Below are positions 1 to 64,000 of a stretch of DNA of 64,000 nt, piece after piece. Every line of letters begins with the position of its first letter. The first letter of the stretch is position 1. Under the pieces are notes generated by a model, which was not told the origin of the DNA, made no database searches, and saw nothing but the letters and a program-made list of their open reading frames with translations. Location: positions 36,669 through 100,668 of the IMG/VR virus record IMGVR_UViG_3300020186_000396. One strand, written 5' to 3'. The position numbers and the translations under genes were made by a program. The DNA comes from a virus.

Positions 1-1
1 A

Positions 2-355
2 AAGTATCCGCTCATAACCTTAAAACAAAAACAGTTCCAGTTAAAAAAGCATGGTAATCTAGGAACAGCCTGTACTGTTTTCCATAGAGAACTGCATGAT
101 AAGATTGGTTATTTTATAACTGAATTTGGTTTGTATGGCGAAGAAGACGCCGATTTCTTTTATAGGGCACGCATCGCTGGATTCAAGATGGGCTATCTTT
201 TAGAGATGGGCACGCATTTCGGTGAAGGTGCATTGGATGAGGGTACTTATCGTGCGTTTAAAAGTGAAAACCATCGTAAAAATTTACCCAAATTCAGATC
301 TAATTGTGCGGAATATTCAAGCGGGAAACGACCCATCTACATAAAATTCGGATGA
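2..355 (+). CDS. Glycosyltransferase family 2, C-terminal part (5' truncated)
   Basis: Frame is open from base 2: ...GTACTVFHRELHDKIGYF..FGLYGEEDADFFYRARIAG, the GT2 IGxF..GxEDxD signature. Confidence 0.65.
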   Translation, partial: KYPLITLKQKQFQLKKHGNLGTACTVFHRELHDKIGYFITEFGLYGEEDADFFYRARIAGFKMGYLLEMGTHFGEGALDEGTYRAFKSENHRKNLPKFRSNCAEYSSGKRPIYIKFG

Positions 356-359
356 CGAG

Positions 360-719
360 TTGCTTAGTTTACAATCACAACAAGCTTTTATGATCGCGCC
401 ACGTTTAACCCCATGGGAAAAGTACAGCGCTCGCGAATGGCGCCGAAGCGTCGTTACCGAATACGGTAACGTACCGCTCGTCCGTTGTTGGGGTCGCAAC
501 AAGCACGGTGTGGCCGAGTGGACCTGGGCAACGTTGACGCCTGGATTTCAGGCTATCCCTCCGGAATATTTCAAATCCAAAGTCTCCAAATTTTTGACGC
601 CGTATCATGTGAAAAACACCGTCTTCGTACGTAAATGTGATGCATTGATTCAAGCCGATGACCTCATGAGAGGTGCCGGGCTTTTGTTATTAAAAAATAA
701 ACACTTAGCATTCCTATGA
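360..719 (+). CDS. Hypothetical protein
   Basis: 119-aa ORF with ATGA overlap to the next gene; start uncertain. Confidence 0.5.
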   Translation: MLSLQSQQAFMIAPRLTPWEKYSAREWRRSVVTEYGNVPLVRCWGRNKHGVAEWTWATLTPGFQAIPPEYFKSKVSKFLTPYHVKNTVFVRKCDALIQADDLMRGAGLLLLKNKHLAFL

Positions 720-1168
720 AATTAACTTTGGACTTGGTACCATCTTCGTCTTGGTTTAATAATGTACGCGCAGTTGTAACTGTACAGCAGTGGGATACTT
801 TAAGACATAAAGTCTATTCAAAAGCTGCTAGTGTTTGTGAAATTTGCGGTGGTGTTGGTAGAAATCATCCAGTTGAATGCCATGAAATTTGGCATTACGA
901 TGACGTTAAATTAATCCAGCGTCTAACTGGTATGATTGCTTTATGTCCCAATTGTCACATGGTAAAACATTTCGGCCTTGCTCAGATTCAAAATCGGGAA
1001 GCCCAAGCACTTAGACATTTAATGCGTGTTAATAACATTACACGCACTGAAGCCGAAGCTCATATAAATGACGCCTTTCAAATTTGGCAAAACCGAAGTT
1101 CCAAATCTTGGACATTAGATATTCTTCATTTAGAAGAGTATGGAATTGATATTAAAACATTACGATGA
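716..1168 (+). CDS. HNH endonuclease-family protein
   Basis: CEICGG...ECHEIW...LCPNCHMVKH Zn-HNH pattern. Confidence 0.75.
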   Translation: MKLTLDLVPSSSWFNNVRAVVTVQQWDTLRHKVYSKAASVCEICGGVGRNHPVECHEIWHYDDVKLIQRLTGMIALCPNCHMVKHFGLAQIQNREAQALRHLMRVNNITRTEAEAHINDAFQIWQNRSSKSWTLDILHLEEYGIDIKTLR

Positions 1169-1180
1169 TATACTCTACGT

Positions 1181-1969
1181 ATGGCCATTCATACCTTAAA
1201 AGATAGAATCAACAGCTATCGCGATGCTTGCTCTCAGAAGCTTTTGCGTCGATTGCCTGTTGTCATCAACGTGAATGGTAGGGGTTTCCGCAGAGTTACG
1301 TCAATGATTGAGAAACCGTTCTCTGCCGATTTGGCAAACGTGATGTGCGCAACAGCTGTCAAACTCTGCCACGAGATTGATGGCGCTGTGTTTGCTTATA
1401 CGTTCAATGATGACATCACAATCATTACTAGAAACGATCAGTCTTATGAAACGCAACCGTGGTTTCAGAATGATGTACAAAAAATTGTATCGGCCGCGTC
1501 ATCTATTGCAACGCTTGAATTTAGCAATGCAGCCAAAGAAGTGGGTCTTGGCTCGCTTGCTGAAGCTATGTTCACCTCTCATGCGTTTACAGTTCCGTCG
1601 CTCACCGAGGCAATCAATGTGCTGATTGCCAAGCAACAGTTGGCGTCTCAATCGGCTCTTAACTTTTCTGTATTCTATGAGTTGACAGAAAAGTACGGTG
1701 ATGATGCGATTGAGATTTTGCAAAACAGAACGCCAGATGACAAAGAAGAACTTCTTGAAGAGTGTGGAAGAAGCTTCAGTGCATACCCGGCTCCATTCAG
1801 ACGAGGAGTGGCGTGTTATCGCTCACCTACTCTGGTAAACTCAAAAGATGGTGGCATTATCAAAAACAAATGGGTAATCGATCCTGATCTTCCGCTGTTT
1901 TCTAAAGACCAGGCCTTTCTTACAAATATATTTAAAACCGGCTCTGACATCATCAGAGCTGGACACTAA
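1181..1969 (+). CDS. tRNA(His) guanylyltransferase Thg1-like protein with degenerate active site
   Basis: INVNGRGFRRVT..EKPF..YTFNDDITII..WFQNDVQKIVS..FRRG follow the Thg1/TLP motif order. Confidence 0.85.
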   Translation: MAIHTLKDRINSYRDACSQKLLRRLPVVINVNGRGFRRVTSMIEKPFSADLANVMCATAVKLCHEIDGAVFAYTFNDDITIITRNDQSYETQPWFQNDVQKIVSAASSIATLEFSNAAKEVGLGSLAEAMFTSHAFTVPSLTEAINVLIAKQQLASQSALNFSVFYELTEKYGDDAIEILQNRTPDDKEELLEECGRSFSAYPAPFRRGVACYRSPTLVNSKDGGIIKNKWVIDPDLPLFSKDQAFLTNIFKTGSDIIRAGH

Positions 1970-2697
1970 GGCTTCTTCTTCATAAAAAAACTTAGCAGCA
2001 TCATGAGGAAGTTGTAAAGCTGACCCACCATTCCTTGCTGAATAGGTCCGTCATCTACCTCGCCAAGCTCGCGCGGTTCAAATTCTACGAAGGAATGAAC
2101 AATTGGCATGTCCAACGGGGCTTCGAATTCAACGTGGTCGTCAGTAAAGTTTTCGGCAGTTACATTAGCTAGTGCTTGTTCGAATAGTGTTACCTTCATA
2201 AAAGCATCTGAATATGCGGTCACGGCGCGCGTATAATCGGCTTCAGGGGCAGTGTAATACCCTTGTTGTCTCAGGAGCTTAGAGAATCCAGAAGGGCTTC
2301 CTGCCTCAACCTGGGCCCAAGCAATGGTGTACCGTTTGTTACGAAGTAAATTAAAATGGTGTTCAACGCCTAAGTCAAGGGTCGGGAAAGATCGAAACCA
2401 TGAACCTGGATTTTCTGATTTTAGCTCTACTCGCTTACCGTTGATAATCTCCCACACGCCATTGAGTGCGCAGTACTCGATGATTTGACCTGCAACATCT
2501 GCCGCCTTGGAATTACCTATGTTATTGTTCCAACAATAGGTTCCTTGACCAGTTTCAATTGACCATTGGGCAAAGATAATAGATATTTGTTTCTTGTTCG
2601 GGTAGGCGTCGTACGATTCCTTCCAAGCATGAATCATAGCTTCTACAAAATCTAGTTTAGTAAATGTTGATCTAACCGTAGGAACTCTTTTAAGCAT
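1966..2697 (-). CDS. Glucosaminidase (GH73-like) cell-wall hydrolase, probable endolysin
   Basis: AQWSIETG..NNNIGNSK..FRSF..RY..GYYTAPE motifs and a hydrophobic C-terminus. Start taken at ATG 2697 (MLKRVP) to avoid overlap with the divergent gene. Confidence 0.65.
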   Translation of the reverse strand: MLKRVPTVRSTFTKLDFVEAMIHAWKESYDAYPNKKQISIIFAQWSIETGQGTYCWNNNIGNSKAADVAGQIIEYCALNGVWEIINGKRVELKSENPGSWFRSFPTLDLGVEHHFNLLRNKRYTIAWAQVEAGSPSGFSKLLRQQGYYTAPEADYTRAVTAYSDAFMKVTLFEQALANVTAENFTDDHVEFEAPLDMPIVHSFVEFEPRELGEVDDGPIQQGMVGQLYNFLMMLLSFFMKKKP

Positions 2698-2721
2698 ATC
2701 AATGGTGATATAACAAAGACG

Positions 2722-3327
2722 ATGGAAGAGAAAAGCATAATAAGAATTGAAGACCAGATTCAGTTTGCGTTTGAAAATTTCGGTGATTTCCCGCCTGAAC
2801 AACAAAAAAAACTAATAGAAATTGTTCAAACTAAATTCAAAGTGGAGCAAATGAGCTGGCAGCTACGCGAGCCCGTGTTCTACGGTTTTGTTGCTTACTC
2901 TCTTCCGGTTGAGAACTACCCAATCAGGACAATGGTTACTTCTTTGCTTTCTGAAGATCTATTTGGAAGACATTTAAAAGAGAACATTAACGAAGCAAAA
3001 ATAGCTTTATTGCAAAACTTTACTACGCTTATGAAATTCTATACCGGTGCTTCTGATATGAAATGGCAAAAGAATTTTGCCTTTCTTGATACAAGATTAG
3101 GCAACGCGTTAATCAACGCGCATTTAACTGATATCAAAAAAGAGTTACAAAACAGATATTGTTCTGATTATCGCCTTGATGGCTCAATCAGGCAGGTACT
3201 AGACCTATACCATGTTACAGGTTTAAAACTTGGAGATTTGGTTTTAACATTCAAATCCAGACCTAAACAGTTGGAACTTATTACAAAAGTTGTGCCAGAG
3301 GCTGCTAAATACGTCACCATGATCTAG
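2722..3327 (+). CDS. Hypothetical protein
   Basis: 201-aa ORF preceded by a GATATAA motif. Confidence 0.6.
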   Translation: MEEKSIIRIEDQIQFAFENFGDFPPEQQKKLIEIVQTKFKVEQMSWQLREPVFYGFVAYSLPVENYPIRTMVTSLLSEDLFGRHLKENINEAKIALLQNFTTLMKFYTGASDMKWQKNFAFLDTRLGNALINAHLTDIKKELQNRYCSDYRLDGSIRQVLDLYHVTGLKLGDLVLTFKSRPKQLELITKVVPEAAKYVTMI

Positions 3328-3368
3328 TTGCCGATGGTGCTAAGAAGCTATACAGTACAGTAACACAT

Positions 3369-3442
3369 GCGCTCGTAGCCTAATGGATAAGGCCCCAAAC
3401 TTCTAATTTGGTTTTTTGCAGGTTCGAGCCCTGCCGAGCGCG
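3369..3442 (+). tRNA. tRNA-Arg(UCU), CCA not encoded
   Basis: Cloverleaf: GCGCTCG/CGAGCGC acceptor, GCCT-AATGGATA-AGGC D arm, CCAAA-CTTCTAA-TTTGG anticodon arm, GCAGG-TTCGAGC-CCTGC T arm; followed by CTA. Confidence 0.92.
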
Positions 3443-3494
3443 CTATATCGATACGATTTCGGACGGTTAAAAGCGAGCGGTTATATACCGCTTT

Positions 3495-4058
3495 ATGAAG
3501 ATTCGCAATTTACTTCCGTTTTTATTTCCACTCGTTCTCCTGTCTTCCGGATGCTCTCCGTCGAAGGTAGTCACCCCGCCAGTTGCGGCCCCGATACCGG
3601 CAGCAAGTCCGGTTAAACCTGCATTTGTTCCACCAACTGGCTGGAAAACTGTTAGCGGTAAAGGTTTTGCTTTTGCTGTTCCAAAAACAGTTAGCGAGGT
3701 CAAAGGCGCACCAGGCGAAGAGTTTGCTAAGTTTGCTGCCAAATCTGAGGATAATAATTTTCTATTGGGATTTGATTACAAAGATAATATCAAAACAGTT
3801 AATCGAATGTCAAAGCAGATTATGGAATCTTTAGCTGATATCGATGCTGAGGTTCAACAAATCAAACAGGTAGAGGTGGACGAATATGATGGAGCAGTGT
3901 TTCTAGCCGTGCACGGCAACCATGTGTTTATGGTATATGTTTTTGTTAAAGATCAAATAGGGTATCAAATTTCATGCGGCACTCCGGATAAATCTGAAGC
4001 TCAGAAAATGGTCGATGCCTGTGAGGCCATCGTCGATACTTTCAAATTTACTAAATGA
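3495..4058 (+). CDS. Lipoprotein (possible PsbP-like fold)
   Basis: Signal peptide with lipobox LSSGC, Pro-rich linker, PxGW motif, C-terminal IVDTFKF. Confidence 0.6.
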   Translation: MKIRNLLPFLFPLVLLSSGCSPSKVVTPPVAAPIPAASPVKPAFVPPTGWKTVSGKGFAFAVPKTVSEVKGAPGEEFAKFAAKSEDNNFLLGFDYKDNIKTVNRMSKQIMESLADIDAEVQQIKQVEVDEYDGAVFLAVHGNHVFMVYVFVKDQIGYQISCGTPDKSEAQKMVDACEAIVDTFKFTK

Positions 4059-4789
4059 AAATTCGGCAAGGTATTTTACTAGCGGCAGGAACAGGTTCAC
4101 GCCTGCACCCATTAACGCTAACAATGAACAAACATATGATTCCGGTCTACGACCGTCATATGATAGAGTACCCTATCGAAACGCTTCGTCAGCTTGGTTG
4201 TGAGACAGTCACGATCGTTATAGGCGGGGACCAAATAGGATTTGGTCAAATCGTATCCTTCCTAAAGGATGGCGAACAATTTGGAATGAAATTCAATTAT
4301 GTTTATCAGATGAAGCCTTCTGGTATTGCTCAGGCCATTAATCTTTGCGAGGACTACATTAAAGATGATAAGTTCGCAGTCATTCTTGGCGACAACATAT
4401 ATGAAAAGAAAATCAACTTCACCAATCCTAAGCCTGGCGCTCAGATCGTTTTGTGTCAGCACCCAGAGATCAATCGCTTTGGAGTCGCTTCTATTTTAAA
4501 CGGCTCGATCGTTAACATTGTGGAAAAGCCACAAATTATTGATGAAACGTTAGATAATTTTGCAATCACTGGCCTTTACATATTTGATCAAAACTACTTT
4601 TCTTTTTATCCTCAGTTGAAACCATCATCTAGAGGTGAATATGAAATAACGGACATGATGAAAATTTACCATCGAGACAAAGACCTTTACTATACAATAA
4701 GTAATGGGTGGTGGTCTGATACCGGTACATTTGAATCTATACAGTCAGTTAGCAATAGAATCAGAGAAAAAATCATTTTAGCCAAATGA
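4055..4789 (+). CDS. rmlA: Glucose-1-phosphate thymidylyltransferase
   Basis: GILLAAGTGSRLHPLT, ILGDNI, VEKP, RGEYEITD, WSDTGT. Confidence 0.9.
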   Translation: MKIRQGILLAAGTGSRLHPLTLTMNKHMIPVYDRHMIEYPIETLRQLGCETVTIVIGGDQIGFGQIVSFLKDGEQFGMKFNYVYQMKPSGIAQAINLCEDYIKDDKFAVILGDNIYEKKINFTNPKPGAQIVLCQHPEINRFGVASILNGSIVNIVEKPQIIDETLDNFAITGLYIFDQNYFSFYPQLKPSSRGEYEITDMMKIYHRDKDLYYTISNGWWSDTGTFESIQSVSNRIREKIILAK

Positions 4790-4816
4790 TTTGAACTGGA
4801 TCGATATACGATATGT

Positions 4817-5692
4817 ATGCGAACAGTTGTCATAGGAAAAGGTTTCATTGAGTCTCATATAAGTGCATCTGACTTTGGGCAGCGGCCGGGGTACAAAGCT
4901 TGCGACTATAGATTCGAGCCCTCTAAAGAGAGCATCGAACGCTTCATAGATAAAGCCAAGCCTGACGTAGTCATCAACTGTTTAGGTAAAACAGGACGAC
5001 CTAACGTCGACTGGTGTGAGACTCATAAGGATGATACGATGATCGCGAATGTGACGATCCCGACGCTTTTAGCTGAGGTCACGCATCGTCACGGAATACA
5101 GCTCGTCCATATCGGTTCGGGTTGTATTTTTTACGGACTGTCTCCTAACGCAGGAGACCCAATGGACCGAGACTTTAGAGGCGATCCTGGCTGGAAAGAA
5201 ACTGATTTTGCAAATTCTAAATCTTATTATTCGAAATCAAAATATTCGTGTGATTTAGCAATCTCGGATTTTGATAACGTTTGCATTTTGCGCATCAGGA
5301 TGCCAGTCTCTGCTAGTTTCGTACCACGCAATTATATCACTAAAATATTAGGGTACTCCTCTATTATTGGAGCTTCAAACTCCGTTACATTTATGGATGA
5401 TTTCGTCAAAGCTGCGGCGTGGACGATTGACAAGTCGAAACGAGGGGTTTACCATGTTACCAACCCAGATCCCGTTACTCCGATGGATTTCCTGTCGGAA
5501 TACCAGAAGTACGTACCTGGGCACACATATAGCGTGATTAATGAGAAGCAGCTCGATGCGCTCACTATAGCCCCAAGGTCTAATTGTATAATTGATAGCT
5601 CAAAAATCATCGGTGAAGGTTTACGACTATCATCCTCAAAAGATCTAATTGAGGATTACATGAAACGTTTCGTTACATCAATGGAGCATTAA
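4817..5692 (+). CDS. NDP-4-keto-6-deoxyglucose epimerase/reductase (RmlD / NRS-ER-like)
   Basis: GKGFI Rossmann start, GKTGRPNVDWCE, SGCIF, YSKSK (YxxxK), LRIRMP. Confidence 0.8.
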   Translation: MRTVVIGKGFIESHISASDFGQRPGYKACDYRFEPSKESIERFIDKAKPDVVINCLGKTGRPNVDWCETHKDDTMIANVTIPTLLAEVTHRHGIQLVHIGSGCIFYGLSPNAGDPMDRDFRGDPGWKETDFANSKSYYSKSKYSCDLAISDFDNVCILRIRMPVSASFVPRNYITKILGYSSIIGASNSVTFMDDFVKAAAWTIDKSKRGVYHVTNPDPVTPMDFLSEYQKYVPGHTYSVINEKQLDALTIAPRSNCIIDSSKIIGEGLRLSSSKDLIEDYMKRFVTSMEH

Positions 5693-5971
5693 ATGGCTAG
5701 CGAAAAGCTCTCTATACCTCTTACTGCAACGCAGGACCGCAATGGTAAAAAGTATTACATGGGACGCGTTCAATTTCCGGGGACACTGAATCTCCGACGT
5801 GGTGCCGTGTTCTGGGTGTTCACCAGTGAGTCAGGTCAGGAAGAAATCCAGATCGGTGTCATGGACAAGAAGAAGGACAAAGAGCGTCAAGCCAAACGCT
5901 TAGAGAGAGAAGCTGTCTCGGGTGAATCTGCGCCAGATGTCTCTAGACGTGGTAACCAAGGTAATTACTAA
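5693..5971 (+). CDS. Hypothetical protein
   Basis: 92-aa ORF in a tight operon. Confidence 0.6.
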   Translation: MASEKLSIPLTATQDRNGKKYYMGRVQFPGTLNLRRGAVFWVFTSESGQEEIQIGVMDKKKDKERQAKRLEREAVSGESAPDVSRRGNQGNY

Positions 5972-6294
5972 TGAAACATTTCGAAAACTTATGGGATGAC
6001 GCCGAAAAAATAAAAGGTCCGTCTGATCGAGATGAAATTTCGGCTAAAATCAAAAAGTTACTTGATACTTACACTGGTATACATAGAAGCGGTGGAGGTA
6101 CTCATATCGGCTACCCTGTTGGCTTCACAGAAGCTGCTAAACAGAAAGCAATGGGCGACATATTGTTTCTGCTTGCAAACCTATCTGCAATGGACACGAT
6201 AGACGTCTACAAAGCCTTATCAGAGGCAATTGAACGCGCCGATATTAGATCTCTAGGTGTTCCTGATGAAAAACATAAAAGTATTGATTCTTAG
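5971..6294 (+). CDS. MazG-like helical protein, degenerate
   Basis: AMGDILFLLANLSAMDTIDVYKAL resembles the MazG ExGDxLF..ID..AL helix, but the acidic ligands are missing. Confidence 0.5.
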   Translation: MKHFENLWDDAEKIKGPSDRDEISAKIKKLLDTYTGIHRSGGGTHIGYPVGFTEAAKQKAMGDILFLLANLSAMDTIDVYKALSEAIERADIRSLGVPDEKHKSIDS

Positions 6295-6958
6295 CGCTAT
6301 TTATTCTGCTGTCATGACTTTTGGCCACGAGGCCATCGCAAACCCACCAATTGCGTTACCGCTGGCTTCCGAGAAGCTAGGTAAACCTATTCAGCTGTCA
6401 GGGTGCCCTGGTTTGCGCGTTGTGGAGTGGCGAGCCAGTCAAGAGTGGTCGTACACGTCGCAGAGTGACGATGGCGTAAAGGTTATGGAGAAAGCGTGCC
6501 AAACCACATTGGTGCGCTATCCAGAATTTCTGCGTTCTAAAAAATTAGAATTCAAACAGGAATCATTCTCTGTCGATATGGCTCTTATTCCAGCCAACAC
6601 TATTGGTGATGGTAAAGAGTCACGAAACATGAATGACGTTAACGGTCGATTTCAAATCGTACAGCCTAATTGCTGTTCGTGGGGAATTTATGATTCCCAA
6701 TTATCGTTCCTATTTCTTCGTAATGACCCCATCTCAATTCATGGTGGGAAGAGCGTTACGAACAAGTATTTCGTCAGAACGTTCTTTCACGAGTTGGGGC
6801 ACGTGCTGAATCACAAGTGGCACGTCAAAGAACGTTATTTTCCTAACAATCCGTCAGAGGACGAGAAGCTCGTTGAAGAGTGGGTTTCGTACCTTGGGAT
6901 TACGTTCGCCACCGAATCTTCATCTGAAGATTGGATGATGAAAAAACGTAGCCAATGA
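6266..6958 (+). CDS. Secreted zinc metallopeptidase-like protein
   Basis: N-terminal signal peptide; FFHELGHVLNH (HExxH) plus downstream Glu residues. Confidence 0.55.
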   Translation: MKNIKVLILSAIYSAVMTFGHEAIANPPIALPLASEKLGKPIQLSGCPGLRVVEWRASQEWSYTSQSDDGVKVMEKACQTTLVRYPEFLRSKKLEFKQESFSVDMALIPANTIGDGKESRNMNDVNGRFQIVQPNCCSWGIYDSQLSFLFLRNDPISIHGGKSVTNKYFVRTFFHELGHVLNHKWHVKERYFPNNPSEDEKLVEEWVSYLGITFATESSSEDWMMKKRSQ

Positions 6959-7107
6959 AACATTACGCTAAACGGAATCGGCACATTTGTTATAACATGC
7001 GTTACAACAGTTACACGGCTTGGGTCGCTTATCAAACGGCGGAAGAACACCAGCCAGTGGGCACTTATGTTGGTTTGTACCGCTGCTTCCGCAGCGGCAA
7101 ACATTAG
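6955..7107 (+). CDS. Small hypothetical protein (50 aa)
   Basis: ATGA-coupled ORF MKHYAKRNRH...GKH, below the ORF-track cutoff. Confidence 0.3.
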   Translation: MKHYAKRNRHICYNMRYNSYTAWVAYQTAEEHQPVGTYVGLYRCFRSGKH

Positions 7108-7126
7108 CTACATCGAGTAGCTTTTT
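7106..7126 (+). terminator. Possible intrinsic terminator
   Basis: AGCTAC-atcga-GTAGCT followed by a T run. Confidence 0.4.
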
Positions 7127-7134
7127 GGTTTTAT

Positions 7135-7326
7135 TTTTCTCCAAAAAGAATACCCCTCCCCTTACGAGATAGAGTTTATAATTGCGATGCCTGCGGCATC
7201 GCCATCGATAGAGATATTAATGCAGCAATAAATGTTAGAAGGCTCGGTACGAGCCTTGCGATATCCGGAGAAATAAATTCGCCGGATACTTTCAGAAGCC
7301 TCGCCCTTTAGGGCGAGGTAGTTCAC
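7135..7326 (+). mobile_element. IS200/IS605-family deletion derivative, copy A, with 3' tnpB remnant (7159-7311)
   Basis: TTAT, then a left-end sequence fused to PLRDRVYNCDACGIAIDRDINAAINVRRLGTSLA..* (TnpB Zn finger and RuvC-III), then right-end hairpin CCTCGCCC-TTTA-GGGCGAGG-TAGTTCAC. Confidence 0.85.
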
Positions 7327-7775
7327 TTTTCTTCATGCAACGTTCGTTTTAGATGGTAACAGGCGCTTTCGCGATTGTTTGCGATGCCCATGATCATATC
7401 ATCCAGACCGTCTGTCATTTCTTTTTCATGTTCTTCTTTGAGAATACTGAAGAAATTTTTAGAATACGCCAAGAATTTTTCTTCTAAAGCTAGCGATTTG
7501 GAAACGATATTATCGTCATCATCCATTGAGGTAAGTACCTGATATTGTAATTCTATTTGTGCTTTCGTATCAAGGCACTCATCTCCGAATAGGCTTACGA
7601 ACTTTTCTGACGCTTCATCTGCATCGTGTTCAGCTGATTTGTACAGCTTCTCAAACATTAAATGTAGTGCGTAGAAATTTGGGCCTGATGCAATCCAATG
7701 ATGCTGCTGATGTAAAAAATACAACGCCCTGAGATACGAAACATAAATACCAATAGATTTATTGAGTTTTTCCAT
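7323..7775 (-). CDS. dps: Dps / ferritin-like protein
   Basis: HHWIASGPNFYALHLMFEKLY..DEASEK ferroxidase-centre signature. Confidence 0.8.
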   Translation of the reverse strand: MEKLNKSIGIYVSYLRALYFLHQQHHWIASGPNFYALHLMFEKLYKSAEHDADEASEKFVSLFGDECLDTKAQIELQYQVLTSMDDDDNIVSKSLALEEKFLAYSKNFFSILKEEHEKEMTDGLDDMIMGIANNRESACYHLKRTLHEEK

Positions 7776-8401
7776 TATAGCTCGCCATTCAAAAATTCTT
7801 CTACACCGCGCTCATTTACATTCAGTATTATTGGCTTGTCTTGATGCCCAACCAGACAGCAATGTTGATTGTATTTAATCGTGTCGGAGTAATTTTCTGA
7901 GCTGATTACGAATCCGAATCTGCCGTTGTACTCCGCTGCCCAGTTTATATCATCTCGTTCGTGAGCTAGCGTAATTTCAGTTTTTTGTTTTTCCCAATTT
8001 TTAATGGTGGGTAAAACCGCTCCACCAACGATTGTGTATTTGGTCATCGCAGAAAATGTAACGGTTGCTGAAATGTATTTTTCTTTCAGCCATTGAATCG
8101 TTTCAAATGCTTCTGGATTGAAACCACAAGCATCGGCGTACATCAAATCTTTGTACGAATACACATACACATATTTTTCGGAAAGCGTTCTAGCTAATGC
8201 AGTTTTCAACTGCATATCAGCGGTGCTTCCGGTTCTGGCCATCCCGCCGAGTAATATGCAAAGATCATGCTCTTTGGTGTTTTCTAACACATAATCCGGA
8301 TCGTTAAAGAATCCGGTTACAACTGACATCTTTCCATTAAGCTTATTGACATCGAATGACTTCATAAAGCATTGATGCTTTAAATATTCATCTATCGACA
8401 C
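7775..8401 (-). CDS. Calcineurin-like metallophosphoesterase homologue lacking metal ligands
   Basis: Motif order ILLGGMARTG / VYSYKD / WL / IVGGAVLP / WAAEYNGRFGFVISS parallels FLGDxxDRG / GNHD / VHAG / W..Y.G...VVxGH. Confidence 0.45.
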   Translation of the reverse strand: MSIDEYLKHQCFMKSFDVNKLNGKMSVVTGFFNDPDYVLENTKEHDLCILLGGMARTGSTADMQLKTALARTLSEKYVYVYSYKDLMYADACGFNPEAFETIQWLKEKYISATVTFSAMTKYTIVGGAVLPTIKNWEKQKTEITLAHERDDINWAAEYNGRFGFVISSENYSDTIKYNQHCCLVGHQDKPIILNVNERGVEEFLNGEL

Positions 8402-8579
8402 CGACGATGTCTGAGGTTTTTTCCTAAAAGCTTTAGGTCCAAACCCGGCGTCCGGTAGCCTAGTAGGCCTGTTGAGATTTTGCAGGGCCGTTTACGGCGG
8501 ATTAAAGCGGTGTTTCAAACAAGACCATCACGTAGCCCGTTGGTTTCTAAATGCAATGAACCGACGATGTTATTGTGAA

Positions 8580-8790
8580 AGTCGAGATCGACATCAGGAT
8601 CGATTCGGTTTACAACACTCGACATTTATCCTGAAAACCTATAGGAAAGATATACAGGAGAGAGATCTCTCTGATATAAGAGATCTCTGAGATCCTCTCT
8701 CTGTACCTCTCTCGCTTTCTCTTTCGTACCTCAGAGAAAGCTCCGCGATTTCGCCCCGCCCTGTCGGGGTTTTCTTTTTGGCGTTTAATG
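8580..8790. other. Non-coding GATC- and GA/CT-rich region between divergent gene blocks; candidate replication origin or control region
   Basis: Palindrome AGAGATCTCT at 8661 and 8679, CT-rich tract, clustered GATC, and a terminator-like hairpin at 8753-8779. Confidence 0.4.
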
Positions 8791-8852
8791 CCTTTCAACC
8801 ATTTTGTCGAGATCGTCACCGACAACACATAAAATCTTTTCGAGAGCTAACT

Positions 8853-9164
8853 GTGAAATCGATCAATTTTGGAAACAATCGTGAAGATCTTGCCCGACTC
8901 ATTGCGAAACACTTTCCAATTCAGATTAAAAGCATCGACTCGATTGTTACCAGGATTCATGAGCAATATCCTACCGTTGACCGTTCAGTGATCTCGACTG
9001 TGGTGGCTTCATTTTTTACCGTGCTACGCACAGAACTTTTGGACGGAAAGCTTATTAACTTCGTTAAGTATTTGCCCTCGATGGGCATTTTCGTTTACGA
9101 AAGAAACAATGCTTTGGTTATAAAACCGAAACTTAAAACTCCCGAATCGCTGAAGGCAAAATGA
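8853..9164 (+). CDS. Divergent HU/IHF-like DNA-binding protein
   Basis: IVTRIHEQYPTVDRSVISTVVASFFTVLRTELLDGKLINF matches the HU/IHF helices; the arm is degenerate; GTG start assumed. Confidence 0.5.
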   Translation: MKSINFGNNREDLARLIAKHFPIQIKSIDSIVTRIHEQYPTVDRSVISTVVASFFTVLRTELLDGKLINFVKYLPSMGIFVYERNNALVIKPKLKTPESLKAK

Positions 9165-9508
9165 AAGAATTAGAACTCGATCTAATCGACGATATTGAAG
9201 ACGACCTTAACGACGATCTCGGCGACGATACGGAAGAACCTGATCTGTTAGAAAACAACGTTGATTTCACTGCGGAGTTACAGGATACGTTTTCAACGAA
9301 TCTTTGTGACGTCATTATAACGTTTCGATATCTTGGTGTGTTTAAAGCCCGAGCAATTGCGTGCATGAAAGAACTCGCGCAACGTCGGGCAAATGGCGAT
9401 ACGTTTGAATTTGAGGAATACATTCAGACTCAGATGAAAACGATGCCGAATATAAACGCCGCCATTCCGAAATATTCTTTGCCGCTTAGCGGATTGTTTA
9501 AGAAATGA
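9161..9508 (+). CDS. Hypothetical protein with acidic N-terminus
   Basis: Coupled 115-aa ORF. Confidence 0.6.
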   Translation: MKELELDLIDDIEDDLNDDLGDDTEEPDLLENNVDFTAELQDTFSTNLCDVIITFRYLGVFKARAIACMKELAQRRANGDTFEFEEYIQTQMKTMPNINAAIPKYSLPLSGLFKK

Positions 9509-9996
9509 ATCAACTTCAAGTCGAAATCATTCGACGCGTATTTCATGATTTTGGAATATCGATCGTCAATGCTAAACCGATTCACGATTTGGTGATGAAC
9601 GACGAAACTCTTTGCAAGTTTACATTGCCGCTGGAGGTAGACGGAACTCCTACTCAAAAACTTATATGGTCCGCGCAGTTAGAGGTTGCGGGCACTTTGG
9701 TGCGAGTCATAATGTCAGATGTGTCAGATGACGACTTTTGTGAGATTGTTCTTGCATTGTCTGCGACAGACCTGCCACTATATGGGATTCGACTTTCCAA
9801 CGATCCGGAAGATGAAGGCATCTTTAGTGTGCGGGCGGGGAATGAATGGGTTCCGGTAACGATTGGGATTCAGGCTAGCGTACTGAGCGGAATCGAAGGG
9901 CTCGACTCAATCGCAATGAATTGGAAGCCCTGCGAAAACACAGAAGATTTACACGAAGCACTTATAAGTTTAATGAACGAGGGAGATGCGGAATGA
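9505..9996 (+). CDS. Hypothetical protein
   Basis: Coupled 163-aa ORF. Confidence 0.6.
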   Translation: MNQLQVEIIRRVFHDFGISIVNAKPIHDLVMNDETLCKFTLPLEVDGTPTQKLIWSAQLEVAGTLVRVIMSDVSDDDFCEIVLALSATDLPLYGIRLSNDPEDEGIFSVRAGNEWVPVTIGIQASVLSGIEGLDSIAMNWKPCENTEDLHEALISLMNEGDAE

Positions 9997-10451
9997 GGGG
10001 AAAAAGCGTTGATATTGATTTCATTTCCGTCTTCGTTGAAGAATGTGTTGCCAAAGAGATGGCAACTCCCTCAGATATTGCTTCTGAGGCCAAGATTCGA
10101 ATCAACAACATTGATCACGAGATTCGACGTATCGAGACGCTTAAGAACGAGCGCTCTAAACTGGTCGACGTGGTCAACAGCTTCGATTCTGTTGATGAGG
10201 AAGCTGAGGACGAAAACAGCGTGTTTGCCACCGATGACTGCCTCTCAGACGACTTCACCAACCAGATTGCCAAATACATCGGCGCGAACCTAGCGGGCGT
10301 TTCGATCAAGCAGATCCTCCTTCAGTTCGGCGGAGACTCTCTGAAAGAGCAGATCTTTTTCTCCGTCAAGAAGCTGGCCGAGAGCGGGCTGACTGTTAGG
10401 AACACAGATCGGAATTTCGTTCCTGGTCCTAAATGGAAGATGTCCGCGTAG
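9993..10451 (+). CDS. Hypothetical protein (coiled coil plus possible winged helix)
   Basis: ATGA-coupled start at 9993; C-terminal VKKLAESGLTVR..FVPGP. Confidence 0.6.
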   Translation: MRGKSVDIDFISVFVEECVAKEMATPSDIASEAKIRINNIDHEIRRIETLKNERSKLVDVVNSFDSVDEEAEDENSVFATDDCLSDDFTNQIAKYIGANLAGVSIKQILLQFGGDSLKEQIFFSVKKLAESGLTVRNTDRNFVPGPKWKMSA

Positions 10452-10467
10452 ACGGTATATGTTACGT

Positions 10468-10632
10468 ATGCTTCCAGATAATATTGACGAACAGATAGCG
10501 AAGTTACGTAAACGCAGAAGCGAGCTTGTTAAACAGATTTGGGATATTGAGAGCGATATCATTTGTTTGAGAGAAATTAAGCTGAAGCACGCAGAAGTCG
10601 AACGACTCAAAGGCGATGTCGAGCAAAAATAA
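10468..10632 (+). CDS. Small coiled-coil protein (54 aa)
   Basis: MLPDNIDEQIAKLRKRRSELVKQ...VEQK, hand-translated; GGTATAT motif lies 7 nt upstream. Confidence 0.6.
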   Translation: MLPDNIDEQIAKLRKRRSELVKQIWDIESDIICLREIKLKHAEVERLKGDVEQK

Positions 10633-10957
10633 AGCCTATGCCAAACTTATTAAACGTTTAGTAAGTATTGATAAGGATAAGTTTTGCCGAATGCTTGCTG
10701 CTAAAACTAATGTACCGTTTGATCATGTGTATGCGATTGTGAATCTATTGCTGGACGAAATGCAGAGAGAGTTTAGGAACGCACATTCTGTGAATGTTGT
10801 TAACTTTGGTAAATTCGAACTGATTCAACAGAAACCTAAAAAGATACTAAATATCAATACTGGTGCTCACCAAGTTGTCGAGCGCACGAAGCGATTGAAG
10901 TTTGTACTAGATCGCGCTCTTTCTTCTTTTATTTCTAAATTCGTAGATATGGAGTGA
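10616..10957 (+). CDS. HU/IHF family DNA-binding protein
   Basis: VNVVNFGKFELIQQKPKKILNINTG..LKF, the HU arm signature. Confidence 0.8.
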   Translation: MSSKNKAYAKLIKRLVSIDKDKFCRMLAAKTNVPFDHVYAIVNLLLDEMQREFRNAHSVNVVNFGKFELIQQKPKKILNINTGAHQVVERTKRLKFVLDRALSSFISKFVDME

Positions 10958-11391
10958 ACATGGGACGTCGCGGACCTCGTCAAGTAGTTTTTGTTTGTAG
11001 CGCTGTTCTGAATAACAAGCTCGTCAGTGAAATGATTGAGCAGGAGACCTCAGATGAGGCGACAAAGCGTTTTGTTGCTAAGCACAACAGTAACCCCGAA
11101 TCGGTATTAGGACCATTCTATCGCAAGCGTACTGGCGTTCTATTGAACAATCAGGCTCAGGTTCGTTTTACAGGGAAGTCTCGCACTGCCGTATTTAACG
11201 AATGGTATGTAAAAGCGATGATTTTGGAGCTTCCGGAAGATTGCGTCTGGGTTTTCTTTGATGCCCGCGTTGACGGTAAGAAGCAGCCGAAACCGCAGTC
11301 TTTCATTATGAAAACTGAGGAAATCACCTTCCTTACTCAGGATGAGGAACTTAAATATAAAGCGATGATTACCGGACAAGTTTCCGTCTAA
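10954..11391 (+). CDS. Hypothetical protein
   Basis: Coupled 145-aa ORF. Confidence 0.6.
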   Translation: MNMGRRGPRQVVFVCSAVLNNKLVSEMIEQETSDEATKRFVAKHNSNPESVLGPFYRKRTGVLLNNQAQVRFTGKSRTAVFNEWYVKAMILELPEDCVWVFFDARVDGKKQPKPQSFIMKTEEITFLTQDEELKYKAMITGQVSV

Positions 11392-11756
11392 TGGAAGATA
11401 TTATGAATAAAACCTTACTTAAAAAAGCGGAATCAATTCTTGAGGATCGCAAAACAAAGATTCTGTCCAAAACAAACATCAGTCTCGATATAGATATTGA
11501 AGGTGATGAGACAGACGAGATTCAGGGTAAAAATATTGCGTTGGTAAACAATCATATTCTTACACGAGATAAAGAGCGATTACACAAGATTGAAAGGGCG
11601 CTTACAAAGATCAAGGGCGGCACATTTGGAGATTGTGAAGACTGCGAAGAACCAATTGAGGAAAAAAGGCTTTTAGCCAATCCTGAATTTAGTATTTGTA
11701 TCTCTTGCGCATCCATGATCGAATTGAGAGCCAAGAGGTCAAGAGGGCATAATTGA
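11391..11756 (+). CDS. DksA/TraR family C4 zinc-finger transcription factor
   Basis: GDETDE coiled-coil tip; ALxKI..GTFGDCEDCEEPIEEKRL.ANP...CISC. Confidence 0.9.
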   Translation: MEDIMNKTLLKKAESILEDRKTKILSKTNISLDIDIEGDETDEIQGKNIALVNNHILTRDKERLHKIERALTKIKGGTFGDCEDCEEPIEEKRLLANPEFSICISCASMIELRAKRSRGHN

Positions 11757-12337
11757 ACACGGTCATAACTGAAAAAACAGCTACTGGAGATATTTCATAC
11801 GATGTATTTTCAAAGTTAACGAACGACCGAATTATATTCCTATCGGATTATATTGATGATGAGGTTGCTACAGATATTGTAGCGACCTTGTTGTATTTGG
11901 ATAGCGTAGATCATACTGCCCAAATATCTATTTATCTTAATTCTGAAGGTGGCGATATTAGAAGTGTTTTCATGGTTTACGATGTTATCCAACTTTTGCG
12001 AGCACCAATTCAGACCATCTGTTTAGGTTCTGCTACGTTTGCGTCTGCAATCATTCTAGCTGCCGGTACTAAGGGCCTGCGTAGTGCTACAAAAAGTTCT
12101 GTCATATGCGTTAGTCAATTATCTTCTGACGGAGTAACGTACGGTGATATGACTGGAATCAGAATATCTTTCGAGCAGATGAAGAAAGATAATAAGAAAT
12201 TGATTGATATCATAGCTAAGCTTACCGGCAAAACCGCTGCTAAGGTCACTAAAGACTGTGAACGAAAATTATTTATGACTCCATTGCAAGCCAAAAAATA
12301 CGGTATCATCGACCGTGTGTTGGAATGGAATAAATGA
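11753..12337 (+). CDS. ClpP-like subunit with catalytic triad absent (ClpR-like)
   Basis: DVFSKL.NDRIIFL, YLNSEGG, YGIID. Triad positions read GSATFAS, VICVSQL and ERKLFM. Confidence 0.85.
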   Translation: MNTVITEKTATGDISYDVFSKLTNDRIIFLSDYIDDEVATDIVATLLYLDSVDHTAQISIYLNSEGGDIRSVFMVYDVIQLLRAPIQTICLGSATFASAIILAAGTKGLRSATKSSVICVSQLSSDGVTYGDMTGIRISFEQMKKDNKKLIDIIAKLTGKTAAKVTKDCERKLFMTPLQAKKYGIIDRVLEWNK

Positions 12338-12930
12338 TTAAAAAACCGATAAAGAAAATGCAAGACCTAGAAGGGCTGAACTCATCATCTAGAAATCTAG
12401 AAATCTATTCAAGGTTAGCTAAGGATCGAATTATATTTCTAACAGAGGATGTTACAAAAGAAACAGGAAGTTCTCTTTCAGCTTTGCTTTTGTATTATGA
12501 CTCAGAGAATCACGATAAAGATATAAAAATTTACATCAACTGCAATGGTGGTGATGCTACAGCTTTATCTAATATCTATGACGTCATGCAAATGATAACT
12601 GCACCTATACAAACCGTATGTCTTGGTAAAGCTTATTCGGCTGCTGCTATTTTGCTTGCAGCTGGCGCTCCAGGTAAAAGGTTTGCCACGAAGCATTCTG
12701 ATATTATGATTCACGGAATACAAGCTCAGTTTCCGTTTACCGATAATGCAGATAAGATCGATTCAGAAATCGAAATGAAGATGCTTCAAGATCATAACGA
12801 TATGATTATGAAGATCCTTGCCAAGCATACAAAGAAAACGTTCAAGCAGGTTGCTAAGGACTGTGAACGAGATTTGTACATGGATGCCAAAGAGGCATTT
12901 GATTATGGGATGATCGACGGTGTGTTATGA
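12334..12930 (+). CDS. clpP: ATP-dependent Clp protease proteolytic subunit
   Basis: YSRLAKDRIIFL, GKAYSAA (Ser), IMIHG (His), ERDLYM (Asp). Confidence 0.9.
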   Translation: MIKKPIKKMQDLEGLNSSSRNLEIYSRLAKDRIIFLTEDVTKETGSSLSALLLYYDSENHDKDIKIYINCNGGDATALSNIYDVMQMITAPIQTVCLGKAYSAAAILLAAGAPGKRFATKHSDIMIHGIQAQFPFTDNADKIDSEIEMKMLQDHNDMIMKILAKHTKKTFKQVAKDCERDLYMDAKEAFDYGMIDGVL

Positions 12931-13286
12931 ACGATGATGAAAGTAGACAAGCAAAAGTTATAAACGTTTTACGGTCTCAGTTAGATCAAATGACCGAAAA
13001 ATATAACAATGAGCGCCTTCGTGCTCTTCGGGCCGATAAGCATCTTAATGATGTCGATCGTATTGCACTGAGAGCGGAGCGACTTCTTCAGAGTTACGCT
13101 TGGTGTAAGCTTGCCAAGAAGCAAACTCCAGATAAGGCTTATTCAAATAGAGAGCCAAGAACGTACGATCAAGAACAGGCTGACGCTTTAGCTAAAAAGA
13201 TTCATGTAGTAATTTCCCATCGTTCAGATGTAGTAGACGAGGAGGGAAATGATGTTTGGTTGGGATCACGTACTAAAAGCCGTTGA
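12927..13286 (+). CDS. Hypothetical protein
   Basis: Coupled 119-aa ORF. Confidence 0.55.
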   Translation: MNDDESRQAKVINVLRSQLDQMTEKYNNERLRALRADKHLNDVDRIALRAERLLQSYAWCKLAKKQTPDKAYSNREPRTYDQEQADALAKKIHVVISHRSDVVDEEGNDVWLGSRTKSR

Positions 13287-13524
13287 TTTTGTTTTACGTC
13301 GAAAAACTATACTAATACCGATTACTATCGAAGACACCGATAGTGCTGCCGAAATAGTTTCTGCTAAAACCATTCTAATGGCAAGACCCGATGAATCACT
13401 TTCTTCTGCTGCTAAAAGAAACGTTGATGAAATTATACGCTTGGATCGCGAGGTCCGACAAATGCGATACGAAATTTTTGAACTCAAAAGAACCAGAACG
13501 AAGAAGAATAAGATCGGTCGCTGA
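13249..13524 (+). CDS. Hypothetical protein
   Basis: 91-aa ORF with GAGGAGGG SD upstream. Confidence 0.55.
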   Translation: MMFGWDHVLKAVDFVLRRKTILIPITIEDTDSAAEIVSAKTILMARPDESLSSAAKRNVDEIIRLDREVRQMRYEIFELKRTRTKKNKIGR

Positions 13525-13683
13525 TCCTTATCGTTCGGCTATGCCGGTTCATAATGACGCACAACATTATTGTACTGTTATGTAGAGGTTAATCATCACG
13601 AACCTGCGCCGATGTTCAATAAGTTGTATTCGCCGTGCCCGTATGGCGCGCCTCGCCCAGGCCCGTTGTGTATCGAGTGTTAT

Positions 13684-13852
13684 CATTCTCCAAAAAGAAT
13701 ACCCTCCCTTTAGGGGGATGAATTTTTGTTCAGAAAAATATAATGCGTTATATAGAGTAGCAATGGGGCTCGGGACGAGCCTTGCGATATCCGGCGAAAT
13801 AAATTCGCCGGATACTTTCAGAAGCCTTGCCCTTTAGGGCGAGGTAGTTCAC
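13684..13852 (+). mobile_element. IS200/IS605-derived mini-element, copy B (left end plus omega-RNA-like right end, tnpB deleted)
   Basis: TTAT|CATTCTCCAAAAAGAATACC..., near-identical to copy C, ending GGTAGTTCAC. Confidence 0.85.
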
Positions 13853-13882
13853 AGACGCTATCAATAAACTATAATAGTATTG

Positions 13883-15229
13883 ATGCCGCCTCCAACTAAA
13901 AAGCGCCCAAGAAAGCCAAATAAGAACAAGGATATTGAGGCTCTCCTTCAATTGAAGGATAGAACAAATGTTCAAACATCGATGTTCATCTGGGATCTTA
14001 TTGCTCTGAAGAAGGGTTTGAATGGTCGCGGTGACGTAGATCATCGCCTTCCACCATCACGAATTCATCAAAAACTGGATGCCAGCATTACCAGCCTCAT
14101 CAGCAAGCTCACTGGTCAGTATAGAGATCTCGCGCAAAATTCTTTACAAATTGTAAAACAGCAAGAGCAGCTGGCGGACACACTTTCTAAGAAAAAATCT
14201 GAGAAAAATAAAAACCAGACAGAGCCTCAAGCAGCTCCAGTGTCTACTCCGGCGGGCCCATCTTCTATGTTCGGTAATTTGGCTCCGGAACAAAAATCCG
14301 CGTCCGAGAACGTTGAATTTGTTACCGAGGCGACCAATCCATTTTCTCGTAGTTGGTACCGCATGAAGGCGCCTTTTACTTCATCGCCAGGTGCGCGTTT
14401 ACTTGAAGGTATTCTTTTTCGCCTTCTTGACCTGAAAAATGAAACGGAAGAGATGCAAGACGCCTGCGTCTCTACCAGCGCAAACGATGTTAATCGCCTG
14501 GTACAATCCAAAGAAAATTTCAATTATCATTTAGCTGCCGTTAACAAACAATATCTTCAGTATGCTAAAGAAACTGGGCAAACACCAAGCGGCGAAAATT
14601 TAGGCAACGAGTACGGGGCTATTCAATCTAAGTTTGACAATTACATGGCAGAGTTCCTGATTGCAAACTCTATAGCTGGTATCAGCGGCTCGTTCAAGCA
14701 TAGGTTTAAAGAGTTAGCAACCGTTTTTAAGAGTTCTCAAAATGATACTGATAGAAACGATATCCTCCAAAAAATGGATATCGTATACAAACAGCTTATA
14801 GCTTACATTAGATCTGAATTTCAGCTCAGTGTAAATAAGCCTTGGTCGACCATTAAAGAAGTTTACAGTTTAGGCCCAGTACCAATTCCTAAAGATATGG
14901 GAATGGCTAGTGATCCGGTATTAACTGGAAACGAAGATCAACTACAAACTCTTGCACATAATATTTTAAGTCGTCTTTTGAAAAAGAAAAGAATGGAACT
15001 TCCATTCTCTGACGCGAACGCTGGTATAAGATTGAAAGTTTTTCAGGTGCTAACAACTACAAGAAAATTGATCATTGACGTGATGAATAAGATTGAAAAG
15101 GGAGAACCAGAAACGCTTGGAAATTATATTCAACAGTTGAAATCCAAGAACGACGAGATAACCCGTTTAGTGACTACTCTTGCGGAATCAGTATCAAAAA
15201 TTAATGTAAAAGAAAAGAAGAAAAAATGA
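13883..15229 (+). CDS. Hypothetical protein, possible virion-internal protein
   Basis: 448-aa helical ORF with two similar segments (EATNPFSR / LAHNILSR). Confidence 0.6.
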   Translation: MPPPTKKRPRKPNKNKDIEALLQLKDRTNVQTSMFIWDLIALKKGLNGRGDVDHRLPPSRIHQKLDASITSLISKLTGQYRDLAQNSLQIVKQQEQLADTLSKKKSEKNKNQTEPQAAPVSTPAGPSSMFGNLAPEQKSASENVEFVTEATNPFSRSWYRMKAPFTSSPGARLLEGILFRLLDLKNETEEMQDACVSTSANDVNRLVQSKENFNYHLAAVNKQYLQYAKETGQTPSGENLGNEYGAIQSKFDNYMAEFLIANSIAGISGSFKHRFKELATVFKSSQNDTDRNDILQKMDIVYKQLIAYIRSEFQLSVNKPWSTIKEVYSLGPVPIPKDMGMASDPVLTGNEDQLQTLAHNILSRLLKKKRMELPFSDANAGIRLKVFQVLTTTRKLIIDVMNKIEKGEPETLGNYIQQLKSKNDEITRLVTTLAESVSKINVKEKKKK

Positions 15230-15417
15230 TTCTATCGCAGGATCCATTAGTTCTAAGGTCACGATTCATAGCGTCACTTCCTAATGATCCTGATATGAGA
15301 TTAAAGTTCAATGACAAACTCATCACTGTGTTTGTTACTAGTCAAGAAAAGGCTAAATTGATACCATCTATTTTTGATAATTTCGTAGTTAGAGTAATTT
15401 GCATATTAGGCCACTGA
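15226..15417 (+). CDS. Small hypothetical protein
   Basis: Coupled 63-aa ORF. Confidence 0.5.
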   Translation: MILSQDPLVLRSRFIASLPNDPDMRLKFNDKLITVFVTSQEKAKLIPSIFDNFVVRVICILGH

Positions 15418-15806
15418 TGAATTTACTTGTTATCGGAGAACGAACATTTCCAACTATACTTGCTATCACACCGATGGAACAAGCTCAAGGGTTAATGTAT
15501 GTTAAAGCTAATCCTCCGATCATGTCGTTTGTATATGATGAACCAGAAATGAATAAGATCTGGATGAAGAATACCTTTGTTCCTCTTGATGTCATCTTCT
15601 GTAGGGCCGGTAAGATCGTTGCAATCTCCAGAGGAGAACCGCACTCTGAGGATCTGTTCGGTCCCGACTATCCAACGGATCTGATAGTAGAGATGCCTGA
15701 AGGAAGTGTGGAAAAGTACGATATCTGCATCGGAAACGACGTAAGACTTAAGTACGACGTCGCTAGTTTCGGCAAAAAGCTGTCCGCAAGATATCTATTG
15801 ACGTAG
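15417..15806 (+). CDS. DUF192 family protein
   Basis: QGLMY..MSFVY..WMKNTFVPLDVIF..VEMPEG. Confidence 0.8.
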   Translation: MNLLVIGERTFPTILAITPMEQAQGLMYVKANPPIMSFVYDEPEMNKIWMKNTFVPLDVIFCRAGKIVAISRGEPHSEDLFGPDYPTDLIVEMPEGSVEKYDICIGNDVRLKYDVASFGKKLSARYLLT

Positions 15807-15864
15807 CAAATTCTTTGAACTTCTTAGGGGTTGCGTGAAGTCAGATAGCTGTTAGGTTAGAGTC

Positions 15865-16917
15865 ATGCTCGATAGCGACTCCCTGATTGAAGCGGTCTCC
15901 AAAAACACTCCCGAGATTGAGGTCCTTAATCGCATTCTCTTCGGTTTAAAGATCCGCGCTAAGTGTACGGCTTATCGCCGCTGCCGCAACATCGACCTAT
16001 ATGACATCGTTCTTGGTGATGGCGCCCGAGTGCGTCAGATTGAGCGCTTCACACAGGAGATCGGTCTTAGCCTTCGTGCCAAGGCTCCGCCGATCGTTCG
16101 CCTCCTCCTTCAGGAGGGTATCGTTCGTCTTCAGGTGATCGCGACCGAGCCTGAGATCGTCGACTTTTGTGCTCGACGCAATGCGCTGCCTATGCCGAAG
16201 GCGTCTCTTCCATTCTATCTTGGAGAGACGCTCGACGACGGACCGCTTTGGCTCGACGTGCATACAGCACCGCACATTTTAGTTGCTGGAACTTCCGGTT
16301 CGGGCAAGAGCACGATCCTGCATTCTATCATCGGTAATGCGTTGTCGAATGATAACGTAGACATCTATCTGATGGATACGAAGAACATCGAATTCTCTTC
16401 GTACGCTGATCTCGAACGATATAACATCAATATCGATACGACGTATCAGGAGTGCCTGGAAACTCTCCAGAAGGTGTACCTCCAGATGGAGGAGACGTAC
16501 GTGATGATGCGCGTGAACGGATTGCCTAGCAATTACTTTGCCAATGCAAACTGTAAACATTCGTACAAGTTAATTGTGATTGATGAATTTGCTGATTTAA
16601 TCATGCAGGATAACAACGACGAGCTTCACGATTTGGTTTGCAAGATTGCTCAGAAAGGCCGCGCCGCTGGAATTCATTTTGTGCTTGCTACACAACGTCC
16701 TTCTGTCGAGATCCTGCGTGGTACAATCAAAGCTAACTTCCCCACTCGCATTTCCTGCCGAGTTGCGTCTCGCGTAGATTCCAATGTTATTATCGACAGC
16801 CCCCAAGCTCACGCTCTACTTGGCAAAGGTGATGCGCTGATTAAGTCAGCTACGCATGACCTTGTTAGATTTCAGGCGGCGTACGCGACTGCCGAAGCAA
16901 ATATCGAGAACACATGA
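15865..16917 (+). CDS. FtsK/SpoIIIE motor-domain ATPase (no membrane or gamma domain)
   Basis: APHILVAGTSGSGKS, IVIDEFADL, GRAAGIHFVLATQRPS, LLGKGDAL. Confidence 0.9.
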   Translation: MLDSDSLIEAVSKNTPEIEVLNRILFGLKIRAKCTAYRRCRNIDLYDIVLGDGARVRQIERFTQEIGLSLRAKAPPIVRLLLQEGIVRLQVIATEPEIVDFCARRNALPMPKASLPFYLGETLDDGPLWLDVHTAPHILVAGTSGSGKSTILHSIIGNALSNDNVDIYLMDTKNIEFSSYADLERYNINIDTTYQECLETLQKVYLQMEETYVMMRVNGLPSNYFANANCKHSYKLIVIDEFADLIMQDNNDELHDLVCKIAQKGRAAGIHFVLATQRPSVEILRGTIKANFPTRISCRVASRVDSNVIIDSPQAHALLGKGDALIKSATHDLVRFQAAYATAEANIENT

Positions 16918-18383
16918 AAGATGTAGTCGAAAAACTAAAAGCCAAAGGTAATTTAGTAAATTACAATGATATCGACGCGGTCATTGTTCGTTTTCTAGAA
17001 GTTAGAAGCGATACCGTTTCTTTTTTCTGTCGTAAAGCTTACAATGATGTGAATCCTGTTTCCCTTGCGGCATTCAAGGAGGTTCTCAAAGAGGACCTCC
17101 GTAATGCTCTCATTTCGTTTATCAACGCAGGCCATGGCATTACGCCGGATGGCGTGCGCAGCTATTTGTCGCTGTGCGTCAAAAGCGCCGCGACCAAGGC
17201 AGCTTCCGAAAACAAACGGACAATTCACATTTGTCCGGGATGTAAATACCTTGGGCGAACTCAATCGGTTGAATACAGAGATAAGTTTTTCATCTGCCAT
17301 ACTTGCCAATCGGATTTGGTATCTGGTGAAGACAAACAACGTCTGAATATGTACAAGACGTTTTCGGTTCATTCCAAAAAGGGATACCGATGTTTGGATT
17401 GCGATCGGTTTATTCCGCAATCGCAAGAAGGCATCACTGTTGTTACATGCCCGTATCCCGATTGTATCTACACTGGAAAAAGCTCTGAACTTGAGCCGAT
17501 GAGGCATCCTTCTATCAAGGGATCTGCTGATTCGATGGAATCGCTTTGTCTTGATTCTCCAGCGATGGGCGGAGGTCAGGACAACTCCTCGATCATGAAG
17601 GACTTGTTAACCGACTCTGGCGCCCGCTCTGGCTCACGCGGCGAACGAATGGGCCAGACTTACGCGCTGAAAGACAGCGTTGTAAGCAGCTCTATGCAGG
17701 TGAAAGAAGATATTCAAACTCAGATGAATATCCTTCTCAAAACGATCGCCGATCAGAAGAGCGCTCTTGCGTATCGTAGTAATGACTCGACTCTTCTTCT
17801 GAAGACACTGATGTACAACGCGTACGAAAACATCATTGCGGCTAACCCCGAAGAGATGATTGCGTATCTCGTGCATGAGAACCGCAATGGTGGTTTTCAG
17901 CATAAGATTTTTCAAGAATTCATCAGCCTGCTCGACAAGAGTTTACCGTTCAAATTCGTTAAGAACGGAAAGCATTTCGAAATCAAGACGTTACTTGATC
18001 CGAGCCTATGTATTTTCCCGGGTGAAAGCGTTTTCACTACGGAGGTTACGAACGAAGCGATCATAGAAAACAAAACTGAAGAGCTATACGTGGGAGCCAG
18101 AAAGGGTTTCTACTGCAAGTCGTATTACATTGGTAAGCTGCTTGATGTAAAGATCGCCGCTACCGATGAAGATGTGACGAAGCACGTTAAAGAATACACA
18201 TTCTTTCGCATTATGTTGAACAAGGGTGCCGTTCCGACAGGAACCAGCGTTCGTGTCCGGCATTTACGCGTTCCTCCGCACTATCAGATGGGTGGGATGG
18301 TTCACCTCAATCGTATTCGGCGCAACATCGTTGACAAGGTTTTCCTGACTCTGAACGGCAAGAAGAGGGAGCCGAAGCGATGA
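16914..18383 (+). CDS. Multi-zinc-ribbon protein, possibly a divergent sigma-like factor
   Basis: CPGC, CHTC, CLDC and CPYPDC motifs; a sigma-region-2-like N-terminus and a SLCLDSP segment. Confidence 0.5.
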   Translation: MKDVVEKLKAKGNLVNYNDIDAVIVRFLEVRSDTVSFFCRKAYNDVNPVSLAAFKEVLKEDLRNALISFINAGHGITPDGVRSYLSLCVKSAATKAASENKRTIHICPGCKYLGRTQSVEYRDKFFICHTCQSDLVSGEDKQRLNMYKTFSVHSKKGYRCLDCDRFIPQSQEGITVVTCPYPDCIYTGKSSELEPMRHPSIKGSADSMESLCLDSPAMGGGQDNSSIMKDLLTDSGARSGSRGERMGQTYALKDSVVSSSMQVKEDIQTQMNILLKTIADQKSALAYRSNDSTLLLKTLMYNAYENIIAANPEEMIAYLVHENRNGGFQHKIFQEFISLLDKSLPFKFVKNGKHFEIKTLLDPSLCIFPGESVFTTEVTNEAIIENKTEELYVGARKGFYCKSYYIGKLLDVKIAATDEDVTKHVKEYTFFRIMLNKGAVPTGTSVRVRHLRVPPHYQMGGMVHLNRIRRNIVDKVFLTLNGKKREPKR

Positions 18384-18610
18384 GCGCATTTACGAATGAA
18401 CTTCTGAAAAAAGCAAACCTCGAACTAGCTAAGCTAAAAGATGTTTTAGCAGACCACGGTATTAATCATTGCTTTTGCGGAGAGTATGAAAAATCTAGTG
18501 AACTCGATGAGGATGGTGAACCGGAACGCAGCGAGTTTGATAGAGGTTGGGTAAAGTATTTCCATCCAAAATGCTATAAAGCTAATGGCGGTATTAAACC
18601 TAAAGATTGA
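18380..18610 (+). CDS. Small hypothetical protein with Cys/His motif
   Basis: HCFCG...FHPKC. Confidence 0.5.
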   Translation: MSAFTNELLKKANLELAKLKDVLADHGINHCFCGEYEKSSELDEDGEPERSEFDRGWVKYFHPKCYKANGGIKPKD

Positions 18611-19005
18611 GGTGCCATTGCCGTTTTAGTTTGTGTTACGAGATACTGGTAATTATCTGACAGTTCCTCAAACAGTCGCCATTTGCGACTGATGAGTGTG
18701 TAGCATCGATAATAAGAAGATCTCGCTAACGTGTGATAATAGTCTTCAGACGCCCCATTCAGGGAGGCGGGGAACATGCTTTCTGAAAAGAAAAGCCAGT
18801 CCCCTATGTTCTGGAAGCCCGAGAAGTCCTGACGCTCCCTCGCTTCGGCGTAGAGGAGCGTCACGCTTTCTTGTGAAAAGTCAAACTCGGCAGACGTGTA
18901 TCTTTTAAAGATGCTCGTAATATAGGCTTTCGTGTCGTTCTGGCACGAAACGGTCTCTAGTTTTTGGTTAAGAAAGTCTAATAGATTTATTTTTGTAATG
19001 AGCAT
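18574..19005 (-). CDS. Conserved hypothetical protein of bacterial type
   Basis: QNIGDWLFF..FPASL..DYY..ARSSY..LFEELSDNY, a pattern recalled from bacterial hypothetical proteins. Confidence 0.6.
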   Translation of the reverse strand: MLITKINLLDFLNQKLETVSCQNDTKAYITSIFKRYTSAEFDFSQESVTLLYAEARERQDFSGFQNIGDWLFFSESMFPASLNGASEDYYHTLARSSYYRCYTLISRKWRLFEELSDNYQYLVTQTKTAMAPQSLGLIPPLAL

Positions 19006-19089
19006 GGCGTAAGTTGTCGAGTAGGAAATTGTGGGAGCCAGCTTTATCGTTCGACATTAATATACATTAATAATGCAAGGACCAACGCT

Positions 19090-20829
19090 ATGAAAACTTT
19101 AGTAATTGTGGAATCGCCAGCAAAAGGTAAAACGATTTCCAAATACCTCGGCCCTGATTATACAGTCATCGCTTGTTATGGTCACGTCGTTGACCTTGCT
19201 AAAGGTGGGAAGTTCGGTATCGGTGTAGATTTACTAAATAATCTAGCTCCTCGATACATGATTATGGATGATAAGAAAGAAGTTTTCGACAAGATCGTTA
19301 ACGCTAGTGAGACATGCGATCAGATTTATCTCGCATCCGACCCTGATCGTGAAGGTGAAGCTATTGCTCAGCATTTGTTCACGCGTTTGGCGTCGACTGG
19401 AAAACCAATTAAGCGTATTGCATTCCATGAAATAACAAAGACCGAAATCCTTAAAGCCGTTGCAGCGCCACGTGACATCGATTTGAAATTGTTTAAGGCA
19501 CAGCAGGCTCGCCGCATTCTTGATCGCCTCGTTGGATTTATGGTGTCGCCATTTTTGATGAACGTGTTCGGTCAGACCATGTCAGCCGGGCGAGTTCAAT
19601 CAGTAGCGGTTCGCATGATTGCCGATCGTGAAATCGCAATAAAGAATTTCGTGCCGGTTGAGTTTTGGAATGTATTTGCAGACCTGACCACACCAGCTGG
19701 CGAAAAGATGCGCGTCAAGTATGCCACGGCATTAGGTAACAAGGCCGATACCGATGCGGTCCTGGCAAAGCTTACAGGGCATCCGTTTGTGGTCAGCGCT
19801 GTCATTCGCAAGCCTAAGAAGGAAAGTCCACCGCCACCGCTGACAACCCTAATGATGCAACAGATCATGTCTAAGAAACATGGGTTCAGCGCCGAACAAA
19901 CGATGCAGGCTGCACAAGCGTGTTATGAAAGCGGGTATACGACTTACATTAGAACCGACTCTGTTAGACTCGGCGACGATGCTGTAAAATCCATTCGACA
20001 ATACATCAAAACAACCGGATACTCGCTACCAGCCAAGGCTATAGTTTATGAGTGCAAGACTACCGCCGCTGACAGCCATGAAGCTATTCGTTGTACGAAC
20101 GTCAACACTGATCCGGCAACGTGCATGCTTACCGGTAACGATAAAATTCTGTACGACGTAATCTGGAGATATTCCGTGGCTTGCCAAATGGAACAGGCCG
20201 TGTTCGATACGATGGAAGTACAAGTTACTTGTAATGGCGAACTGTTTAAGATTACTGGTAAAACACTTTCTACTAAAGGATTTTTCGAAGTCCTAGGCCT
20301 TCCTCCGAAGGATAAGTTCGATATTCCTAACCTTAATAAAGGCGATTCATTTACCTTGAATAAGGTCGTGCCAGAACAAAAAGCAACTCAGCATCCGCCT
20401 CGTTTTACAGAAGCTAACTTGATCAAAGAGCTTGATGCAAGACAGATCGGCCGCTCATCTACGATGGCAACTATTCTGAAAAACATCAACGCTCGCAATT
20501 ACGTTGTCAAGAATGGTAATACGTATCATCCGACCGACCTAGGACTTCAAGTAACGGCAATGCTAAACAAATCGTTTGGATTTGTTAATTTTGATTACTC
20601 AGCCGCTATGGAAGCTAATCTTGATAAGATTGCGGCCGGTGAAGCCGATTACGATACTGTTATGACTGAGTTCTTTTCTTTATTCTCTAAAGAATTGAAG
20701 TCAGCAATAAACGGCGAGAATAAGATATGTTGTGAACGGTGTAATGGAATAATGGTAGAGCGTGATGGTTCTCGCGGTAAATTCCTATCATGTGCAGGTT
20801 GCAGAAACAGTCAGAACATTGCGGCGTGA
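19090..20829 (+). CDS. topA: DNA topoisomerase IA
   Basis: LVIVESPAK, ASDPDREGEAI, SAGRVQS, TYIRTDS (catalytic Tyr), HEAIR. Confidence 0.97.
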   Translation: MKTLVIVESPAKGKTISKYLGPDYTVIACYGHVVDLAKGGKFGIGVDLLNNLAPRYMIMDDKKEVFDKIVNASETCDQIYLASDPDREGEAIAQHLFTRLASTGKPIKRIAFHEITKTEILKAVAAPRDIDLKLFKAQQARRILDRLVGFMVSPFLMNVFGQTMSAGRVQSVAVRMIADREIAIKNFVPVEFWNVFADLTTPAGEKMRVKYATALGNKADTDAVLAKLTGHPFVVSAVIRKPKKESPPPPLTTLMMQQIMSKKHGFSAEQTMQAAQACYESGYTTYIRTDSVRLGDDAVKSIRQYIKTTGYSLPAKAIVYECKTTAADSHEAIRCTNVNTDPATCMLTGNDKILYDVIWRYSVACQMEQAVFDTMEVQVTCNGELFKITGKTLSTKGFFEVLGLPPKDKFDIPNLNKGDSFTLNKVVPEQKATQHPPRFTEANLIKELDARQIGRSSTMATILKNINARNYVVKNGNTYHPTDLGLQVTAMLNKSFGFVNFDYSAAMEANLDKIAAGEADYDTVMTEFFSLFSKELKSAINGENKICCERCNGIMVERDGSRGKFLSCAGCRNSQNIAA

Positions 20830-20864
20830 CGATATAGATCATCCTGTAAGGATGGGTATGTAAG

Positions 20865-21491
20865 ATGAGTAATATTCGTATGAAAAAGCCCACTATGGAA
20901 GAGCTAGATAAACAGGAGAGTTTAACGCCTGAACGGCTAAAAAGCCTAACTAGTACCGCTGTAGTGGCAGTACGCGTCGCCGGTCCATTTTCTGCGGAGG
21001 TAACTCCGCAACCTAAGTCAGGAATCGCTGCATTAGTAAACTGGACGCATGATAATTTTGCGTATACGTACCTTCAACACGTTGATAAAAATATCAAGCT
21101 GATCAATAACAGAATTGTTATTGATGGGCAGTTTATGCACTTCTGTGATATCAAGAAATTAAAAGTAGAATGTATTCATACAGATGCTCTTATCTCTTGG
21201 CGGTCAGAAACTGGTGTTGAAAAATTCCTAGCTCAGGGTGTTTTTAAAATTTCAGCTAAAGGCTTTTCTTTCTTACATGGAGCACTGTTTAATAACGGAG
21301 TTCAGACAGAAGAAGAAGAAGTGTTTCATTTCGTCATTGTTAATGAACGTGACATGTATAAGTATTTGAAATTACGAAACGATTTTGACAGCTGGATAAA
21401 GGAGAGAGAGGGACTTCAGGAGAAGTCTGCTAATGGGAGCATGAGGAAGATTGCAGGTCTAGATCGTTACGCCGCAAAAATAAAAAAATAG
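20865..21491 (+). CDS. Hypothetical protein
   Basis: 208-aa ORF. Confidence 0.6.
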   Translation: MSNIRMKKPTMEELDKQESLTPERLKSLTSTAVVAVRVAGPFSAEVTPQPKSGIAALVNWTHDNFAYTYLQHVDKNIKLINNRIVIDGQFMHFCDIKKLKVECIHTDALISWRSETGVEKFLAQGVFKISAKGFSFLHGALFNNGVQTEEEEVFHFVIVNERDMYKYLKLRNDFDSWIKEREGLQEKSANGSMRKIAGLDRYAAKIKK

Positions 21492-21549
21492 CGGCTGATA
21501 TAGATCAGTGTGGGTGCTCATTGAGCATTGAACGAGGTTATTGTTACGT

Positions 21550-21912
21550 ATGAAAAATAATAATAGGCAAAACGGCAGAAACAACAAATATAACCCGAAG
21601 GGAGGTGAAATTATTGCGAACTCGTCACGCAGCTATCCGACAGACGCTGTCCAAGCAATCCCGTTAGAGGTAACGGTATACAACAACTTTGACAAAGCGT
21701 TTAGAGCTTTTCGTGCTCTTGTCCAGAAAGAGAGGATTCTTTCTCTCTACAAGGAGAAGCAGTCGTTCGAGAAGCGTTCGGATAAACGCCGCAGGAAGCG
21801 CAATGAAATGCGCCGTAAGATGTTTGAGATCGAAATGAAACAAAACCGCCCGGCCGAAGAGCGAAAGCCCCGTAAGCGTGACGGTGAGACAGAAGAAGAA
21901 ACGGTAAGATAA
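21550..21912 (+). CDS. rpsU: Phage-encoded ribosomal protein bS21 homologue with extensions
   Basis: EVTVYNNFDKAFRAFRALVQKERILSLYKEKQSFEKRSDKRRRK. Confidence 0.8.
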   Translation: MKNNNRQNGRNNKYNPKGGEIIANSSRSYPTDAVQAIPLEVTVYNNFDKAFRAFRALVQKERILSLYKEKQSFEKRSDKRRRKRNEMRRKMFEIEMKQNRPAEERKPRKRDGETEEETVR

Positions 21913-21913
21913 T

Positions 21914-22402
21914 ATGGTTCAGCGCGTCAGAAATCCAAATCGAAATTTACCACGGCCTCAAGTTCCGTATATCCCGGAATACCGTCGCCATGGCGTGCGC
22001 CCTGTGCCGATTGATGAGCAAGGGCGTGTCGACGAAGAACAATTGGAATATGACGATGAGCCTGCCTCGTTCCGAGGCGGGCTCCCGCTGAGCGTTGGTG
22101 ATCATAATGAAGCATCTTTTTTGGTTGATGGAAATAATGAATCTGAGTACGAAGTACCAGAGCCGGTCCCTCAGCGCCAACGTGGACCTAGACAATCTCA
22201 TTCACGAAATTCTCCAAAGACACCGGGCCAAATAGCCCCAGGTGAATATCTTTTACTAGTGAACGGACAAGTCGTCGGTTCTGGTTCAGAAGAACACGTG
22301 AAGAAAGCCGTTACATCTCTGATTTATAATCAATCGCTGAATCCTAGTGACATGATTGTATTGAAGCGCATGGAGGTTGATTTTGGTGTCACCCTCAAAT
22401 AA
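21914..22402 (+). CDS. Hypothetical protein
   Basis: 162-aa ORF. Confidence 0.6.
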   Translation: MVQRVRNPNRNLPRPQVPYIPEYRRHGVRPVPIDEQGRVDEEQLEYDDEPASFRGGLPLSVGDHNEASFLVDGNNESEYEVPEPVPQRQRGPRQSHSRNSPKTPGQIAPGEYLLLVNGQVVGSGSEEHVKKAVTSLIYNQSLNPSDMIVLKRMEVDFGVTLK

Positions 22403-23045
22403 TTGTATCTGCGCAAACGATCCTAATCAAGGTATGGTTGAGGGCTGCCCTCAGCACGACCCGCCAGCAGTTCCTACTCGTAAAGCTTCTGACGTTATAT
22501 TGTCAATCGAGCGTCGATTCGACGTTCTGCTGCAAACAGCGACTAATTCGGACAACAATACCAAACTTCTTCTTGGTAGAATGAATCGGATTTGCTCGTT
22601 ATTGGAAAGCATTGATACCCAATTAAAGTTGGGTAACGGAGCAGAGCCAGAACCTGAAATAGATCATCTTTCATATCTTCCAGAAATCGAAGTAGAAACG
22701 TCTCCTAAGGGTTATCGCCGAACAGCCAGGCCAGAGACATATTCTGATGAAAAGTCAGCTAGGGTCATACCAACCCAACAGAAGATATTTGATCCGAGCG
22801 GTAAGTCTGTGTATATGGCAGAAGTTGAAATTTTCAATGCCGCAGATCGCTCTTTAGTAACAAAGTTGCGATCTACTGCTGGGGGTAAATGGCAATTACC
22901 GTTAGCTCCAGGCGATTATATTGTTACGATTTTGAAACGTCCAAACGGGACTCGTAATAAGATGACTTATTCGAATAATTTTTCCGTAAAAGAAACGGAC
23001 GGACCTATAGAACTAGAGTCAGCCAAATTAGAGCTTGAAAAATGA
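22377..23045 (+). CDS. Hypothetical protein with C-terminal carboxypeptidase-regulatory-like beta domain
   Basis: DPSGKSVYMAEVEI..STAGGKW..LAPGDYIVT; start uncertain. Confidence 0.55.
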   Translation: MILVSPSNNCICANDPNQGMVEGCPQHDPPAVPTRKASDVILSIERRFDVLLQTATNSDNNTKLLLGRMNRICSLLESIDTQLKLGNGAEPEPEIDHLSYLPEIEVETSPKGYRRTARPETYSDEKSARVIPTQQKIFDPSGKSVYMAEVEIFNAADRSLVTKLRSTAGGKWQLPLAPGDYIVTILKRPNGTRNKMTYSNNFSVKETDGPIELESAKLELEK

Positions 23046-23371
23046 CAGACGGTTACGGCTCTAGGGAATTATTGGATTTAGTTATTGAGCAAACGAAAAT
23101 TGTTCAGAGACTGTCTGATATTAATGAAGAGATTAGTAATTTGCCAAAGATTCCTAAAGACATGGGATCATGGATGGACTCTCTCCCCGATTTGGATGCT
23201 CCAGCTAGTGAACGATTCAAAATTACGGATTTGAAAAAGCTTACTAAGCTGACCAAAGAATATAATAAGTTAAAGCTCAAGGAAGAAAGCAATACTACAA
23301 AGCTGCGTTTGGCCCTCATAGATAACGCGCTGCTTACGACAAACGAGTGCCTTAAGGATAAAGATGTCTAA
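23042..23371 (+). CDS. Hypothetical protein
   Basis: Coupled 109-aa ORF. Confidence 0.55.
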   Translation: MTDGYGSRELLDLVIEQTKIVQRLSDINEEISNLPKIPKDMGSWMDSLPDLDAPASERFKITDLKKLTKLTKEYNKLKLKEESNTTKLRLALIDNALLTTNECLKDKDV

Positions 23372-24068
23372 GTTTCAAGTTATAGTTGCGGACTGTCCGT
23401 GGGAATTAAATGATTCGTTGACGATGTCAACGACCCCACGAGGGGCATCTTCTAATTATCCATTGCTAGATACCACGGAACTTTGCAAGCTTAGAGTTAA
23501 AGATTTATCTGATCCTAGTGGGTGCGTTTTAGTTTTGTGGTCTCTCGGCTCGATGCTGGAAGATGCAATGAAGGTTATGAAGTCGTGGGGTTTTACGCAG
23601 AAACAAATTTTTGTTTGGGTAAAGACCAAGAAACAGCCGCTTCAAAGTTTGAAAAAGAATTTGCGAAAAAGCAAAAAGCTTACCGGTGCTGAAGTTATCA
23701 GTAATGTTCAAAAAGAAATAGACGCATTCAATGTAAATGACGTGCTGGCCTTTGGGATGGGTCGCCTATTTAGACAGACACACGAGATATGTTTAATCGG
23801 TATCAACTCGACTAAGATTTACAAATCATTAAAGAACAAGTCGCAACGATCGGTAGCGTTTCATCCAAGTACAAAGCATTCGAAAAAGCCGGAAGATCTT
23901 CAAGACTATCTTGAAACGATGTTTCCAAATACAACGAAGCTAGAAATGTTTGGACGTAGATTGCGCCCTAACTGGACCGTTGTAGGTAATGAAGTATGCA
24001 AGGGCGAGGATATAAGAGATTCTATAGAAAGACTCATAAAATCTAATGTACCAGGCGTTACTACTTAA
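23364..24068 (+). CDS. MT-A70 family adenine methyltransferase
   Basis: VIVADCPW (variant of DPPW), WGF, FVWVKT, HEICLIG, HSKKP, KLEMFGR..WT.VGNE. Confidence 0.85.
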   Translation: MSKFQVIVADCPWELNDSLTMSTTPRGASSNYPLLDTTELCKLRVKDLSDPSGCVLVLWSLGSMLEDAMKVMKSWGFTQKQIFVWVKTKKQPLQSLKKNLRKSKKLTGAEVISNVQKEIDAFNVNDVLAFGMGRLFRQTHEICLIGINSTKIYKSLKNKSQRSVAFHPSTKHSKKPEDLQDYLETMFPNTTKLEMFGRRLRPNWTVVGNEVCKGEDIRDSIERLIKSNVPGVTT

Positions 24069-24555
24069 TCTAAACTATCAAGTTTTAGAAATCATTCCTG
24101 AACGAAGAGCTATTAAACTTTATATCAAAGATAAGGTGGAAGTTTTGTCTGTTTGGGATGACCAATATAGTTATTTATCTTCAAAGACTAACTATCCAGC
24201 AGTGTTGCGTTTACGTTATCTTATAAAACGTCCAATCAAAGAACTTGCGTTCAGTCGTTATGCCGTGTTCCGAAGAGACAGTTACATATGTCAGTATTGT
24301 GAAACTGGATTGACTTTACGCGATATTACGATCGATCACATTACCCCGCGTACCGCAGGGGGAAAAACTACCTTTATAAATTGTGTTGCATCTTGCTATC
24401 CGTGCAATAACAAGAAAGGTGGTCGAACGCCAGAACAGGCAGGAATGAAACTTCGTCAGAAACCATTCGTACCTACTTCTAATGTTCAGGGAGCGGATAG
24501 TTTTAACCAAACATTATGGCATGACTCTTGGCAGTTTTATCTTCAAAACCGCTAA
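24046..24555 (+). CDS. HNH endonuclease (McrA-like)
   Basis: RDSYICQYC..TIDHITPR.AGG..NCVASCYPCNNKKGGRTPEQAGM. Confidence 0.9.
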   Translation: MYQALLLNLNYQVLEIIPERRAIKLYIKDKVEVLSVWDDQYSYLSSKTNYPAVLRLRYLIKRPIKELAFSRYAVFRRDSYICQYCETGLTLRDITIDHITPRTAGGKTTFINCVASCYPCNNKKGGRTPEQAGMKLRQKPFVPTSNVQGADSFNQTLWHDSWQFYLQNR

Positions 24556-24607
24556 TAGTTTGCTATATAAGATCTAGTCGTAATTGACTGCGAAGGAGAT
24601 GATTCAC

Positions 24608-24694
24608 ATGGCGAGTAAAAAGAAACCAGCGAAGAAGCCAGCGAAGGCACCTGCAAAGGCACCTAAGAAGGCTCCCGCTAAGAAAAAGAAGTAA
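24608..24694 (+). CDS. 28-aa Lys/Pro/Ala histone-H1-tail-like peptide
   Basis: MASKKKPAKKPAKAPAKAPKKAPAKKKK with an AAGGAG SD and its own terminator. Confidence 0.7.
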   Translation: MASKKKPAKKPAKAPAKAPKKAPAKKKK

Positions 24695-24714
24695 GTTCGC
24701 AGGAACAAACTTAA

Positions 24715-24742
24715 GAAAAACGCGGCGTAAGCCGCGTTTTTC
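24715..24742. terminator. Bidirectional intrinsic terminator
   Basis: GAAAAACGCGGC-GTAA-GCCGCGTTTTTC. Confidence 0.85.
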
Positions 24743-24785
24743 GTTTGGAGAATGAAATGTTTAATGATCCTGATCGATTGATTAT

Positions 24786-24829
24786 CATTCTCCAAAAAGA
24801 ATACCCCTCCCTTTAGGGAAGGGATGAAT
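24786..24829 (+). mobile_element. Isolated IS200/IS605 left end
   Basis: TTAT|CATTCTCCAAAAAGAATACCCCTCCCTTTAGGGAAGGGATGAAT, same as copies B and C; no right end. Confidence 0.75.
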
Positions 24830-24860
24830 GTTTAATTCGTGCTGGTGTGGCTGGAAACAA

Positions 24861-25010
24861 TCAGAATAACTCGATTATTATGACGCCACGCTCTTCTTTT
24901 TCTTCAATCTTTGGTGCGAATGATGGAGGTGGTTGCGGTAGGTCAATGTAAAGTGGGAGTGGTTCTGGCTGAACTTCTTTAACTTTAGGTTTGATCCAAA
25001 ATGGTAGCAT
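24861..25010 (-). CDS. Small Pro-rich protein (49 aa)
   Basis: GGAGG SD; MLPFWIKPKVKEVQPEPLPLYIDLPQPPP...EERGVIIIELF, hand-translated. Confidence 0.65.
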   Translation of the reverse strand: MLPFWIKPKVKEVQPEPLPLYIDLPQPPPSFAPKIEEKEERGVIIIELF

Positions 25011-25045
25011 CGTAGCCTCCTATAGGTATTAGATAATATTGATTT

Positions 25046-25249
25046 ATGTTGTGCAAATCTTGTGAAAAACTAGGATTCAGAGAACGTCAATTGCCATGCA
25101 AAATGTGCAAAGGAACTGTGCAGTTCAACCTCTATAAGGTATGTGCTCAATGTTCGGAGCGCAAGAAGATTTGTGCCGTGTGTTTGAAAAAGATGACGAG
25201 AGCCCTAATACCCTCAGACCCAAATGGGTGCCCAAGTTGTGGTGGGTGA
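25046..25249 (+). CDS. Small multi-CxxC zinc-finger protein
   Basis: Five CxxC motifs in 67 aa. Confidence 0.6.
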   Translation: MLCKSCEKLGFRERQLPCKMCKGTVQFNLYKVCAQCSERKKICAVCLKKMTRALIPSDPNGCPSCGG

Positions 25250-25262
25250 TATATTGGATTAG

Positions 25263-25781
25263 ATGCTGATAACAAACGACGAGAATGCTCTACGCGTTGA
25301 TTGTACTGATGTTCAGCCAGAAGAGCTGGCATCAATCAAAGAGGCGTTAGAACGCGAACTGGAGCGATGTGAACGACTCGGAAGGCCAGGCGTCGGGTTA
25401 GCTGCACCGCAGATCGGGATCGCTAAAAAAATGGCTATCGTTAGAGTCGGTAACGTATCAATAGATCTAGTGAATGCCAGGATTGTGAACGGTTACGATC
25501 CACAGACGTTTACCGATGAAGGGTGTCTATCTTTTCCTGGTCGTGTGGAAAATACAACTAGGTTTCAGGAAATACACGTTTCTAACAATTTAGTTTATCC
25601 TGAAGGGTTTGTAGCGACGGGATTGATTGCGGTTGTGTGTCAACACGAATTGGATCATTTGAATTCTAAACTGTTTTTTGACTATGCAATTCCGAAGAAG
25701 CCAAAGGTTGAAAAGGTAGGCCCCAACGAGCAATGCCCTTGTAAATCGGGCCGTAAATACAAGAAATGTTGTGCGAGGTAA
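25263..25781 (+). CDS. def: Peptide deformylase with C-terminal SEC-C motif
   Basis: GVGLAAPQIG, EGCLS, QHELDH; tail KVGPNEQCPCKSGRKYKKCC. Confidence 0.93.
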   Translation: MLITNDENALRVDCTDVQPEELASIKEALERELERCERLGRPGVGLAAPQIGIAKKMAIVRVGNVSIDLVNARIVNGYDPQTFTDEGCLSFPGRVENTTRFQEIHVSNNLVYPEGFVATGLIAVVCQHELDHLNSKLFFDYAIPKKPKVEKVGPNEQCPCKSGRKYKKCCAR

Positions 25782-25792
25782 TATGAAAAAAA

Positions 25793-26002
25793 ATGGGTGG
25801 CGACGCAACTAACCTTCTAATCGTAGAACTTACACTTCGTATATCGGCTATTAAATCTCTTATGGTAAAGAAGGGTATTTTTACTGAATCTGAATTCGAT
25901 GCCGAGATTGATGAAATACAACTAAAAATTAAGGACATGTTTACTGGCTCTGAAAGCCTCACGTCGGAGTTTCCGACCAAAAACAAACCACCATCTAACT
26001 GA
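25793..26002 (+). CDS. Hypothetical protein
   Basis: 69-aa ORF with LMVKKGIFTESEF. Confidence 0.55.
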   Translation: MGGDATNLLIVELTLRISAIKSLMVKKGIFTESEFDAEIDEIQLKIKDMFTGSESLTSEFPTKNKPPSN

Positions 26003-26346
26003 TGATATCTATACTGGACGAATTAGATCTAAGGGATGTGCCTAACAATCACGTATTGTATTTTTATGCTAACTGGGTTCCTAAATCTATAGCTGGTCAT
26101 ATGCACCGTATGGCGGCAAAGGCAGAAGAATTTGGAGTTCCGGTCTATGCAATAGATGTTGAAGCATTCAAATCACAGGTTAAAAAGAACGATGTTATAC
26201 GCGTCCCTACGCTTCTATTTTTTGTTGACGGATCTCTATCAAAGAAAATAGAAGGTTATATATTAACAGCAACGTACAAAGCTGTATTACGAGAATTGTA
26301 CAAAAAAGAAATTGAAGGATTAGATGAAAAAAGAAGAAGCAGTTAA
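26002..26346 (+). CDS. Thioredoxin-fold protein lacking CxxC
   Basis: LYFYANWVPKS..IDVE..VPTLLFFVDG..IEG; the protein has no Cys. Confidence 0.75.
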   Translation: MISILDELDLRDVPNNHVLYFYANWVPKSIAGHMHRMAAKAEEFGVPVYAIDVEAFKSQVKKNDVIRVPTLLFFVDGSLSKKIEGYILTATYKAVLRELYKKEIEGLDEKRRSS

Positions 26347-26587
26347 GCAGCCGCCGAGTGTAAGTGACCAAATTTGGGCAGAAATTCGAGGAGTTGAAGC
26401 ACCAATGTATGCGCTTCCAGCTAAAACAGTTGAGACGTTTTGTACCCGTCTTGATGTAGAGCCTTCTAAGGTGTATCTGAAACTTAATGCCCCAGCATTA
26501 CTTCCAATGCTAGAGCAACTTTTTGCCAACAAGTACGATATTCAAATGGGAAAAATGTACTGCGAAATTTCACGCAAAGAGGAATAA
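26324..26587 (+). CDS. Hypothetical protein
   Basis: 87-aa ORF with GAAGGA SD. Confidence 0.55.
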   Translation: MKKEEAVKQPPSVSDQIWAEIRGVEAPMYALPAKTVETFCTRLDVEPSKVYLKLNAPALLPMLEQLFANKYDIQMGKMYCEISRKEE

Positions 26588-26588
26588 G

Positions 26589-27089
26589 ATGGCGATTAAG
26601 CCTAAGCCGAAAACTCCGGCACCATTTGGTGACGACGAGGACGATATTGAAGACGAGCCAAGTACTAATCGGATAAAAATTAAAGGTAAAGAAGTACAAA
26701 GCCCTTTACGTCAGTCTCAAGAATTTCAGGGAGCCGCCGCTGAGGCGCATGAGCGTTCTATGGAATACAAAAATCGAGCCTATACATTGGGTAAGAATTT
26801 CATAGAATTGATTACGGATAAGACGCTCATCGAGAATAAAGGCTCGATTGCTCTGCATGCAGAGAATCAAGTTGTAAGCGACTTGGCTAAACTTGCCATC
26901 GATATGAACAACGATGAAACCCAGGATGAGGGAATGGGCTCGATCGGGCTGCTGGTCTTGATGTTTAAGACAGCACTTTCACAAAGAAACAGGATAAATG
27001 CGTTAGAGTATAAACTCCAAAAGCTGGAGAAAAATCCCTCAAGTGTACAGAGTCGAGATCCAGAAGTTGTAACTTCTCCTCAGAAATGA
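26589..27089 (+). CDS. Hypothetical protein
   Basis: GAGGA SD and ATG at 26589. Confidence 0.6.
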   Translation: MAIKPKPKTPAPFGDDEDDIEDEPSTNRIKIKGKEVQSPLRQSQEFQGAAAEAHERSMEYKNRAYTLGKNFIELITDKTLIENKGSIALHAENQVVSDLAKLAIDMNNDETQDEGMGSIGLLVLMFKTALSQRNRINALEYKLQKLEKNPSSVQSRDPEVVTSPQK

Positions 27090-27099
27090 TTCTTTCGAT

Positions 27100-27270
27100 A
27101 TGAAGACCGTAACGCGCGAGCAAGTTTTGGTTCTTCTGACTGAAGAATTGGAAAAATGGAACGAGTACTCAACACTATGCAGCCACTTCCTGATAGCACC
27201 GGATCCGATAGCGGCAGCCAGACACCGGGGGAAGGTGGAGGTTTTTCGGACCCTACTGGGCGAAAAGTAG
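27100..27270 (+). CDS. Small hypothetical protein (56 aa) overlapping the primase zinc-finger gene
   Basis: MKTVTREQVLVLLTEELEKWNEY...LLGEK, hand-translated. Confidence 0.45.
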   Translation: MKTVTREQVLVLLTEELEKWNEYSTLCSHFLIAPDPIAAARHRGKVEVFRTLLGEK

Positions 27271-27785
27271 ATCTTCGCAGTCTGATCAATCAGGCTAACT
27301 CAATACCGATTTCTACAATCGTTACTTCGTATGGGCAGCGTGTTGACGACTATAATCGTCGCATTCGCTGCCCGTTTCATTCTGGCGGAAATGAACGCAC
27401 GCCTTCTCTGTGGATCTACCCTGATACAAATACTTTTCATTGTTTTGGTTGTAAAGCTGGCGGTCGTCCTGTGGACTGGATCGCTCGGCATGAAGTAATG
27501 AATAAGGTCGATGCCGCACTTCATATCATAGAGAGATGGGGTGCACATATAAATACCACGCAAGAAACTGCGGAAATTAAAGGCGCCGGGTACGATAAAG
27601 CAATATTTGATTTTTCTAACTGTGTACGAATGTTTATTCGTAAACATGAAGCTTCTGTTGAAGCTATTACTTACGTTGAAAAACTTTGTTTTTCATTCGA
27701 CAAGATGAACCATAAGTATCATCTTAATCATGATGGCCTTGTCGCATTGATTGATAAAATAAAGAAGCGACTGGAGATTTATTGA
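27156..27785 (+). CDS. Stand-alone DnaG primase zinc-binding domain (CHC2)
   Basis: CPFHSGGNERTPSL..FHCFGC.AGG; no TOPRIM domain. Confidence 0.85.
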   Translation: MERVLNTMQPLPDSTGSDSGSQTPGEGGGFSDPTGRKVDLRSLINQANSIPISTIVTSYGQRVDDYNRRIRCPFHSGGNERTPSLWIYPDTNTFHCFGCKAGGRPVDWIARHEVMNKVDAALHIIERWGAHINTTQETAEIKGAGYDKAIFDFSNCVRMFIRKHEASVEAITYVEKLCFSFDKMNHKYHLNHDGLVALIDKIKKRLEIY

Positions 27786-28982
27786 ATGCCAGCAACTATT
27801 ATTCTTGGGGATGTGCATCTTGGAAAAGGTTTATCTGTAGGAAAGACGAGCGTTGGTTCAGGGCTAAATAGCCGAGTCAATGATCAACTAGCTTTACTTG
27901 ATTGGACCCTCGATCAAGCGATCGATAACGCTGCTAAACGAATCATCGTTACTGGAGATATTTTCGAAGATCCTAAGCCACACCCAACATTGATTAAGCT
28001 ATTCGTTTCTTGGTTGAAGAAATGTCAAGCTTACAGTGTAGATGTGCTACTAATTTATGGCAATCACGATATTTTGCGGAGCGGTCAATTTTCAAGCTCA
28101 GTTCTAGATATCATAGCTGAAGCCGAGATTGATAATGTGTATGTATACAGTTCGATCGATACTGTATATTGTGATGGCGTGTGTTTTACACTTCTACCAT
28201 TCCGCGATCGGCGTTCGTTTAATCTTGAAAAACATGATGAAGCAGTAGAGATTTTAAGGAATAAACTAGTGTTCGAAGCGGCGGACATTCCTTGTGAATA
28301 CAAAAAAGTATTGATTGGCCACTTAGCAATAGACGGGTCGATCTATGTAGGGGATGAAATAGACGATGCATCCAACGAGATTTTCTGCCCAGTATCGATG
28401 TTCAAAGATTACGATTATGTTTGGATGGGACACGTTCATAAACCACAGGTTCTTTCCGAAAGCGGCCCGCGTGTAGCTCACATCGGAAGTATGGACCGAT
28501 CTGATGTTGGTGAATCAGATCACAAGAAGATTATCGTTTTATTCGACCCTGATATGGCTGGTCATTTTAAGGAAATTGAACTTCCGGTAAGACCACTTGA
28601 ACGTATAACGATCAAGGTCCCGGCAGATACGACCGATACTACTGCTTTCGTTTTAAAGGCTATTCAAGACGAAAAGATCAATCTGAAGAACGGTATAGTA
28701 AAGCTGGAAGTACAGCTACTAGCTCAAGACCTTCACTCAGTTGATAGAAAAAGTATCGAGGCTTTCCTACAAACTGAAGGTGTCTTTCATGTCGCTGCGT
28801 TCAGTGAGACTAAGAAGATTTCACTTCTGAAAAAGAAAGATGACTCAATGAGCAGAGTCATGAACGAGTCACTTGCAATTCGTGAGTGGAGCAAGAAATT
28901 CGTTGAAGAAAAAAATAGAGATAAATTCGTAGCCTTAGCGGAACAGATTCGCGCAGAGCTGAATTCGGATGATAAATCATGA
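27786..28982 (+). CDS. SbcD/Mre11-like nuclease
   Basis: GDVHLG, TGDIFE, GNHD, GHL, GHVH. Confidence 0.9.
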   Translation: MPATIILGDVHLGKGLSVGKTSVGSGLNSRVNDQLALLDWTLDQAIDNAAKRIIVTGDIFEDPKPHPTLIKLFVSWLKKCQAYSVDVLLIYGNHDILRSGQFSSSVLDIIAEAEIDNVYVYSSIDTVYCDGVCFTLLPFRDRRSFNLEKHDEAVEILRNKLVFEAADIPCEYKKVLIGHLAIDGSIYVGDEIDDASNEIFCPVSMFKDYDYVWMGHVHKPQVLSESGPRVAHIGSMDRSDVGESDHKKIIVLFDPDMAGHFKEIELPVRPLERITIKVPADTTDTTAFVLKAIQDEKINLKNGIVKLEVQLLAQDLHSVDRKSIEAFLQTEGVFHVAAFSETKKISLLKKKDDSMSRVMNESLAIREWSKKFVEEKNRDKFVALAEQIRAELNSDDKS

Positions 28983-31138
28983 CACCAATACAACTGATTC
29001 TCAAAAACTTTACGTGTCACGTAAAGTCAATAATTGATTTTACACAATTTTCCTCTGCCGTAATCATTGGTCAGGGTGAGAACAATACTCGTCGCTCTAA
29101 CGGAGTAGGAAAGAGTAAAATTTTCACTGGAATAAATTACGCTCTGTTCAACCAGTCTTCGTTCAATAACATTGAGAATGTTATTCGCGATGCCGCTGAT
29201 AAATGTAAGGTTACGTTTACATTTGAAACTAACGGAGCAATCTATAAAGTAGAACGCTCCCGAGGTAGAAAGGCCAACTCGGCAGACGTTCGTTTGTACA
29301 AAAAGAACGATTTGAATTGGGAAGACCTTACCGAACGAACACCATCCGGAACCGAACGAGCACTGCTCAAGATTGTAAATCTGAATTACAAGACGTTCAC
29401 TAATTCTGTGCATTTTGGACAGGGCGATTTGACAGGACTAGCCCTCTTAACAGCTGGTGATAGAAAAGCTCTGCTTAAAGAAGCCCTTCAGCTTCATGTA
29501 TACTCGGCCCTTGAAAAGGTTACTAAGAAGCATCTTACGACTTTTACACAGGATATTTCCAAAACAAAGGCAGTGCTATCTACGTTCGAAGGTATCGAGG
29601 CACGTATATTTTCATTGAATGAAGAACTAAAGAATACTAACAACGAAGTGTTCGTTGCTGAGGCGAATTTAACCACAGATCAACAAGAAATTGATGTTTG
29701 TGATGCCAAGCTTCTTTCAATACTTGAAAGAGATAAGGTATTGAAATCTGAGTACGACACTATTAATCAAAAGGTGTCTGAACTAACGGCCGTGACAACC
29801 GGGTTGGTGACGAGCAAAGCGCAGTCATCGTCTATCAGGGCTGATCTAAAGAACGAGTTTTTGAAGAAGAAGCAAGATCTAATCACGTCTCATAATCAAC
29901 TCAAAACTCACCTCGATAAGGAGGTTCCCAATACCGATTCTCTTCAAACAGAACAGGACTCGGTATCTAAGGACATCTTAGAGAAGACCTCATCTATTAA
30001 GGCGCTTCAAGCTAAGATAAAAGAGAAGAATACGCCGTTGCCGGACGGACCGCAGTGCGACCAGTGCCTTCAAACAATTTCCGAAGAACATAGAGACACG
30101 TGCAAGGCCAAACTTGAAGACCAAATATCTACATGGCAAAAGAGTATAATTAATCTAAATACGGAAGTACAATTTCTAAACGATAGACTTAAAGTTATCG
30201 TTCTTCAGATAAAAATAGGTGAACAGCATTTTAGAGATTTAGCAACGTTCCAGCGTGAAGTAACTACTAAAGAAAAAGAACTTGATGTTATCAAGGATAA
30301 ATATCAGTCGTTTGACAAGAAATTTAAAGAGTTTGATGACCAGGTTAAAGAGAAAGAAACTGAGCTTGAACTTTGGAAATCGTCACATGCTGTTTTTATG
30401 TCAGAGAAATATGCTGAGTACAACGCTCTTTCATCACAAGTTACTGATGTTCAAAAGGAACGCGGCAAAGCGCTACTTAGCCTTAAAGTAAAGCAAGAAG
30501 TACTAGCTAAAGGCAAACTAACTTGCGGAGTACTACAGGATCGTCTGGCCAAGTGCGACGAAGAATTAGTTAAACGAGACGAGCACAGTAAGAAGCTTCT
30601 AAAGACTGAAGACGATTTCAATTTGCACGTCGCGGTAGCTCAGGCTTTCGGCTCCAAAGGAATACCAGCGCTCATCATCCATAACATGCTTGATGATTTA
30701 CAAATCCATGCCAATAATATCATTGCCCAAATCAGACCAGGTCTTCAACTTGAATTCGAAATAGATAAAGAAAACAAGAAGGGTGAACAATCTGATACGC
30801 TTGATATTAAGTACACTTTAAATAGTCGAGAACGAGAATTCGATCAACTCTCTGGCGCTCAGAAATTGGTCGTTACCCTAGGTCTAAGATTGGGCCTTTC
30901 TCTAGTGATCCAAAAAAGTTTTGGAATCGATATTAAATTCTTGTTACTAGACGAAGTTGATGCCGCATTAGATGAAGAAAGTCTTGATGCCTTTATAGAC
31001 CTAATAAGGGTAATTGAAAAAGATTTTAAAGTTCTTGTTATAACTCATAAAAACAATCTGAAAGACAAATTCAGTCACGCGATATTAGTTGAACAAGACC
31101 AAAACATGAACTCAACTGCTAAAGTAATGGATATGTAA
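28979..31138 (+). CDS. SbcC/Rad50-like ATPase
   Basis: NGVGKS, FGQGD, CDQC zinc hook, LSGAQK, LLLDEVD, VITH. Confidence 0.92.
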   Translation: MTPIQLILKNFTCHVKSIIDFTQFSSAVIIGQGENNTRRSNGVGKSKIFTGINYALFNQSSFNNIENVIRDAADKCKVTFTFETNGAIYKVERSRGRKANSADVRLYKKNDLNWEDLTERTPSGTERALLKIVNLNYKTFTNSVHFGQGDLTGLALLTAGDRKALLKEALQLHVYSALEKVTKKHLTTFTQDISKTKAVLSTFEGIEARIFSLNEELKNTNNEVFVAEANLTTDQQEIDVCDAKLLSILERDKVLKSEYDTINQKVSELTAVTTGLVTSKAQSSSIRADLKNEFLKKKQDLITSHNQLKTHLDKEVPNTDSLQTEQDSVSKDILEKTSSIKALQAKIKEKNTPLPDGPQCDQCLQTISEEHRDTCKAKLEDQISTWQKSIINLNTEVQFLNDRLKVIVLQIKIGEQHFRDLATFQREVTTKEKELDVIKDKYQSFDKKFKEFDDQVKEKETELELWKSSHAVFMSEKYAEYNALSSQVTDVQKERGKALLSLKVKQEVLAKGKLTCGVLQDRLAKCDEELVKRDEHSKKLLKTEDDFNLHVAVAQAFGSKGIPALIIHNMLDDLQIHANNIIAQIRPGLQLEFEIDKENKKGEQSDTLDIKYTLNSREREFDQLSGAQKLVVTLGLRLGLSLVIQKSFGIDIKFLLLDEVDAALDEESLDAFIDLIRVIEKDFKVLVITHKNNLKDKFSHAILVEQDQNMNSTAKVMDM

Positions 31139-31773
31139 TGTTGGAAAAACTAGATTTTGGTAATTGTTTCAATATAGCAATAAGCGGTAAGGCTAATTCT
31201 GGAAAAAATACTGTCTTTAAGATTTTAGTAGAAGAGCTTGGTCTTGTTGACAGCGTTGTTAAGGATATTGCTTTTGCAGATCCTATCAAAGAGGGGCTGT
31301 TGAAGCTGTACCCTCGCGCTCGCCGAGATTATCTTTTTGGACCTTCCAAATTACGTGCTGAAATTATACCTGGAACAACCGTTACATATCGGCAGGTTCT
31401 TTGCGATCTGGGTGCCCAAGCTCGTAAATATGACGAGGATCACTGGGTAAAAATACTGATTGATGAGGTGCATGGGCTACAGAGTTGTAGTGAAAAATTC
31501 CCCCAGCCGCTGCAAACTAAAGCAATGGTAGTGACAGATCTTAGATTTCCAAATGAGTTTACAGCTCTTAGAGAACAGGGATTTTATGTCATACGGGTGA
31601 AAAGAGAAGAACAGTTGAATTTAACCGACATAAGCGAGACTAGTCAGGACGCCTTGACGGATGAAGTATTCAACTCAGTATTAAAGAATAACGGTACATT
31701 AGATGAGTTAAGGCTAAAGTGTAAAGCTATAGCTACCCATCTTAAGGAAATCAAATGTCGTTCATTGGGTTAA
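31138..31773 (+). CDS. Deoxynucleoside monophosphate kinase
   Basis: SGKANSGKNT, AFADPIK, RQVL..LG, VVTDLRFPNE, SET. Confidence 0.85.
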   Translation: MLEKLDFGNCFNIAISGKANSGKNTVFKILVEELGLVDSVVKDIAFADPIKEGLLKLYPRARRDYLFGPSKLRAEIIPGTTVTYRQVLCDLGAQARKYDEDHWVKILIDEVHGLQSCSEKFPQPLQTKAMVVTDLRFPNEFTALREQGFYVIRVKREEQLNLTDISETSQDALTDEVFNSVLKNNGTLDELRLKCKAIATHLKEIKCRSLG

Positions 31774-32315
31774 AAATACCACACGAATGTGCACGGTTAC
31801 TTGGTTCAATTGAAGTTAGTGGAGAGCGGATACCTTTAGACCAGATGCATGTAACTCTGGTTTACATCGGAGATAATACTCCGATAACAACAATCGCTAA
31901 GGCGATTACAGCTACGTACAGGATAACTCAGAATAGAACGCCATTCACAATGAAGGTTAGTCGTATAAAATCTTTTCCGCATAATGGAAGAGGCTGTCCA
32001 GTAGTTGCAAAAATTACATGCCAGGATCTACTAGATTTTCATGATGAGATTTTAACTTCGCTGGACAAGGCTGGAATTGAGTATTCTAAATATTACCCAG
32101 AATATAAACCGCATGTAACACTAGCTATGGCGCCGGAGCCGATCAGCGCTTTGATATTGGAAAACCCAATCGAGTGGGCCGCGCACGAGGCCACACTTTG
32201 GGGTGGAGATACTGGAGACGATCGTATCAGCGCAACATTTCCATTCGTTGTTGGGCGTACAAAAGAATCTTGTAGAGCTTCCAAGTTAATAAAGAGGCCT
32301 AATCATTCTAGATAG
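31755..32315 (+). CDS. 2H phosphoesterase (2'-5' RNA ligase / Acb1-like)
   Basis: Two HxT motifs: MHVTLVYIG and YKPHVTLA. Confidence 0.85.
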   Translation: MSFIGLKIPHECARLLGSIEVSGERIPLDQMHVTLVYIGDNTPITTIAKAITATYRITQNRTPFTMKVSRIKSFPHNGRGCPVVAKITCQDLLDFHDEILTSLDKAGIEYSKYYPEYKPHVTLAMAPEPISALILENPIEWAAHEATLWGGDTGDDRISATFPFVVGRTKESCRASKLIKRPNHSR

Positions 32316-32342
32316 AACAGCATATCATCTCATATATGTGAG

Positions 32343-32660
32343 ATGTCAGGTAACATCAAGCGAGATTTGGTAGTAAAGTACACGTCGGTAGGACGAGATA
32401 AGTTCTACCGATTTTTGCTATCGTCTGCAATTTTCAAGATGGTTTCGTACCTCGAAACGAAAGACAAATCGATTCAGATGCCAGACGTTGAATTGATGGA
32501 ATTGTATGACAAATTTCTTCTATATTACCGCCGTGAAAACGAGGAAGTGTATTTTGAAATAGCTAAACTGTGCAGAAAAGCGGCACATAAAGTGTATAGG
32601 GCATTATTACGGCAGAAGTTAGTAGAGAAGAATTCTAAATTCTTAAACCTAATTGAGTAA
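32343..32660 (+). CDS. Hypothetical protein
   Basis: 105-aa ORF. Confidence 0.55.
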   Translation: MSGNIKRDLVVKYTSVGRDKFYRFLLSSAIFKMVSYLETKDKSIQMPDVELMELYDKFLLYYRRENEEVYFEIAKLCRKAAHKVYRALLRQKLVEKNSKFLNLIE

Positions 32661-32663
32661 TAT

Positions 32664-33653
32664 ATGGCAGTCATAAGCTTAACAATAACCGAATCAGCCG
32701 AGCAAATCGTATCCGGAATACCAGTAACGATATCGTTTTCCACTAACGTTCCGGCTACAATTTTTTATGTTCTTGATGGTTCAGTTCCGACGACTGCGTC
32801 GGAGGTTTATGTCACGACCATTATTTTATCAACAGCTTTACCAAGCCCTCGGCTGCGAGTATTTGCAACCAACGGAACAGATTCGTCTGCCATCATCGAG
32901 AAAGATTATGGACCGAACGTAACCAGGTCTCGTTTGCCTCACGCATCCGTGACTGGATTAAATATAAATGCTACTCATTCGCTAGGCCCATTTGGAACTA
33001 ACAGCACTGCCACGTCAACTGCTAAGTTTACAAATCCTGCTGACGCAGGAATTACGGTACTGGCTCCGGATTTAACTACATATTCATCTGGTCATGTCGA
33101 TGCTGATGGTTACGGCGCGGCTCTTATCAATGAACCAACGGTATTAAATTATCACATCATTCAAACAGATTTTAATTCTGGAGGTCATCGTGGACCAGGC
33201 ATCGGAACGATAGTTCCGGTTACGACACTTCCAGAACGGAACAATGACGTTCCTCAGGAATCAAATCGCGCCAATAAGTTATTCAATCCTAGAGCGATGG
33301 TCATTTTCCAAGATGCATCCACAGAAGATACGTCCGCTCCACCTCAGTTGAATCGAGAATATTTCTCGATGGAAATTCCCGAGAAGGAAAAAGATGCCAC
33401 GCTTCTTTCGAACTGCGGACCAGATACGGCCACCGCAACTGGTTCTTTTCTAAGAGCTTATCATAATCCGCGTGATAACACCATTACGTATTATTATAGA
33501 GATAGCGCAACTAATCGTTGGCTTATTTCTAAACAGCCATATCAGCTACGAGACCCAAATATTGCGAATTTATCCAATATGGTTTTTGGCCGAGAGCAGG
33601 GCCAGGGATTTGTATTCCGATGGGTTCCTTTCTCAAGAAGAGTGCTAACGTGA
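32664..33653 (+). CDS. Probable virion protein with chitobiase/FN3-associated N-terminal domain
   Basis: ATIFYVLDGSVPT..S.VY..I motif; Thr/Ser-rich beta protein. Confidence 0.55.
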   Translation: MAVISLTITESAEQIVSGIPVTISFSTNVPATIFYVLDGSVPTTASEVYVTTIILSTALPSPRLRVFATNGTDSSAIIEKDYGPNVTRSRLPHASVTGLNINATHSLGPFGTNSTATSTAKFTNPADAGITVLAPDLTTYSSGHVDADGYGAALINEPTVLNYHIIQTDFNSGGHRGPGIGTIVPVTTLPERNNDVPQESNRANKLFNPRAMVIFQDASTEDTSAPPQLNREYFSMEIPEKEKDATLLSNCGPDTATATGSFLRAYHNPRDNTITYYYRDSATNRWLISKQPYQLRDPNIANLSNMVFGREQGQGFVFRWVPFSRRVLT

Positions 33654-33685
33654 ACTGCCTCGCCCTTTAGGGCGAGGTAGTTCAC
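33650..33685. mobile_element. Back-to-back fused IS200/IS605 right ends (36-bp palindrome)
   Basis: GTGAACTGCCTCGCCC-TTTA-GGGCGAGGTAGTTCAC, a 15/16 inverted repeat. Confidence 0.75.
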
Positions 33686-34079
33686 CAAGCTTGCCTAGAG
33701 TCAAAGCCTCTAACAAAAGAATATTTTACTCAAGGTAAAAATAGAGATAAGTATTTCTGCAAACATTAGGCAATGTATCAAAAAAGAATTACGAGCCATT
33801 TGCAATTTTCCTTCCGTATACAATTCAAGAGCTGAAAAAGCACTTAGAAGATCAATTTGAATCGTGGATGAATTGGGACAACTATGGAACGTATATGATA
33901 AATAGTTGGGACGACAAAGATTCGTCGAGTTGGACTTGGCAGATTGATCACATTATTCCGCATAGCAATTTGTTCACAGCTCAATGAGCGATAGCGAATT
34001 CAAAAATTGTTGGGCGCTAAATAATTTAAGACCGTATTCAGCCAAGCAAAACGTAATAGACGGAAACAGAAGTACATGA
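33686..34079 (+). pseudogene. Degraded HNH / endonuclease VII-like homing endonuclease
   Basis: LPYTIQELKKHLEDQFESWMNWDNYG..WQIDHIIP, then a frameshift, then CWALNNLRPYSAKQN. Confidence 0.75.
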
Positions 34080-34867
34080 CCGAAGAAAACAAAGACCTTA
34101 GATTATCAGTTAGCAAAACGAAAACATTCGCAGATTGTAAGAAGAAGTTCAAGTATAACTACATTGAGCGTCTTCCCAAAAAAGAATGGGATTTCCATAT
34201 TTATGGAAAGTTTGTGCATCGTGTTCTTGAACTATACCACCTTCATTATTTGAAGGGCGGAACCTCTGAGCGTCACATATCAATGATGGATGCATTCAAA
34301 GAGTCTTGTGTAGAATTCAAGGGCAAGATGACCCCGGAACAAAGAGTAGAGGCTAAGCTAGCTTGTTCTGCTTATTTGAAAAAGTTATCTGAGGAACCAC
34401 TGGATCAGGTTCCGAATATAACCGGAGTCGAAAAGGAATTCAGTATCAACATAGCAGATAAGATCTGTTTGTTAGGCGTCATCGACCGCGTACAAATAGA
34501 CGCTGATGGTGTGCCTCATGTCTGTGACTACAAGACTACGAAGAACAAGAAGTATCTAAAAAATGATTGGTTCCAGTTATTGACGTACGCATACGTTATG
34601 TACATGCAGGATCCTACTATTACTAAAGTTCGTGGATCATACATTCTGATACGACACGGATTTGAATACATTACGGCAACGTTTGATCTTCCTCAAATTT
34701 TAGCCATCAAAGACAAATTCCTTAAGTATGCAGAAGACATGGAAGCAGAAAAGCTTTTCCGAGCCAATCCAACGCCACTTTGTAAATACTGTGACTTCCT
34801 AGAAAATTGTGATGAAGGACGCCAGTTTACTCAGAGAGATACTTATTTCGGTAAAACGTCCTGGTGA
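34076..34867 (+). CDS. PD-(D/E)XK RecB/Cas4-like exonuclease
   Basis: SVS..F.DC..KF.Y, G..VH, GVIDRV, DYKT, QL..YA, CKYCDF..C. Confidence 0.88.
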   Translation: MTEENKDLRLSVSKTKTFADCKKKFKYNYIERLPKKEWDFHIYGKFVHRVLELYHLHYLKGGTSERHISMMDAFKESCVEFKGKMTPEQRVEAKLACSAYLKKLSEEPLDQVPNITGVEKEFSINIADKICLLGVIDRVQIDADGVPHVCDYKTTKNKKYLKNDWFQLLTYAYVMYMQDPTITKVRGSYILIRHGFEYITATFDLPQILAIKDKFLKYAEDMEAEKLFRANPTPLCKYCDFLENCDEGRQFTQRDTYFGKTSW

Positions 34868-34922
34868 GTTGTCGATATATGGTTTGCGTTACTAGAAGTA
34901 GTTCTACTACGGAGTAAGAAAA

Positions 34923-36224
34923 ATGAATTTTGAAGTCAAAGAATTAGAATATTGTCGCGTCTCAGTTCATGCCGAGATCGAATCAGACCGCATCAATGAA
35001 AAACGCATTGAAGTAATCTCTGAGTTTAAGAAACTTCCGGTGCCAGGTTTTCGTCCAGGTCGAGCATCTCTTGATGCAATTAAGCACAAGTACAAGGCAC
35101 AAATTGAAGCGCGACTTCGCGAAGCTCTTGCAGAAGATGCATTCCACGGAGCTTTGAACGAGAAGGGCCTTCGCCCGTTGGGAAACCCAGAATTTTCGTC
35201 TGTGACGCTTGGTAAGCGTCAGATGATTGTCCTGGAATCTACCTCAGTACCAAACAACGAAGATGTATTTACTTGTGACTTCGTATTGAATACGAAACCT
35301 GAAATTACGTTGACCGAGTATAGGGATTTTTCTTTACCAAAGCCATCCGCTGGAATCGGTGTAAGTGAATTTGCCGAAAGCATTCTTCAAGATTTACGTG
35401 AACGCAACGGAGATACCGTGCCGTTTGGAGATGACGATTTTATTTCGAATGGTGATTCAGCAATTATCGATTATACCGGAACGATCGATTGTCTGGTTCG
35501 TCCAGAACTAACGGCAAAGAAAGAGGTAATCACAATCGGAAGTTCTCCATTCCCTCAGTTTGATGAAAACCTTTTGGGAATGAAACTAGGTGATGTAAGG
35601 CAATTTGATATCGTCGCCCCTGAGAAAGCCGCGAAAGAATATATTGGAAAGACAATATCGTTCAACGTTTCTTTGGCGATGGGTTCAAAGAAAAATCCAG
35701 CTCCATTGGATGACGAGCTTGCAAAGCGCATGAGTTTCGAGAATCTCGAAGCATTGCGGACGCACGTAAATACCGTCGCCGCTGCTCGTGTAGATAAGCA
35801 TGAGAAGGCCGCCCTCGCTCAGCAGGTGGCAGCTCGTCTAGTTGAGAAGCATGAATTTAAGATTCCTACGTGGATCACTACGGCGGAAGCTCAGATGAAC
35901 GCGAAGCGTGCCAAGCTTACCTGGGATGAGCTTACAGACGAACGTAAAGAAGAGATTATCGCAACGGCAGATAAAAGCGTGAGGCTTTCACTTGTTCTTG
36001 AAAAGATCCGGGATAAAGAAGCCGAGGCGCAATTGTCTGATGAAGAACTTGAGTTTCATCTTCAACAAGAATTGGTGAAGATTTCAAAAGCCACATCTCA
36101 GGAAGATGTCGACAGGATGCTTCAGCAGCTGACTCAGAGCGGAATGCTACCGATATTGGTAGGCAAAATTCGTGATGAATATACTTTGAGTTTTCTAGTG
36201 AAAACTTGCACAGTTGTTGAATAA
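34923..36224 (+). CDS. tig: Trigger factor
   Basis: VPGFRPGRA ribosome-binding loop, FKBP-like domain (GD.AIIDYTG, FDENLLGMKLG), LDDELAK. Confidence 0.92.
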   Translation: MNFEVKELEYCRVSVHAEIESDRINEKRIEVISEFKKLPVPGFRPGRASLDAIKHKYKAQIEARLREALAEDAFHGALNEKGLRPLGNPEFSSVTLGKRQMIVLESTSVPNNEDVFTCDFVLNTKPEITLTEYRDFSLPKPSAGIGVSEFAESILQDLRERNGDTVPFGDDDFISNGDSAIIDYTGTIDCLVRPELTAKKEVITIGSSPFPQFDENLLGMKLGDVRQFDIVAPEKAAKEYIGKTISFNVSLAMGSKKNPAPLDDELAKRMSFENLEALRTHVNTVAAARVDKHEKAALAQQVAARLVEKHEFKIPTWITTAEAQMNAKRAKLTWDELTDERKEEIIATADKSVRLSLVLEKIRDKEAEAQLSDEELEFHLQQELVKISKATSQEDVDRMLQQLTQSGMLPILVGKIRDEYTLSFLVKTCTVVE

Positions 36225-36236
36225 GGAAGAAATAAC

Positions 36237-36527
36237 ATGAGCGACGAAAAGGGTTTTCCGAAGAAGCATGAGAAGTGGCTCCCGACCGGATTTTCGGAAG
36301 GCATCGAGTCTATGGATACTGAAGAGATCAAGTCCAAGATCTATGAGTGTCAGGCTCATTCATATGAAATCGATAAGGCGAAGGATGCAGATGAAAAGCT
36401 CAACGCGGCTCGCGAGACCGTAAAGGAGTTTTCTGCACCGTACACGGAAGCCCAAAAGACCGAGACTGCAAAAGCAAAATATTGCTTTTATGTTCTTGAA
36501 GGACGCGGTGTAAAAATTACACCATAA
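36237..36527 (+). CDS. Hypothetical protein
   Basis: 96-aa ORF with SD. Confidence 0.6.
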   Translation: MSDEKGFPKKHEKWLPTGFSEGIESMDTEEIKSKIYECQAHSYEIDKAKDADEKLNAARETVKEFSAPYTEAQKTETAKAKYCFYVLEGRGVKITP

Positions 36528-36530
36528 GAA

Positions 36531-36836
36531 ATGTCAGCTTTTAATAAAGCCCGAGTCCCGAGTTGTTGCGGCAGTTTTGCGACTGTCTACGAACTGAATT
36601 TCCCGCTCAAGCGAGAACAGGTCGAACAATTCAAGGACGCGGGTTTTGTTATTTCTAAAGCTTTTTTTGCAGCCGGAATGCTATACGCAGAGAACGATAA
36701 GCTAGTTGCAATCGGAACGTTCGGCAAGAACAAGATTGATTTGAAATGTAAAGTGCCGAAGTGTGATACGGTGTCGACGGACCTAGATGCAGTTCTCACT
36801 AGGATTCATGCCCTTAGACAAAAGCGACCTACGTAA
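36531..36836 (+). CDS. Hypothetical protein
   Basis: 101-aa ORF. Confidence 0.55.
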   Translation: MSAFNKARVPSCCGSFATVYELNFPLKREQVEQFKDAGFVISKAFFAAGMLYAENDKLVAIGTFGKNKIDLKCKVPKCDTVSTDLDAVLTRIHALRQKRPT

Positions 36837-37416
36837 GCTTAAGCAAAACAACATAGACTATAATTTAATCGTGACCTGTTATCACGAAGCTGGACATATT
36901 GTTTTAGCTATGCGTAACTCTATTTTACCAAAAGCATGTCAAGTCATGCAAGGTAAACGTATAATTGCTAATACGACTCTTGTTTATTTTAACAAGATAA
37001 AGAAACCGGCATTACGTAAAAACATAATGCTTGGAACAGCTAAAACCTATGCAGCAGGAATAGCTGCTGAAGAAATTTTTTTCGATAAAATCGTAGGTAA
37101 ACGTTTACCTGTAAATCTTCGTGAGGGCTGGTCATCAGATCGGTACTTACTTCAAAAAATACTAACTTCATTAGAAAAACGCACACACGCGCGCGCCCGG
37201 CTGCGTGAAAAAATTCATAAACTTGCGCGTCAACAAGTAATTGAGGATTGGCATATTGTCACTAATTTAGCGCATGCCTTATATGATAAGAAAGCGTTGA
37301 GCTATAAACAAATTTCAGACGTTGTTATAAGATCAGTGCCGAGCGCATCTAGAATAGATATGCGCAATTATCTTCGGCAACTAGAACAAGCTTACATCCC
37401 CAAGACTCTACCATAA
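36808..37416 (+). CDS. Stand-alone M41 (FtsH-protease-domain)-like metallopeptidase
   Basis: YHEAGH, AAGIAAEEI, GWSSD, LA.ALY.KK.LS. Confidence 0.7.
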   Translation: MPLDKSDLRKLKQNNIDYNLIVTCYHEAGHIVLAMRNSILPKACQVMQGKRIIANTTLVYFNKIKKPALRKNIMLGTAKTYAAGIAAEEIFFDKIVGKRLPVNLREGWSSDRYLLQKILTSLEKRTHARARLREKIHKLARQQVIEDWHIVTNLAHALYDKKALSYKQISDVVIRSVPSASRIDMRNYLRQLEQAYIPKTLP

Positions 37417-37449
37417 GTCGCCAGGGTTGCTGCAAAACAGGAGACTTTC

Positions 37450-40400
37450 ATGAGTAATTACGTATCGCTGCATAATCATACCTTTTTTTCCCTTCTCGAT
37501 TCTTTACTTTCACCCAAAGACCTCTTCGCCAAAGCGAAAGAGCTTGGCCAATCAGCAGTAGCAATTACTGATCACGGCACACTGGCAAACGCTTGGGATG
37601 CGCTCAAAGCGGCCAAAGAAGTCGGTATCAAATACATCGCAGGTTGCGAATGCTACTTCGTAAACGACGTAGCCAAGAAAGACGAAAAAGTACGTCACGT
37701 TATTCTTCTAGCAAAGAATGCTATTGGATATCGTAACCTATTGTTGTTAAACCGACACGGTTTCGACAACTCTTTGTTTTTTGCTAAGCGCGTTTACCCG
37801 CTTATTGATTGGAATCTATTGCGGACTCATTCGGAAGGTATCATCTGCCTTACGGCGTGTGGTCAGGGTATAGTCAGTCAGCTCTTAAACAATAAGAAGT
37901 TTCAAGAAGCGGAAGAGACTGTACAAAAGCTGAAGGAGATCTTCGGAGAAGATCTGGGACTTGAGATCCAACCAAACAATCTAAAACGATATGCCTCCGC
38001 TTACAATGACAGTATAGAACAATACTTTACAAATTTTCACACCATTCGTTTAGCTAAAAAAATGGGTGTTCGTATCGTTCCGACATCTAACGCACATTAT
38101 CTATGTAAGGATGACGCTAGCACGCACGACGTGCTTTTAGCCATCGGAGCTGGTCAGTCGACATACTCAAATGCTCGCATCAAGTATGATGTTCCTGAGT
38201 TCTATTTGCATTCTGAACAAGAGGTACGAGAGTTTTTTGAACGCACCAACACAGCAGAGGAAGTTGATGAGTGGATTAAAAACACCACACACTTCGCAAG
38301 CCAGTGTGAAGATCCAATTTGGATCGATCCAAAATTCTCCAATCCAACCGGCAAAGAGTTGCCGATTTTTCCAGTAAAGTCAGAACCTGAGTACGATCAA
38401 TTTATAACATGGTTGAATCAGCCGGAAAATGATAAACTAAAATTACTAGATCCTGACCAGTCCTATTTGCGATATCTTTGTTTTAAAGACGCAGATAGTA
38501 GAATGCCTCAGGACGCTCGAAAAGAGGAATACTTGGCCCGCCTTCAAGAAGAACTTGAAGTTATTGAGTATCATGGATTCTCTAGTTACATGCTTATCGT
38601 AGCTGACTACATTCGCTGGGCACGTAAGAACAATATCCTTGTAGGATATGGTCGTGGCTCGGTAGGAGGATCTCTCATTGCTTATCTTCTAGATATTCAT
38701 CGAGCTGACCCGATTCAGTATAAACTCATTTTCGCACGCTTCCACAACAAAGAGAAGACAAGTTTTCCTGACATAGATACCGATTTTGCGCCATCTGGAC
38801 GCAATCTAGTTCAAGATTATGTACGTCAAAAGTATGGAGCAGATCATGTTGCGCACGTTTCAAATGTCAATACGATCACACCAAAGGTCTATGCCAGAGA
38901 TATTTCTCGCGCATGTGAACTTGGTGGTTCAAGAGCAACGGCCGTGGATGTCGGAAACACAGTAGCTGATACACTTCCGGCAGATATCAAGAGTATCGAG
39001 AAGGCTTTACAAGAAGCTCCGTTGTTTGTGGAGTACACGAAGCGCTACCCTCAGTTTATTAAGTACCAGGACATATGTGGCAAGTACCGCGCATGGTCTA
39101 CTCATGCTGGTGGTCTCGTTATCTCAAATCGACCGTTGGCTGGTCTCATCCCTTTACGTAAGGATAAGGACGGAGCCGTAGCAATCGAGTACGATAAGGA
39201 TCGCGCAGAAGAAAATGGTCTTGTCAAGATGGACATGCTTGGACTCGAAACACTTGACATTATCAAAGACACATTTGAAATCATCAAGGCTCAAGGTAAA
39301 GCCGCACCACCTGATTTGATGACGGTTCCGCTCGATGACCAGGCAACCTACGACCTATTATCTCGCGGAGATACATTCTGTGTTTTCCAACTAGGTACAT
39401 CTAGCGGTACGATCGATCTTTGCAAGAAGGTCAAGCCAAAGAACATCGAAGACATCAGTGCCATCAACTCATTGGCACGGCCTTCCGCTCGTGACATTCG
39501 AGAAGACTTCATTAAAACAAAAGAAGGCCAGAAGCCTGTAAACATCCTTCATCCTTCATTGAATCGAGCGTTTGGCGGAACGTACGGATTCGGACTTTAT
39601 GAAGAGTGCCTTATGTATCTTGCACAGGACGTTGCAGGGTGGAGCCTTCATGAATCTGACCGACTTCGTAAGCTCACGAAGGAAAAGGGAAAGAATCCCA
39701 AGAAGGCCGCACAGTGGCGTAAAGACTTTATTGCAGATGCGATGAAGAACAAGCAGATACCTGAAAATATTGCCACCAGAATCTGGGACGAGGTTGTAGA
39801 TAAGTTTCAAGGTTACGGTTTCAACCTATCTCACTCTATTTTGTATTCAATGATGTCGTACTATACGGCGTATTTAAAGGCACACTATCCGGTTGAATTT
39901 TTGATGGCGAATCTCAAATCTGAAATTCAGTCAAACGTAAAGTCTGCTAAGAACGACATCGAAAAAATAAAGTCAGAAATCAAAAAACACAACGTCAAAA
40001 TTCTGCCGCCAGATATCAATCGTTCTTCGTACAGCTACACACTTCTAAATTCTGGAATGTTGATCACTGGATTTGAAGCATTAAAGTTCGTCGGAGAAGA
40101 AGCTATTAGCGATCTAGTATCTAAGCGGCCATTTAAAGATTTTACCGATCTGATGGTGCGTTGCGATTCTAAAGCTTTGAGGTCCAGCACCATTCAAGCC
40201 TTGGCCGCAACTGGATGCCTCGATGGTTTTGGGCTGACTAGAAAGCAAATCTACCTTTACTGCTCTGATTTCAGAAAGAAGCTTCAGTCATGGTCTAAGA
40301 AACACGATCCTGCCAAGGAAACGTTTAATTACCCGTGGCTTGAAGAAACAGATTGGCTCATTAGTGAGAAATACGCACTGGAGAAGATGTACCTTGGCGA

Positions 40401-40980
40401 GGCCTTTATTTGTAGCAAGAGACAGGGTTATGCACCATTTTTCAACGATTCCAATCAAGTTTTCGTTAGCTACGTGAGAAACTGCATCGAAAAGAAGCCG
40501 CTTCCATCTATGCGAGTGGAGGTCAAGAGTATTTTTGAATTCAAAGTGAAAAAGGAAGGTTCAAAATCGTTTGGTCAGGAAATGGCCAAGTTGACCGTAG
40601 AAGATGCCAATGGAGATCAATGTTCCTTGACGGTTTTTCCGGAAAAATACCGTCTCGTAAAAGAACGTATGAAGGGCCTATCTAAAGGGAAACACAAACT
40701 GGAAGAGGGTATTTGCATTCATTTTTCAGGGGTTACCAACTTCTACGAAGATGAAACAGGGATCCTATTGGATAATTTTTACAACTATGCGGCTCCTCCT
40801 GCCGTACCAGCAGACCTGAAGGCCAAGAAGGTGTCGTTACGTGCCGCCAAAGGGTCGAAAACAGCCCCGAAGCCGGAGGCTGAAAAGAACGAACATTTTG
40901 AAGATTTAGAAGATGAAATGTTTGACGAAGGCCTAATAGAATTCAATGATAAGGACGAAGATAACGACTACGACGATTAG
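37450..40980 (+). CDS. dnaE: DNA polymerase III alpha subunit
   Basis: PHP motifs (LHNHT, TDHG), GRGSVGGS, PDIDTDF, KMDMLGL, YGFNLSHS, YLKAHYP. Confidence 0.98.
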   Translation: MSNYVSLHNHTFFSLLDSLLSPKDLFAKAKELGQSAVAITDHGTLANAWDALKAAKEVGIKYIAGCECYFVNDVAKKDEKVRHVILLAKNAIGYRNLLLLNRHGFDNSLFFAKRVYPLIDWNLLRTHSEGIICLTACGQGIVSQLLNNKKFQEAEETVQKLKEIFGEDLGLEIQPNNLKRYASAYNDSIEQYFTNFHTIRLAKKMGVRIVPTSNAHYLCKDDASTHDVLLAIGAGQSTYSNARIKYDVPEFYLHSEQEVREFFERTNTAEEVDEWIKNTTHFASQCEDPIWIDPKFSNPTGKELPIFPVKSEPEYDQFITWLNQPENDKLKLLDPDQSYLRYLCFKDADSRMPQDARKEEYLARLQEELEVIEYHGFSSYMLIVADYIRWARKNNILVGYGRGSVGGSLIAYLLDIHRADPIQYKLIFARFHNKEKTSFPDIDTDFAPSGRNLVQDYVRQKYGADHVAHVSNVNTITPKVYARDISRACELGGSRATAVDVGNTVADTLPADIKSIEKALQEAPLFVEYTKRYPQFIKYQDICGKYRAWSTHAGGLVISNRPLAGLIPLRKDKDGAVAIEYDKDRAEENGLVKMDMLGLETLDIIKDTFEIIKAQGKAAPPDLMTVPLDDQATYDLLSRGDTFCVFQLGTSSGTIDLCKKVKPKNIEDISAINSLARPSARDIREDFIKTKEGQKPVNILHPSLNRAFGGTYGFGLYEECLMYLAQDVAGWSLHESDRLRKLTKEKGKNPKKAAQWRKDFIADAMKNKQIPENIATRIWDEVVDKFQGYGFNLSHSILYSMMSYYTAYLKAHYPVEFLMANLKSEIQSNVKSAKNDIEKIKSEIKKHNVKILPPDINRSSYSYTLLNSGMLITGFEALKFVGEEAISDLVSKRPFKDFTDLMVRCDSKALRSSTIQALAATGCLDGFGLTRKQIYLYCSDFRKKLQSWSKKHDPAKETFNYPWLEETDWLISEKYALEKMYLGEAFICSKRQGYAPFFNDSNQVFVSYVRNCIEKKPLPSMRVEVKSIFEFKVKKEGSKSFGQEMAKLTVEDANGDQCSLTVFPEKYRLVKERMKGLSKGKHKLEEGICIHFSGVTNFYEDETGILLDNFYNYAAPPAVPADLKAKKVSLRAAKGSKTAPKPEAEKNEHFEDLEDEMFDEGLIEFNDKDEDNDYDD

Positions 40981-41000
40981 TATACGCTACTAGTGAACTA

Positions 41001-41205
41001 CGTGGATGAATTGGTTAAATTTTTTTTTTGGGGGGGGTATATAATTCAGCAACGTGGAATGATGATGATTGTAAAACGTGGAGTTGGCAAATCGATCACA
41101 TCATGCCACAGATGAAGTTGTTATATGACTAAAAGTTGGGGGCTAGAAAATCTGAGACCTCGCAGTTCAAAAGAAAACATAATACACGGCGCAAATTTAA
41201 GGAAT
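41001..41205 (+). pseudogene. Second degraded HNH / endonuclease VII-like fragment
   Basis: WMNW..YNSATWNDDDCKTWSWQIDHIMP..WGLENLRP.SSKEN, broken by T and G homopolymers and a stop. Preceded by GTGAACTAC, the reverse complement of the IS right end. Confidence 0.7.
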
Positions 41206-41209
41206 AGAA

Positions 41210-41794
41210 ATGAAATGTAATAGTTGTGCAGCTGATATCCCGCCTCAGTGGGTTCATAGTATAAACACCAATACTTGTCCCGGCTGCGGTAGCGAGTTAA
41301 TGGATACCAAGGCTCAGAACATCTTAGCAGAAGTTCGTGAGGCCATGAACCAAATGCCTGCCAATCCTGAAGGGTTAGCAGGTTGGTTGCTATCTAATTA
41401 CAAATTAACAAAGGTAGGCGCCGCCGAACCTAGTGATTTTCATCAGCGAGTTAGTGGTCCAGATGATTCAGGATCTACTCGTCAGCCAGGACAACCTAAA
41501 GCAGCTACACCAGACGAAGGGACTCTTCTTTTCCAGAAGTTTCTCAAGCGTACTGGCGTCAAGATGCCGGATGTCGGAGCTTTGAAAAAGACTGCCAGAA
41601 CTACAGCCATAATGGATATCGATAACGATATTGATGACATGGATGATTCAGGAGATGTCGAAATAGAAGGTAATGAACTTCCATTTACAATGCCTGGGAC
41701 TGCGGCTGGCGATCCTCATGCTGCTATGAAGGCAAAACAAAAGGGAGCCCGTAACGCGATTCTTTCAGGTGCAGGTGGATTCAGGAGAAGCTAA
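41210..41794 (+). CDS. Zinc-ribbon protein
   Basis: MKCNSC...CPGCG. Confidence 0.6.
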   Translation: MKCNSCAADIPPQWVHSINTNTCPGCGSELMDTKAQNILAEVREAMNQMPANPEGLAGWLLSNYKLTKVGAAEPSDFHQRVSGPDDSGSTRQPGQPKAATPDEGTLLFQKFLKRTGVKMPDVGALKKTARTTAIMDIDNDIDDMDDSGDVEIEGNELPFTMPGTAAGDPHAAMKAKQKGARNAILSGAGGFRRS

Positions 41795-42117
41795 TGTTTA
41801 AGGTCATAGATTATAAGAAGATTGACCTTACAGAAGATGAATGGGGAATGTATCAAAACATTTGCCGCTCCTATGACCGCCCCAATTCAAAAGGTGAAGA
41901 TCTGTTCAAAGATTTATTTGAAACGGATGAGGATGGAATCATTATATTTTTGAAACCGCCATCGAAGGTATTTACTTCTATGGAAGTGTTTTTGTTTATC
42001 ATGAGCATCATGCAACACCAGCATTTACGGCGTATGGAAAAGAGAATAGACGACAGCATCCAAAAAATGGAAAAGCTGGCAACATCTAATTCGTGCCGTT
42101 GTCGAGAGACTGAATAG
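41794..42117 (+). CDS. Hypothetical protein
   Basis: Coupled 107-aa ORF. Confidence 0.6.
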   Translation: MFKVIDYKKIDLTEDEWGMYQNICRSYDRPNSKGEDLFKDLFETDEDGIIIFLKPPSKVFTSMEVFLFIMSIMQHQHLRRMEKRIDDSIQKMEKLATSNSCRCRETE

Positions 42118-42135
42118 TACATACTCAATATCCGT

Positions 42136-42696
42136 ATGGATAATACGGAAGCAAAAGTTGAAGACATGTCCTTGAACGGACCGGAGGAAACTCCAGATCC
42201 ACCAAAGATTACATTGGGCTCGATCATAGGTTCAAACCCTGTAGAAGAATTCAAAAAGTTCAATATGACCGAGGTACAATATGTACTGTCGAAGCTAAGT
42301 TTCGATCAGGTGATTGATGAGCAATCTGCGCTCGCATTAGCACAGCAAAGTCTTAATGCAGCTGATATATTAATAGAGTTCATAGCAAAGCTGACGAAGT
42401 CAGTATCGATCCTTGACAGCAAAGTTACTAATCTAAAAAACAAGGTCGCCCTTGCGTATAAGACCAGCGATGGTCGTACGACTGCCGAAATGAAGAAACA
42501 GGCAGGAGAGAGCGACCCTGGCGTTCTATTATTGCAAGAGCAGTTAGCGGAAGCTAAAGGAGCAAAAGTAGCGGTAGAGTATAAGTACGAAGTGGTCGTG
42601 AAAGCTCACCACCATTTTAAAGACCTGGCAGGCGGACATAGGAAGTTACATACGAACTCTCTGACGATTCAACCAAAAGAAACTGGATGGGGTTGA
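42136..42696 (+). CDS. Helical protein, possible UvsY-like recombination mediator
   Basis: Coiled coil with a K..AESDP motif, directly upstream of the recombinase. Confidence 0.4.
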   Translation: MDNTEAKVEDMSLNGPEETPDPPKITLGSIIGSNPVEEFKKFNMTEVQYVLSKLSFDQVIDEQSALALAQQSLNAADILIEFIAKLTKSVSILDSKVTNLKNKVALAYKTSDGRTTAEMKKQAGESDPGVLLLQEQLAEAKGAKVAVEYKYEVVVKAHHHFKDLAGGHRKLHTNSLTIQPKETGWG

Positions 42697-42737
42697 TTCT
42701 AGAGTTCTCACAACAAAGAAAATAATAAGGGTAAAAT

Positions 42738-43841
42738 ATGGCAAAAGAAGATACATTTTTTGATAGTTGGGCGAAGGCGGAAGAAGGACTTGAGATTGGT
42801 ACTGCTGATGAGATTGAGGCTGCGGTTGATATAATTTCAACGGGTAGCCCAGGACTCGATGACATTTTATTTTGTGGTGGTATTCCGTGTGGTCGTTTAG
42901 TCCAGTATTATGGACCGGCGGGCTCTGGAAAAACTATGATGTCGATGATTGCTATCGCTGAGGCTCAACGCAAGAGCCCAACTGCCAAGCAGTTATTTCT
43001 AGACGCTGAAGGTACATTTAGACCTGACTGGGCACAGAAGCTTGGAGTTGATTTAAAGCGTGTTATGCACGTTGCCGGACCTTCTGCTTCGAATGGAAGA
43101 AAAATCTTCGAGCTAATGCTTGGAGTTCCAAAGAAAGACAAAAAGAATCTTCCAGACGGTAAGTCTAAGGAGGGATTTTTCGATAAGGTTGCATCTGGGG
43201 ATCTGGATTTCAATCTTGTCGTTTTAGACTCACTCGGAGCAATTATTCCTCCTATGGAAGATACTGCCGAAGTTGGTAAACAAAACATGGCTTTGCTTTC
43301 TAGATTCTTAAGCACTGAGCTTAAGAAGGTCGCTTCAGAAGCGCAGAAGTCAAACGTTCCGGTAATATTCATCAATCACGTACGAGATGTAATGGATCCG
43401 TTCGCTGGTGGTAGTGGATACACGTTCGCTGGTGGAAATCAGCTGCGCCACTCGATGAGCGTCAACATTTTTTTCCAGCCTATGACGAAAAAGGAACTCG
43501 TCATTTTTGACGAAAATGAAAATAAAATTGGTCACACATTAAAAGCAAAAATAGAAAAAAATAAATTTGGACCTTGGCCTCGTGACTGTTTGTTCCGCGT
43601 AAAGTTCGACAACGGTGTTGTTGATCAAGAAGGTGAATGGTTTGATCTGGCAATACAGTACGGAATCATACAAAGACCAACTAATTCAACGTACACGATG
43701 AATGATTGGAAATGGGTTGGCCGTGAGAAAGCCATTACAGTTATCCAAGAGGGTAAGAACAACGAACTCGAAGTAATTAAAGCTGCGGTGATAAAAGCTC
43801 GCCAGGAAAAAGTCGAGAGCCGCGTTACCGTCAAGTCATAA
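42738..43841 (+). CDS. recA: RecA/UvsX recombinase
   Basis: STGS..LD..GGIP.GR, GPAGSGKT, FLDAE, VVLDSL, FINH, GG..L, KNK. Confidence 0.93.
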   Translation: MAKEDTFFDSWAKAEEGLEIGTADEIEAAVDIISTGSPGLDDILFCGGIPCGRLVQYYGPAGSGKTMMSMIAIAEAQRKSPTAKQLFLDAEGTFRPDWAQKLGVDLKRVMHVAGPSASNGRKIFELMLGVPKKDKKNLPDGKSKEGFFDKVASGDLDFNLVVLDSLGAIIPPMEDTAEVGKQNMALLSRFLSTELKKVASEAQKSNVPVIFINHVRDVMDPFAGGSGYTFAGGNQLRHSMSVNIFFQPMTKKELVIFDENENKIGHTLKAKIEKNKFGPWPRDCLFRVKFDNGVVDQEGEWFDLAIQYGIIQRPTNSTYTMNDWKWVGREKAITVIQEGKNNELEVIKAAVIKARQEKVESRVTVKS

Positions 43842-43846
43842 GTTTT

Positions 43847-44158
43847 ATGAGCAAAGAAGACATTACACTAACCCCGGCAGGGTCGGTGGGCGATATTAAA
43901 ACAGCAGGAAAACCGATCTATCTAGTGATAGTTGAGGAAGGCCTGAAAACAAAAACACTAGCCTATTATCTTTGCCAGAAGCTCGATAAACAAGAAAACT
44001 GTGTCGAGTTCCGCGGCCTGTTATTTACAGGAGCAAGCAACCTACTCGATACGTCGGATCCTCAATCACTTTTTAATCCGGCAAAAGTACAGGAACTAAC
44101 ATTCCCTTGGCATCGAGTAGTTCAAATAAAAAACCTCTCATTCAAAGCTACTAAATAG
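43847..44158 (+). CDS. Hypothetical protein
   Basis: 103-aa ORF. Confidence 0.55.
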   Translation: MSKEDITLTPAGSVGDIKTAGKPIYLVIVEEGLKTKTLAYYLCQKLDKQENCVEFRGLLFTGASNLLDTSDPQSLFNPAKVQELTFPWHRVVQIKNLSFKATK

Positions 44159-44169
44159 GAGATTCAAAA

Positions 44170-44547
44170 ATGGCAACTCGTAACGTAAAGCGCCCCACAC
44201 GGCGCACAGTTCGTGCAGTAAATGTAACTCGTAAGACCGTACGACCGGGTCGTACACCGGTTCGTGGATCAGTATCGGCAGATATTGATACAGCAATCCT
44301 TGACGGGGTTGTGCGTCTGTCCAACCGCGCTGTTGGTAAGACTCCATGGAGCGGTTCTATGACGGAACTTGAAGTCGCTCTTCGGAAGATAATTCGTCGT
44401 TCAGTTTCAAACTGGCCGCAGAACCCGCGTGCCATGCGCGCAAGCCTTGACCGCGTTGTTACCAAGCTTCGTCGTCTCGGAGTCAAGACTCGTTTTGGTC
44501 GTACCAGCGATCATAGTCGTAAACGTTTTGTCGAGTTTACTAGATAA
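44170..44547 (+). CDS. Arg-rich basic DNA-binding protein (winged-helix-like)
   Basis: Strong AGGAG SD; WSGSMTEL..WP.NPR..L.R..LR.LGV pattern. Confidence 0.6.
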   Translation: MATRNVKRPTRRTVRAVNVTRKTVRPGRTPVRGSVSADIDTAILDGVVRLSNRAVGKTPWSGSMTELEVALRKIIRRSVSNWPQNPRAMRASLDRVVTKLRRLGVKTRFGRTSDHSRKRFVEFTR

Positions 44548-44629
44548 ATAATCTGTCGAAAGACATCTTAATACACTTAATGTAAGTCAATCTAACTTAA
44601 TACCTTCAATCAGTTGTTCGGAGTTTATA

Positions 44630-45331
44630 ATGCAAAAATATGGCGAAGTGTCCTGGGGCGAAGTCCCTTCTGAGAGTATGCCAACCCGCGAAAATCGTGA
44701 CTCGTTTCTCCGTTTAGAGAAGGGACCGAACGTTCTTCGTATCATAACTTCTCCTTTCCAGTATACGGTTCACCGTTACAAGAGAGAGAATGATCCTGGT
44801 TTTGGCCAGCGTGTAATGTGTTCTATGGCGAATGGTGGCTGTGCGCTTTGTGCGCTCGGCGATAAGCCCAAGCGTCGTTGGCTGTTAGGCGTAATCGATC
44901 GCAAGTCGAAGAGCTTCAAGATCCTTGATATTGGTATCTCGGTCTTTAAGTCAATTCAAGGCCTCACTCGTGATGACGAATGGGGAGAGCCAATCAAGTA
45001 CGACGTCGATATCAAAGTCGACCCGAACGGTGGGGCTGCTAACTATTACGGTGTAATGCCGAAGATCCCGAAGCCACTCAGTGCAGATGATATTCAGATA
45101 AAGGATATGGTTGATGCTGAGGAGCTGAAGCGTCGTTGCCTTCCTCCAACACCTGACAAGGTGCAGGAGCGTCTCGACAAGATCCTCAACGGTACGCCAG
45201 CGCGGCCAGAAAGTGTTTCGGCACCGGCTCCTCGCCAAGTACAAGCTGTACAACCGGTAGTGGCTAACACAACGGTGGATATGTCTTCGGAAGAAGATGA
45301 AGATCTATCGTTCCCTAAGTACGGCTCCTGA
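44630..45331 (+). CDS. Single-stranded DNA-binding protein (gp32-like)
   Basis: FLRL..G.N.LRI, Cys cluster MC...CALC, YDVDI, acidic tail; lies in the replication block. Confidence 0.7.
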   Translation: MQKYGEVSWGEVPSESMPTRENRDSFLRLEKGPNVLRIITSPFQYTVHRYKRENDPGFGQRVMCSMANGGCALCALGDKPKRRWLLGVIDRKSKSFKILDIGISVFKSIQGLTRDDEWGEPIKYDVDIKVDPNGGAANYYGVMPKIPKPLSADDIQIKDMVDAEELKRRCLPPTPDKVQERLDKILNGTPARPESVSAPAPRQVQAVQPVVANTTVDMSSEEDEDLSFPKYGS

Positions 45332-45353
45332 TACTAGTGTAAGTAATTGAGCG

Positions 45354-45387
45354 AATGGGCCTGGTGTAAACCAGGCCCATTTTCTTT
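45354..45387 (+). terminator. Intrinsic terminator
   Basis: AATGGGCCTGG-TGTAAA-CCAGGCCCATT followed by TTCTTT. Confidence 0.85.
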
Positions 45388-45415
45388 ATGCAGGTGAAGC
45401 GATATATGATTGTTT

Positions 45416-46030
45416 ATGTCGCGTATTATTATTGGTATTGACGTTTCGAGTTCAACTATAGGTTGGGGTGTTTTAGAGAAAGACGGTGATGATATACGAT
45501 TCATAGATGCCGGATTTATCAAACCTAACAAAACTACAAAGAAACCTAAAAAACTTACTAAGAAGGCAGCGGCAGCTAAGAAACCTTCCAAAAAGCCGGT
45601 CATTACAACTTCAATATTTAATAGTTTGCATCAGGTAAAAGCGGACATTTCCGATTTACTTAAAAAGTATAAACCTGATGAGATTGCTATCGAAGATTTG
45701 GTAATGTTCATGCCGAAGAAAAGTACCGCCAGAACTATTATAACGCTAGCTATCTATAATAGAACTGTAGGGCTGCTTTGCTACGAGGCACTAAGTAAGG
45801 AACCATCTCTTTACAATGTAATGAGTATTCGGCATAGATTAAAACTAGATAAACAGTTTCCGGCTAAAGAAGATATGCCAGCTCTTATAGAACAAAGACT
45901 TACGATTCAATTTCCATGGGTCACTAAAACGGTAAAGAAAAAGGGCGTTCAAACGATAATAATGTGCGAAGAAAGCTATGACGTCGCAGACGGTATAGCA
46001 GTCGCGTTATATCACGCATTGACCACATGA
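45416..46030 (+). CDS. ruvC: RuvC-like Holliday junction resolvase
   Basis: IIGIDVSS..GWG, IAIED, DVADGIAVA. Confidence 0.85.
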   Translation: MSRIIIGIDVSSSTIGWGVLEKDGDDIRFIDAGFIKPNKTTKKPKKLTKKAAAAKKPSKKPVITTSIFNSLHQVKADISDLLKKYKPDEIAIEDLVMFMPKKSTARTIITLAIYNRTVGLLCYEALSKEPSLYNVMSIRHRLKLDKQFPAKEDMPALIEQRLTIQFPWVTKTVKKKGVQTIIMCEESYDVADGIAVALYHALTT

Positions 46031-47004
46031 AACGTACAGAGGCCCTTAAGATACTTGGTTTGCCAGATACCGCCACCGATGAGGAGGCGAAGAAAAAGTT
46101 TCGTGAATTAAGTAGGTTGTATCACCCGGACATTAACAAGGAACCAGGAAACGAAGAGCATTTTAAGAAAATTTCTTCAGCTTTCACGGCTATCCAAAAT
46201 CCAGAGCCAGAGCCGGAACAGCCTCAACATCATGATTTTCATACCTCTATTAATCTAGAGGATATGCTTAGAAATTTTCAAAGCGGTATACACTTTGGAG
46301 TTCGGCCAAGCAGACCTGTTAAACAAGTAAAAATAACGGTACCGATTTCTTTTGATGAATCGATCAAGGGGTGTCAAAAAGAAGTTACGATAGATCGAGA
46401 TGAAGCCTGCTCATCGTGCAGAGGAATTGGAGCTACATTTATACCGAAATCAACACCATGCCCGACATGTAATGATAAAGGTAAAATTGAAACTCAACAA
46501 GGAAACACTAAATTCATTAGAGCGTGCCCTAACTGTCTTGGTCACAATAAAATTAAAATAGATTGTAAAGCGTGTAATGGTAAGGCTGTAAAGTCTGCAA
46601 CAAGAGTTTGTAAGATTGAAATCCCAGAAGGTGTCGTTACAGGTAATTTGCTACGCTTGTCCAGAATGGGAAATTTTGTTCCATCAGGAATGGGTTCTAA
46701 TTACTTAGATGCATTCGTAGAATTAAACGTAACGCCAAGAAAGAATATGTCTTTGGTTGGCAATGACGTTGTATCGACCATTGAGGTGACGCTGCTGGAT
46801 TGTCTTCAAGGAGTAAAACGCAAGGAGCAAACCGTTTATGGCGAAGTAGAGGTACAGATCCCACCGAACACCAAGAACAAAGACGAGGTGTTGATCACCG
46901 GACACGGCGTGCGTTCTGCAAATGGAAATCATAAATTCACCATATTCACAAAATATCCGGACACGAACAAACTCGTAGAATTTCTAAAGAAGCTGGAGAA
47001 CTGA
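46027..47004 (+). CDS. dnaJ: DnaJ chaperone (J domain, zinc finger and C-terminal domain)
   Basis: LYHPDIN, four CxxC repeats, and a DnaJ C-terminal domain. Confidence 0.92.
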   Translation: MKRTEALKILGLPDTATDEEAKKKFRELSRLYHPDINKEPGNEEHFKKISSAFTAIQNPEPEPEQPQHHDFHTSINLEDMLRNFQSGIHFGVRPSRPVKQVKITVPISFDESIKGCQKEVTIDRDEACSSCRGIGATFIPKSTPCPTCNDKGKIETQQGNTKFIRACPNCLGHNKIKIDCKACNGKAVKSATRVCKIEIPEGVVTGNLLRLSRMGNFVPSGMGSNYLDAFVELNVTPRKNMSLVGNDVVSTIEVTLLDCLQGVKRKEQTVYGEVEVQIPPNTKNKDEVLITGHGVRSANGNHKFTIFTKYPDTNKLVEFLKKLEN

Positions 47005-47330
47005 TGCCATTTCAAACGTTTTGTGACAACGTAGGTTGTAAAAAAGAACAAACGCCATTGCTCGACGTCGATACAAATAAAGTTGTTTGCGGAGAATGCA
47101 ATCGACCAATATCGACAATCACTGATTTTGCCAAAAGACAAATGAAATCTTTAGGGCAGATAGTGCGTAAAAAGAAAACACAATCAGCTTACGTCGTTAA
47201 ATGCCCAAAGTGTTCCGTGGAAAATACACCTAAGATATCAGGTGACGAGTTGGTGTGCGCCTCATGCTCTTCTAAGTTGAATCTTAGCAAAACCTTCGAG
47301 CGATTAGTTCGAGGTGCAATCAAAGGATAA
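47004..47330 (+). CDS. Double zinc-ribbon protein
   Basis: CDNVGC, CGEC, CPKC, CASC. Confidence 0.6.
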   Translation: MPFQTFCDNVGCKKEQTPLLDVDTNKVVCGECNRPISTITDFAKRQMKSLGQIVRKKKTQSAYVVKCPKCSVENTPKISGDELVCASCSSKLNLSKTFERLVRGAIKG

Positions 47331-47333
47331 TTT

Positions 47334-47927
47334 ATGGAAATAATTCCAGTAACGGAAAAGCTAACAAAGTTTGTAGCTTCTCAGGCGCCACGTTTCGATC
47401 TGGGTGGGTATTCAAACCTGAAAAAGGCAGACTTAGGAAAGTCTTCTAGACTTGGTTTCCAGTATACTGGATTGTACGGAGAGTCTGCTTGGTATATTTA
47501 TCGATATGCCTCATTGAGAAAGTTAAAGGATTTGCTTGATTACAAATTCGATAATTACACCAAGACAGGCAAAGGCGATGGCGGCGAGGACGACAATCTT
47601 CGATTTGAAGGGCATGATCGTTTAGTAGATATCAAATCATCGCACATAACCGATTTTTCACAAGTCAGGTCTCTTAATTTAGTTATACCGCCTCGTGAGC
47701 TTCACGAGAACATGATCTACGTAGCAGCCTACACACTCGGTACAGATAAGACGAATCGTGAAAAGGTTGACCAAGTAATATTGGCTGGTTGGTGTCTTAA
47801 TGAAGAAGTCACTGACCGTTGGGGTTACGATCCGGCAAAATACGCAGTGCAGGTCAATAAACTGCACCCAATGCATGAACTCAACAAGGCTCTCGGCCGC
47901 TCTGGCGAATACATTGAAGCTCCCTGA
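47334..47927 (+). CDS. Putative restriction-endonuclease-like (PD-(D/E)XK) protein
   Basis: GLYGESA..GDGGED..VDIKS pattern. Confidence 0.45.
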   Translation: MEIIPVTEKLTKFVASQAPRFDLGGYSNLKKADLGKSSRLGFQYTGLYGESAWYIYRYASLRKLKDLLDYKFDNYTKTGKGDGGEDDNLRFEGHDRLVDIKSSHITDFSQVRSLNLVIPPRELHENMIYVAAYTLGTDKTNREKVDQVILAGWCLNEEVTDRWGYDPAKYAVQVNKLHPMHELNKALGRSGEYIEAP

Positions 47928-48676
47928 TGAAAGATTTCGATCTAGTTATTGGCGCGTGTCAAAAGCTACTCAATGATTTTCCAGGGGCTTTTGAGGCAAG
48001 GAAATACCTTGATAGTCGCTCTACACGAGCAGTTCAATGTAAATTCAATTTAGGGTTTCACCCTAGTGCTAACGATTACGATTCTTTATTATCTATACTA
48101 GATGAGCATGTTTTGCTGCGCGCTCGGTTACGGTATGAGCATGCTGGAGCCTATCAGCGTGTTAAGACGAACACGTTTGAACATCATAACATAGTTTTGC
48201 CGTATCGAGACGTATACGGAAACATTGCCGCAATTGTGGGCAGAACATTGTTGTCTGATGAAGATATGCAGCTGAAGGAAATAGGAAAGTACAAGAACAC
48301 TTCTTTTGAGAAGAAAAATCATTTGTTCGGTTTGTACGAGGGTAAGGCTGAAATTATCAAGCGTGATTGTGTGTGTATAGTAGAGGGACAGTTTGATGTT
48401 ATCACGGCTCACGCGTCCGGAATTGAAAATGTAGTGGCGTTAGGTTGTTCCAGTTTGACGATGACGCAACTTGCTTTAGTGAAAAGATACACTGACAATA
48501 TTTATTTATTGCTCGATAATGACGAAGCCGGAAGAATCGGTATGGAGAAAATCATGAAGAAGTTCTCCAGCGAAGCGAACCTGAAACCAATGAAAATACC
48601 CGATGGCTACAAAGATTTAGACGATCTTTTACGGGATCTCAAATGGATGGGTTTCGACGATTTGATTAATCTATAA
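47927..48676 (+). CDS. dnaG: DnaG primase catalytic core (TOPRIM) lacking a zinc-binding domain
   Basis: YL..R, F.LGF, GRTL, KYKNT, IVEGQFDV, LDNDEAG, KDLDD. Confidence 0.9.
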   Translation: MKDFDLVIGACQKLLNDFPGAFEARKYLDSRSTRAVQCKFNLGFHPSANDYDSLLSILDEHVLLRARLRYEHAGAYQRVKTNTFEHHNIVLPYRDVYGNIAAIVGRTLLSDEDMQLKEIGKYKNTSFEKKNHLFGLYEGKAEIIKRDCVCIVEGQFDVITAHASGIENVVALGCSSLTMTQLALVKRYTDNIYLLLDNDEAGRIGMEKIMKKFSSEANLKPMKIPDGYKDLDDLLRDLKWMGFDDLINL

Positions 48677-48692
48677 TCATTCATTACTAATT

Positions 48693-48735
48693 TAGTTACG
48701 TTATTTCAACTTACGTTATAGTAAGTTACGTGAAT
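48693..48735. promoter_or_regulatory. Three TTACGT direct repeats at 15-nt period with an overlapping inverted repeat
   Basis: TTACGT at 48696, 48711 and 48726; AACTTAC-gttata-GTAAGTT. Confidence 0.5.
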
Positions 48736-48762
48736 AACTTAACCTATAGTAGTGGAGTAGAT

Positions 48763-49203
48763 GTGGAGAAACGCCGGAATAGATCGGACAAATATCAGTA
48801 CATACTTTTAGAGACAGTATGCTCTAATGATATGATGGAGGCTTTTTCAAATGAAGAGAGCATCTATAAACGTCTAAATCCATTTGCTTATAATGAGGGT
48901 ATTATGGAATTAGAAGACCAATTAAAAACTGAATTTTGGCGTATAGTAGAAACTCTTTTAACTCCAAGGCAACGAGAAGTTATACGCCTTTACTCAGATG
49001 GCTACACTCAAATGGAGATTGCCAAGATGCTCGACGTCAACCAATCTAGCATCACAAAAAGCCTCAACGGCAACGTAGATTACAAAAATGGCAAGAAGAT
49101 TTACGGCGGCGCCAAAAAGAAGTTGAATAAGATTATCCAGAACGATATTAAAATTAAGGACATCCTGAAGCGGATTCAGGAGCTTAGGGACGAGGAATAC
49201 TAG
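48763..49203 (+). CDS. Sigma-70 region 4 / LuxR-type HTH protein
   Basis: LTPRQREVIRLY.DGYTQMEIAKML.VNQSSI; GTG start after GGAG. Confidence 0.8.
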   Translation: MEKRRNRSDKYQYILLETVCSNDMMEAFSNEESIYKRLNPFAYNEGIMELEDQLKTEFWRIVETLLTPRQREVIRLYSDGYTQMEIAKMLDVNQSSITKSLNGNVDYKNGKKIYGGAKKKLNKIIQNDIKIKDILKRIQELRDEEY

Positions 49204-49305
49204 CCTCAGTCCCTTATTTAATGCGTTTATATATGGATAATATTTTATACTACTATTAGGAACGGCTGTTTTTGGCGCGAGCCCTAACTCCCGGAGAATC
49301 TACAC

Positions 49306-49761
49306 ATGAGCAAATTTACAGTAAATTACGATTCCCTTGACACCCAGATAGGTAAGAAAACCTATAAACTAGCAGATGTACAAGGTCGTATTGAAAAAGT
49401 AGCGTTCGATGTAGTGCGATTTAAGGATGGAGAGCCAGAACAGCTTTGGCAGATTCATAGCGCCGATGATGGCGATTATATCGTTTCTTTGTATGATGAT
49501 GAGTCTCCTAAGAAAGAGGCTGCGTCTTGGTTGGTTGTATTAGGAAAAACTGCTGCTGATGTTCACCTTTTCTATAAGGGAGAGCCGGTCGTCCGTCTCG
49601 CGGCAGCGAAATTAGGCATTCCGGAATCTGAACTTGATCTTGTAAAAAGGTATTTGCCAGGCAAACTGGCCACTAACAAGAAATTGGTGGCTTCGTTCCT
49701 TAAGCAGGCTGATGCCAAAGTACGTGACCAGTTAATCAGAAAATATCCTGAACTAGCATAA
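49306..49761 (+). CDS. Hypothetical protein, putative virion/head module
   Basis: GGAG SD; K-x-A motifs; first gene of the block leading to the terminase. Confidence 0.6.
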   Translation: MSKFTVNYDSLDTQIGKKTYKLADVQGRIEKVAFDVVRFKDGEPEQLWQIHSADDGDYIVSLYDDESPKKEAASWLVVLGKTAADVHLFYKGEPVVRLAAAKLGIPESELDLVKRYLPGKLATNKKLVASFLKQADAKVRDQLIRKYPELA

Positions 49762-49786
49762 TTTTGCATCTTAAACAAGGTATGCA

Positions 49787-51406
49787 ATGTCTTTTGAAAA
49801 AATAAACAAAATAGCTTCGTCGGTTTCTCAGTTCTTAACGGACAACGAGAAGATATCAGTACCCATCTTAGCGGTACGTGTACGCAAGGCATTGCAGGAG
49901 TTTCCTGAGGATCAGACCATCGTTGCGATGGCACAGGTTCTTACGCGAATGTCCAGTAATAAATCCTTCATTACACGTGGTGAATTAAAGAAGATGGCTC
50001 AAGGGTTTTATTCAAGGAACACCCGATTTAATGAGATTTTCGCTTCAGAACTTGGTCCTACGTCAGAGTTGGCGTCACCAACATACTACAAGCGTGACGA
50101 AGTAAACGAAGAGGCACTGCAAGATTTTGCTGACCCGGTCCTAGCAAATGCTTTAGCCAGCGCATTCGAAAAGAACCAACCTCTGAAAAACTACTCAGCG
50201 AAGGCAGCATTAGCTTCTGTTCGTAAGGTATCTCAGATGTTCGCAGCTTGCGGCATAGAGTGCAAAGCAACCGTCGCGACCGGCACACCAGACATTATCA
50301 TCATAGAAGCTTCGTTCGAGAGTCCTAAGGGGCAGACGAACGTATTCGTTCCTGTTGAAATTCATGAAAACTCTGTATTGGAGCCATCTGTTTTTGTAAG
50401 CAATCGTGGTTCCGAGGAATTTACGAGTGAAAACGTTGTCAGCTATGCGAAGGGATACGCGGGAAATCGCCTTGTCCTTCGTGCCTCTGACCTACTTGCA
50501 GTAGTTGAAAAGATCAAGACCGGCGGAAAGCAATCTGTCAGCGGTGTTGAGCTAGCTATTACAAAAATGAAGGCAGCAAGTCAGACGCAATCAGATTTCT
50601 TTGCTAACCAAATTACCGGATTGAGCGTAGAAGATACAACTAATACGGTAACCGATGTAGCGCTTCCTAAGCTTCAGGACTCTGAACTCGACACGTTCGC
50701 AGCTAAGTTCGACACTGCTGTTGGACAGGCGAACTTCAAGTTTGGTGAGCGTAAAATGATAAGCGTTCGTTCTTCTGTGGAATTTGCTCTTCGTAGTTGT
50801 GGCATTAAAAGCGCACAACTTGCCGTAGCAGATTGTAATGAAGGCACCGTAACTTTTGCTATTAGCGTAGGTAAAACCGCATTTACAGTTCCGGTCAAGA
50901 TGACAACTGCCAGTCCGGTTGCTGATGTTTTCATTTGCAACGGTCGCGTTCGCGCACTCGATCGATCCAACCTTGAAATGGTAATGGCCAAGCAGGAAAC
51001 AGATTTCCGCGCAGCTGCCGTTGCATCTCCTCTATATAGCGTCAAACCATCTGAGTTGGTCGAAACGGTTCGTACGGCCATGAGCGAGCGTAACCTTGCT
51101 AAAGCAGAAGATGCATTGAATGTACTTGCTAGTTCGGGTGACGTAAAGGCTTACGGTATCGCTCTATCTGCGTACATGACCGGTCTTGGTCATACAAAGG
51201 TAGCAACGGCCTCGGCCAAAGCGGAATGCGCCTGTACCCGAATTATCAGCACTGCAAGCAGCAAACATCCTATTTGCGGACACACAGGTCTTCCCCTACA
51301 CAAGGTCTATCAAGATCCAAACGGCGACTGCCATCCACTTTACCGCAAGGGAATGGATGAGTCTTACGAGGGCGCCGCATTTATGACCAACAAAATATTC
51401 CTTTGA
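49787..51406 (+). CDS. Hypothetical protein, putative virion protein
   Basis: 539 aa with two similar beta segments (FVPVEI / FTVPVKM) and a C-terminal Cys/His cluster. Confidence 0.6.
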   Translation: MSFEKINKIASSVSQFLTDNEKISVPILAVRVRKALQEFPEDQTIVAMAQVLTRMSSNKSFITRGELKKMAQGFYSRNTRFNEIFASELGPTSELASPTYYKRDEVNEEALQDFADPVLANALASAFEKNQPLKNYSAKAALASVRKVSQMFAACGIECKATVATGTPDIIIIEASFESPKGQTNVFVPVEIHENSVLEPSVFVSNRGSEEFTSENVVSYAKGYAGNRLVLRASDLLAVVEKIKTGGKQSVSGVELAITKMKAASQTQSDFFANQITGLSVEDTTNTVTDVALPKLQDSELDTFAAKFDTAVGQANFKFGERKMISVRSSVEFALRSCGIKSAQLAVADCNEGTVTFAISVGKTAFTVPVKMTTASPVADVFICNGRVRALDRSNLEMVMAKQETDFRAAAVASPLYSVKPSELVETVRTAMSERNLAKAEDALNVLASSGDVKAYGIALSAYMTGLGHTKVATASAKAECACTRIISTASSKHPICGHTGLPLHKVYQDPNGDCHPLYRKGMDESYEGAAFMTNKIFL

Positions 51407-51421
51407 GAAGGAGTTGGTTCA

Positions 51422-52072
51422 ATGCGGTTAATAGAAGTCGCAAATAGGATTGCGTTAAAGCTAGCAGCTAGTGAGAACGATAACTCTTTCGGAGTTATGA
51501 TTCCTGCTGCTACGGTAACGTTTTTGCGCGATCGTATGGCCAAAACATATAAACTGATGCTTGGAGATGGTGCATATGGCCAGCTCGTTAAGCTGTATGG
51601 CCCGTCATTGCCTGACCTGGCCGAAGCTGAAGATATGATGATTGCATTGGTCAATGCAATTGATGACCTTGATTTAAAGGATATTTTCAAAAGCGGTACA
51701 GCTATTGTACAGAGTTTAACTCGTATCAGGTCCAATTTGTATAATAGTATTCCTCATCAAGAAATGGCCAAGAAGGTTGACACTCTTCTGAAGCGTATCT
51801 CTGACCATATTTGGAAAGACACAAAACGTATTGTTTCTTGTACTGAGCTTAAGGGAACTCCGTATTATACTTGGAATGCTGGCCCAGGGGGCAATCCAAC
51901 AAAGCCAGTCCCGGCTAAACCTAAGAGCCCGGATCGCCTTGAACGTGAAAGGATATTGGATCCGAGTGCAGATCAGATCGCTGCTGACGCATTTAATAGG
52001 CATAAAGAGAAAGAAAACTATGTCCCTACTTTCGATGAGTATGAGACAAATCCAGATAAGGACATGACATGA
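51422..52072 (+). CDS. Hypothetical protein, putative virion-internal protein
   Basis: AGGAG SD; N-terminus MRLIEVANRIALKLAA. Confidence 0.6.
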   Translation: MRLIEVANRIALKLAASENDNSFGVMIPAATVTFLRDRMAKTYKLMLGDGAYGQLVKLYGPSLPDLAEAEDMMIALVNAIDDLDLKDIFKSGTAIVQSLTRIRSNLYNSIPHQEMAKKVDTLLKRISDHIWKDTKRIVSCTELKGTPYYTWNAGPGGNPTKPVPAKPKSPDRLERERILDPSADQIAADAFNRHKEKENYVPTFDEYETNPDKDMT

Positions 52073-52761
52073 ACATCTCTGAAATACTTAAAGCATTTGC
52101 TGAAGAGCTTGAAAACCCTGATAACATTGCACTGCGCAACGCAGAGGAGGATGACACGCTTGATATCGTTGCCACCGCCTGCTTGCAAGCCGCAACAATT
52201 TTTCGGGAAGCTGCCAGCAAAACAGCTGATCCATCAGTAATTACAACAGAACGCCTAGAAGAAATGGCTGCGCTCGCGGCCGAGTTCGACGCATCTGGCG
52301 ATGAACTGCTTCAAAAGCAAGCATCCGTCCTGGATGAAATTCTGCTTACCATTGCCGCGCCTAAAGGAGTAAAGGCATTATCAACACGCTATGAAGACGA
52401 GAAGATCGAAGCACTGAAAAAAGAATATGCTAAGACAAAGGAAGCTCTTGATGAAAACATCAAGGTGAGCGATGCACGTAAAGACATTGAAAAGTCTGAT
52501 TCGTACAAAGAATATCGTCCTCTAGAAGCAGCACTTAGTACACGGTACTGTCCCGATCATCCTGGAGTTCCTACTGCCCGTGTTGGTGAGCATGAATTTC
52601 AGTGTGCTTTAGACCAGAAGACATTTAATTTTGAGACCGGATACCGAACTTCTAAGGGTAATTCTGTTCCTGGTGGACGAGTAGAGTCACAGCCTATTCA
52701 CAATGAGCCCCACTCAATGTTCGATACGCGCGAGTCCCGCCTCGCATCTGGAGATAAGTAA
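52069..52761 (+). CDS. Hypothetical protein, putative virion protein
   Basis: LAAEFDASG..KQASVLDEIL; TRYCPDHPG..QC.LD. Confidence 0.6.
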   Translation: MNISEILKAFAEELENPDNIALRNAEEDDTLDIVATACLQAATIFREAASKTADPSVITTERLEEMAALAAEFDASGDELLQKQASVLDEILLTIAAPKGVKALSTRYEDEKIEALKKEYAKTKEALDENIKVSDARKDIEKSDSYKEYRPLEAALSTRYCPDHPGVPTARVGEHEFQCALDQKTFNFETGYRTSKGNSVPGGRVESQPIHNEPHSMFDTRESRLASGDK

Positions 52762-52766
52762 GTTAT

Positions 52767-52941
52767 CATTCTCCAAAAAGAATACCCCTCCCTTTAGGGA
52801 GGGGATGAATTTTTGTTCCAGAAAAATATAATGCGTTATATAATAGTAACAATGGGGCTCGGGACGAGCCTTGCGATATCCGGCGAAATAAATTCGCCGG
52901 ATTCTTTCAGAAGCCTCGCCCTTTAGGGCGAGGTAGTTCAC
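52767..52941 (+). mobile_element. IS200/IS605-derived mini-element, copy C
   Basis: TTAT|CATTCTCC..CCCCTCCC-TTTA-GGGAGGGG..ATG fused to the last tnpB codons..CCTCGCCC-TTTA-GGGCGAGGTAGTTCAC. Confidence 0.88.
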
Positions 52942-52950
52942 ATTGTAGGT

Positions 52951-53700
52951 ATGAATAAAGCTTCACTAAAGAAGTTCTGGGAACACCCAGATAAAGATGA
53001 ACTACTTGCAAAGTTAATTGAAGGCGTAAAGCCTAAAGAAATATATGAGTGGCTTCATGCTAAGTATGTTTCTGATGCCGAGAAGCGCTTTATATTATCA
53101 GAAGATCTACTGAGCGATTTTAAAGATGATCAGTTAGATTTCTATCTAATTATTCGTACCGATGCATTAGCTCTTAAAAGCAATACATCGATTGATAAAG
53201 CCGTTGATGTTCGGCTTAGTCGAAGCAAGAAGTATCGCGAGAAGCTACTAGAGCTAACCGAAAAAGAAGTAGATATCAAACAAATCGTCAGAGGTTTGGT
53301 TGCAAAGATTGAAATAAAGGTCGAGCAAGTATTTGAACAGATTCAGGAAAATAACGATCCTGATGACTTCAAAGACGATCATACATTGATTAAGTGGTTG
53401 ACATTATTAATGGAGGCTGCTGAAAAGTGTAATAAAATGGTTAATGAGGCTCCCGATCATGTCGTACAGCACCAGCATACCATCCAGATAGCTGATCAGC
53501 AGATTAACATTATCATAGACACGATTAAGGATATTCTATCCAAAATCGATTATGAGGCGTCGTTATATTTCATTGAACAGTACAACGAACGCATTGGCGC
53601 GCTTAAAGCGCCAGAAGAATTTAAGCCAGCTCAAACCGAAGTAAGGCTCGCTGAAGCTAAATTACTAAGCGATAGGGTGGCTGAAAAGATTAAAGACTAA
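52951..53700 (+). CDS. Hypothetical protein with N-terminal HTH-like region (candidate small terminase)
   Basis: HPDKDELLAKLIEGVKPKEIYEWL; located in the packaging block. Confidence 0.45.
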   Translation: MNKASLKKFWEHPDKDELLAKLIEGVKPKEIYEWLHAKYVSDAEKRFILSEDLLSDFKDDQLDFYLIIRTDALALKSNTSIDKAVDVRLSRSKKYREKLLELTEKEVDIKQIVRGLVAKIEIKVEQVFEQIQENNDPDDFKDDHTLIKWLTLLMEAAEKCNKMVNEAPDHVVQHQHTIQIADQQINIIIDTIKDILSKIDYEASLYFIEQYNERIGALKAPEEFKPAQTEVRLAEAKLLSDRVAEKIKD

Positions 53701-53724
53701 CCTAATATTCTAGTATTATTTCGA

Positions 53725-55479
53725 ATGACCGATAAAAATGCCTATCCTAATGAGGAAAACTATATTCCACGAACACATCCGTATAACACGGATAAGTGGT
53801 TAGGTGCGCTTCGTGACATAAAGACTCGTTGTAATGCTGGCGTTCAATATGAATCAGCATACGAAATGGCAACTAAAGGTTGGGAAAAGAAAGAATTACG
53901 TGACTTTCTTAGTTGGGTCAGTTTCTATGAAGAACAGGGACACATGAAATATAAGCAAGCGCGCCTCTACGGTTACGAAGGATACTGGCTACCAACCTCG
54001 TCGGTTGCACCTTCGCCAGTGCCAGCTCCGCCTAACCCTAAAGCAGATGAAAATGCTGCTGCCATGGCAAGTGCCGAGACTGCTATCAAGGCAGACGCAG
54101 AAGCCCGCGCGAAGGCTGAGGCGGCCGAAGCAGCTGCTGCCGCCGCAATCGCTTCAGCGGAACGCCAGGAACGACTAAAGGACCATCGCGGGAAGCTGCT
54201 GAGCAGGCTTCGTTCGTTGCGCAAACTCTGGACTGATGAAAAGGGCAAACAACTTGCCGGTCCTAGCTTTGGTAAATTCCTTGATGCTCTAAATGAGATT
54301 GAAAAACATATTCATGGTTTGCATATTTCGAATGCAACGCTTTCAAGCATTATCATTCGACAAGCAAATATTCTAGCCAAAGCCGGAGAGATTAGGGCAT
54401 CTGAAGCGATTCGAAAAATTGCTGACCTTCCAGGTGGAGTTCCGGCCGCCAATCCATCAGCGTCGATTCCAAATGGCGGAGCGCTGGGTAACAACAACCC
54501 ACCGCTGCCCGGAGCAGCTCCTCCAGCCGCAGCGATGCCGGATCCTGAAGATACAGGCGAGCCACCAAATGAAAGCCTATTAAAGTTTTTTAATGGTTTG
54601 AACGGTGAAGATCCGTTTGATGATCACGACACTCAGGATGATGAACTAGATGGCGACGATAATGAAGTGCATGATGCACCAGTTGTCGATCCAGTTGAAA
54701 TCGACGAAACAGATCCCGACGCCGATTTAGAAGTTCGATTGGTTACTGAAGGCCAGGCCGCCCCAACAGCACCAGCTATTCCGAAGCCTGCCCCCGAAGC
54801 AAAGCTTGAAGAGCTGAACACTCCTAAGGAACCGGCGCGTACACCAAAAACAGAAAATGATCCGGCAGGCCTGAAGCCATCAACTGATGGCGTACATCCA
54901 AGCAAGGATTTCGACTCACTTATCGATGCAGCCTTTTCCAATTTGAAAGTTGGTGACATTGTTAAACGTCTTGATGACCTTAGTAGGATTTTCAAGAATC
55001 GCGAAATTGCACGTCAACTTTCGATTGTTGATATGATGATGGATAAACTTGGTTTGTCTTCGTTCTTCCCATCTCTCGCAGAGGCAACACGCTCTGCTCT
55101 TGAATCTAACCAATATTGTTTGGTTCGTATTGACGAAGTTAAGTCTCGTCTGTCCGGCGCGCTCGACACGACCGGCAAGTCACTTCACGACATGGGACAA
55201 GAACACTCGATTGGTAATCAGCAAGGAAAAAGCGATCTTATTGGTGAAGATGATTCGCCAGACGATCCGCTTCTTGATCAGGTTAAGAACAATCTTGATC
55301 AGACTCAAAAGAAAGATAAGCTGCGTAAAGAGCTTCGAAAGAACATTGAGGAAAACGCACTTGTTGAAACTGGTAACAAGCAAAAAGCAGAAATCGCAGA
55401 TATGGGCGATGAACTAGCCGCAGCCAAGATCGTTGCCCCAACAGTCCCAGCAAAACCTCCAGTTCCACCACAAGTTTAA
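53725..55479 (+). CDS. Hypothetical protein with Pro/Ala and acidic linkers, putative head-internal protein
   Basis: 584 aa, with low-complexity linkers between helical domains. Confidence 0.6.
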   Translation: MTDKNAYPNEENYIPRTHPYNTDKWLGALRDIKTRCNAGVQYESAYEMATKGWEKKELRDFLSWVSFYEEQGHMKYKQARLYGYEGYWLPTSSVAPSPVPAPPNPKADENAAAMASAETAIKADAEARAKAEAAEAAAAAAIASAERQERLKDHRGKLLSRLRSLRKLWTDEKGKQLAGPSFGKFLDALNEIEKHIHGLHISNATLSSIIIRQANILAKAGEIRASEAIRKIADLPGGVPAANPSASIPNGGALGNNNPPLPGAAPPAAAMPDPEDTGEPPNESLLKFFNGLNGEDPFDDHDTQDDELDGDDNEVHDAPVVDPVEIDETDPDADLEVRLVTEGQAAPTAPAIPKPAPEAKLEELNTPKEPARTPKTENDPAGLKPSTDGVHPSKDFDSLIDAAFSNLKVGDIVKRLDDLSRIFKNREIARQLSIVDMMMDKLGLSSFFPSLAEATRSALESNQYCLVRIDEVKSRLSGALDTTGKSLHDMGQEHSIGNQQGKSDLIGEDDSPDDPLLDQVKNNLDQTQKKDKLRKELRKNIEENALVETGNKQKAEIADMGDELAAAKIVAPTVPAKPPVPPQV

Positions 55480-55488
55480 AGGTGAACG

Positions 55489-56223
55489 ATGAGGTTACCG
55501 GAGCTATTACAGATACTGTACTCAATACATAAGAACCAACCAAACATTGGCGTTCCTTATATTTGTGGCGGTATCCCACGTGACAAGCTTATTGGTAATG
55601 CTAAAAGTAAATATAACGATTTAGATATCACTACCGGAAACGCCTCTGTCCGATTTTTGGCCGAAGAGTTTTCTAATTTGATGGATAAGCAGTTTCAAAT
55701 CAAGAAGAAAGTAGCTCAAGATGGGCACGTCTCGGTAGAACTAGCAAACCTTAAAGTTGATTTTTCGTCAAATTTTATTGTGCCTGGCATCGACGATCTT
55801 CTTAAGGCAAGGGGCCTTGAAAACGTAACCGATCTACAAAGAGAGATGTTTAGCAGAGATTTTACATGCAACTCTCTTTTATTAAATCTCAATCTTAAAG
55901 ATATATTCGACCCTACTCATTTGGGAGTAGAGGATATCGGTAAAAAAATTGTAAAGACTTGTCTAGACCCACAATCAACTTTTGCTCATAACGTTCAGAG
56001 AATACCGAGAGTTTATTATATCTCAGCTAAACTTGGTTTTGAAGTCGATGCAGAAATTATAGACTGGATAAAGAAGAACGGCGCGGTGTTCCGAACTGTT
56101 AAGCCTGAATACAGTCTAGAAAAAATATCAAAAGCTATGGAATACGACCAGGCTCGCACGATTGCTTTATTGGATGCAACGAACGGATGGGAATTCGTAC
56201 CTGGCCTTAAGGCAGGGATTTAA
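55489..56223 (+). CDS. CCA-adding / poly(A) polymerase class II nucleotidyltransferase (head and neck only)
   Basis: YICGGIPRD, NDLDITT, RDFTCNSL, DP..G.EDI, QRIPR. Confidence 0.85.
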   Translation: MRLPELLQILYSIHKNQPNIGVPYICGGIPRDKLIGNAKSKYNDLDITTGNASVRFLAEEFSNLMDKQFQIKKKVAQDGHVSVELANLKVDFSSNFIVPGIDDLLKARGLENVTDLQREMFSRDFTCNSLLLNLNLKDIFDPTHLGVEDIGKKIVKTCLDPQSTFAHNVQRIPRVYYISAKLGFEVDAEIIDWIKKNGAVFRTVKPEYSLEKISKAMEYDQARTIALLDATNGWEFVPGLKAGI

Positions 56224-56224
56224 C

Positions 56225-56473
56225 ATGTCGTTATTGAAAAAATCTTACGCTTTCTTTATACTATGTAACGAATATGCTGAAACTGGTTCTTTAGAGAAAT
56301 ACGCTCAATTATTTGAGAATTACGATTATATAGATATGCCATCTGGCCCCGGAACCTCTGTTTATCGGGACATGACCGATGGTAAAACGACATCTGTATC
56401 TGAGTGGCGTAAGAAGAAACGCAAACAACGTAGAAAGAACCTTAAGAGAATCAGAAACCAAAAAATGCTCTAA
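56225..56473 (+). CDS. Small basic hypothetical protein
   Basis: ATG 1 nt after the previous stop; basic C-terminus. Confidence 0.55.
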   Translation: MSLLKKSYAFFILCNEYAETGSLEKYAQLFENYDYIDMPSGPGTSVYRDMTDGKTTSVSEWRKKKRKQRRKNLKRIRNQKML

Positions 56474-56527
56474 GAGCTAATATTAAGTTATATTAATTAG
56501 CTGTTACGCCGTTTTAGAGGATAAAAT

Positions 56528-57472
56528 ATGCCATCACCTTTTGAAGTAGAAATTGAAGAATCTGGGCCAGACAGCCAAGAAGTATCTGGCTATGATGAAC
56601 CAAGTTATGTACACATCGACGATGACGTAGTCGCTTATGATGGAGTTCCATCTGAGGCTGTCGTACTCGATGCCCATGACGTAGTAGAGCCACATGAACA
56701 TGGTGGACACGACGAGCATGAAGTATTCGTTGAAGGGGATGAAGAATATCACGATCCAGATCAAGAGTTCGAATTACCATTACTTCCAGGCTGTAAAGAT
56801 GGAGACGATGCCCTAGAGGTATCAGATCAAAACTCAGTAGAGATTGAAGAAGCCCCAAAGAAGGCACCTAAAAATAAGTGGGACATGCCCAATTTTCCTG
56901 GCCTAGAGCAGTGGATGATTGAATTAACTCGTCCAGGCAGTATTCCTTCTTACGGAAGAAATAAGGAAGACCTCCTAAAACTTCGCCTGGCTATTCGTCA
57001 CCTTGAACGGGTCGTTGAAATCTCTTCCAAAGAAGTAGAAAATGATACCGATCAAGTTCTCAACATCGATAAGATTTGTGGAATGATTGGGAAAATCGAA
57101 ACCGCCATCGATGCCATGAAAGAACTTGAGTCTAAGATGACTAATGAAAAGAAGAAGCGTAAAAAGTCAGCATCTCTTGTCGCTGAAGGTCAGAAAGCGG
57201 CTCATGTTGGTGGAATTATAGTAACGGTACCGTTGCTCATTTCCCGTGTAGCCCGTGTATGTATCAATGGCGCTGTTAGCGCCGGTCACGATATTGAAGT
57301 AATTTTTGAGAAACAAGCTAAGCAGTATGATCTTTCGGAGCGTGAATGCGCAGAAGTAATGCAGCTTCTTTCTGATATGGGGTACCCGCTTCGCAGTGAT
57401 CGTGGTTATTTGATTGACGAAAAACGCGATGATGATAAGGCAGCTGACTGGGCCAAAAATTTCAAAGGATAA
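56528..57472 (+). CDS. Hypothetical protein with acidic N-terminus
   Basis: GAGG SD; 314 aa. Confidence 0.6.
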   Translation: MPSPFEVEIEESGPDSQEVSGYDEPSYVHIDDDVVAYDGVPSEAVVLDAHDVVEPHEHGGHDEHEVFVEGDEEYHDPDQEFELPLLPGCKDGDDALEVSDQNSVEIEEAPKKAPKNKWDMPNFPGLEQWMIELTRPGSIPSYGRNKEDLLKLRLAIRHLERVVEISSKEVENDTDQVLNIDKICGMIGKIETAIDAMKELESKMTNEKKKRKKSASLVAEGQKAAHVGGIIVTVPLLISRVARVCINGAVSAGHDIEVIFEKQAKQYDLSERECAEVMQLLSDMGYPLRSDRGYLIDEKRDDDKAADWAKNFKG

Positions 57473-57477
57473 AACCA

Positions 57478-58209
57478 ATGAGCAGAGATCGCAAAGGGAG
57501 TTTCTCCCGTGACAATTACACTTCAGATGAACAGGCACCTTCTCAACCAGATTGGTTTAAGGAGTATTCTGCTAATCTTGAAAAGCTAAGCGTTCAGCCT
57601 GCTCGCAAAGATCGGGATATGTTCAATCAGATTTCCGATATCCTTGGAACAAAGTCTCGTTATTCTTCGGTAGAAGAAGCCGTTACAGATATGCATAGTC
57701 GGACAGGTCTCGCTACGTATCTTCAGATGTGTGAAGCAGATAAAGCGGCTGTCATGTCTAATGAAAAATTAGCTTCAGATGAGACGACCGAAGTTACTGA
57801 AACGACAGATGTTCTACCTGAACAGCATGATAGTGAAATAGAAAAGGCTATCGATCCAAATTCTGATGAAAGTCATTTTCCACAACTGTTGAAAGACCAT
57901 CCAGAAATAGGTGAGTTCATCAAAAGTTTCGTTGGACCGAAGGGTCGCAGCGGATACATTCATGTACCCGCAGTTGTTGAGGCGATTCGAATCATGTTTA
58001 GAAATAAAGATTTCAGCTCCGATGAATTGGAAGACAAGCATCTTCGCAAGTTTATTAATGAAGAGATCATTAAAGAAAAAGCTAAACACAAAACCGACAC
58101 TGCAAAAGATAATAAACATTTAGGCGAGCTAGATGCCCCAGGCGATTCATCTTCTTCGAATTATGAAAACAATGACGCGTTTAGTATATTGATGCCCGCC
58201 AAATTATGA
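57478..58209 (+). CDS. Hypothetical protein
   Basis: AAGGA SD; 243 aa. Confidence 0.6.
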   Translation: MSRDRKGSFSRDNYTSDEQAPSQPDWFKEYSANLEKLSVQPARKDRDMFNQISDILGTKSRYSSVEEAVTDMHSRTGLATYLQMCEADKAAVMSNEKLASDETTEVTETTDVLPEQHDSEIEKAIDPNSDESHFPQLLKDHPEIGEFIKSFVGPKGRSGYIHVPAVVEAIRIMFRNKDFSSDELEDKHLRKFINEEIIKEKAKHKTDTAKDNKHLGELDAPGDSSSSNYENNDAFSILMPAKL

Positions 58210-58221
58210 AGGCGGTAACGC

Positions 58222-61134
58222 GTGAGTGCAGACTTATTTAATAAACTACGTTCGAATCTGCTTAGCTTAGACCCTGTCTATTTTTGTGAAAACTATCTAA
58301 CGCTTGAAGGAAAGCCGTTCCGTCTAACCAACAATGGCTATAAACCTTTTGCAGATATTTATCGATACATAGCAATCAAGGCACTAGAAAGAGACTCTAA
58401 GCCGGTAGTTATTATCAAGGGCCGCCAGGTCGGAGCCACTACGATGTGCTCGGCTTTGGAAATGTATTTCATGGGTTGTGGATTGTTCGGAAACACCGAC
58501 CGCCCAGCGATGAGAATCATTCACGCGTTCCCTCAATTGGACCTGGCATACGCCTATTCCAAAACCAAACTGAACCCGATGATTTCAGGTGCCCTTGCAC
58601 TTGAGCCAGCGAAAAAGGGACAGAAGTCACGCTCGTATATGCAGGCGTTACTTGATCCTACCAGCCCTGCAAACGACTCTCTTAACTTCAAACAATTCGT
58701 CGGTGGTAATCACCTTTGGATTGAGTCGACCGGAGAAACAGCAGACAGGCTCCGTGGACGTTCGGCAGACGTTATTTTTTATGACGAATGCTTAACGTAC
58801 GACACTTACATTGAAACTGTCGACGGTAAAATTGCGATAGGCAAGCTGGTGCAAAATTACGAGGCGGGCAAGTATGTTCCGCTCATCAAGACGTTTAACG
58901 AACAGCAGGAAAATTTTGAATACAAACAAGTTGTAAACGTATGGAGTAGAGGTGATCGAGACGTTCTACAAATTCAATGTGGAAAAAGAAAAGTTAAGTG
59001 CACGCCAAATCACCCGTTTTTAACGAATGACGGATGGAAACGCGCAGATGAATTGAGCGTCGGTAGTTTAATAAAAACATCTGTAGGCACTGATTTACAT
59101 AATAGAGCGCTAAACGACGACCAGTACCAAGTTGTTTTAGGGTCATTTTTGGGGGACGGGAACGTCTCTTCTTATAAAGACAAGCGTTCACGATTGCGCA
59201 TCATTCACGGAGAATCTCAAAAAGAGTATTGTGAGTGGAAAGCCTCTCTCTTTGGCCGCGATTGTGAAAGACTCGAAGAGAACGGTTTTAGTAAAAAACC
59301 AGCATACAGATTCGCGACGAAGAGTTTTGCGCTGCCGAAATCTTTCCCTAAGTCTAAAACAAACTGCCCGCAGTGGGTTCTTGATGATTTGGATGCACGA
59401 GGCATTGCCGTATGGTTTATGGACGATGGTAACGTAGTAAAAAAGTGGAACTCAGGAGTGGCGACGAGGCTATCTACGTGCTCTTTCGATCTAGATACGC
59501 AAGAGCGTATAGTAAGAAAATTTGCAACGCTAGGTATAGATTCGCATTACGCAAAGTACAACGGGTACACTTACATTCATTTTAATAAGGATGGCTCGAA
59601 TAAGTTATTCGATCTTATAAGTCCGTATATTCATAAATCGATGACATACAAAACGACTAATTCTAGTTGTAGCTATGTATGGAATACATCGTTCAAACAG
59701 TTCGGTTATGAAGTGGTAGATTCGATTTCTTCGATGTCTAAGCCGGAAAATGTTTACGATATTGAAGTAATAGACAATCACAATTTTATTGTAACACCAG
59801 GGCGTAAGAGCAAAAACGTTGGCGGATTAATCACCCATAATTGCCAAGACATTCCGAAACAAGCAATTGGAAACGCATCCAAGATCTTGGCGAAGGCTCG
59901 GTACGGTCGTAACGGAGAAGGCGTTCAAGTATTTTTCGGCACACCAAAGCAGCGTGGTTCCGAATTTTTCGATATGTGGCAGCAGTCATCGCAGCAGTAT
60001 TTCAATCTGCACTGCGAACAATGTGACAAGTACTATCCGCTGTATACGCCAGGTTCTGATCAATGGGAAGAGACTTGGGTTCATACCAATACAGTCCGCT
60101 GTCCATTCTGCAAACACGAGCAAGATAAGGTCCATGCTGCCGAGACTGGTAAGTGGGTCGCAACACGCGATCCCGATGAGTGTCCATTTATCGGATTTCA
60201 TATGAGCCAGTTGTTCATACCGGATTTCACAAAAGAGAAGATCATCTCTGAAAAACCAGAGAACTCATTGGTTAACAGCGAGCGTGCTTATCAAAATGAA
60301 GTTTTAGGAGAGTTCTTCAGCGGCGAAACTGGAATCATGAATCCAGAAGATGTCCGCGAGAAGTGTGGAGACATTGGTCGCAAATTCCGGGCACACATAG
60401 CACCCAATCAAGAACACGGAGTATTCATCGGTGTAGACATTGGACAGAAGAGTGACCTTGAACAGCTGGTCGACTCTAAGAAAAAGAAAGTACAGGGCCA
60501 AAGCTATAGTTGCGCTGTAGTTCTTAGTTTAGTAGGACCGAACCTTCTTCAAATAGAGTTCGCTAGAAAATTCAAGCACAACGACTTCGCTAGCAAGAAG
60601 GCCGAAGTAGAACATTTGATGCGCATGTATAGCGCTAACGTAACGGTATGCGATATCGGATTCTCCAACGATTTTTGTGAATTGATGCACAACGAACACG
60701 GAGAAAAATTCATAGCTTCGAATGCCGTTGCTAGAATTACAGACCATATCAAATACAACAAAGAGGTGTATCCTAAAACAATATACTTCGAACGAGATTA
60801 CTACATCGGCGAACTGTATGACCAAATGAAAAAGGGTCAAATACGATTCCCGTATGGAAGTTACGAGCTTATGAGTTGGCTGGTGCAGCATTGTACAAGC
60901 ATGGAAATCAAACCATCCATTTCTCGAACCGGAGAAGTAACGCCGCACTATGCAAAAGGAAGTCAACCGAACGACGGATTCATGGCACTGTTGAATGCCT
61001 ACATAGCTTATCGCTGGTATCAAACAAAGGGTTTCACAATAAAGAACCCATTACTTTTTAATAATCCGTTTGATAAGCATCGACCAAAGCAGAGGATTCC
61101 AGCGATCTTGGGCGTCGTCGGTAGAATGAAGTAA
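58222..61134 (+). CDS. terL: Terminase large subunit (GpA-like) containing an intein
   Basis: KGRQVGAT Walker A, LRGRSAD.IFYDE Walker B, FGTP, Zn motifs, GVDIG nuclease, DGFMA. Confidence 0.93.
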   Translation: MSADLFNKLRSNLLSLDPVYFCENYLTLEGKPFRLTNNGYKPFADIYRYIAIKALERDSKPVVIIKGRQVGATTMCSALEMYFMGCGLFGNTDRPAMRIIHAFPQLDLAYAYSKTKLNPMISGALALEPAKKGQKSRSYMQALLDPTSPANDSLNFKQFVGGNHLWIESTGETADRLRGRSADVIFYDECLTYDTYIETVDGKIAIGKLVQNYEAGKYVPLIKTFNEQQENFEYKQVVNVWSRGDRDVLQIQCGKRKVKCTPNHPFLTNDGWKRADELSVGSLIKTSVGTDLHNRALNDDQYQVVLGSFLGDGNVSSYKDKRSRLRIIHGESQKEYCEWKASLFGRDCERLEENGFSKKPAYRFATKSFALPKSFPKSKTNCPQWVLDDLDARGIAVWFMDDGNVVKKWNSGVATRLSTCSFDLDTQERIVRKFATLGIDSHYAKYNGYTYIHFNKDGSNKLFDLISPYIHKSMTYKTTNSSCSYVWNTSFKQFGYEVVDSISSMSKPENVYDIEVIDNHNFIVTPGRKSKNVGGLITHNCQDIPKQAIGNASKILAKARYGRNGEGVQVFFGTPKQRGSEFFDMWQQSSQQYFNLHCEQCDKYYPLYTPGSDQWEETWVHTNTVRCPFCKHEQDKVHAAETGKWVATRDPDECPFIGFHMSQLFIPDFTKEKIISEKPENSLVNSERAYQNEVLGEFFSGETGIMNPEDVREKCGDIGRKFRAHIAPNQEHGVFIGVDIGQKSDLEQLVDSKKKKVQGQSYSCAVVLSLVGPNLLQIEFARKFKHNDFASKKAEVEHLMRMYSANVTVCDIGFSNDFCELMHNEHGEKFIASNAVARITDHIKYNKEVYPKTIYFERDYYIGELYDQMKKGQIRFPYGSYELMSWLVQHCTSMEIKPSISRTGEVTPHYAKGSQPNDGFMALLNAYIAYRWYQTKGFTIKNPLLFNNPFDKHRPKQRIPAILGVVGRMK
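58789..59841 (+). mobile_element. Intein with LAGLIDADG homing endonuclease (351 aa)
   Basis: Starts CLTYDT, block B CTPNHPF, LGSFLGDG and WFMDDG, ends VYDIEV..NHNF..THN, followed by extein Cys. Confidence 0.95.
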
Positions 61135-61159
61135 TAAAATAGAATTTCTACGAGGTACT

Positions 61160-62362
61160 ATGCTTTCAAAACTTTCTAAAATACACCTGTTAAGGTTGAA
61201 AAGGCTTTTAAAGCAAGCTCGTCAGACTATTAATCCGTCTGCATATTTTAAACAAGCTACTGAGTTCCTTGAATTTTTCAAGCAGTTCACGGCCGCGGCC
61301 AGTCATGAATTCACTGCCGATTTGGTCAAGCTGGCTTCTGAGATGAATAGTTACGTTCAATATTTATCCGCAACGGTTTCGGCATTTGATCAACAAAATT
61401 GGAAAGATGCCCATAACGGATTCACACATAGCAATGCTGACAGCCAAAACATTCTTATGGACATCAATCGACTACATGCCGAAGACTCAGATTTATTTGC
61501 TTTTTCACAAGGCGGACGTGAAGTAAACCTTGCAGACTTCTTAAATAAAATCATTGATGAAGGAAGAACAATAATCTCTGAGAAATTCCAAACATTTTTC
61601 GAGGAGATTGAAAAGGCTAAGAAGCAGAACCCGAACGATTTCACTGAGCGTGAGTTGGGTGATGACGAGCCTGATGAGGAGCTTCTCACCGAGAACGAAC
61701 AAGAACAAGCAGAAATGGCTGAACAGCTTGGGTACGGCGGAGGAATGAGCCAGGACGAGATTGAGACTGATACTCATCAAAAGATAAAAGAGCGACATAT
61801 GAATCGCGTCAAAAGACAAAAGGCCGATCCTCTCAAAGTAACAAGAATGCGCTTTCTTGCTGAACGCAAGAAGAACAATCTTAACTCTGATATGACCGAC
61901 GCTCAGGTTATGGCTGAATACAATCAGTATCTTAAACTGTTTATTCAGGCTTTCAGAGCTGCTAAAGCTAAATGGGATAAGATTTATTACAACACCAAAA
62001 TCAAAGGTCTTCCAGTTTATAATCAAAAACTAGCTCAGAACGCCATTGATCATCAGCGTCGTAAAAATAGTTATTATGGCATTAGTGCTCTAAAGATGAC
62101 CCCAGAGGAACTTAAAATACTTCAAGCGACTTCGCCGGATGAGTATGCCCGCGTAATGCAAAGACGCGCAAATATGGCCAGAATAAAGTCTAATGACATT
62201 CAAATGTTCAATGTAATTGAAAGAGAAGCCGCCACTTATGAAAGAACGAAAGTTCGTACTTTAAATCATAGTAATAAGACAGAAGTCAAAACAAAACGAG
62301 TAATGGATAGAAACGAAAAGAAGTTCGAAGACCTTATGAAGAAGATGCGTTCGCAATTCTAA
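61160..62362 (+). CDS. Hypothetical protein between terminase and portal
   Basis: GAGG SD; 400 aa; acidic middle and basic C-terminal half. Confidence 0.6.
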   Translation: MLSKLSKIHLLRLKRLLKQARQTINPSAYFKQATEFLEFFKQFTAAASHEFTADLVKLASEMNSYVQYLSATVSAFDQQNWKDAHNGFTHSNADSQNILMDINRLHAEDSDLFAFSQGGREVNLADFLNKIIDEGRTIISEKFQTFFEEIEKAKKQNPNDFTERELGDDEPDEELLTENEQEQAEMAEQLGYGGGMSQDEIETDTHQKIKERHMNRVKRQKADPLKVTRMRFLAERKKNNLNSDMTDAQVMAEYNQYLKLFIQAFRAAKAKWDKIYYNTKIKGLPVYNQKLAQNAIDHQRRKNSYYGISALKMTPEELKILQATSPDEYARVMQRRANMARIKSNDIQMFNVIEREAATYERTKVRTLNHSNKTEVKTKRVMDRNEKKFEDLMKKMRSQF

Positions 62363-62385
62363 TAGAATCGGTATATGGAAGATAG

Positions 62386-64000
62386 ATGGCAAACCCTAAA
62401 AACAAGTCTCAAGCTCATATTACAAAGCGCGCCGTACCGCTCGTTTCGTCAACCATGGCAAAACAAGTATCGCAGTACCGCCGCGCTTCGTTAGAGGATG
62501 AGGTTAATGATGGTTTGTTTCGTGATGGTAACGGCCCAATTCCTGGTGGAACATCTAAACACGCACTTACTTCAGCGTCGAACGTAACGTTCTCTTCTAA
62601 GGCTCTTCGCAAGAATGCTACCGTATCCAGCGGGACTACGGGAAGCGGCTCACAATGGCGCGGAGGCTCCGGAGATGCCGCTCGTCAAGGACCAGAGGCT
62701 TACTCACCACTTTGGCTGAATTCCAATACCAGCCTTCCACGAGATAAGAATACAATTAATGCGTGGTGTCGAGCATTCTATGCTTTGAACCCAGTTGTAC
62801 ATAACGCGATCAATCTTCACAGCACTTATCCTATAGCTAAGTTGAACATTAGATGTCCAGATAAACGCGTCGAACAATTCTTCAATGAGATGATTGAAGA
62901 AACCGATTTGATGAACGTATGTGTTCAAATGGCTCAAGAGTTTTGGCTTCTAGGAGAAGCCATTGTATATGGTGAGCTTGATGATCGCAATCTGCGCTGG
63001 GGCCGATTTTTAATTCAGAACCCCGACTACATTGATATCAAACCATCGGTAATGTCAGCTGAGCCTACAATCATGCTTAGACCAGATGCTAATCTCAAAC
63101 GCATCGTTAATTCTAATAGGTCTTCTGACCTTGAGCAAAAGCGCCAGCTCGGTCCACATATCATCGATTACGTAAAACGCGGACAAAACATTCCGCTCGA
63201 TAACTTCTACGTATCGCACCTGTCTCGTAAGATCAATCCGTACGACGTACGTGGAACCGGATTACCAGTAAACATTTTCCGCCAGCTTATGCTTTTTGAT
63301 AAACTTCGAGAATCAAAATTCGCTCAGGCTGACAACATGATTAACCCTTTGACTTTGGTTAAAGTCGGTTCTGCCGATTATAAGCCAGGTCCAGCAGATT
63401 TGGAAACGTGGAGAAATATCTTCGAAGAAGCGCAGTACGATAAGGATTTCAAAATCTTTACCCACGAAGCCGTGACGGTCGAACGAGTTGGTGCTGGTGG
63501 CGGAATATACGATATCTCTGGAGATATTACCCAACTTCTAAAAGAAATATATATCGGATTAATGGTGCCGCAGGTTCTAATGGATGGCGGAGCAGATACG
63601 ACGTACGCAAACGGCGGCGTTGCTCTTGACGTTCTTCGTCAGCGTTACATGCAATTCAGAAATATGATCTCGGCATGGTTGAAGAGAAAGGTCTTCGCGC
63701 CAATATCTAAGCTGAACGATTTCTATACGTGGCACGAAAAAACAAAGCAACTGATCGTTCCTGAGGTTGACTGGAACCACATGTCTTTGTTCGACGCCGG
63801 AGATTACATTCAAAAGCTTGCAGAAATGACGCAAGACCCAGCCGCGAAGCGCGTTTCGCTACAAACGTTGTACCGTTCTCTTGGATTGGAATACGAAGAA
63901 GAAGTTCGTAAGATGCGCCGTGAAGATATTCAAACAACCATTCGTGAAAAAGAATTGGCAAGTCTTAAGCAGATGCCACTCAACGAGCTTCGTACAATCA
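62386..64000 (+). CDS. Portal protein (3' truncated)
   Basis: Hand-translated open frame: WCRAFY..NPVVHNAINLHSTYP, LGEA, NPDYI, PYDVRGT, P..LVKVG, GLMVP..TYA. Follows the terminase. Confidence 0.8.
   Translation, partial: MANPKNKSQAHITKRAVPLVSSTMAKQVSQYRRASLEDEVNDGLFRDGNGPIPGGTSKHALTSASNVTFSSKALRKNATVSSGTTGSGSQWRGGSGDAARQGPEAYSPLWLNSNTSLPRDKNTINAWCRAFYALNPVVHNAINLHSTYPIAKLNIRCPDKRVEQFFNEMIEETDLMNVCVQMAQEFWLLGEAIVYGELDDRNLRWGRFLIQNPDYIDIKPSVMSAEPTIMLRPDANLKRIVNSNRSSDLEQKRQLGPHIIDYVKRGQNIPLDNFYVSHLSRKINPYDVRGTGLPVNIFRQLMLFDKLRESKFAQADNMINPLTLVKVGSADYKPGPADLETWRNIFEEAQYDKDFKIFTHEAVTVERVGAGGGIYDISGDITQLLKEIYIGLMVPQVLMDGGADTTYANGGVALDVLRQRYMQFRNMISAWLKRKVFAPISKLNDFYTWHEKTKQLIVPEVDWNHMSLFDAGDYIQKLAEMTQDPAAKRVSLQTLYRSLGLEYEEEVRKMRREDIQTTIREKELASLKQMPLNELRTI

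What the first reader, a model, noticed from the sequence alone, without database searches (positions are those of the whole stretch)
52767..52941. Dispersed tnpB-less IS605 mini-elements that keep a promoter and an omega-RNA-like scaffold
Seen: copies at 13684-13852 and 52767-52941 (169 and 175 bp) share the same deletion junction (CAATG|GGGCTCGGGACGAGCC). It joins an ATG to the last 24 or so tnpB codons, so the short unit appears to have moved as a unit. Each follows TTAT and keeps the left-end hairpin, a GTTATAT promoter-like motif, hairpins GGCTCG-gga-CGAGCC and ATCCGGCGAA-ataaa-TTCGCCGGAT, and the right end ..TAGTTCAC. Copy A (7135-7326) has a different deletion and still shows the TnpB RuvC-III motif DRDINAAINV. 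Established: the TnpB omega/reRNA overlaps the tnpB 3' end and right end, and its guide is the flanking host DNA. Inference: these are guide-RNA-only cassettes, each programming a TnpB in trans against the empty allele, for example in co-infecting sibling phages. That would be a dispersed RNA-guided homing or competition system. No tnpA or tnpB gene is present in this window.
Basis: partly seen in the sequence, partly recalled or inferred. Interest (0 to 1): 0.75.

Follow-up and report, generated by a model that had tools for sequence, protein, structure and literature searches.

The report
Gene-less TnpB mini-transposons in a phage
A large uncultured phage carries about 170-base, protein-less miniatures of an IS200/IS605 "jumping gene"; they keep both transposon ends, a promoter-like box and what looks like the whole guide-RNA module of the nuclease TnpB, which is a kind of element already described in bacteria and seen repeatedly in phages.

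Summary
Copies B (13684-13852) and C (52767-52941) share one deletion junction. Copy A (7135-7326) has a different junction. The window also holds a solo left end (24786-24833) and a solo right-end palindrome (33650-33685).

The same 174-bp mini, with the same junction, sits at 10 or more different sites in independent assemblies. Every copy follows TTAT and ends TTCAC, so it moved as a unit and is not an assembly artefact.

Its parent is a 1272-bp tnpB-only element encoding an intact 390-aa TnpB, found in related metagenome contigs. The window's own phage record has a rearranged copy and a copy cut by the contig end. No Y1 transposase was found.

The junction lies 1-3 nt upstream of an 86-88-nt module. 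By position, this module matches the processed 116-nt omegaRNA scaffold of ISDra2, whose TnpB is the closest solved relative. That half is far less variable than the left half.

These are PATE-like, stand-alone omegaRNA elements. This kind is published (Altae-Tran 2021; Meers 2023), and this scan has already noted many in other phages. Function in trans and phage-versus-phage homing remain plausible but untested. Verdict: new member of a known kind, modest interest.

The parts
52763..52766 (+). TTAT target / predicted TAM of copy C
   Evidence: All 32 elements with both ends are preceded by TTAT.
52767..52941 (+). Mini-element C, 175 bp; the only structurally intact mini in the window
   Evidence: It equals reference element positions 1-87 plus 1187-1272.
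52785..52804 (+). Left-end hairpin CCCCTCCC-TTTA-GGGAGGGG, followed by a T-run (terminator-like on both strands)
52827..52844 (+). Promoter-like stretch with two TATAAT hexamers; the second lies 7 nt before the remnant ATG
   Evidence: TATA-N6-7-ATG precedes long ORFs more often than any hexamer does in this record (37% against 20%). The sigma-70 consensus scan found no + strand site.
52852..52854 (+). tnpB start codon at the deletion junction; it opens a 24-codon in-frame remnant ORF
52856..52941 (+). Predicted omegaRNA scaffold, 86 nt: H1 52856-52870, H2 52878-52902, right-end hairpin 52914-52933 with UUUA loop, tail TAGTTCAC 52934-52941
   Evidence: Fold z = -4.7. H1 and H2 are kept with changed sequence in diverged relatives. 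Positional match to ISDra2. Only 3 of 87 columns vary among 10 copies.
52942..52957 (+). Predicted 16-nt guide of C (flank ATTGTAGGTATGAATA); it covers the start codon of the next gene (52951)
   Evidence: Inferred from the ISDra2 16-nt guide and the flank sequence.
13684..13852 (+). Mini-element B, 169 bp; same junction (ATG 13763-13765); left-end hairpin damaged; U-G variant in the right-end hairpin
13853..13868 (+). Predicted 16-nt guide of B (AGACGCTATCAATAAA)
   Evidence: inferred.
7135..7326 (+). Copy A, 192 bp. The junction lies in the left-end hairpin loop (reference 1-30 joined to 1106-1272). It keeps the RuvC-III codons (7207-7236) and the scaffold. It lacks the left-end 3' arm and the promoter-like stretch, so it is probably immobile.
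24786..24833 (+). Solo left end (reference 1-48) after TTAT
33650..33685 (+). Solo right-end hairpin turned into a 36-bp palindrome (an inverted copy of the tail replaces the natural 5' flank). It overlaps the stop codon of ORF 32664-33653.

Best explanation
B and C are PATE-type, non-autonomous miniatures of a 1272-bp tnpB-only (IS1341-like) member of the IS200/IS605 family that has colonised a large phage. So are the same 174-bp unit at eight or more other sites in the same record and in related contigs.

Origin and movement. One internal deletion fused the tnpB start codon to the last 22 codons (through one new Gly codon). The product was then moved as single-stranded DNA by a Y1 TnpA supplied in trans. 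That TnpA was not found in the 195 kb at hand, so it is probably host-borne or elsewhere in the phage. Insertion is always 3' of TTAT.

What the mini keeps. On the left it keeps the left-end hairpin and a promoter-like TATAAT placed 7 nt before the old ATG. On the right it keeps an 86-88-nt module (H1, H2, right-end hairpin with UUUA loop, tail GUAGUUCAC). By position this module equals the processed omegaRNA scaffold of ISDra2.

Inferred mechanism. The cassette is transcribed from about the junction into the right flank. This would give a scaffold plus a roughly 16-nt guide that matches its own insertion site. TnpB made by full-length copies binds this RNA in trans and cuts any allele that reads TTAT plus flank, meaning an excised or never-occupied site. 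Recombination with an occupied genome copy then restores or spreads the mini.

Shown: the anatomy, the copy history, the existence of the cognate TnpB, and stronger conservation of the RNA half. Inferred: transcription, loading in trans, cleavage, and homing between replicating or co-infecting phage genomes.

Copy A, the solo left end and the solo right end are immobile relics.
For: Mobility as a unit:
- One junction occurs at 10 distinct sites in several assemblies.
- 32 of 32 elements follow TTAT and end in TTCA[C/T]; the 20-nt right flanks listed do not begin with TTAT, so no target duplication is apparent.

Parent element and TnpB:
- The parent is 1272 bp and encodes a 390-aa TnpB with IGIDLG, VVEDLN, CxxC...CxxC and DRDINAAINI.
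- It hits all three Pfam TnpB domains.
- It aligns end to end with ISDra2 TnpB, E = 6e-45.
- A copy 99% identical over 643 bp runs off the start of the same phage record.

Scaffold:
- UUUA loop at -20..-17, GUUCA at -6..-2 and GAA at -32..-30, as described for ISDra2.
- H1 starts 9 residues after the RuvC-III Asp. The ISDra2 scaffold starts about 12 residues after its Asp (my count).
- H1 covaries (GGCTCG/CGAGCC against GGGTCG/CGACCC, plus one G-U).
- H2 is replaced by unrelated hairpins at the same place in diverged relatives that have the same ends.
- Weak sub-threshold Rfam hits fall only on HgcC and sot0042. From my own knowledge, these two families overlap tnpB 3' ends.

Constraint: 3 of 87 columns vary in the RNA half against 24 of 91 in the left half (Fisher p = 1.4e-5). 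All three variable sites are loop, linker or G-U changes.

Only this class spread: the other deletion forms (392, 192, 117-120 and about 50 bp) each sit at one site.

Published precedent for use in trans: PMC10691335 and PMC10055086.
Against: - There are no expression data.
- No + strand sigma-70 promoter was called, and the phage's promoter type is unknown.
- H1 has a 3-nt loop, so the ISDra2-type pseudoknot, whose 5' strand lies in a 19-nt loop of stem 1, cannot form in the same way. No conserved partner for the tail was found.
- H1 and H2 belong to a tiling of about 20 hairpins along the whole tnpB gene. A hairpin is therefore not in itself a mark of the omegaRNA.
- Low variation in the RNA half could reflect youth, TnpA constraints on about 35 nt, or gene conversion from full-length copies. 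The alignment columns are not independent.
- No intact tnpB is proven within this phage record: one copy is inverted and deleted, the other is cut by the contig end.
- No TnpA and no empty site were found.
Confidence: 0.6

Rival explanations
1. Plain decay products. The minis are hitch-hikers on TnpA alone. The omegaRNA part is kept only because the deletion happened to end there. It is not made or not used, so it gives no homing benefit.
For: - A graded series of deletion forms exists, down to about 50-bp chimeric hairpins.
- B and a copy in L127 have damaged left-end hairpins.
- One site holds a 167-bp form in one assembly and a 117-bp form in others, which shows decay in place.
- No pseudoknot partner was found.
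- Hairpins tile the whole gene.
Against: - Only the class that keeps both the promoter-like stretch and the full predicted scaffold reached many sites.
- The RNA half is much less variable than the left half, including about 50 nt that TnpA should not need.
- The junction lies within 3 nt of the predicted scaffold start.
Confidence: 0.28
2. Co-opted regulatory cassettes. The phage keeps the minis because the left-end hairpin plus T-run ends upstream transcripts, and the element's promoter then drives the next gene. The insertion had split that gene's own TATA-type box.
For: - The left-end hairpin scores as a terminator on both strands.
- All copies are intergenic, and those in the window lie in gene orientation.
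- Joining C's flanks restores TATATT 6 nt before the ATG at 52951.
- The right end lies 9 nt from that ATG.
Against: - The same unit sits at many unrelated sites, some with broken left-end hairpins.
- B's downstream gene has its own TATAAT box beyond the element.
- Intergenic position is also what purifying selection on insertions would give.
Confidence: 0.1
3. Assembly collapse of full-length elements.
For: Contigs of this phage do break inside full-length copies: the starts of G000 and G001, and several metagenome contig ends.
Against: - The junction carries bases (GG) found at neither parent position, and the two parent positions share no long word.
- The identical junction is found at 10 sites with different flanks.
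- It is found at the same sites in independent assemblies (L138 = L140; L110 = L150 = L140).
Confidence: 0.02

Closest known systems
PATEs (palindrome-associated transposable elements) of IS200/IS605, for example the PATE-like elements of Geobacillus stearothermophilus (Meers et al., PMC10055086) and of Haloquadratum (PMC3119063)
   Same: Protein-less, both subterminal hairpin ends kept, multi-copy, moved by TnpA in trans. Meers et al. state that they often encode omegaRNAs that would need TnpB in trans.
   Different: Here the host replicon is a large phage. The parent is a tnpB-only element with no TnpA in sight. The promoter-like box is fused within 1-3 nt of the predicted scaffold start.
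Stand-alone omegaRNAs of OMEGA systems (Altae-Tran et al. 2021, as summarised in PMC10691335)
   Same: Mobilised omegaRNA loci without an effector or transposase, found in genomes that also hold effector-bearing loci. They are reported to work in trans.
   Different: No function has been tested here. Completeness of the scaffold is inferred from position only.
ISDra2 TnpB and its omegaRNA (PMC10097598; PDB 8h1j, 8exa)
   Same: - Closest solved protein, aligned full length at E = 6e-45.
- The RNA 3' part matches position for position: UUUA loop at -20..-17, G-UUC-A at -6..-2, GAA at -32..-30.
- The scaffold starts about 10 residues after the RuvC-III Asp.
   Different: - Scaffold of about 88 nt against 116 nt.
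- The stem-1 equivalent has a 3-nt G-N-A loop instead of a 19-nt loop that carries the pseudoknot strand.
- TAM is TTAT, not TTGAT.
- The element has no tnpA.
Homing of free-standing endonuclease genes in T-even phages, and 'transposon non-restorative homing' (review PMC13565253); TnpB gene drive in multicopy plasmids (10.1101/2025.02.20.638934)
   Same: An occupied allele cuts the empty allele of a co-resident genome copy and is then copied into it.
   Different: This is only a proposed parallel here. The nuclease and the guide would sit on separate elements.

Membership tests
IS200/IS605 family element | Different subterminal hairpins at the left and right ends, with no terminal inverted repeats | tested here: met
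   The left-end hairpin is CCCCTCCC-TTTA-GGGAGGGG, 18 nt inside the left end. The right-end hairpin is CCTCGCCC-TTTA-GGGCGAGG, 8 nt from the right end.
IS200/IS605 family element | Insertion 3' of a fixed tetra- or pentanucleotide, without target duplication | tested here: met
   32 of 32 elements follow TTAT; the 20-nt right flanks listed do not begin with TTAT, so no duplication is apparent.
IS200/IS605 family element | Cleavage sites matched by a tetranucleotide 5' of each hairpin (the IS608 rule; details from my own knowledge, principle in PMC10055086) | tested here: met
AATA precedes the left-end hairpin and pairs position by position with TTAT. GAAG precedes the right-end hairpin against the end TCAC, the same pattern as IS608 GAAT/TCAA with the last pair changed on both sides.
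IS200/IS605 family element | A Y1 (HUH) TnpA that moves it | tested here: inconclusive
   No PF01797 match in G000 or G001, which is 195 kb and about 46% of the estimated genome. IS200-type tnpA-only elements that end in the same right-end hairpin exist in other metagenome contigs.
PATE (protein-less IS200/IS605 derivative) | No protein gene, both ends kept, several copies | tested here: met
   B and C hold only a 24-codon remnant ORF. One junction occurs at 10 sites. Copy A fails this test because the 3' arm of its left-end hairpin is lost.
Stand-alone omegaRNA | Carries the full scaffold of a cognate TnpB's omegaRNA next to a site-specific guide | tested here: inconclusive
   The 86 nt are 97-100% identical to the 3' end of the intact element and span the positional equivalent of the ISDra2 scaffold. 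The pseudoknot partner was not identified. No Rfam family reaches threshold.
Stand-alone omegaRNA | Is transcribed and guides TnpB in trans | not testable with these tools
   This needs RNA data or biochemistry.
TnpB (cognate nuclease) | HTH, OrfB_IS605 and Zn-ribbon (TNB) domains with the RuvC D-E-D residues | tested here: met
   Met in L124 and L115. In the window's own record, the 355-aa copy has lost RuvC-I through a 173-bp inversion plus a deletion of about 100 bp. The other copy is cut at residue 187 by the contig end.

The most novel reading that the evidence does not exclude
The phage, or its resident tnpB elements, maintains a dispersed library of promoter-driven guide cassettes. In each, the transcription start was fused to the scaffold's 5' end, so that no TnpB processing is needed. 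Each guide is aimed at the promoter or start region of a phage gene in rivals that lack the insertion. One TnpB would then drive many loci at once during co-infection, acting as an array-less forerunner of a multi-spacer system.
Probability: 0.15. Interest if true: 0.65.

Novelty: new member of a known kind. Interest (0 to 1): 0.3.

Why it matters
If the minis are used in trans, a single nuclease gene would serve many independently placed guides in a phage genome. That would be a natural, array-free multi-guide arrangement, and a route by which transposon nucleases could bias inheritance between co-infecting phages.

As it stands, the locus is a well-documented example of something already described:
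- one junction at 10 sites;
- a graded decay series;
- a parent element and a diverged sister family with the same ends.

It gives a compact candidate omegaRNA (about 88 nt) and a TTAT TAM for a 390-aa relative of ISDra2 TnpB, which could be tested directly.

Tried and rejected
- Empty sites. Flanking proteins of C and B have no relatives in IMG/VR. Exact joined-flank patterns for C and B gave nothing in IMG/VR. Occupied-versus-empty polymorphism could therefore not be shown for the minis.
- G001 against L141. One near-orthologous pair shows a replacement at the 118-bp stub, not a clean empty site.
- Phage GenBank collection: no match to the mini.
- Covariation from the 80 viral TnpB homologues (30-40% identity). 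None has a TTTA-loop right-end hairpin, so they belong to other end and omegaRNA types and were dropped.
- MAFFT/RNAalifold on the few diverged relatives. The alignment was not structural, so I relied on per-sequence folds.
- H1 loop G-N-A as the pseudoknot strand. I considered this because two relatives read GAA, which is complementary to UUC at -5..-3. I set it aside because the intact elements read GUA, the loop is 3 nt, and G-N-A triloops recur along the whole gene.
- Rfam: only sub-threshold hits.
- TnpA in the records behind the metagenome loci could not be searched.

Full report
WHAT IS THERE

The window is bases 36669-100668 of a 100,668-bp IMG/VR phage record that CheckV estimates to be 24% complete. 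It encodes a DNA polymerase, an SbcC-like protein, a large terminase with a LAGLIDADG insert, and a portal protein.

B (13684-13852) and C (52767-52941) share the junction GCAATG|GGGCTCGG. Copy A (7135-7326) has a different junction and keeps the codons for DRDINAAINV. Pattern searches add a solo left end (24786-24833) and a solo right-end hairpin that has become a 36-bp palindrome (33650-33685).

Upstream of the window, the same record holds:
- a fourth mini (18541-18714, minus strand);
- a left end followed by an inverted right-end half (6354-6546);
- an 1169-bp copy whose 355-aa ORF has lost RuvC-I through a 173-bp inversion plus a deletion of about 100 bp (13837-15005);
- a copy that runs off the contig start (1-644, minus strand) with an intact N-terminal 187 aa.

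A second 94,891-bp contig from IMG/VR (G001) shares nothing with this record except copies of the element. One of those copies lies at its very start, so assemblies break in the full-length copies.

THE PARENT ELEMENT AND ITS NUCLEASE

A scan of metagenome contigs with the right-end 22-mer gave 44 stretches. Two of them (L115, L124) hold an uninterrupted 1272-bp element that is 97-99% identical to the window's copies.

Its 390-aa ORF has IGIDLG, VVEDLN, two CxxC pairs and DRDINAAINI. It hits HTH_OrfB_IS605, OrfB_IS605 and Cas12f1-like_TNB. It aligns end to end with ISDra2 TnpB at E = 6e-45.

The left end runs straight into tnpB, so this is a tnpB-only (IS1341-like) element. No Y1 transposase (PF01797) is present in either phage contig. 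IS200-type tnpA-only elements that end in the same right-end hairpin do exist in other short metagenome contigs. The same 22-mer also occurs in DPANN archaea, a Methanolliviera MAG and a Spirochaete.

THE MINI IS A TRANSPOSING FAMILY, NOT AN ARTEFACT

The form made of reference positions 1-87 plus 1187-1272, with the identical junction, occurs 13 times at 10 distinct flanks. Three of these are in this record. Some sites are recovered in independent assemblies. Every element with both ends (32 of 32) follows TTAT and ends in TTCA[C/T]; the 20-nt right flanks listed do not begin with TTAT, so no target duplication is apparent.

The tetranucleotides 5' of the two hairpins (AATA, GAAG) fit the IS608 guide and cleavage-site pattern for TTAT and TCAC. 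The details of that rule come from my own knowledge. The principle is stated in PMC10055086.

Other deletion forms each sit at a single site, or are in-place shortenings of a mini:
- 392 bp;
- 192 bp (copy A);
- 117-120 bp;
- about 50-bp chimeric hairpins made from the left-end 5' arm and the right-end 3' arm.

The junction contains bases absent from both parent positions, so a k-mer shortcut cannot explain it.

DOES IT KEEP THE GUIDE-RNA MODULE?

For ISDra2 the processed omegaRNA is a 116-nt scaffold plus a 16-nt guide (PMC10097598). It has these landmarks:
- stem 1 at -116..-86;
- a pseudoknot between -106..-102 and -6..-2;
- stem 2 flanking stem 3;
- stem 4 with a UUUA loop at -20..-17;
- a GAA at -32..-30 that was wrongly predicted to pair with the tail.

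The element here has UUUA at -20..-17, G-UUC-A at -6..-2 and GAA at -32..-30. It has a long hairpin H2 where stem 3 lies, and a 6-bp hairpin H1 at -88..-74.

Counting codons, H1 begins 9 residues after the RuvC-III Asp. The ISDra2 scaffold begins about 12 residues after its Asp (my count). The size difference (116 against 88) is what a 3-nt instead of a 19-nt stem-1 loop, plus a shorter stem 3, would give. The mini's junction therefore falls 1-3 nt upstream of the predicted scaffold start.

Diverged elements with the same ends keep H1 through changes on both sides or a G-U change. These are L131/L114 (47% protein identity), L113, and L133/L146. They replace H2 with unrelated hairpins at the same place.

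Among the 10 copies at distinct sites, 3 of 87 columns vary in this half, against 24 of 91 in the left half (p = 1.4e-5). The columns are not independent. The three variable sites are a loop base, a linker base and a C-to-U change that keeps a G-U pair.

Rfam gives only sub-threshold hits, to HgcC and sot0042.

CAVEATS

- I could not find the 5' strand of a pseudoknot. H1's 3-nt loop cannot play the ISDra2 role in the same way.
- H1 and H2 belong to a striking tiling of the whole tnpB gene by perfect hairpins. A hairpin alone is therefore not evidence of an RNA gene.
- The promoter is only promoter-like. The second TATAAT lies 7 nt before the old ATG, an arrangement modestly enriched before long ORFs in this record. 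The sigma-70 scan finds nothing on the + strand.

COMPARISON WITH WHAT IS KNOWN

- PMC10691335 states that stand-alone, mobilised omegaRNAs without an effector occur beside effector-bearing loci, and that they were shown to work in trans.
- Meers et al. describe PATE-like elements and note that PATEs often encode omegaRNAs that would need TnpB in trans.
- A 2026 review lists transposon homing into co-infecting phages or plasmids as a category.
- A TnpB gene drive has been shown in multicopy plasmids.
- This scan has already noted many such protein-less omegaRNA minis in other phage genomes. It also holds notes, one with a follow-up, on look-alike stretches in another genome that may be the sister contig G001.

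VERDICT

Anatomy and mobility are shown, and the cognate TnpB exists. Function in trans and competition between phages are untested. The finding is a new member of a known kind, and interest is modest (0.3).

The most unusual thing seen on the way is the hairpin tiling of the tnpB gene, which is reported under things noticed in passing.

Noticed in passing
L124:2903-4174 (intact element); same feature in the copy upstream of the window (L007:1501-2669): The tnpB element is tiled with perfect hairpins: 22 with stem >=7 bp in 1272 bp (17 per kb).

Comparisons:
- 1.2 per kb in the rest of the phage record;
- 0.45 per CDS in 200 codon shuffles (maximum 3);
- 0.85 per 1.1 kb in 41 other viral tnpB genes.

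Many loops are G-N-A triloops closed by C-G (GCGAAGC type). Nine hairpins sit at the same protein-alignment column in the 47%-identical L131 tnpB, several with different stem sequences. Selection may act on the single-stranded DNA transposition intermediate; this is unexplained.
   Followed up: partly
window 33650-33685: The solo right-end hairpin has been turned into a 36-bp near-perfect palindrome. An inverted copy of the tail GTGAACTG replaces the natural 5' flank. It overlaps the stop codon of ORF 32664-33653. This looks like a snap-back or template-switch product.
   Followed up: partly
upstream of the window: L007:1501-2669 and G000 6354-6546: Inversions recur at hairpin feet. A 173-bp in-frame inversion plus a deletion of about 100 bp removes RuvC-I but leaves a 355-aa ORF. 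At a second locus the right-end half of a mini is inverted relative to its left end.
   Followed up: partly
window 52755-52960 (also 18535-18545 of the record): Joining the flanks of C restores TATATT 6 nt before the ATG at 52951. The TTAT target therefore lay inside a TATA-type box in front of the next gene, and the right end now sits 9 nt from that ATG. The mini at 18541-18714 shows a similar pattern.
   Followed up: partly
window 58222-61134: The large terminase ORF (970 aa) carries a LAGLIDADG homing-endonuclease-like insert at residues 299-479, which may be an intein.
   Followed up: no
L108, L112, L123, L132, L151; L152-L162: The right-end 22-mer CCCTTTAGGGCGAGGTAGTTCA also ends IS200-type tnpA-only elements in short metagenome contigs. 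It occurs in DPANN archaeal MAGs, a Methanolliviera MAG and a Spirochaete. This right end is shared by a very wide group of elements.
   Followed up: partly
L141:14411-14455; L120:560-609; L121:4618-4667; L129:88-137: About 50-bp ultra-mini elements follow TTAT and end in TTCA[C/T]. In them the left-end 5' arm is fused to the right-end 3' arm through the shared TTTA loop. Each junction type was seen at one site only.
   Followed up: partly
L127:214-380 against L118:14-130 and L139:2180-2296: The same insertion site (flanks CTCGGATTTTAT / TATCCCCAGG) holds a 167-bp mini in one assembly and a 117-bp version in two others. This is decay in place.
   Followed up: no
window, all five copies; G001: There is an orientation bias. 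All five copies or relics in the window are on the + strand, and all four in G001 are on the - strand. This would fit the known strand preference of IS200/IS605 insertion relative to replication direction (own knowledge).
   Followed up: no
end of G001 (L107, last 160 bases): The contig ends in a long perfect palindrome that folds back on itself. The homologous contig L141 continues normally there, so this is probably an assembly artefact.
   Followed up: no
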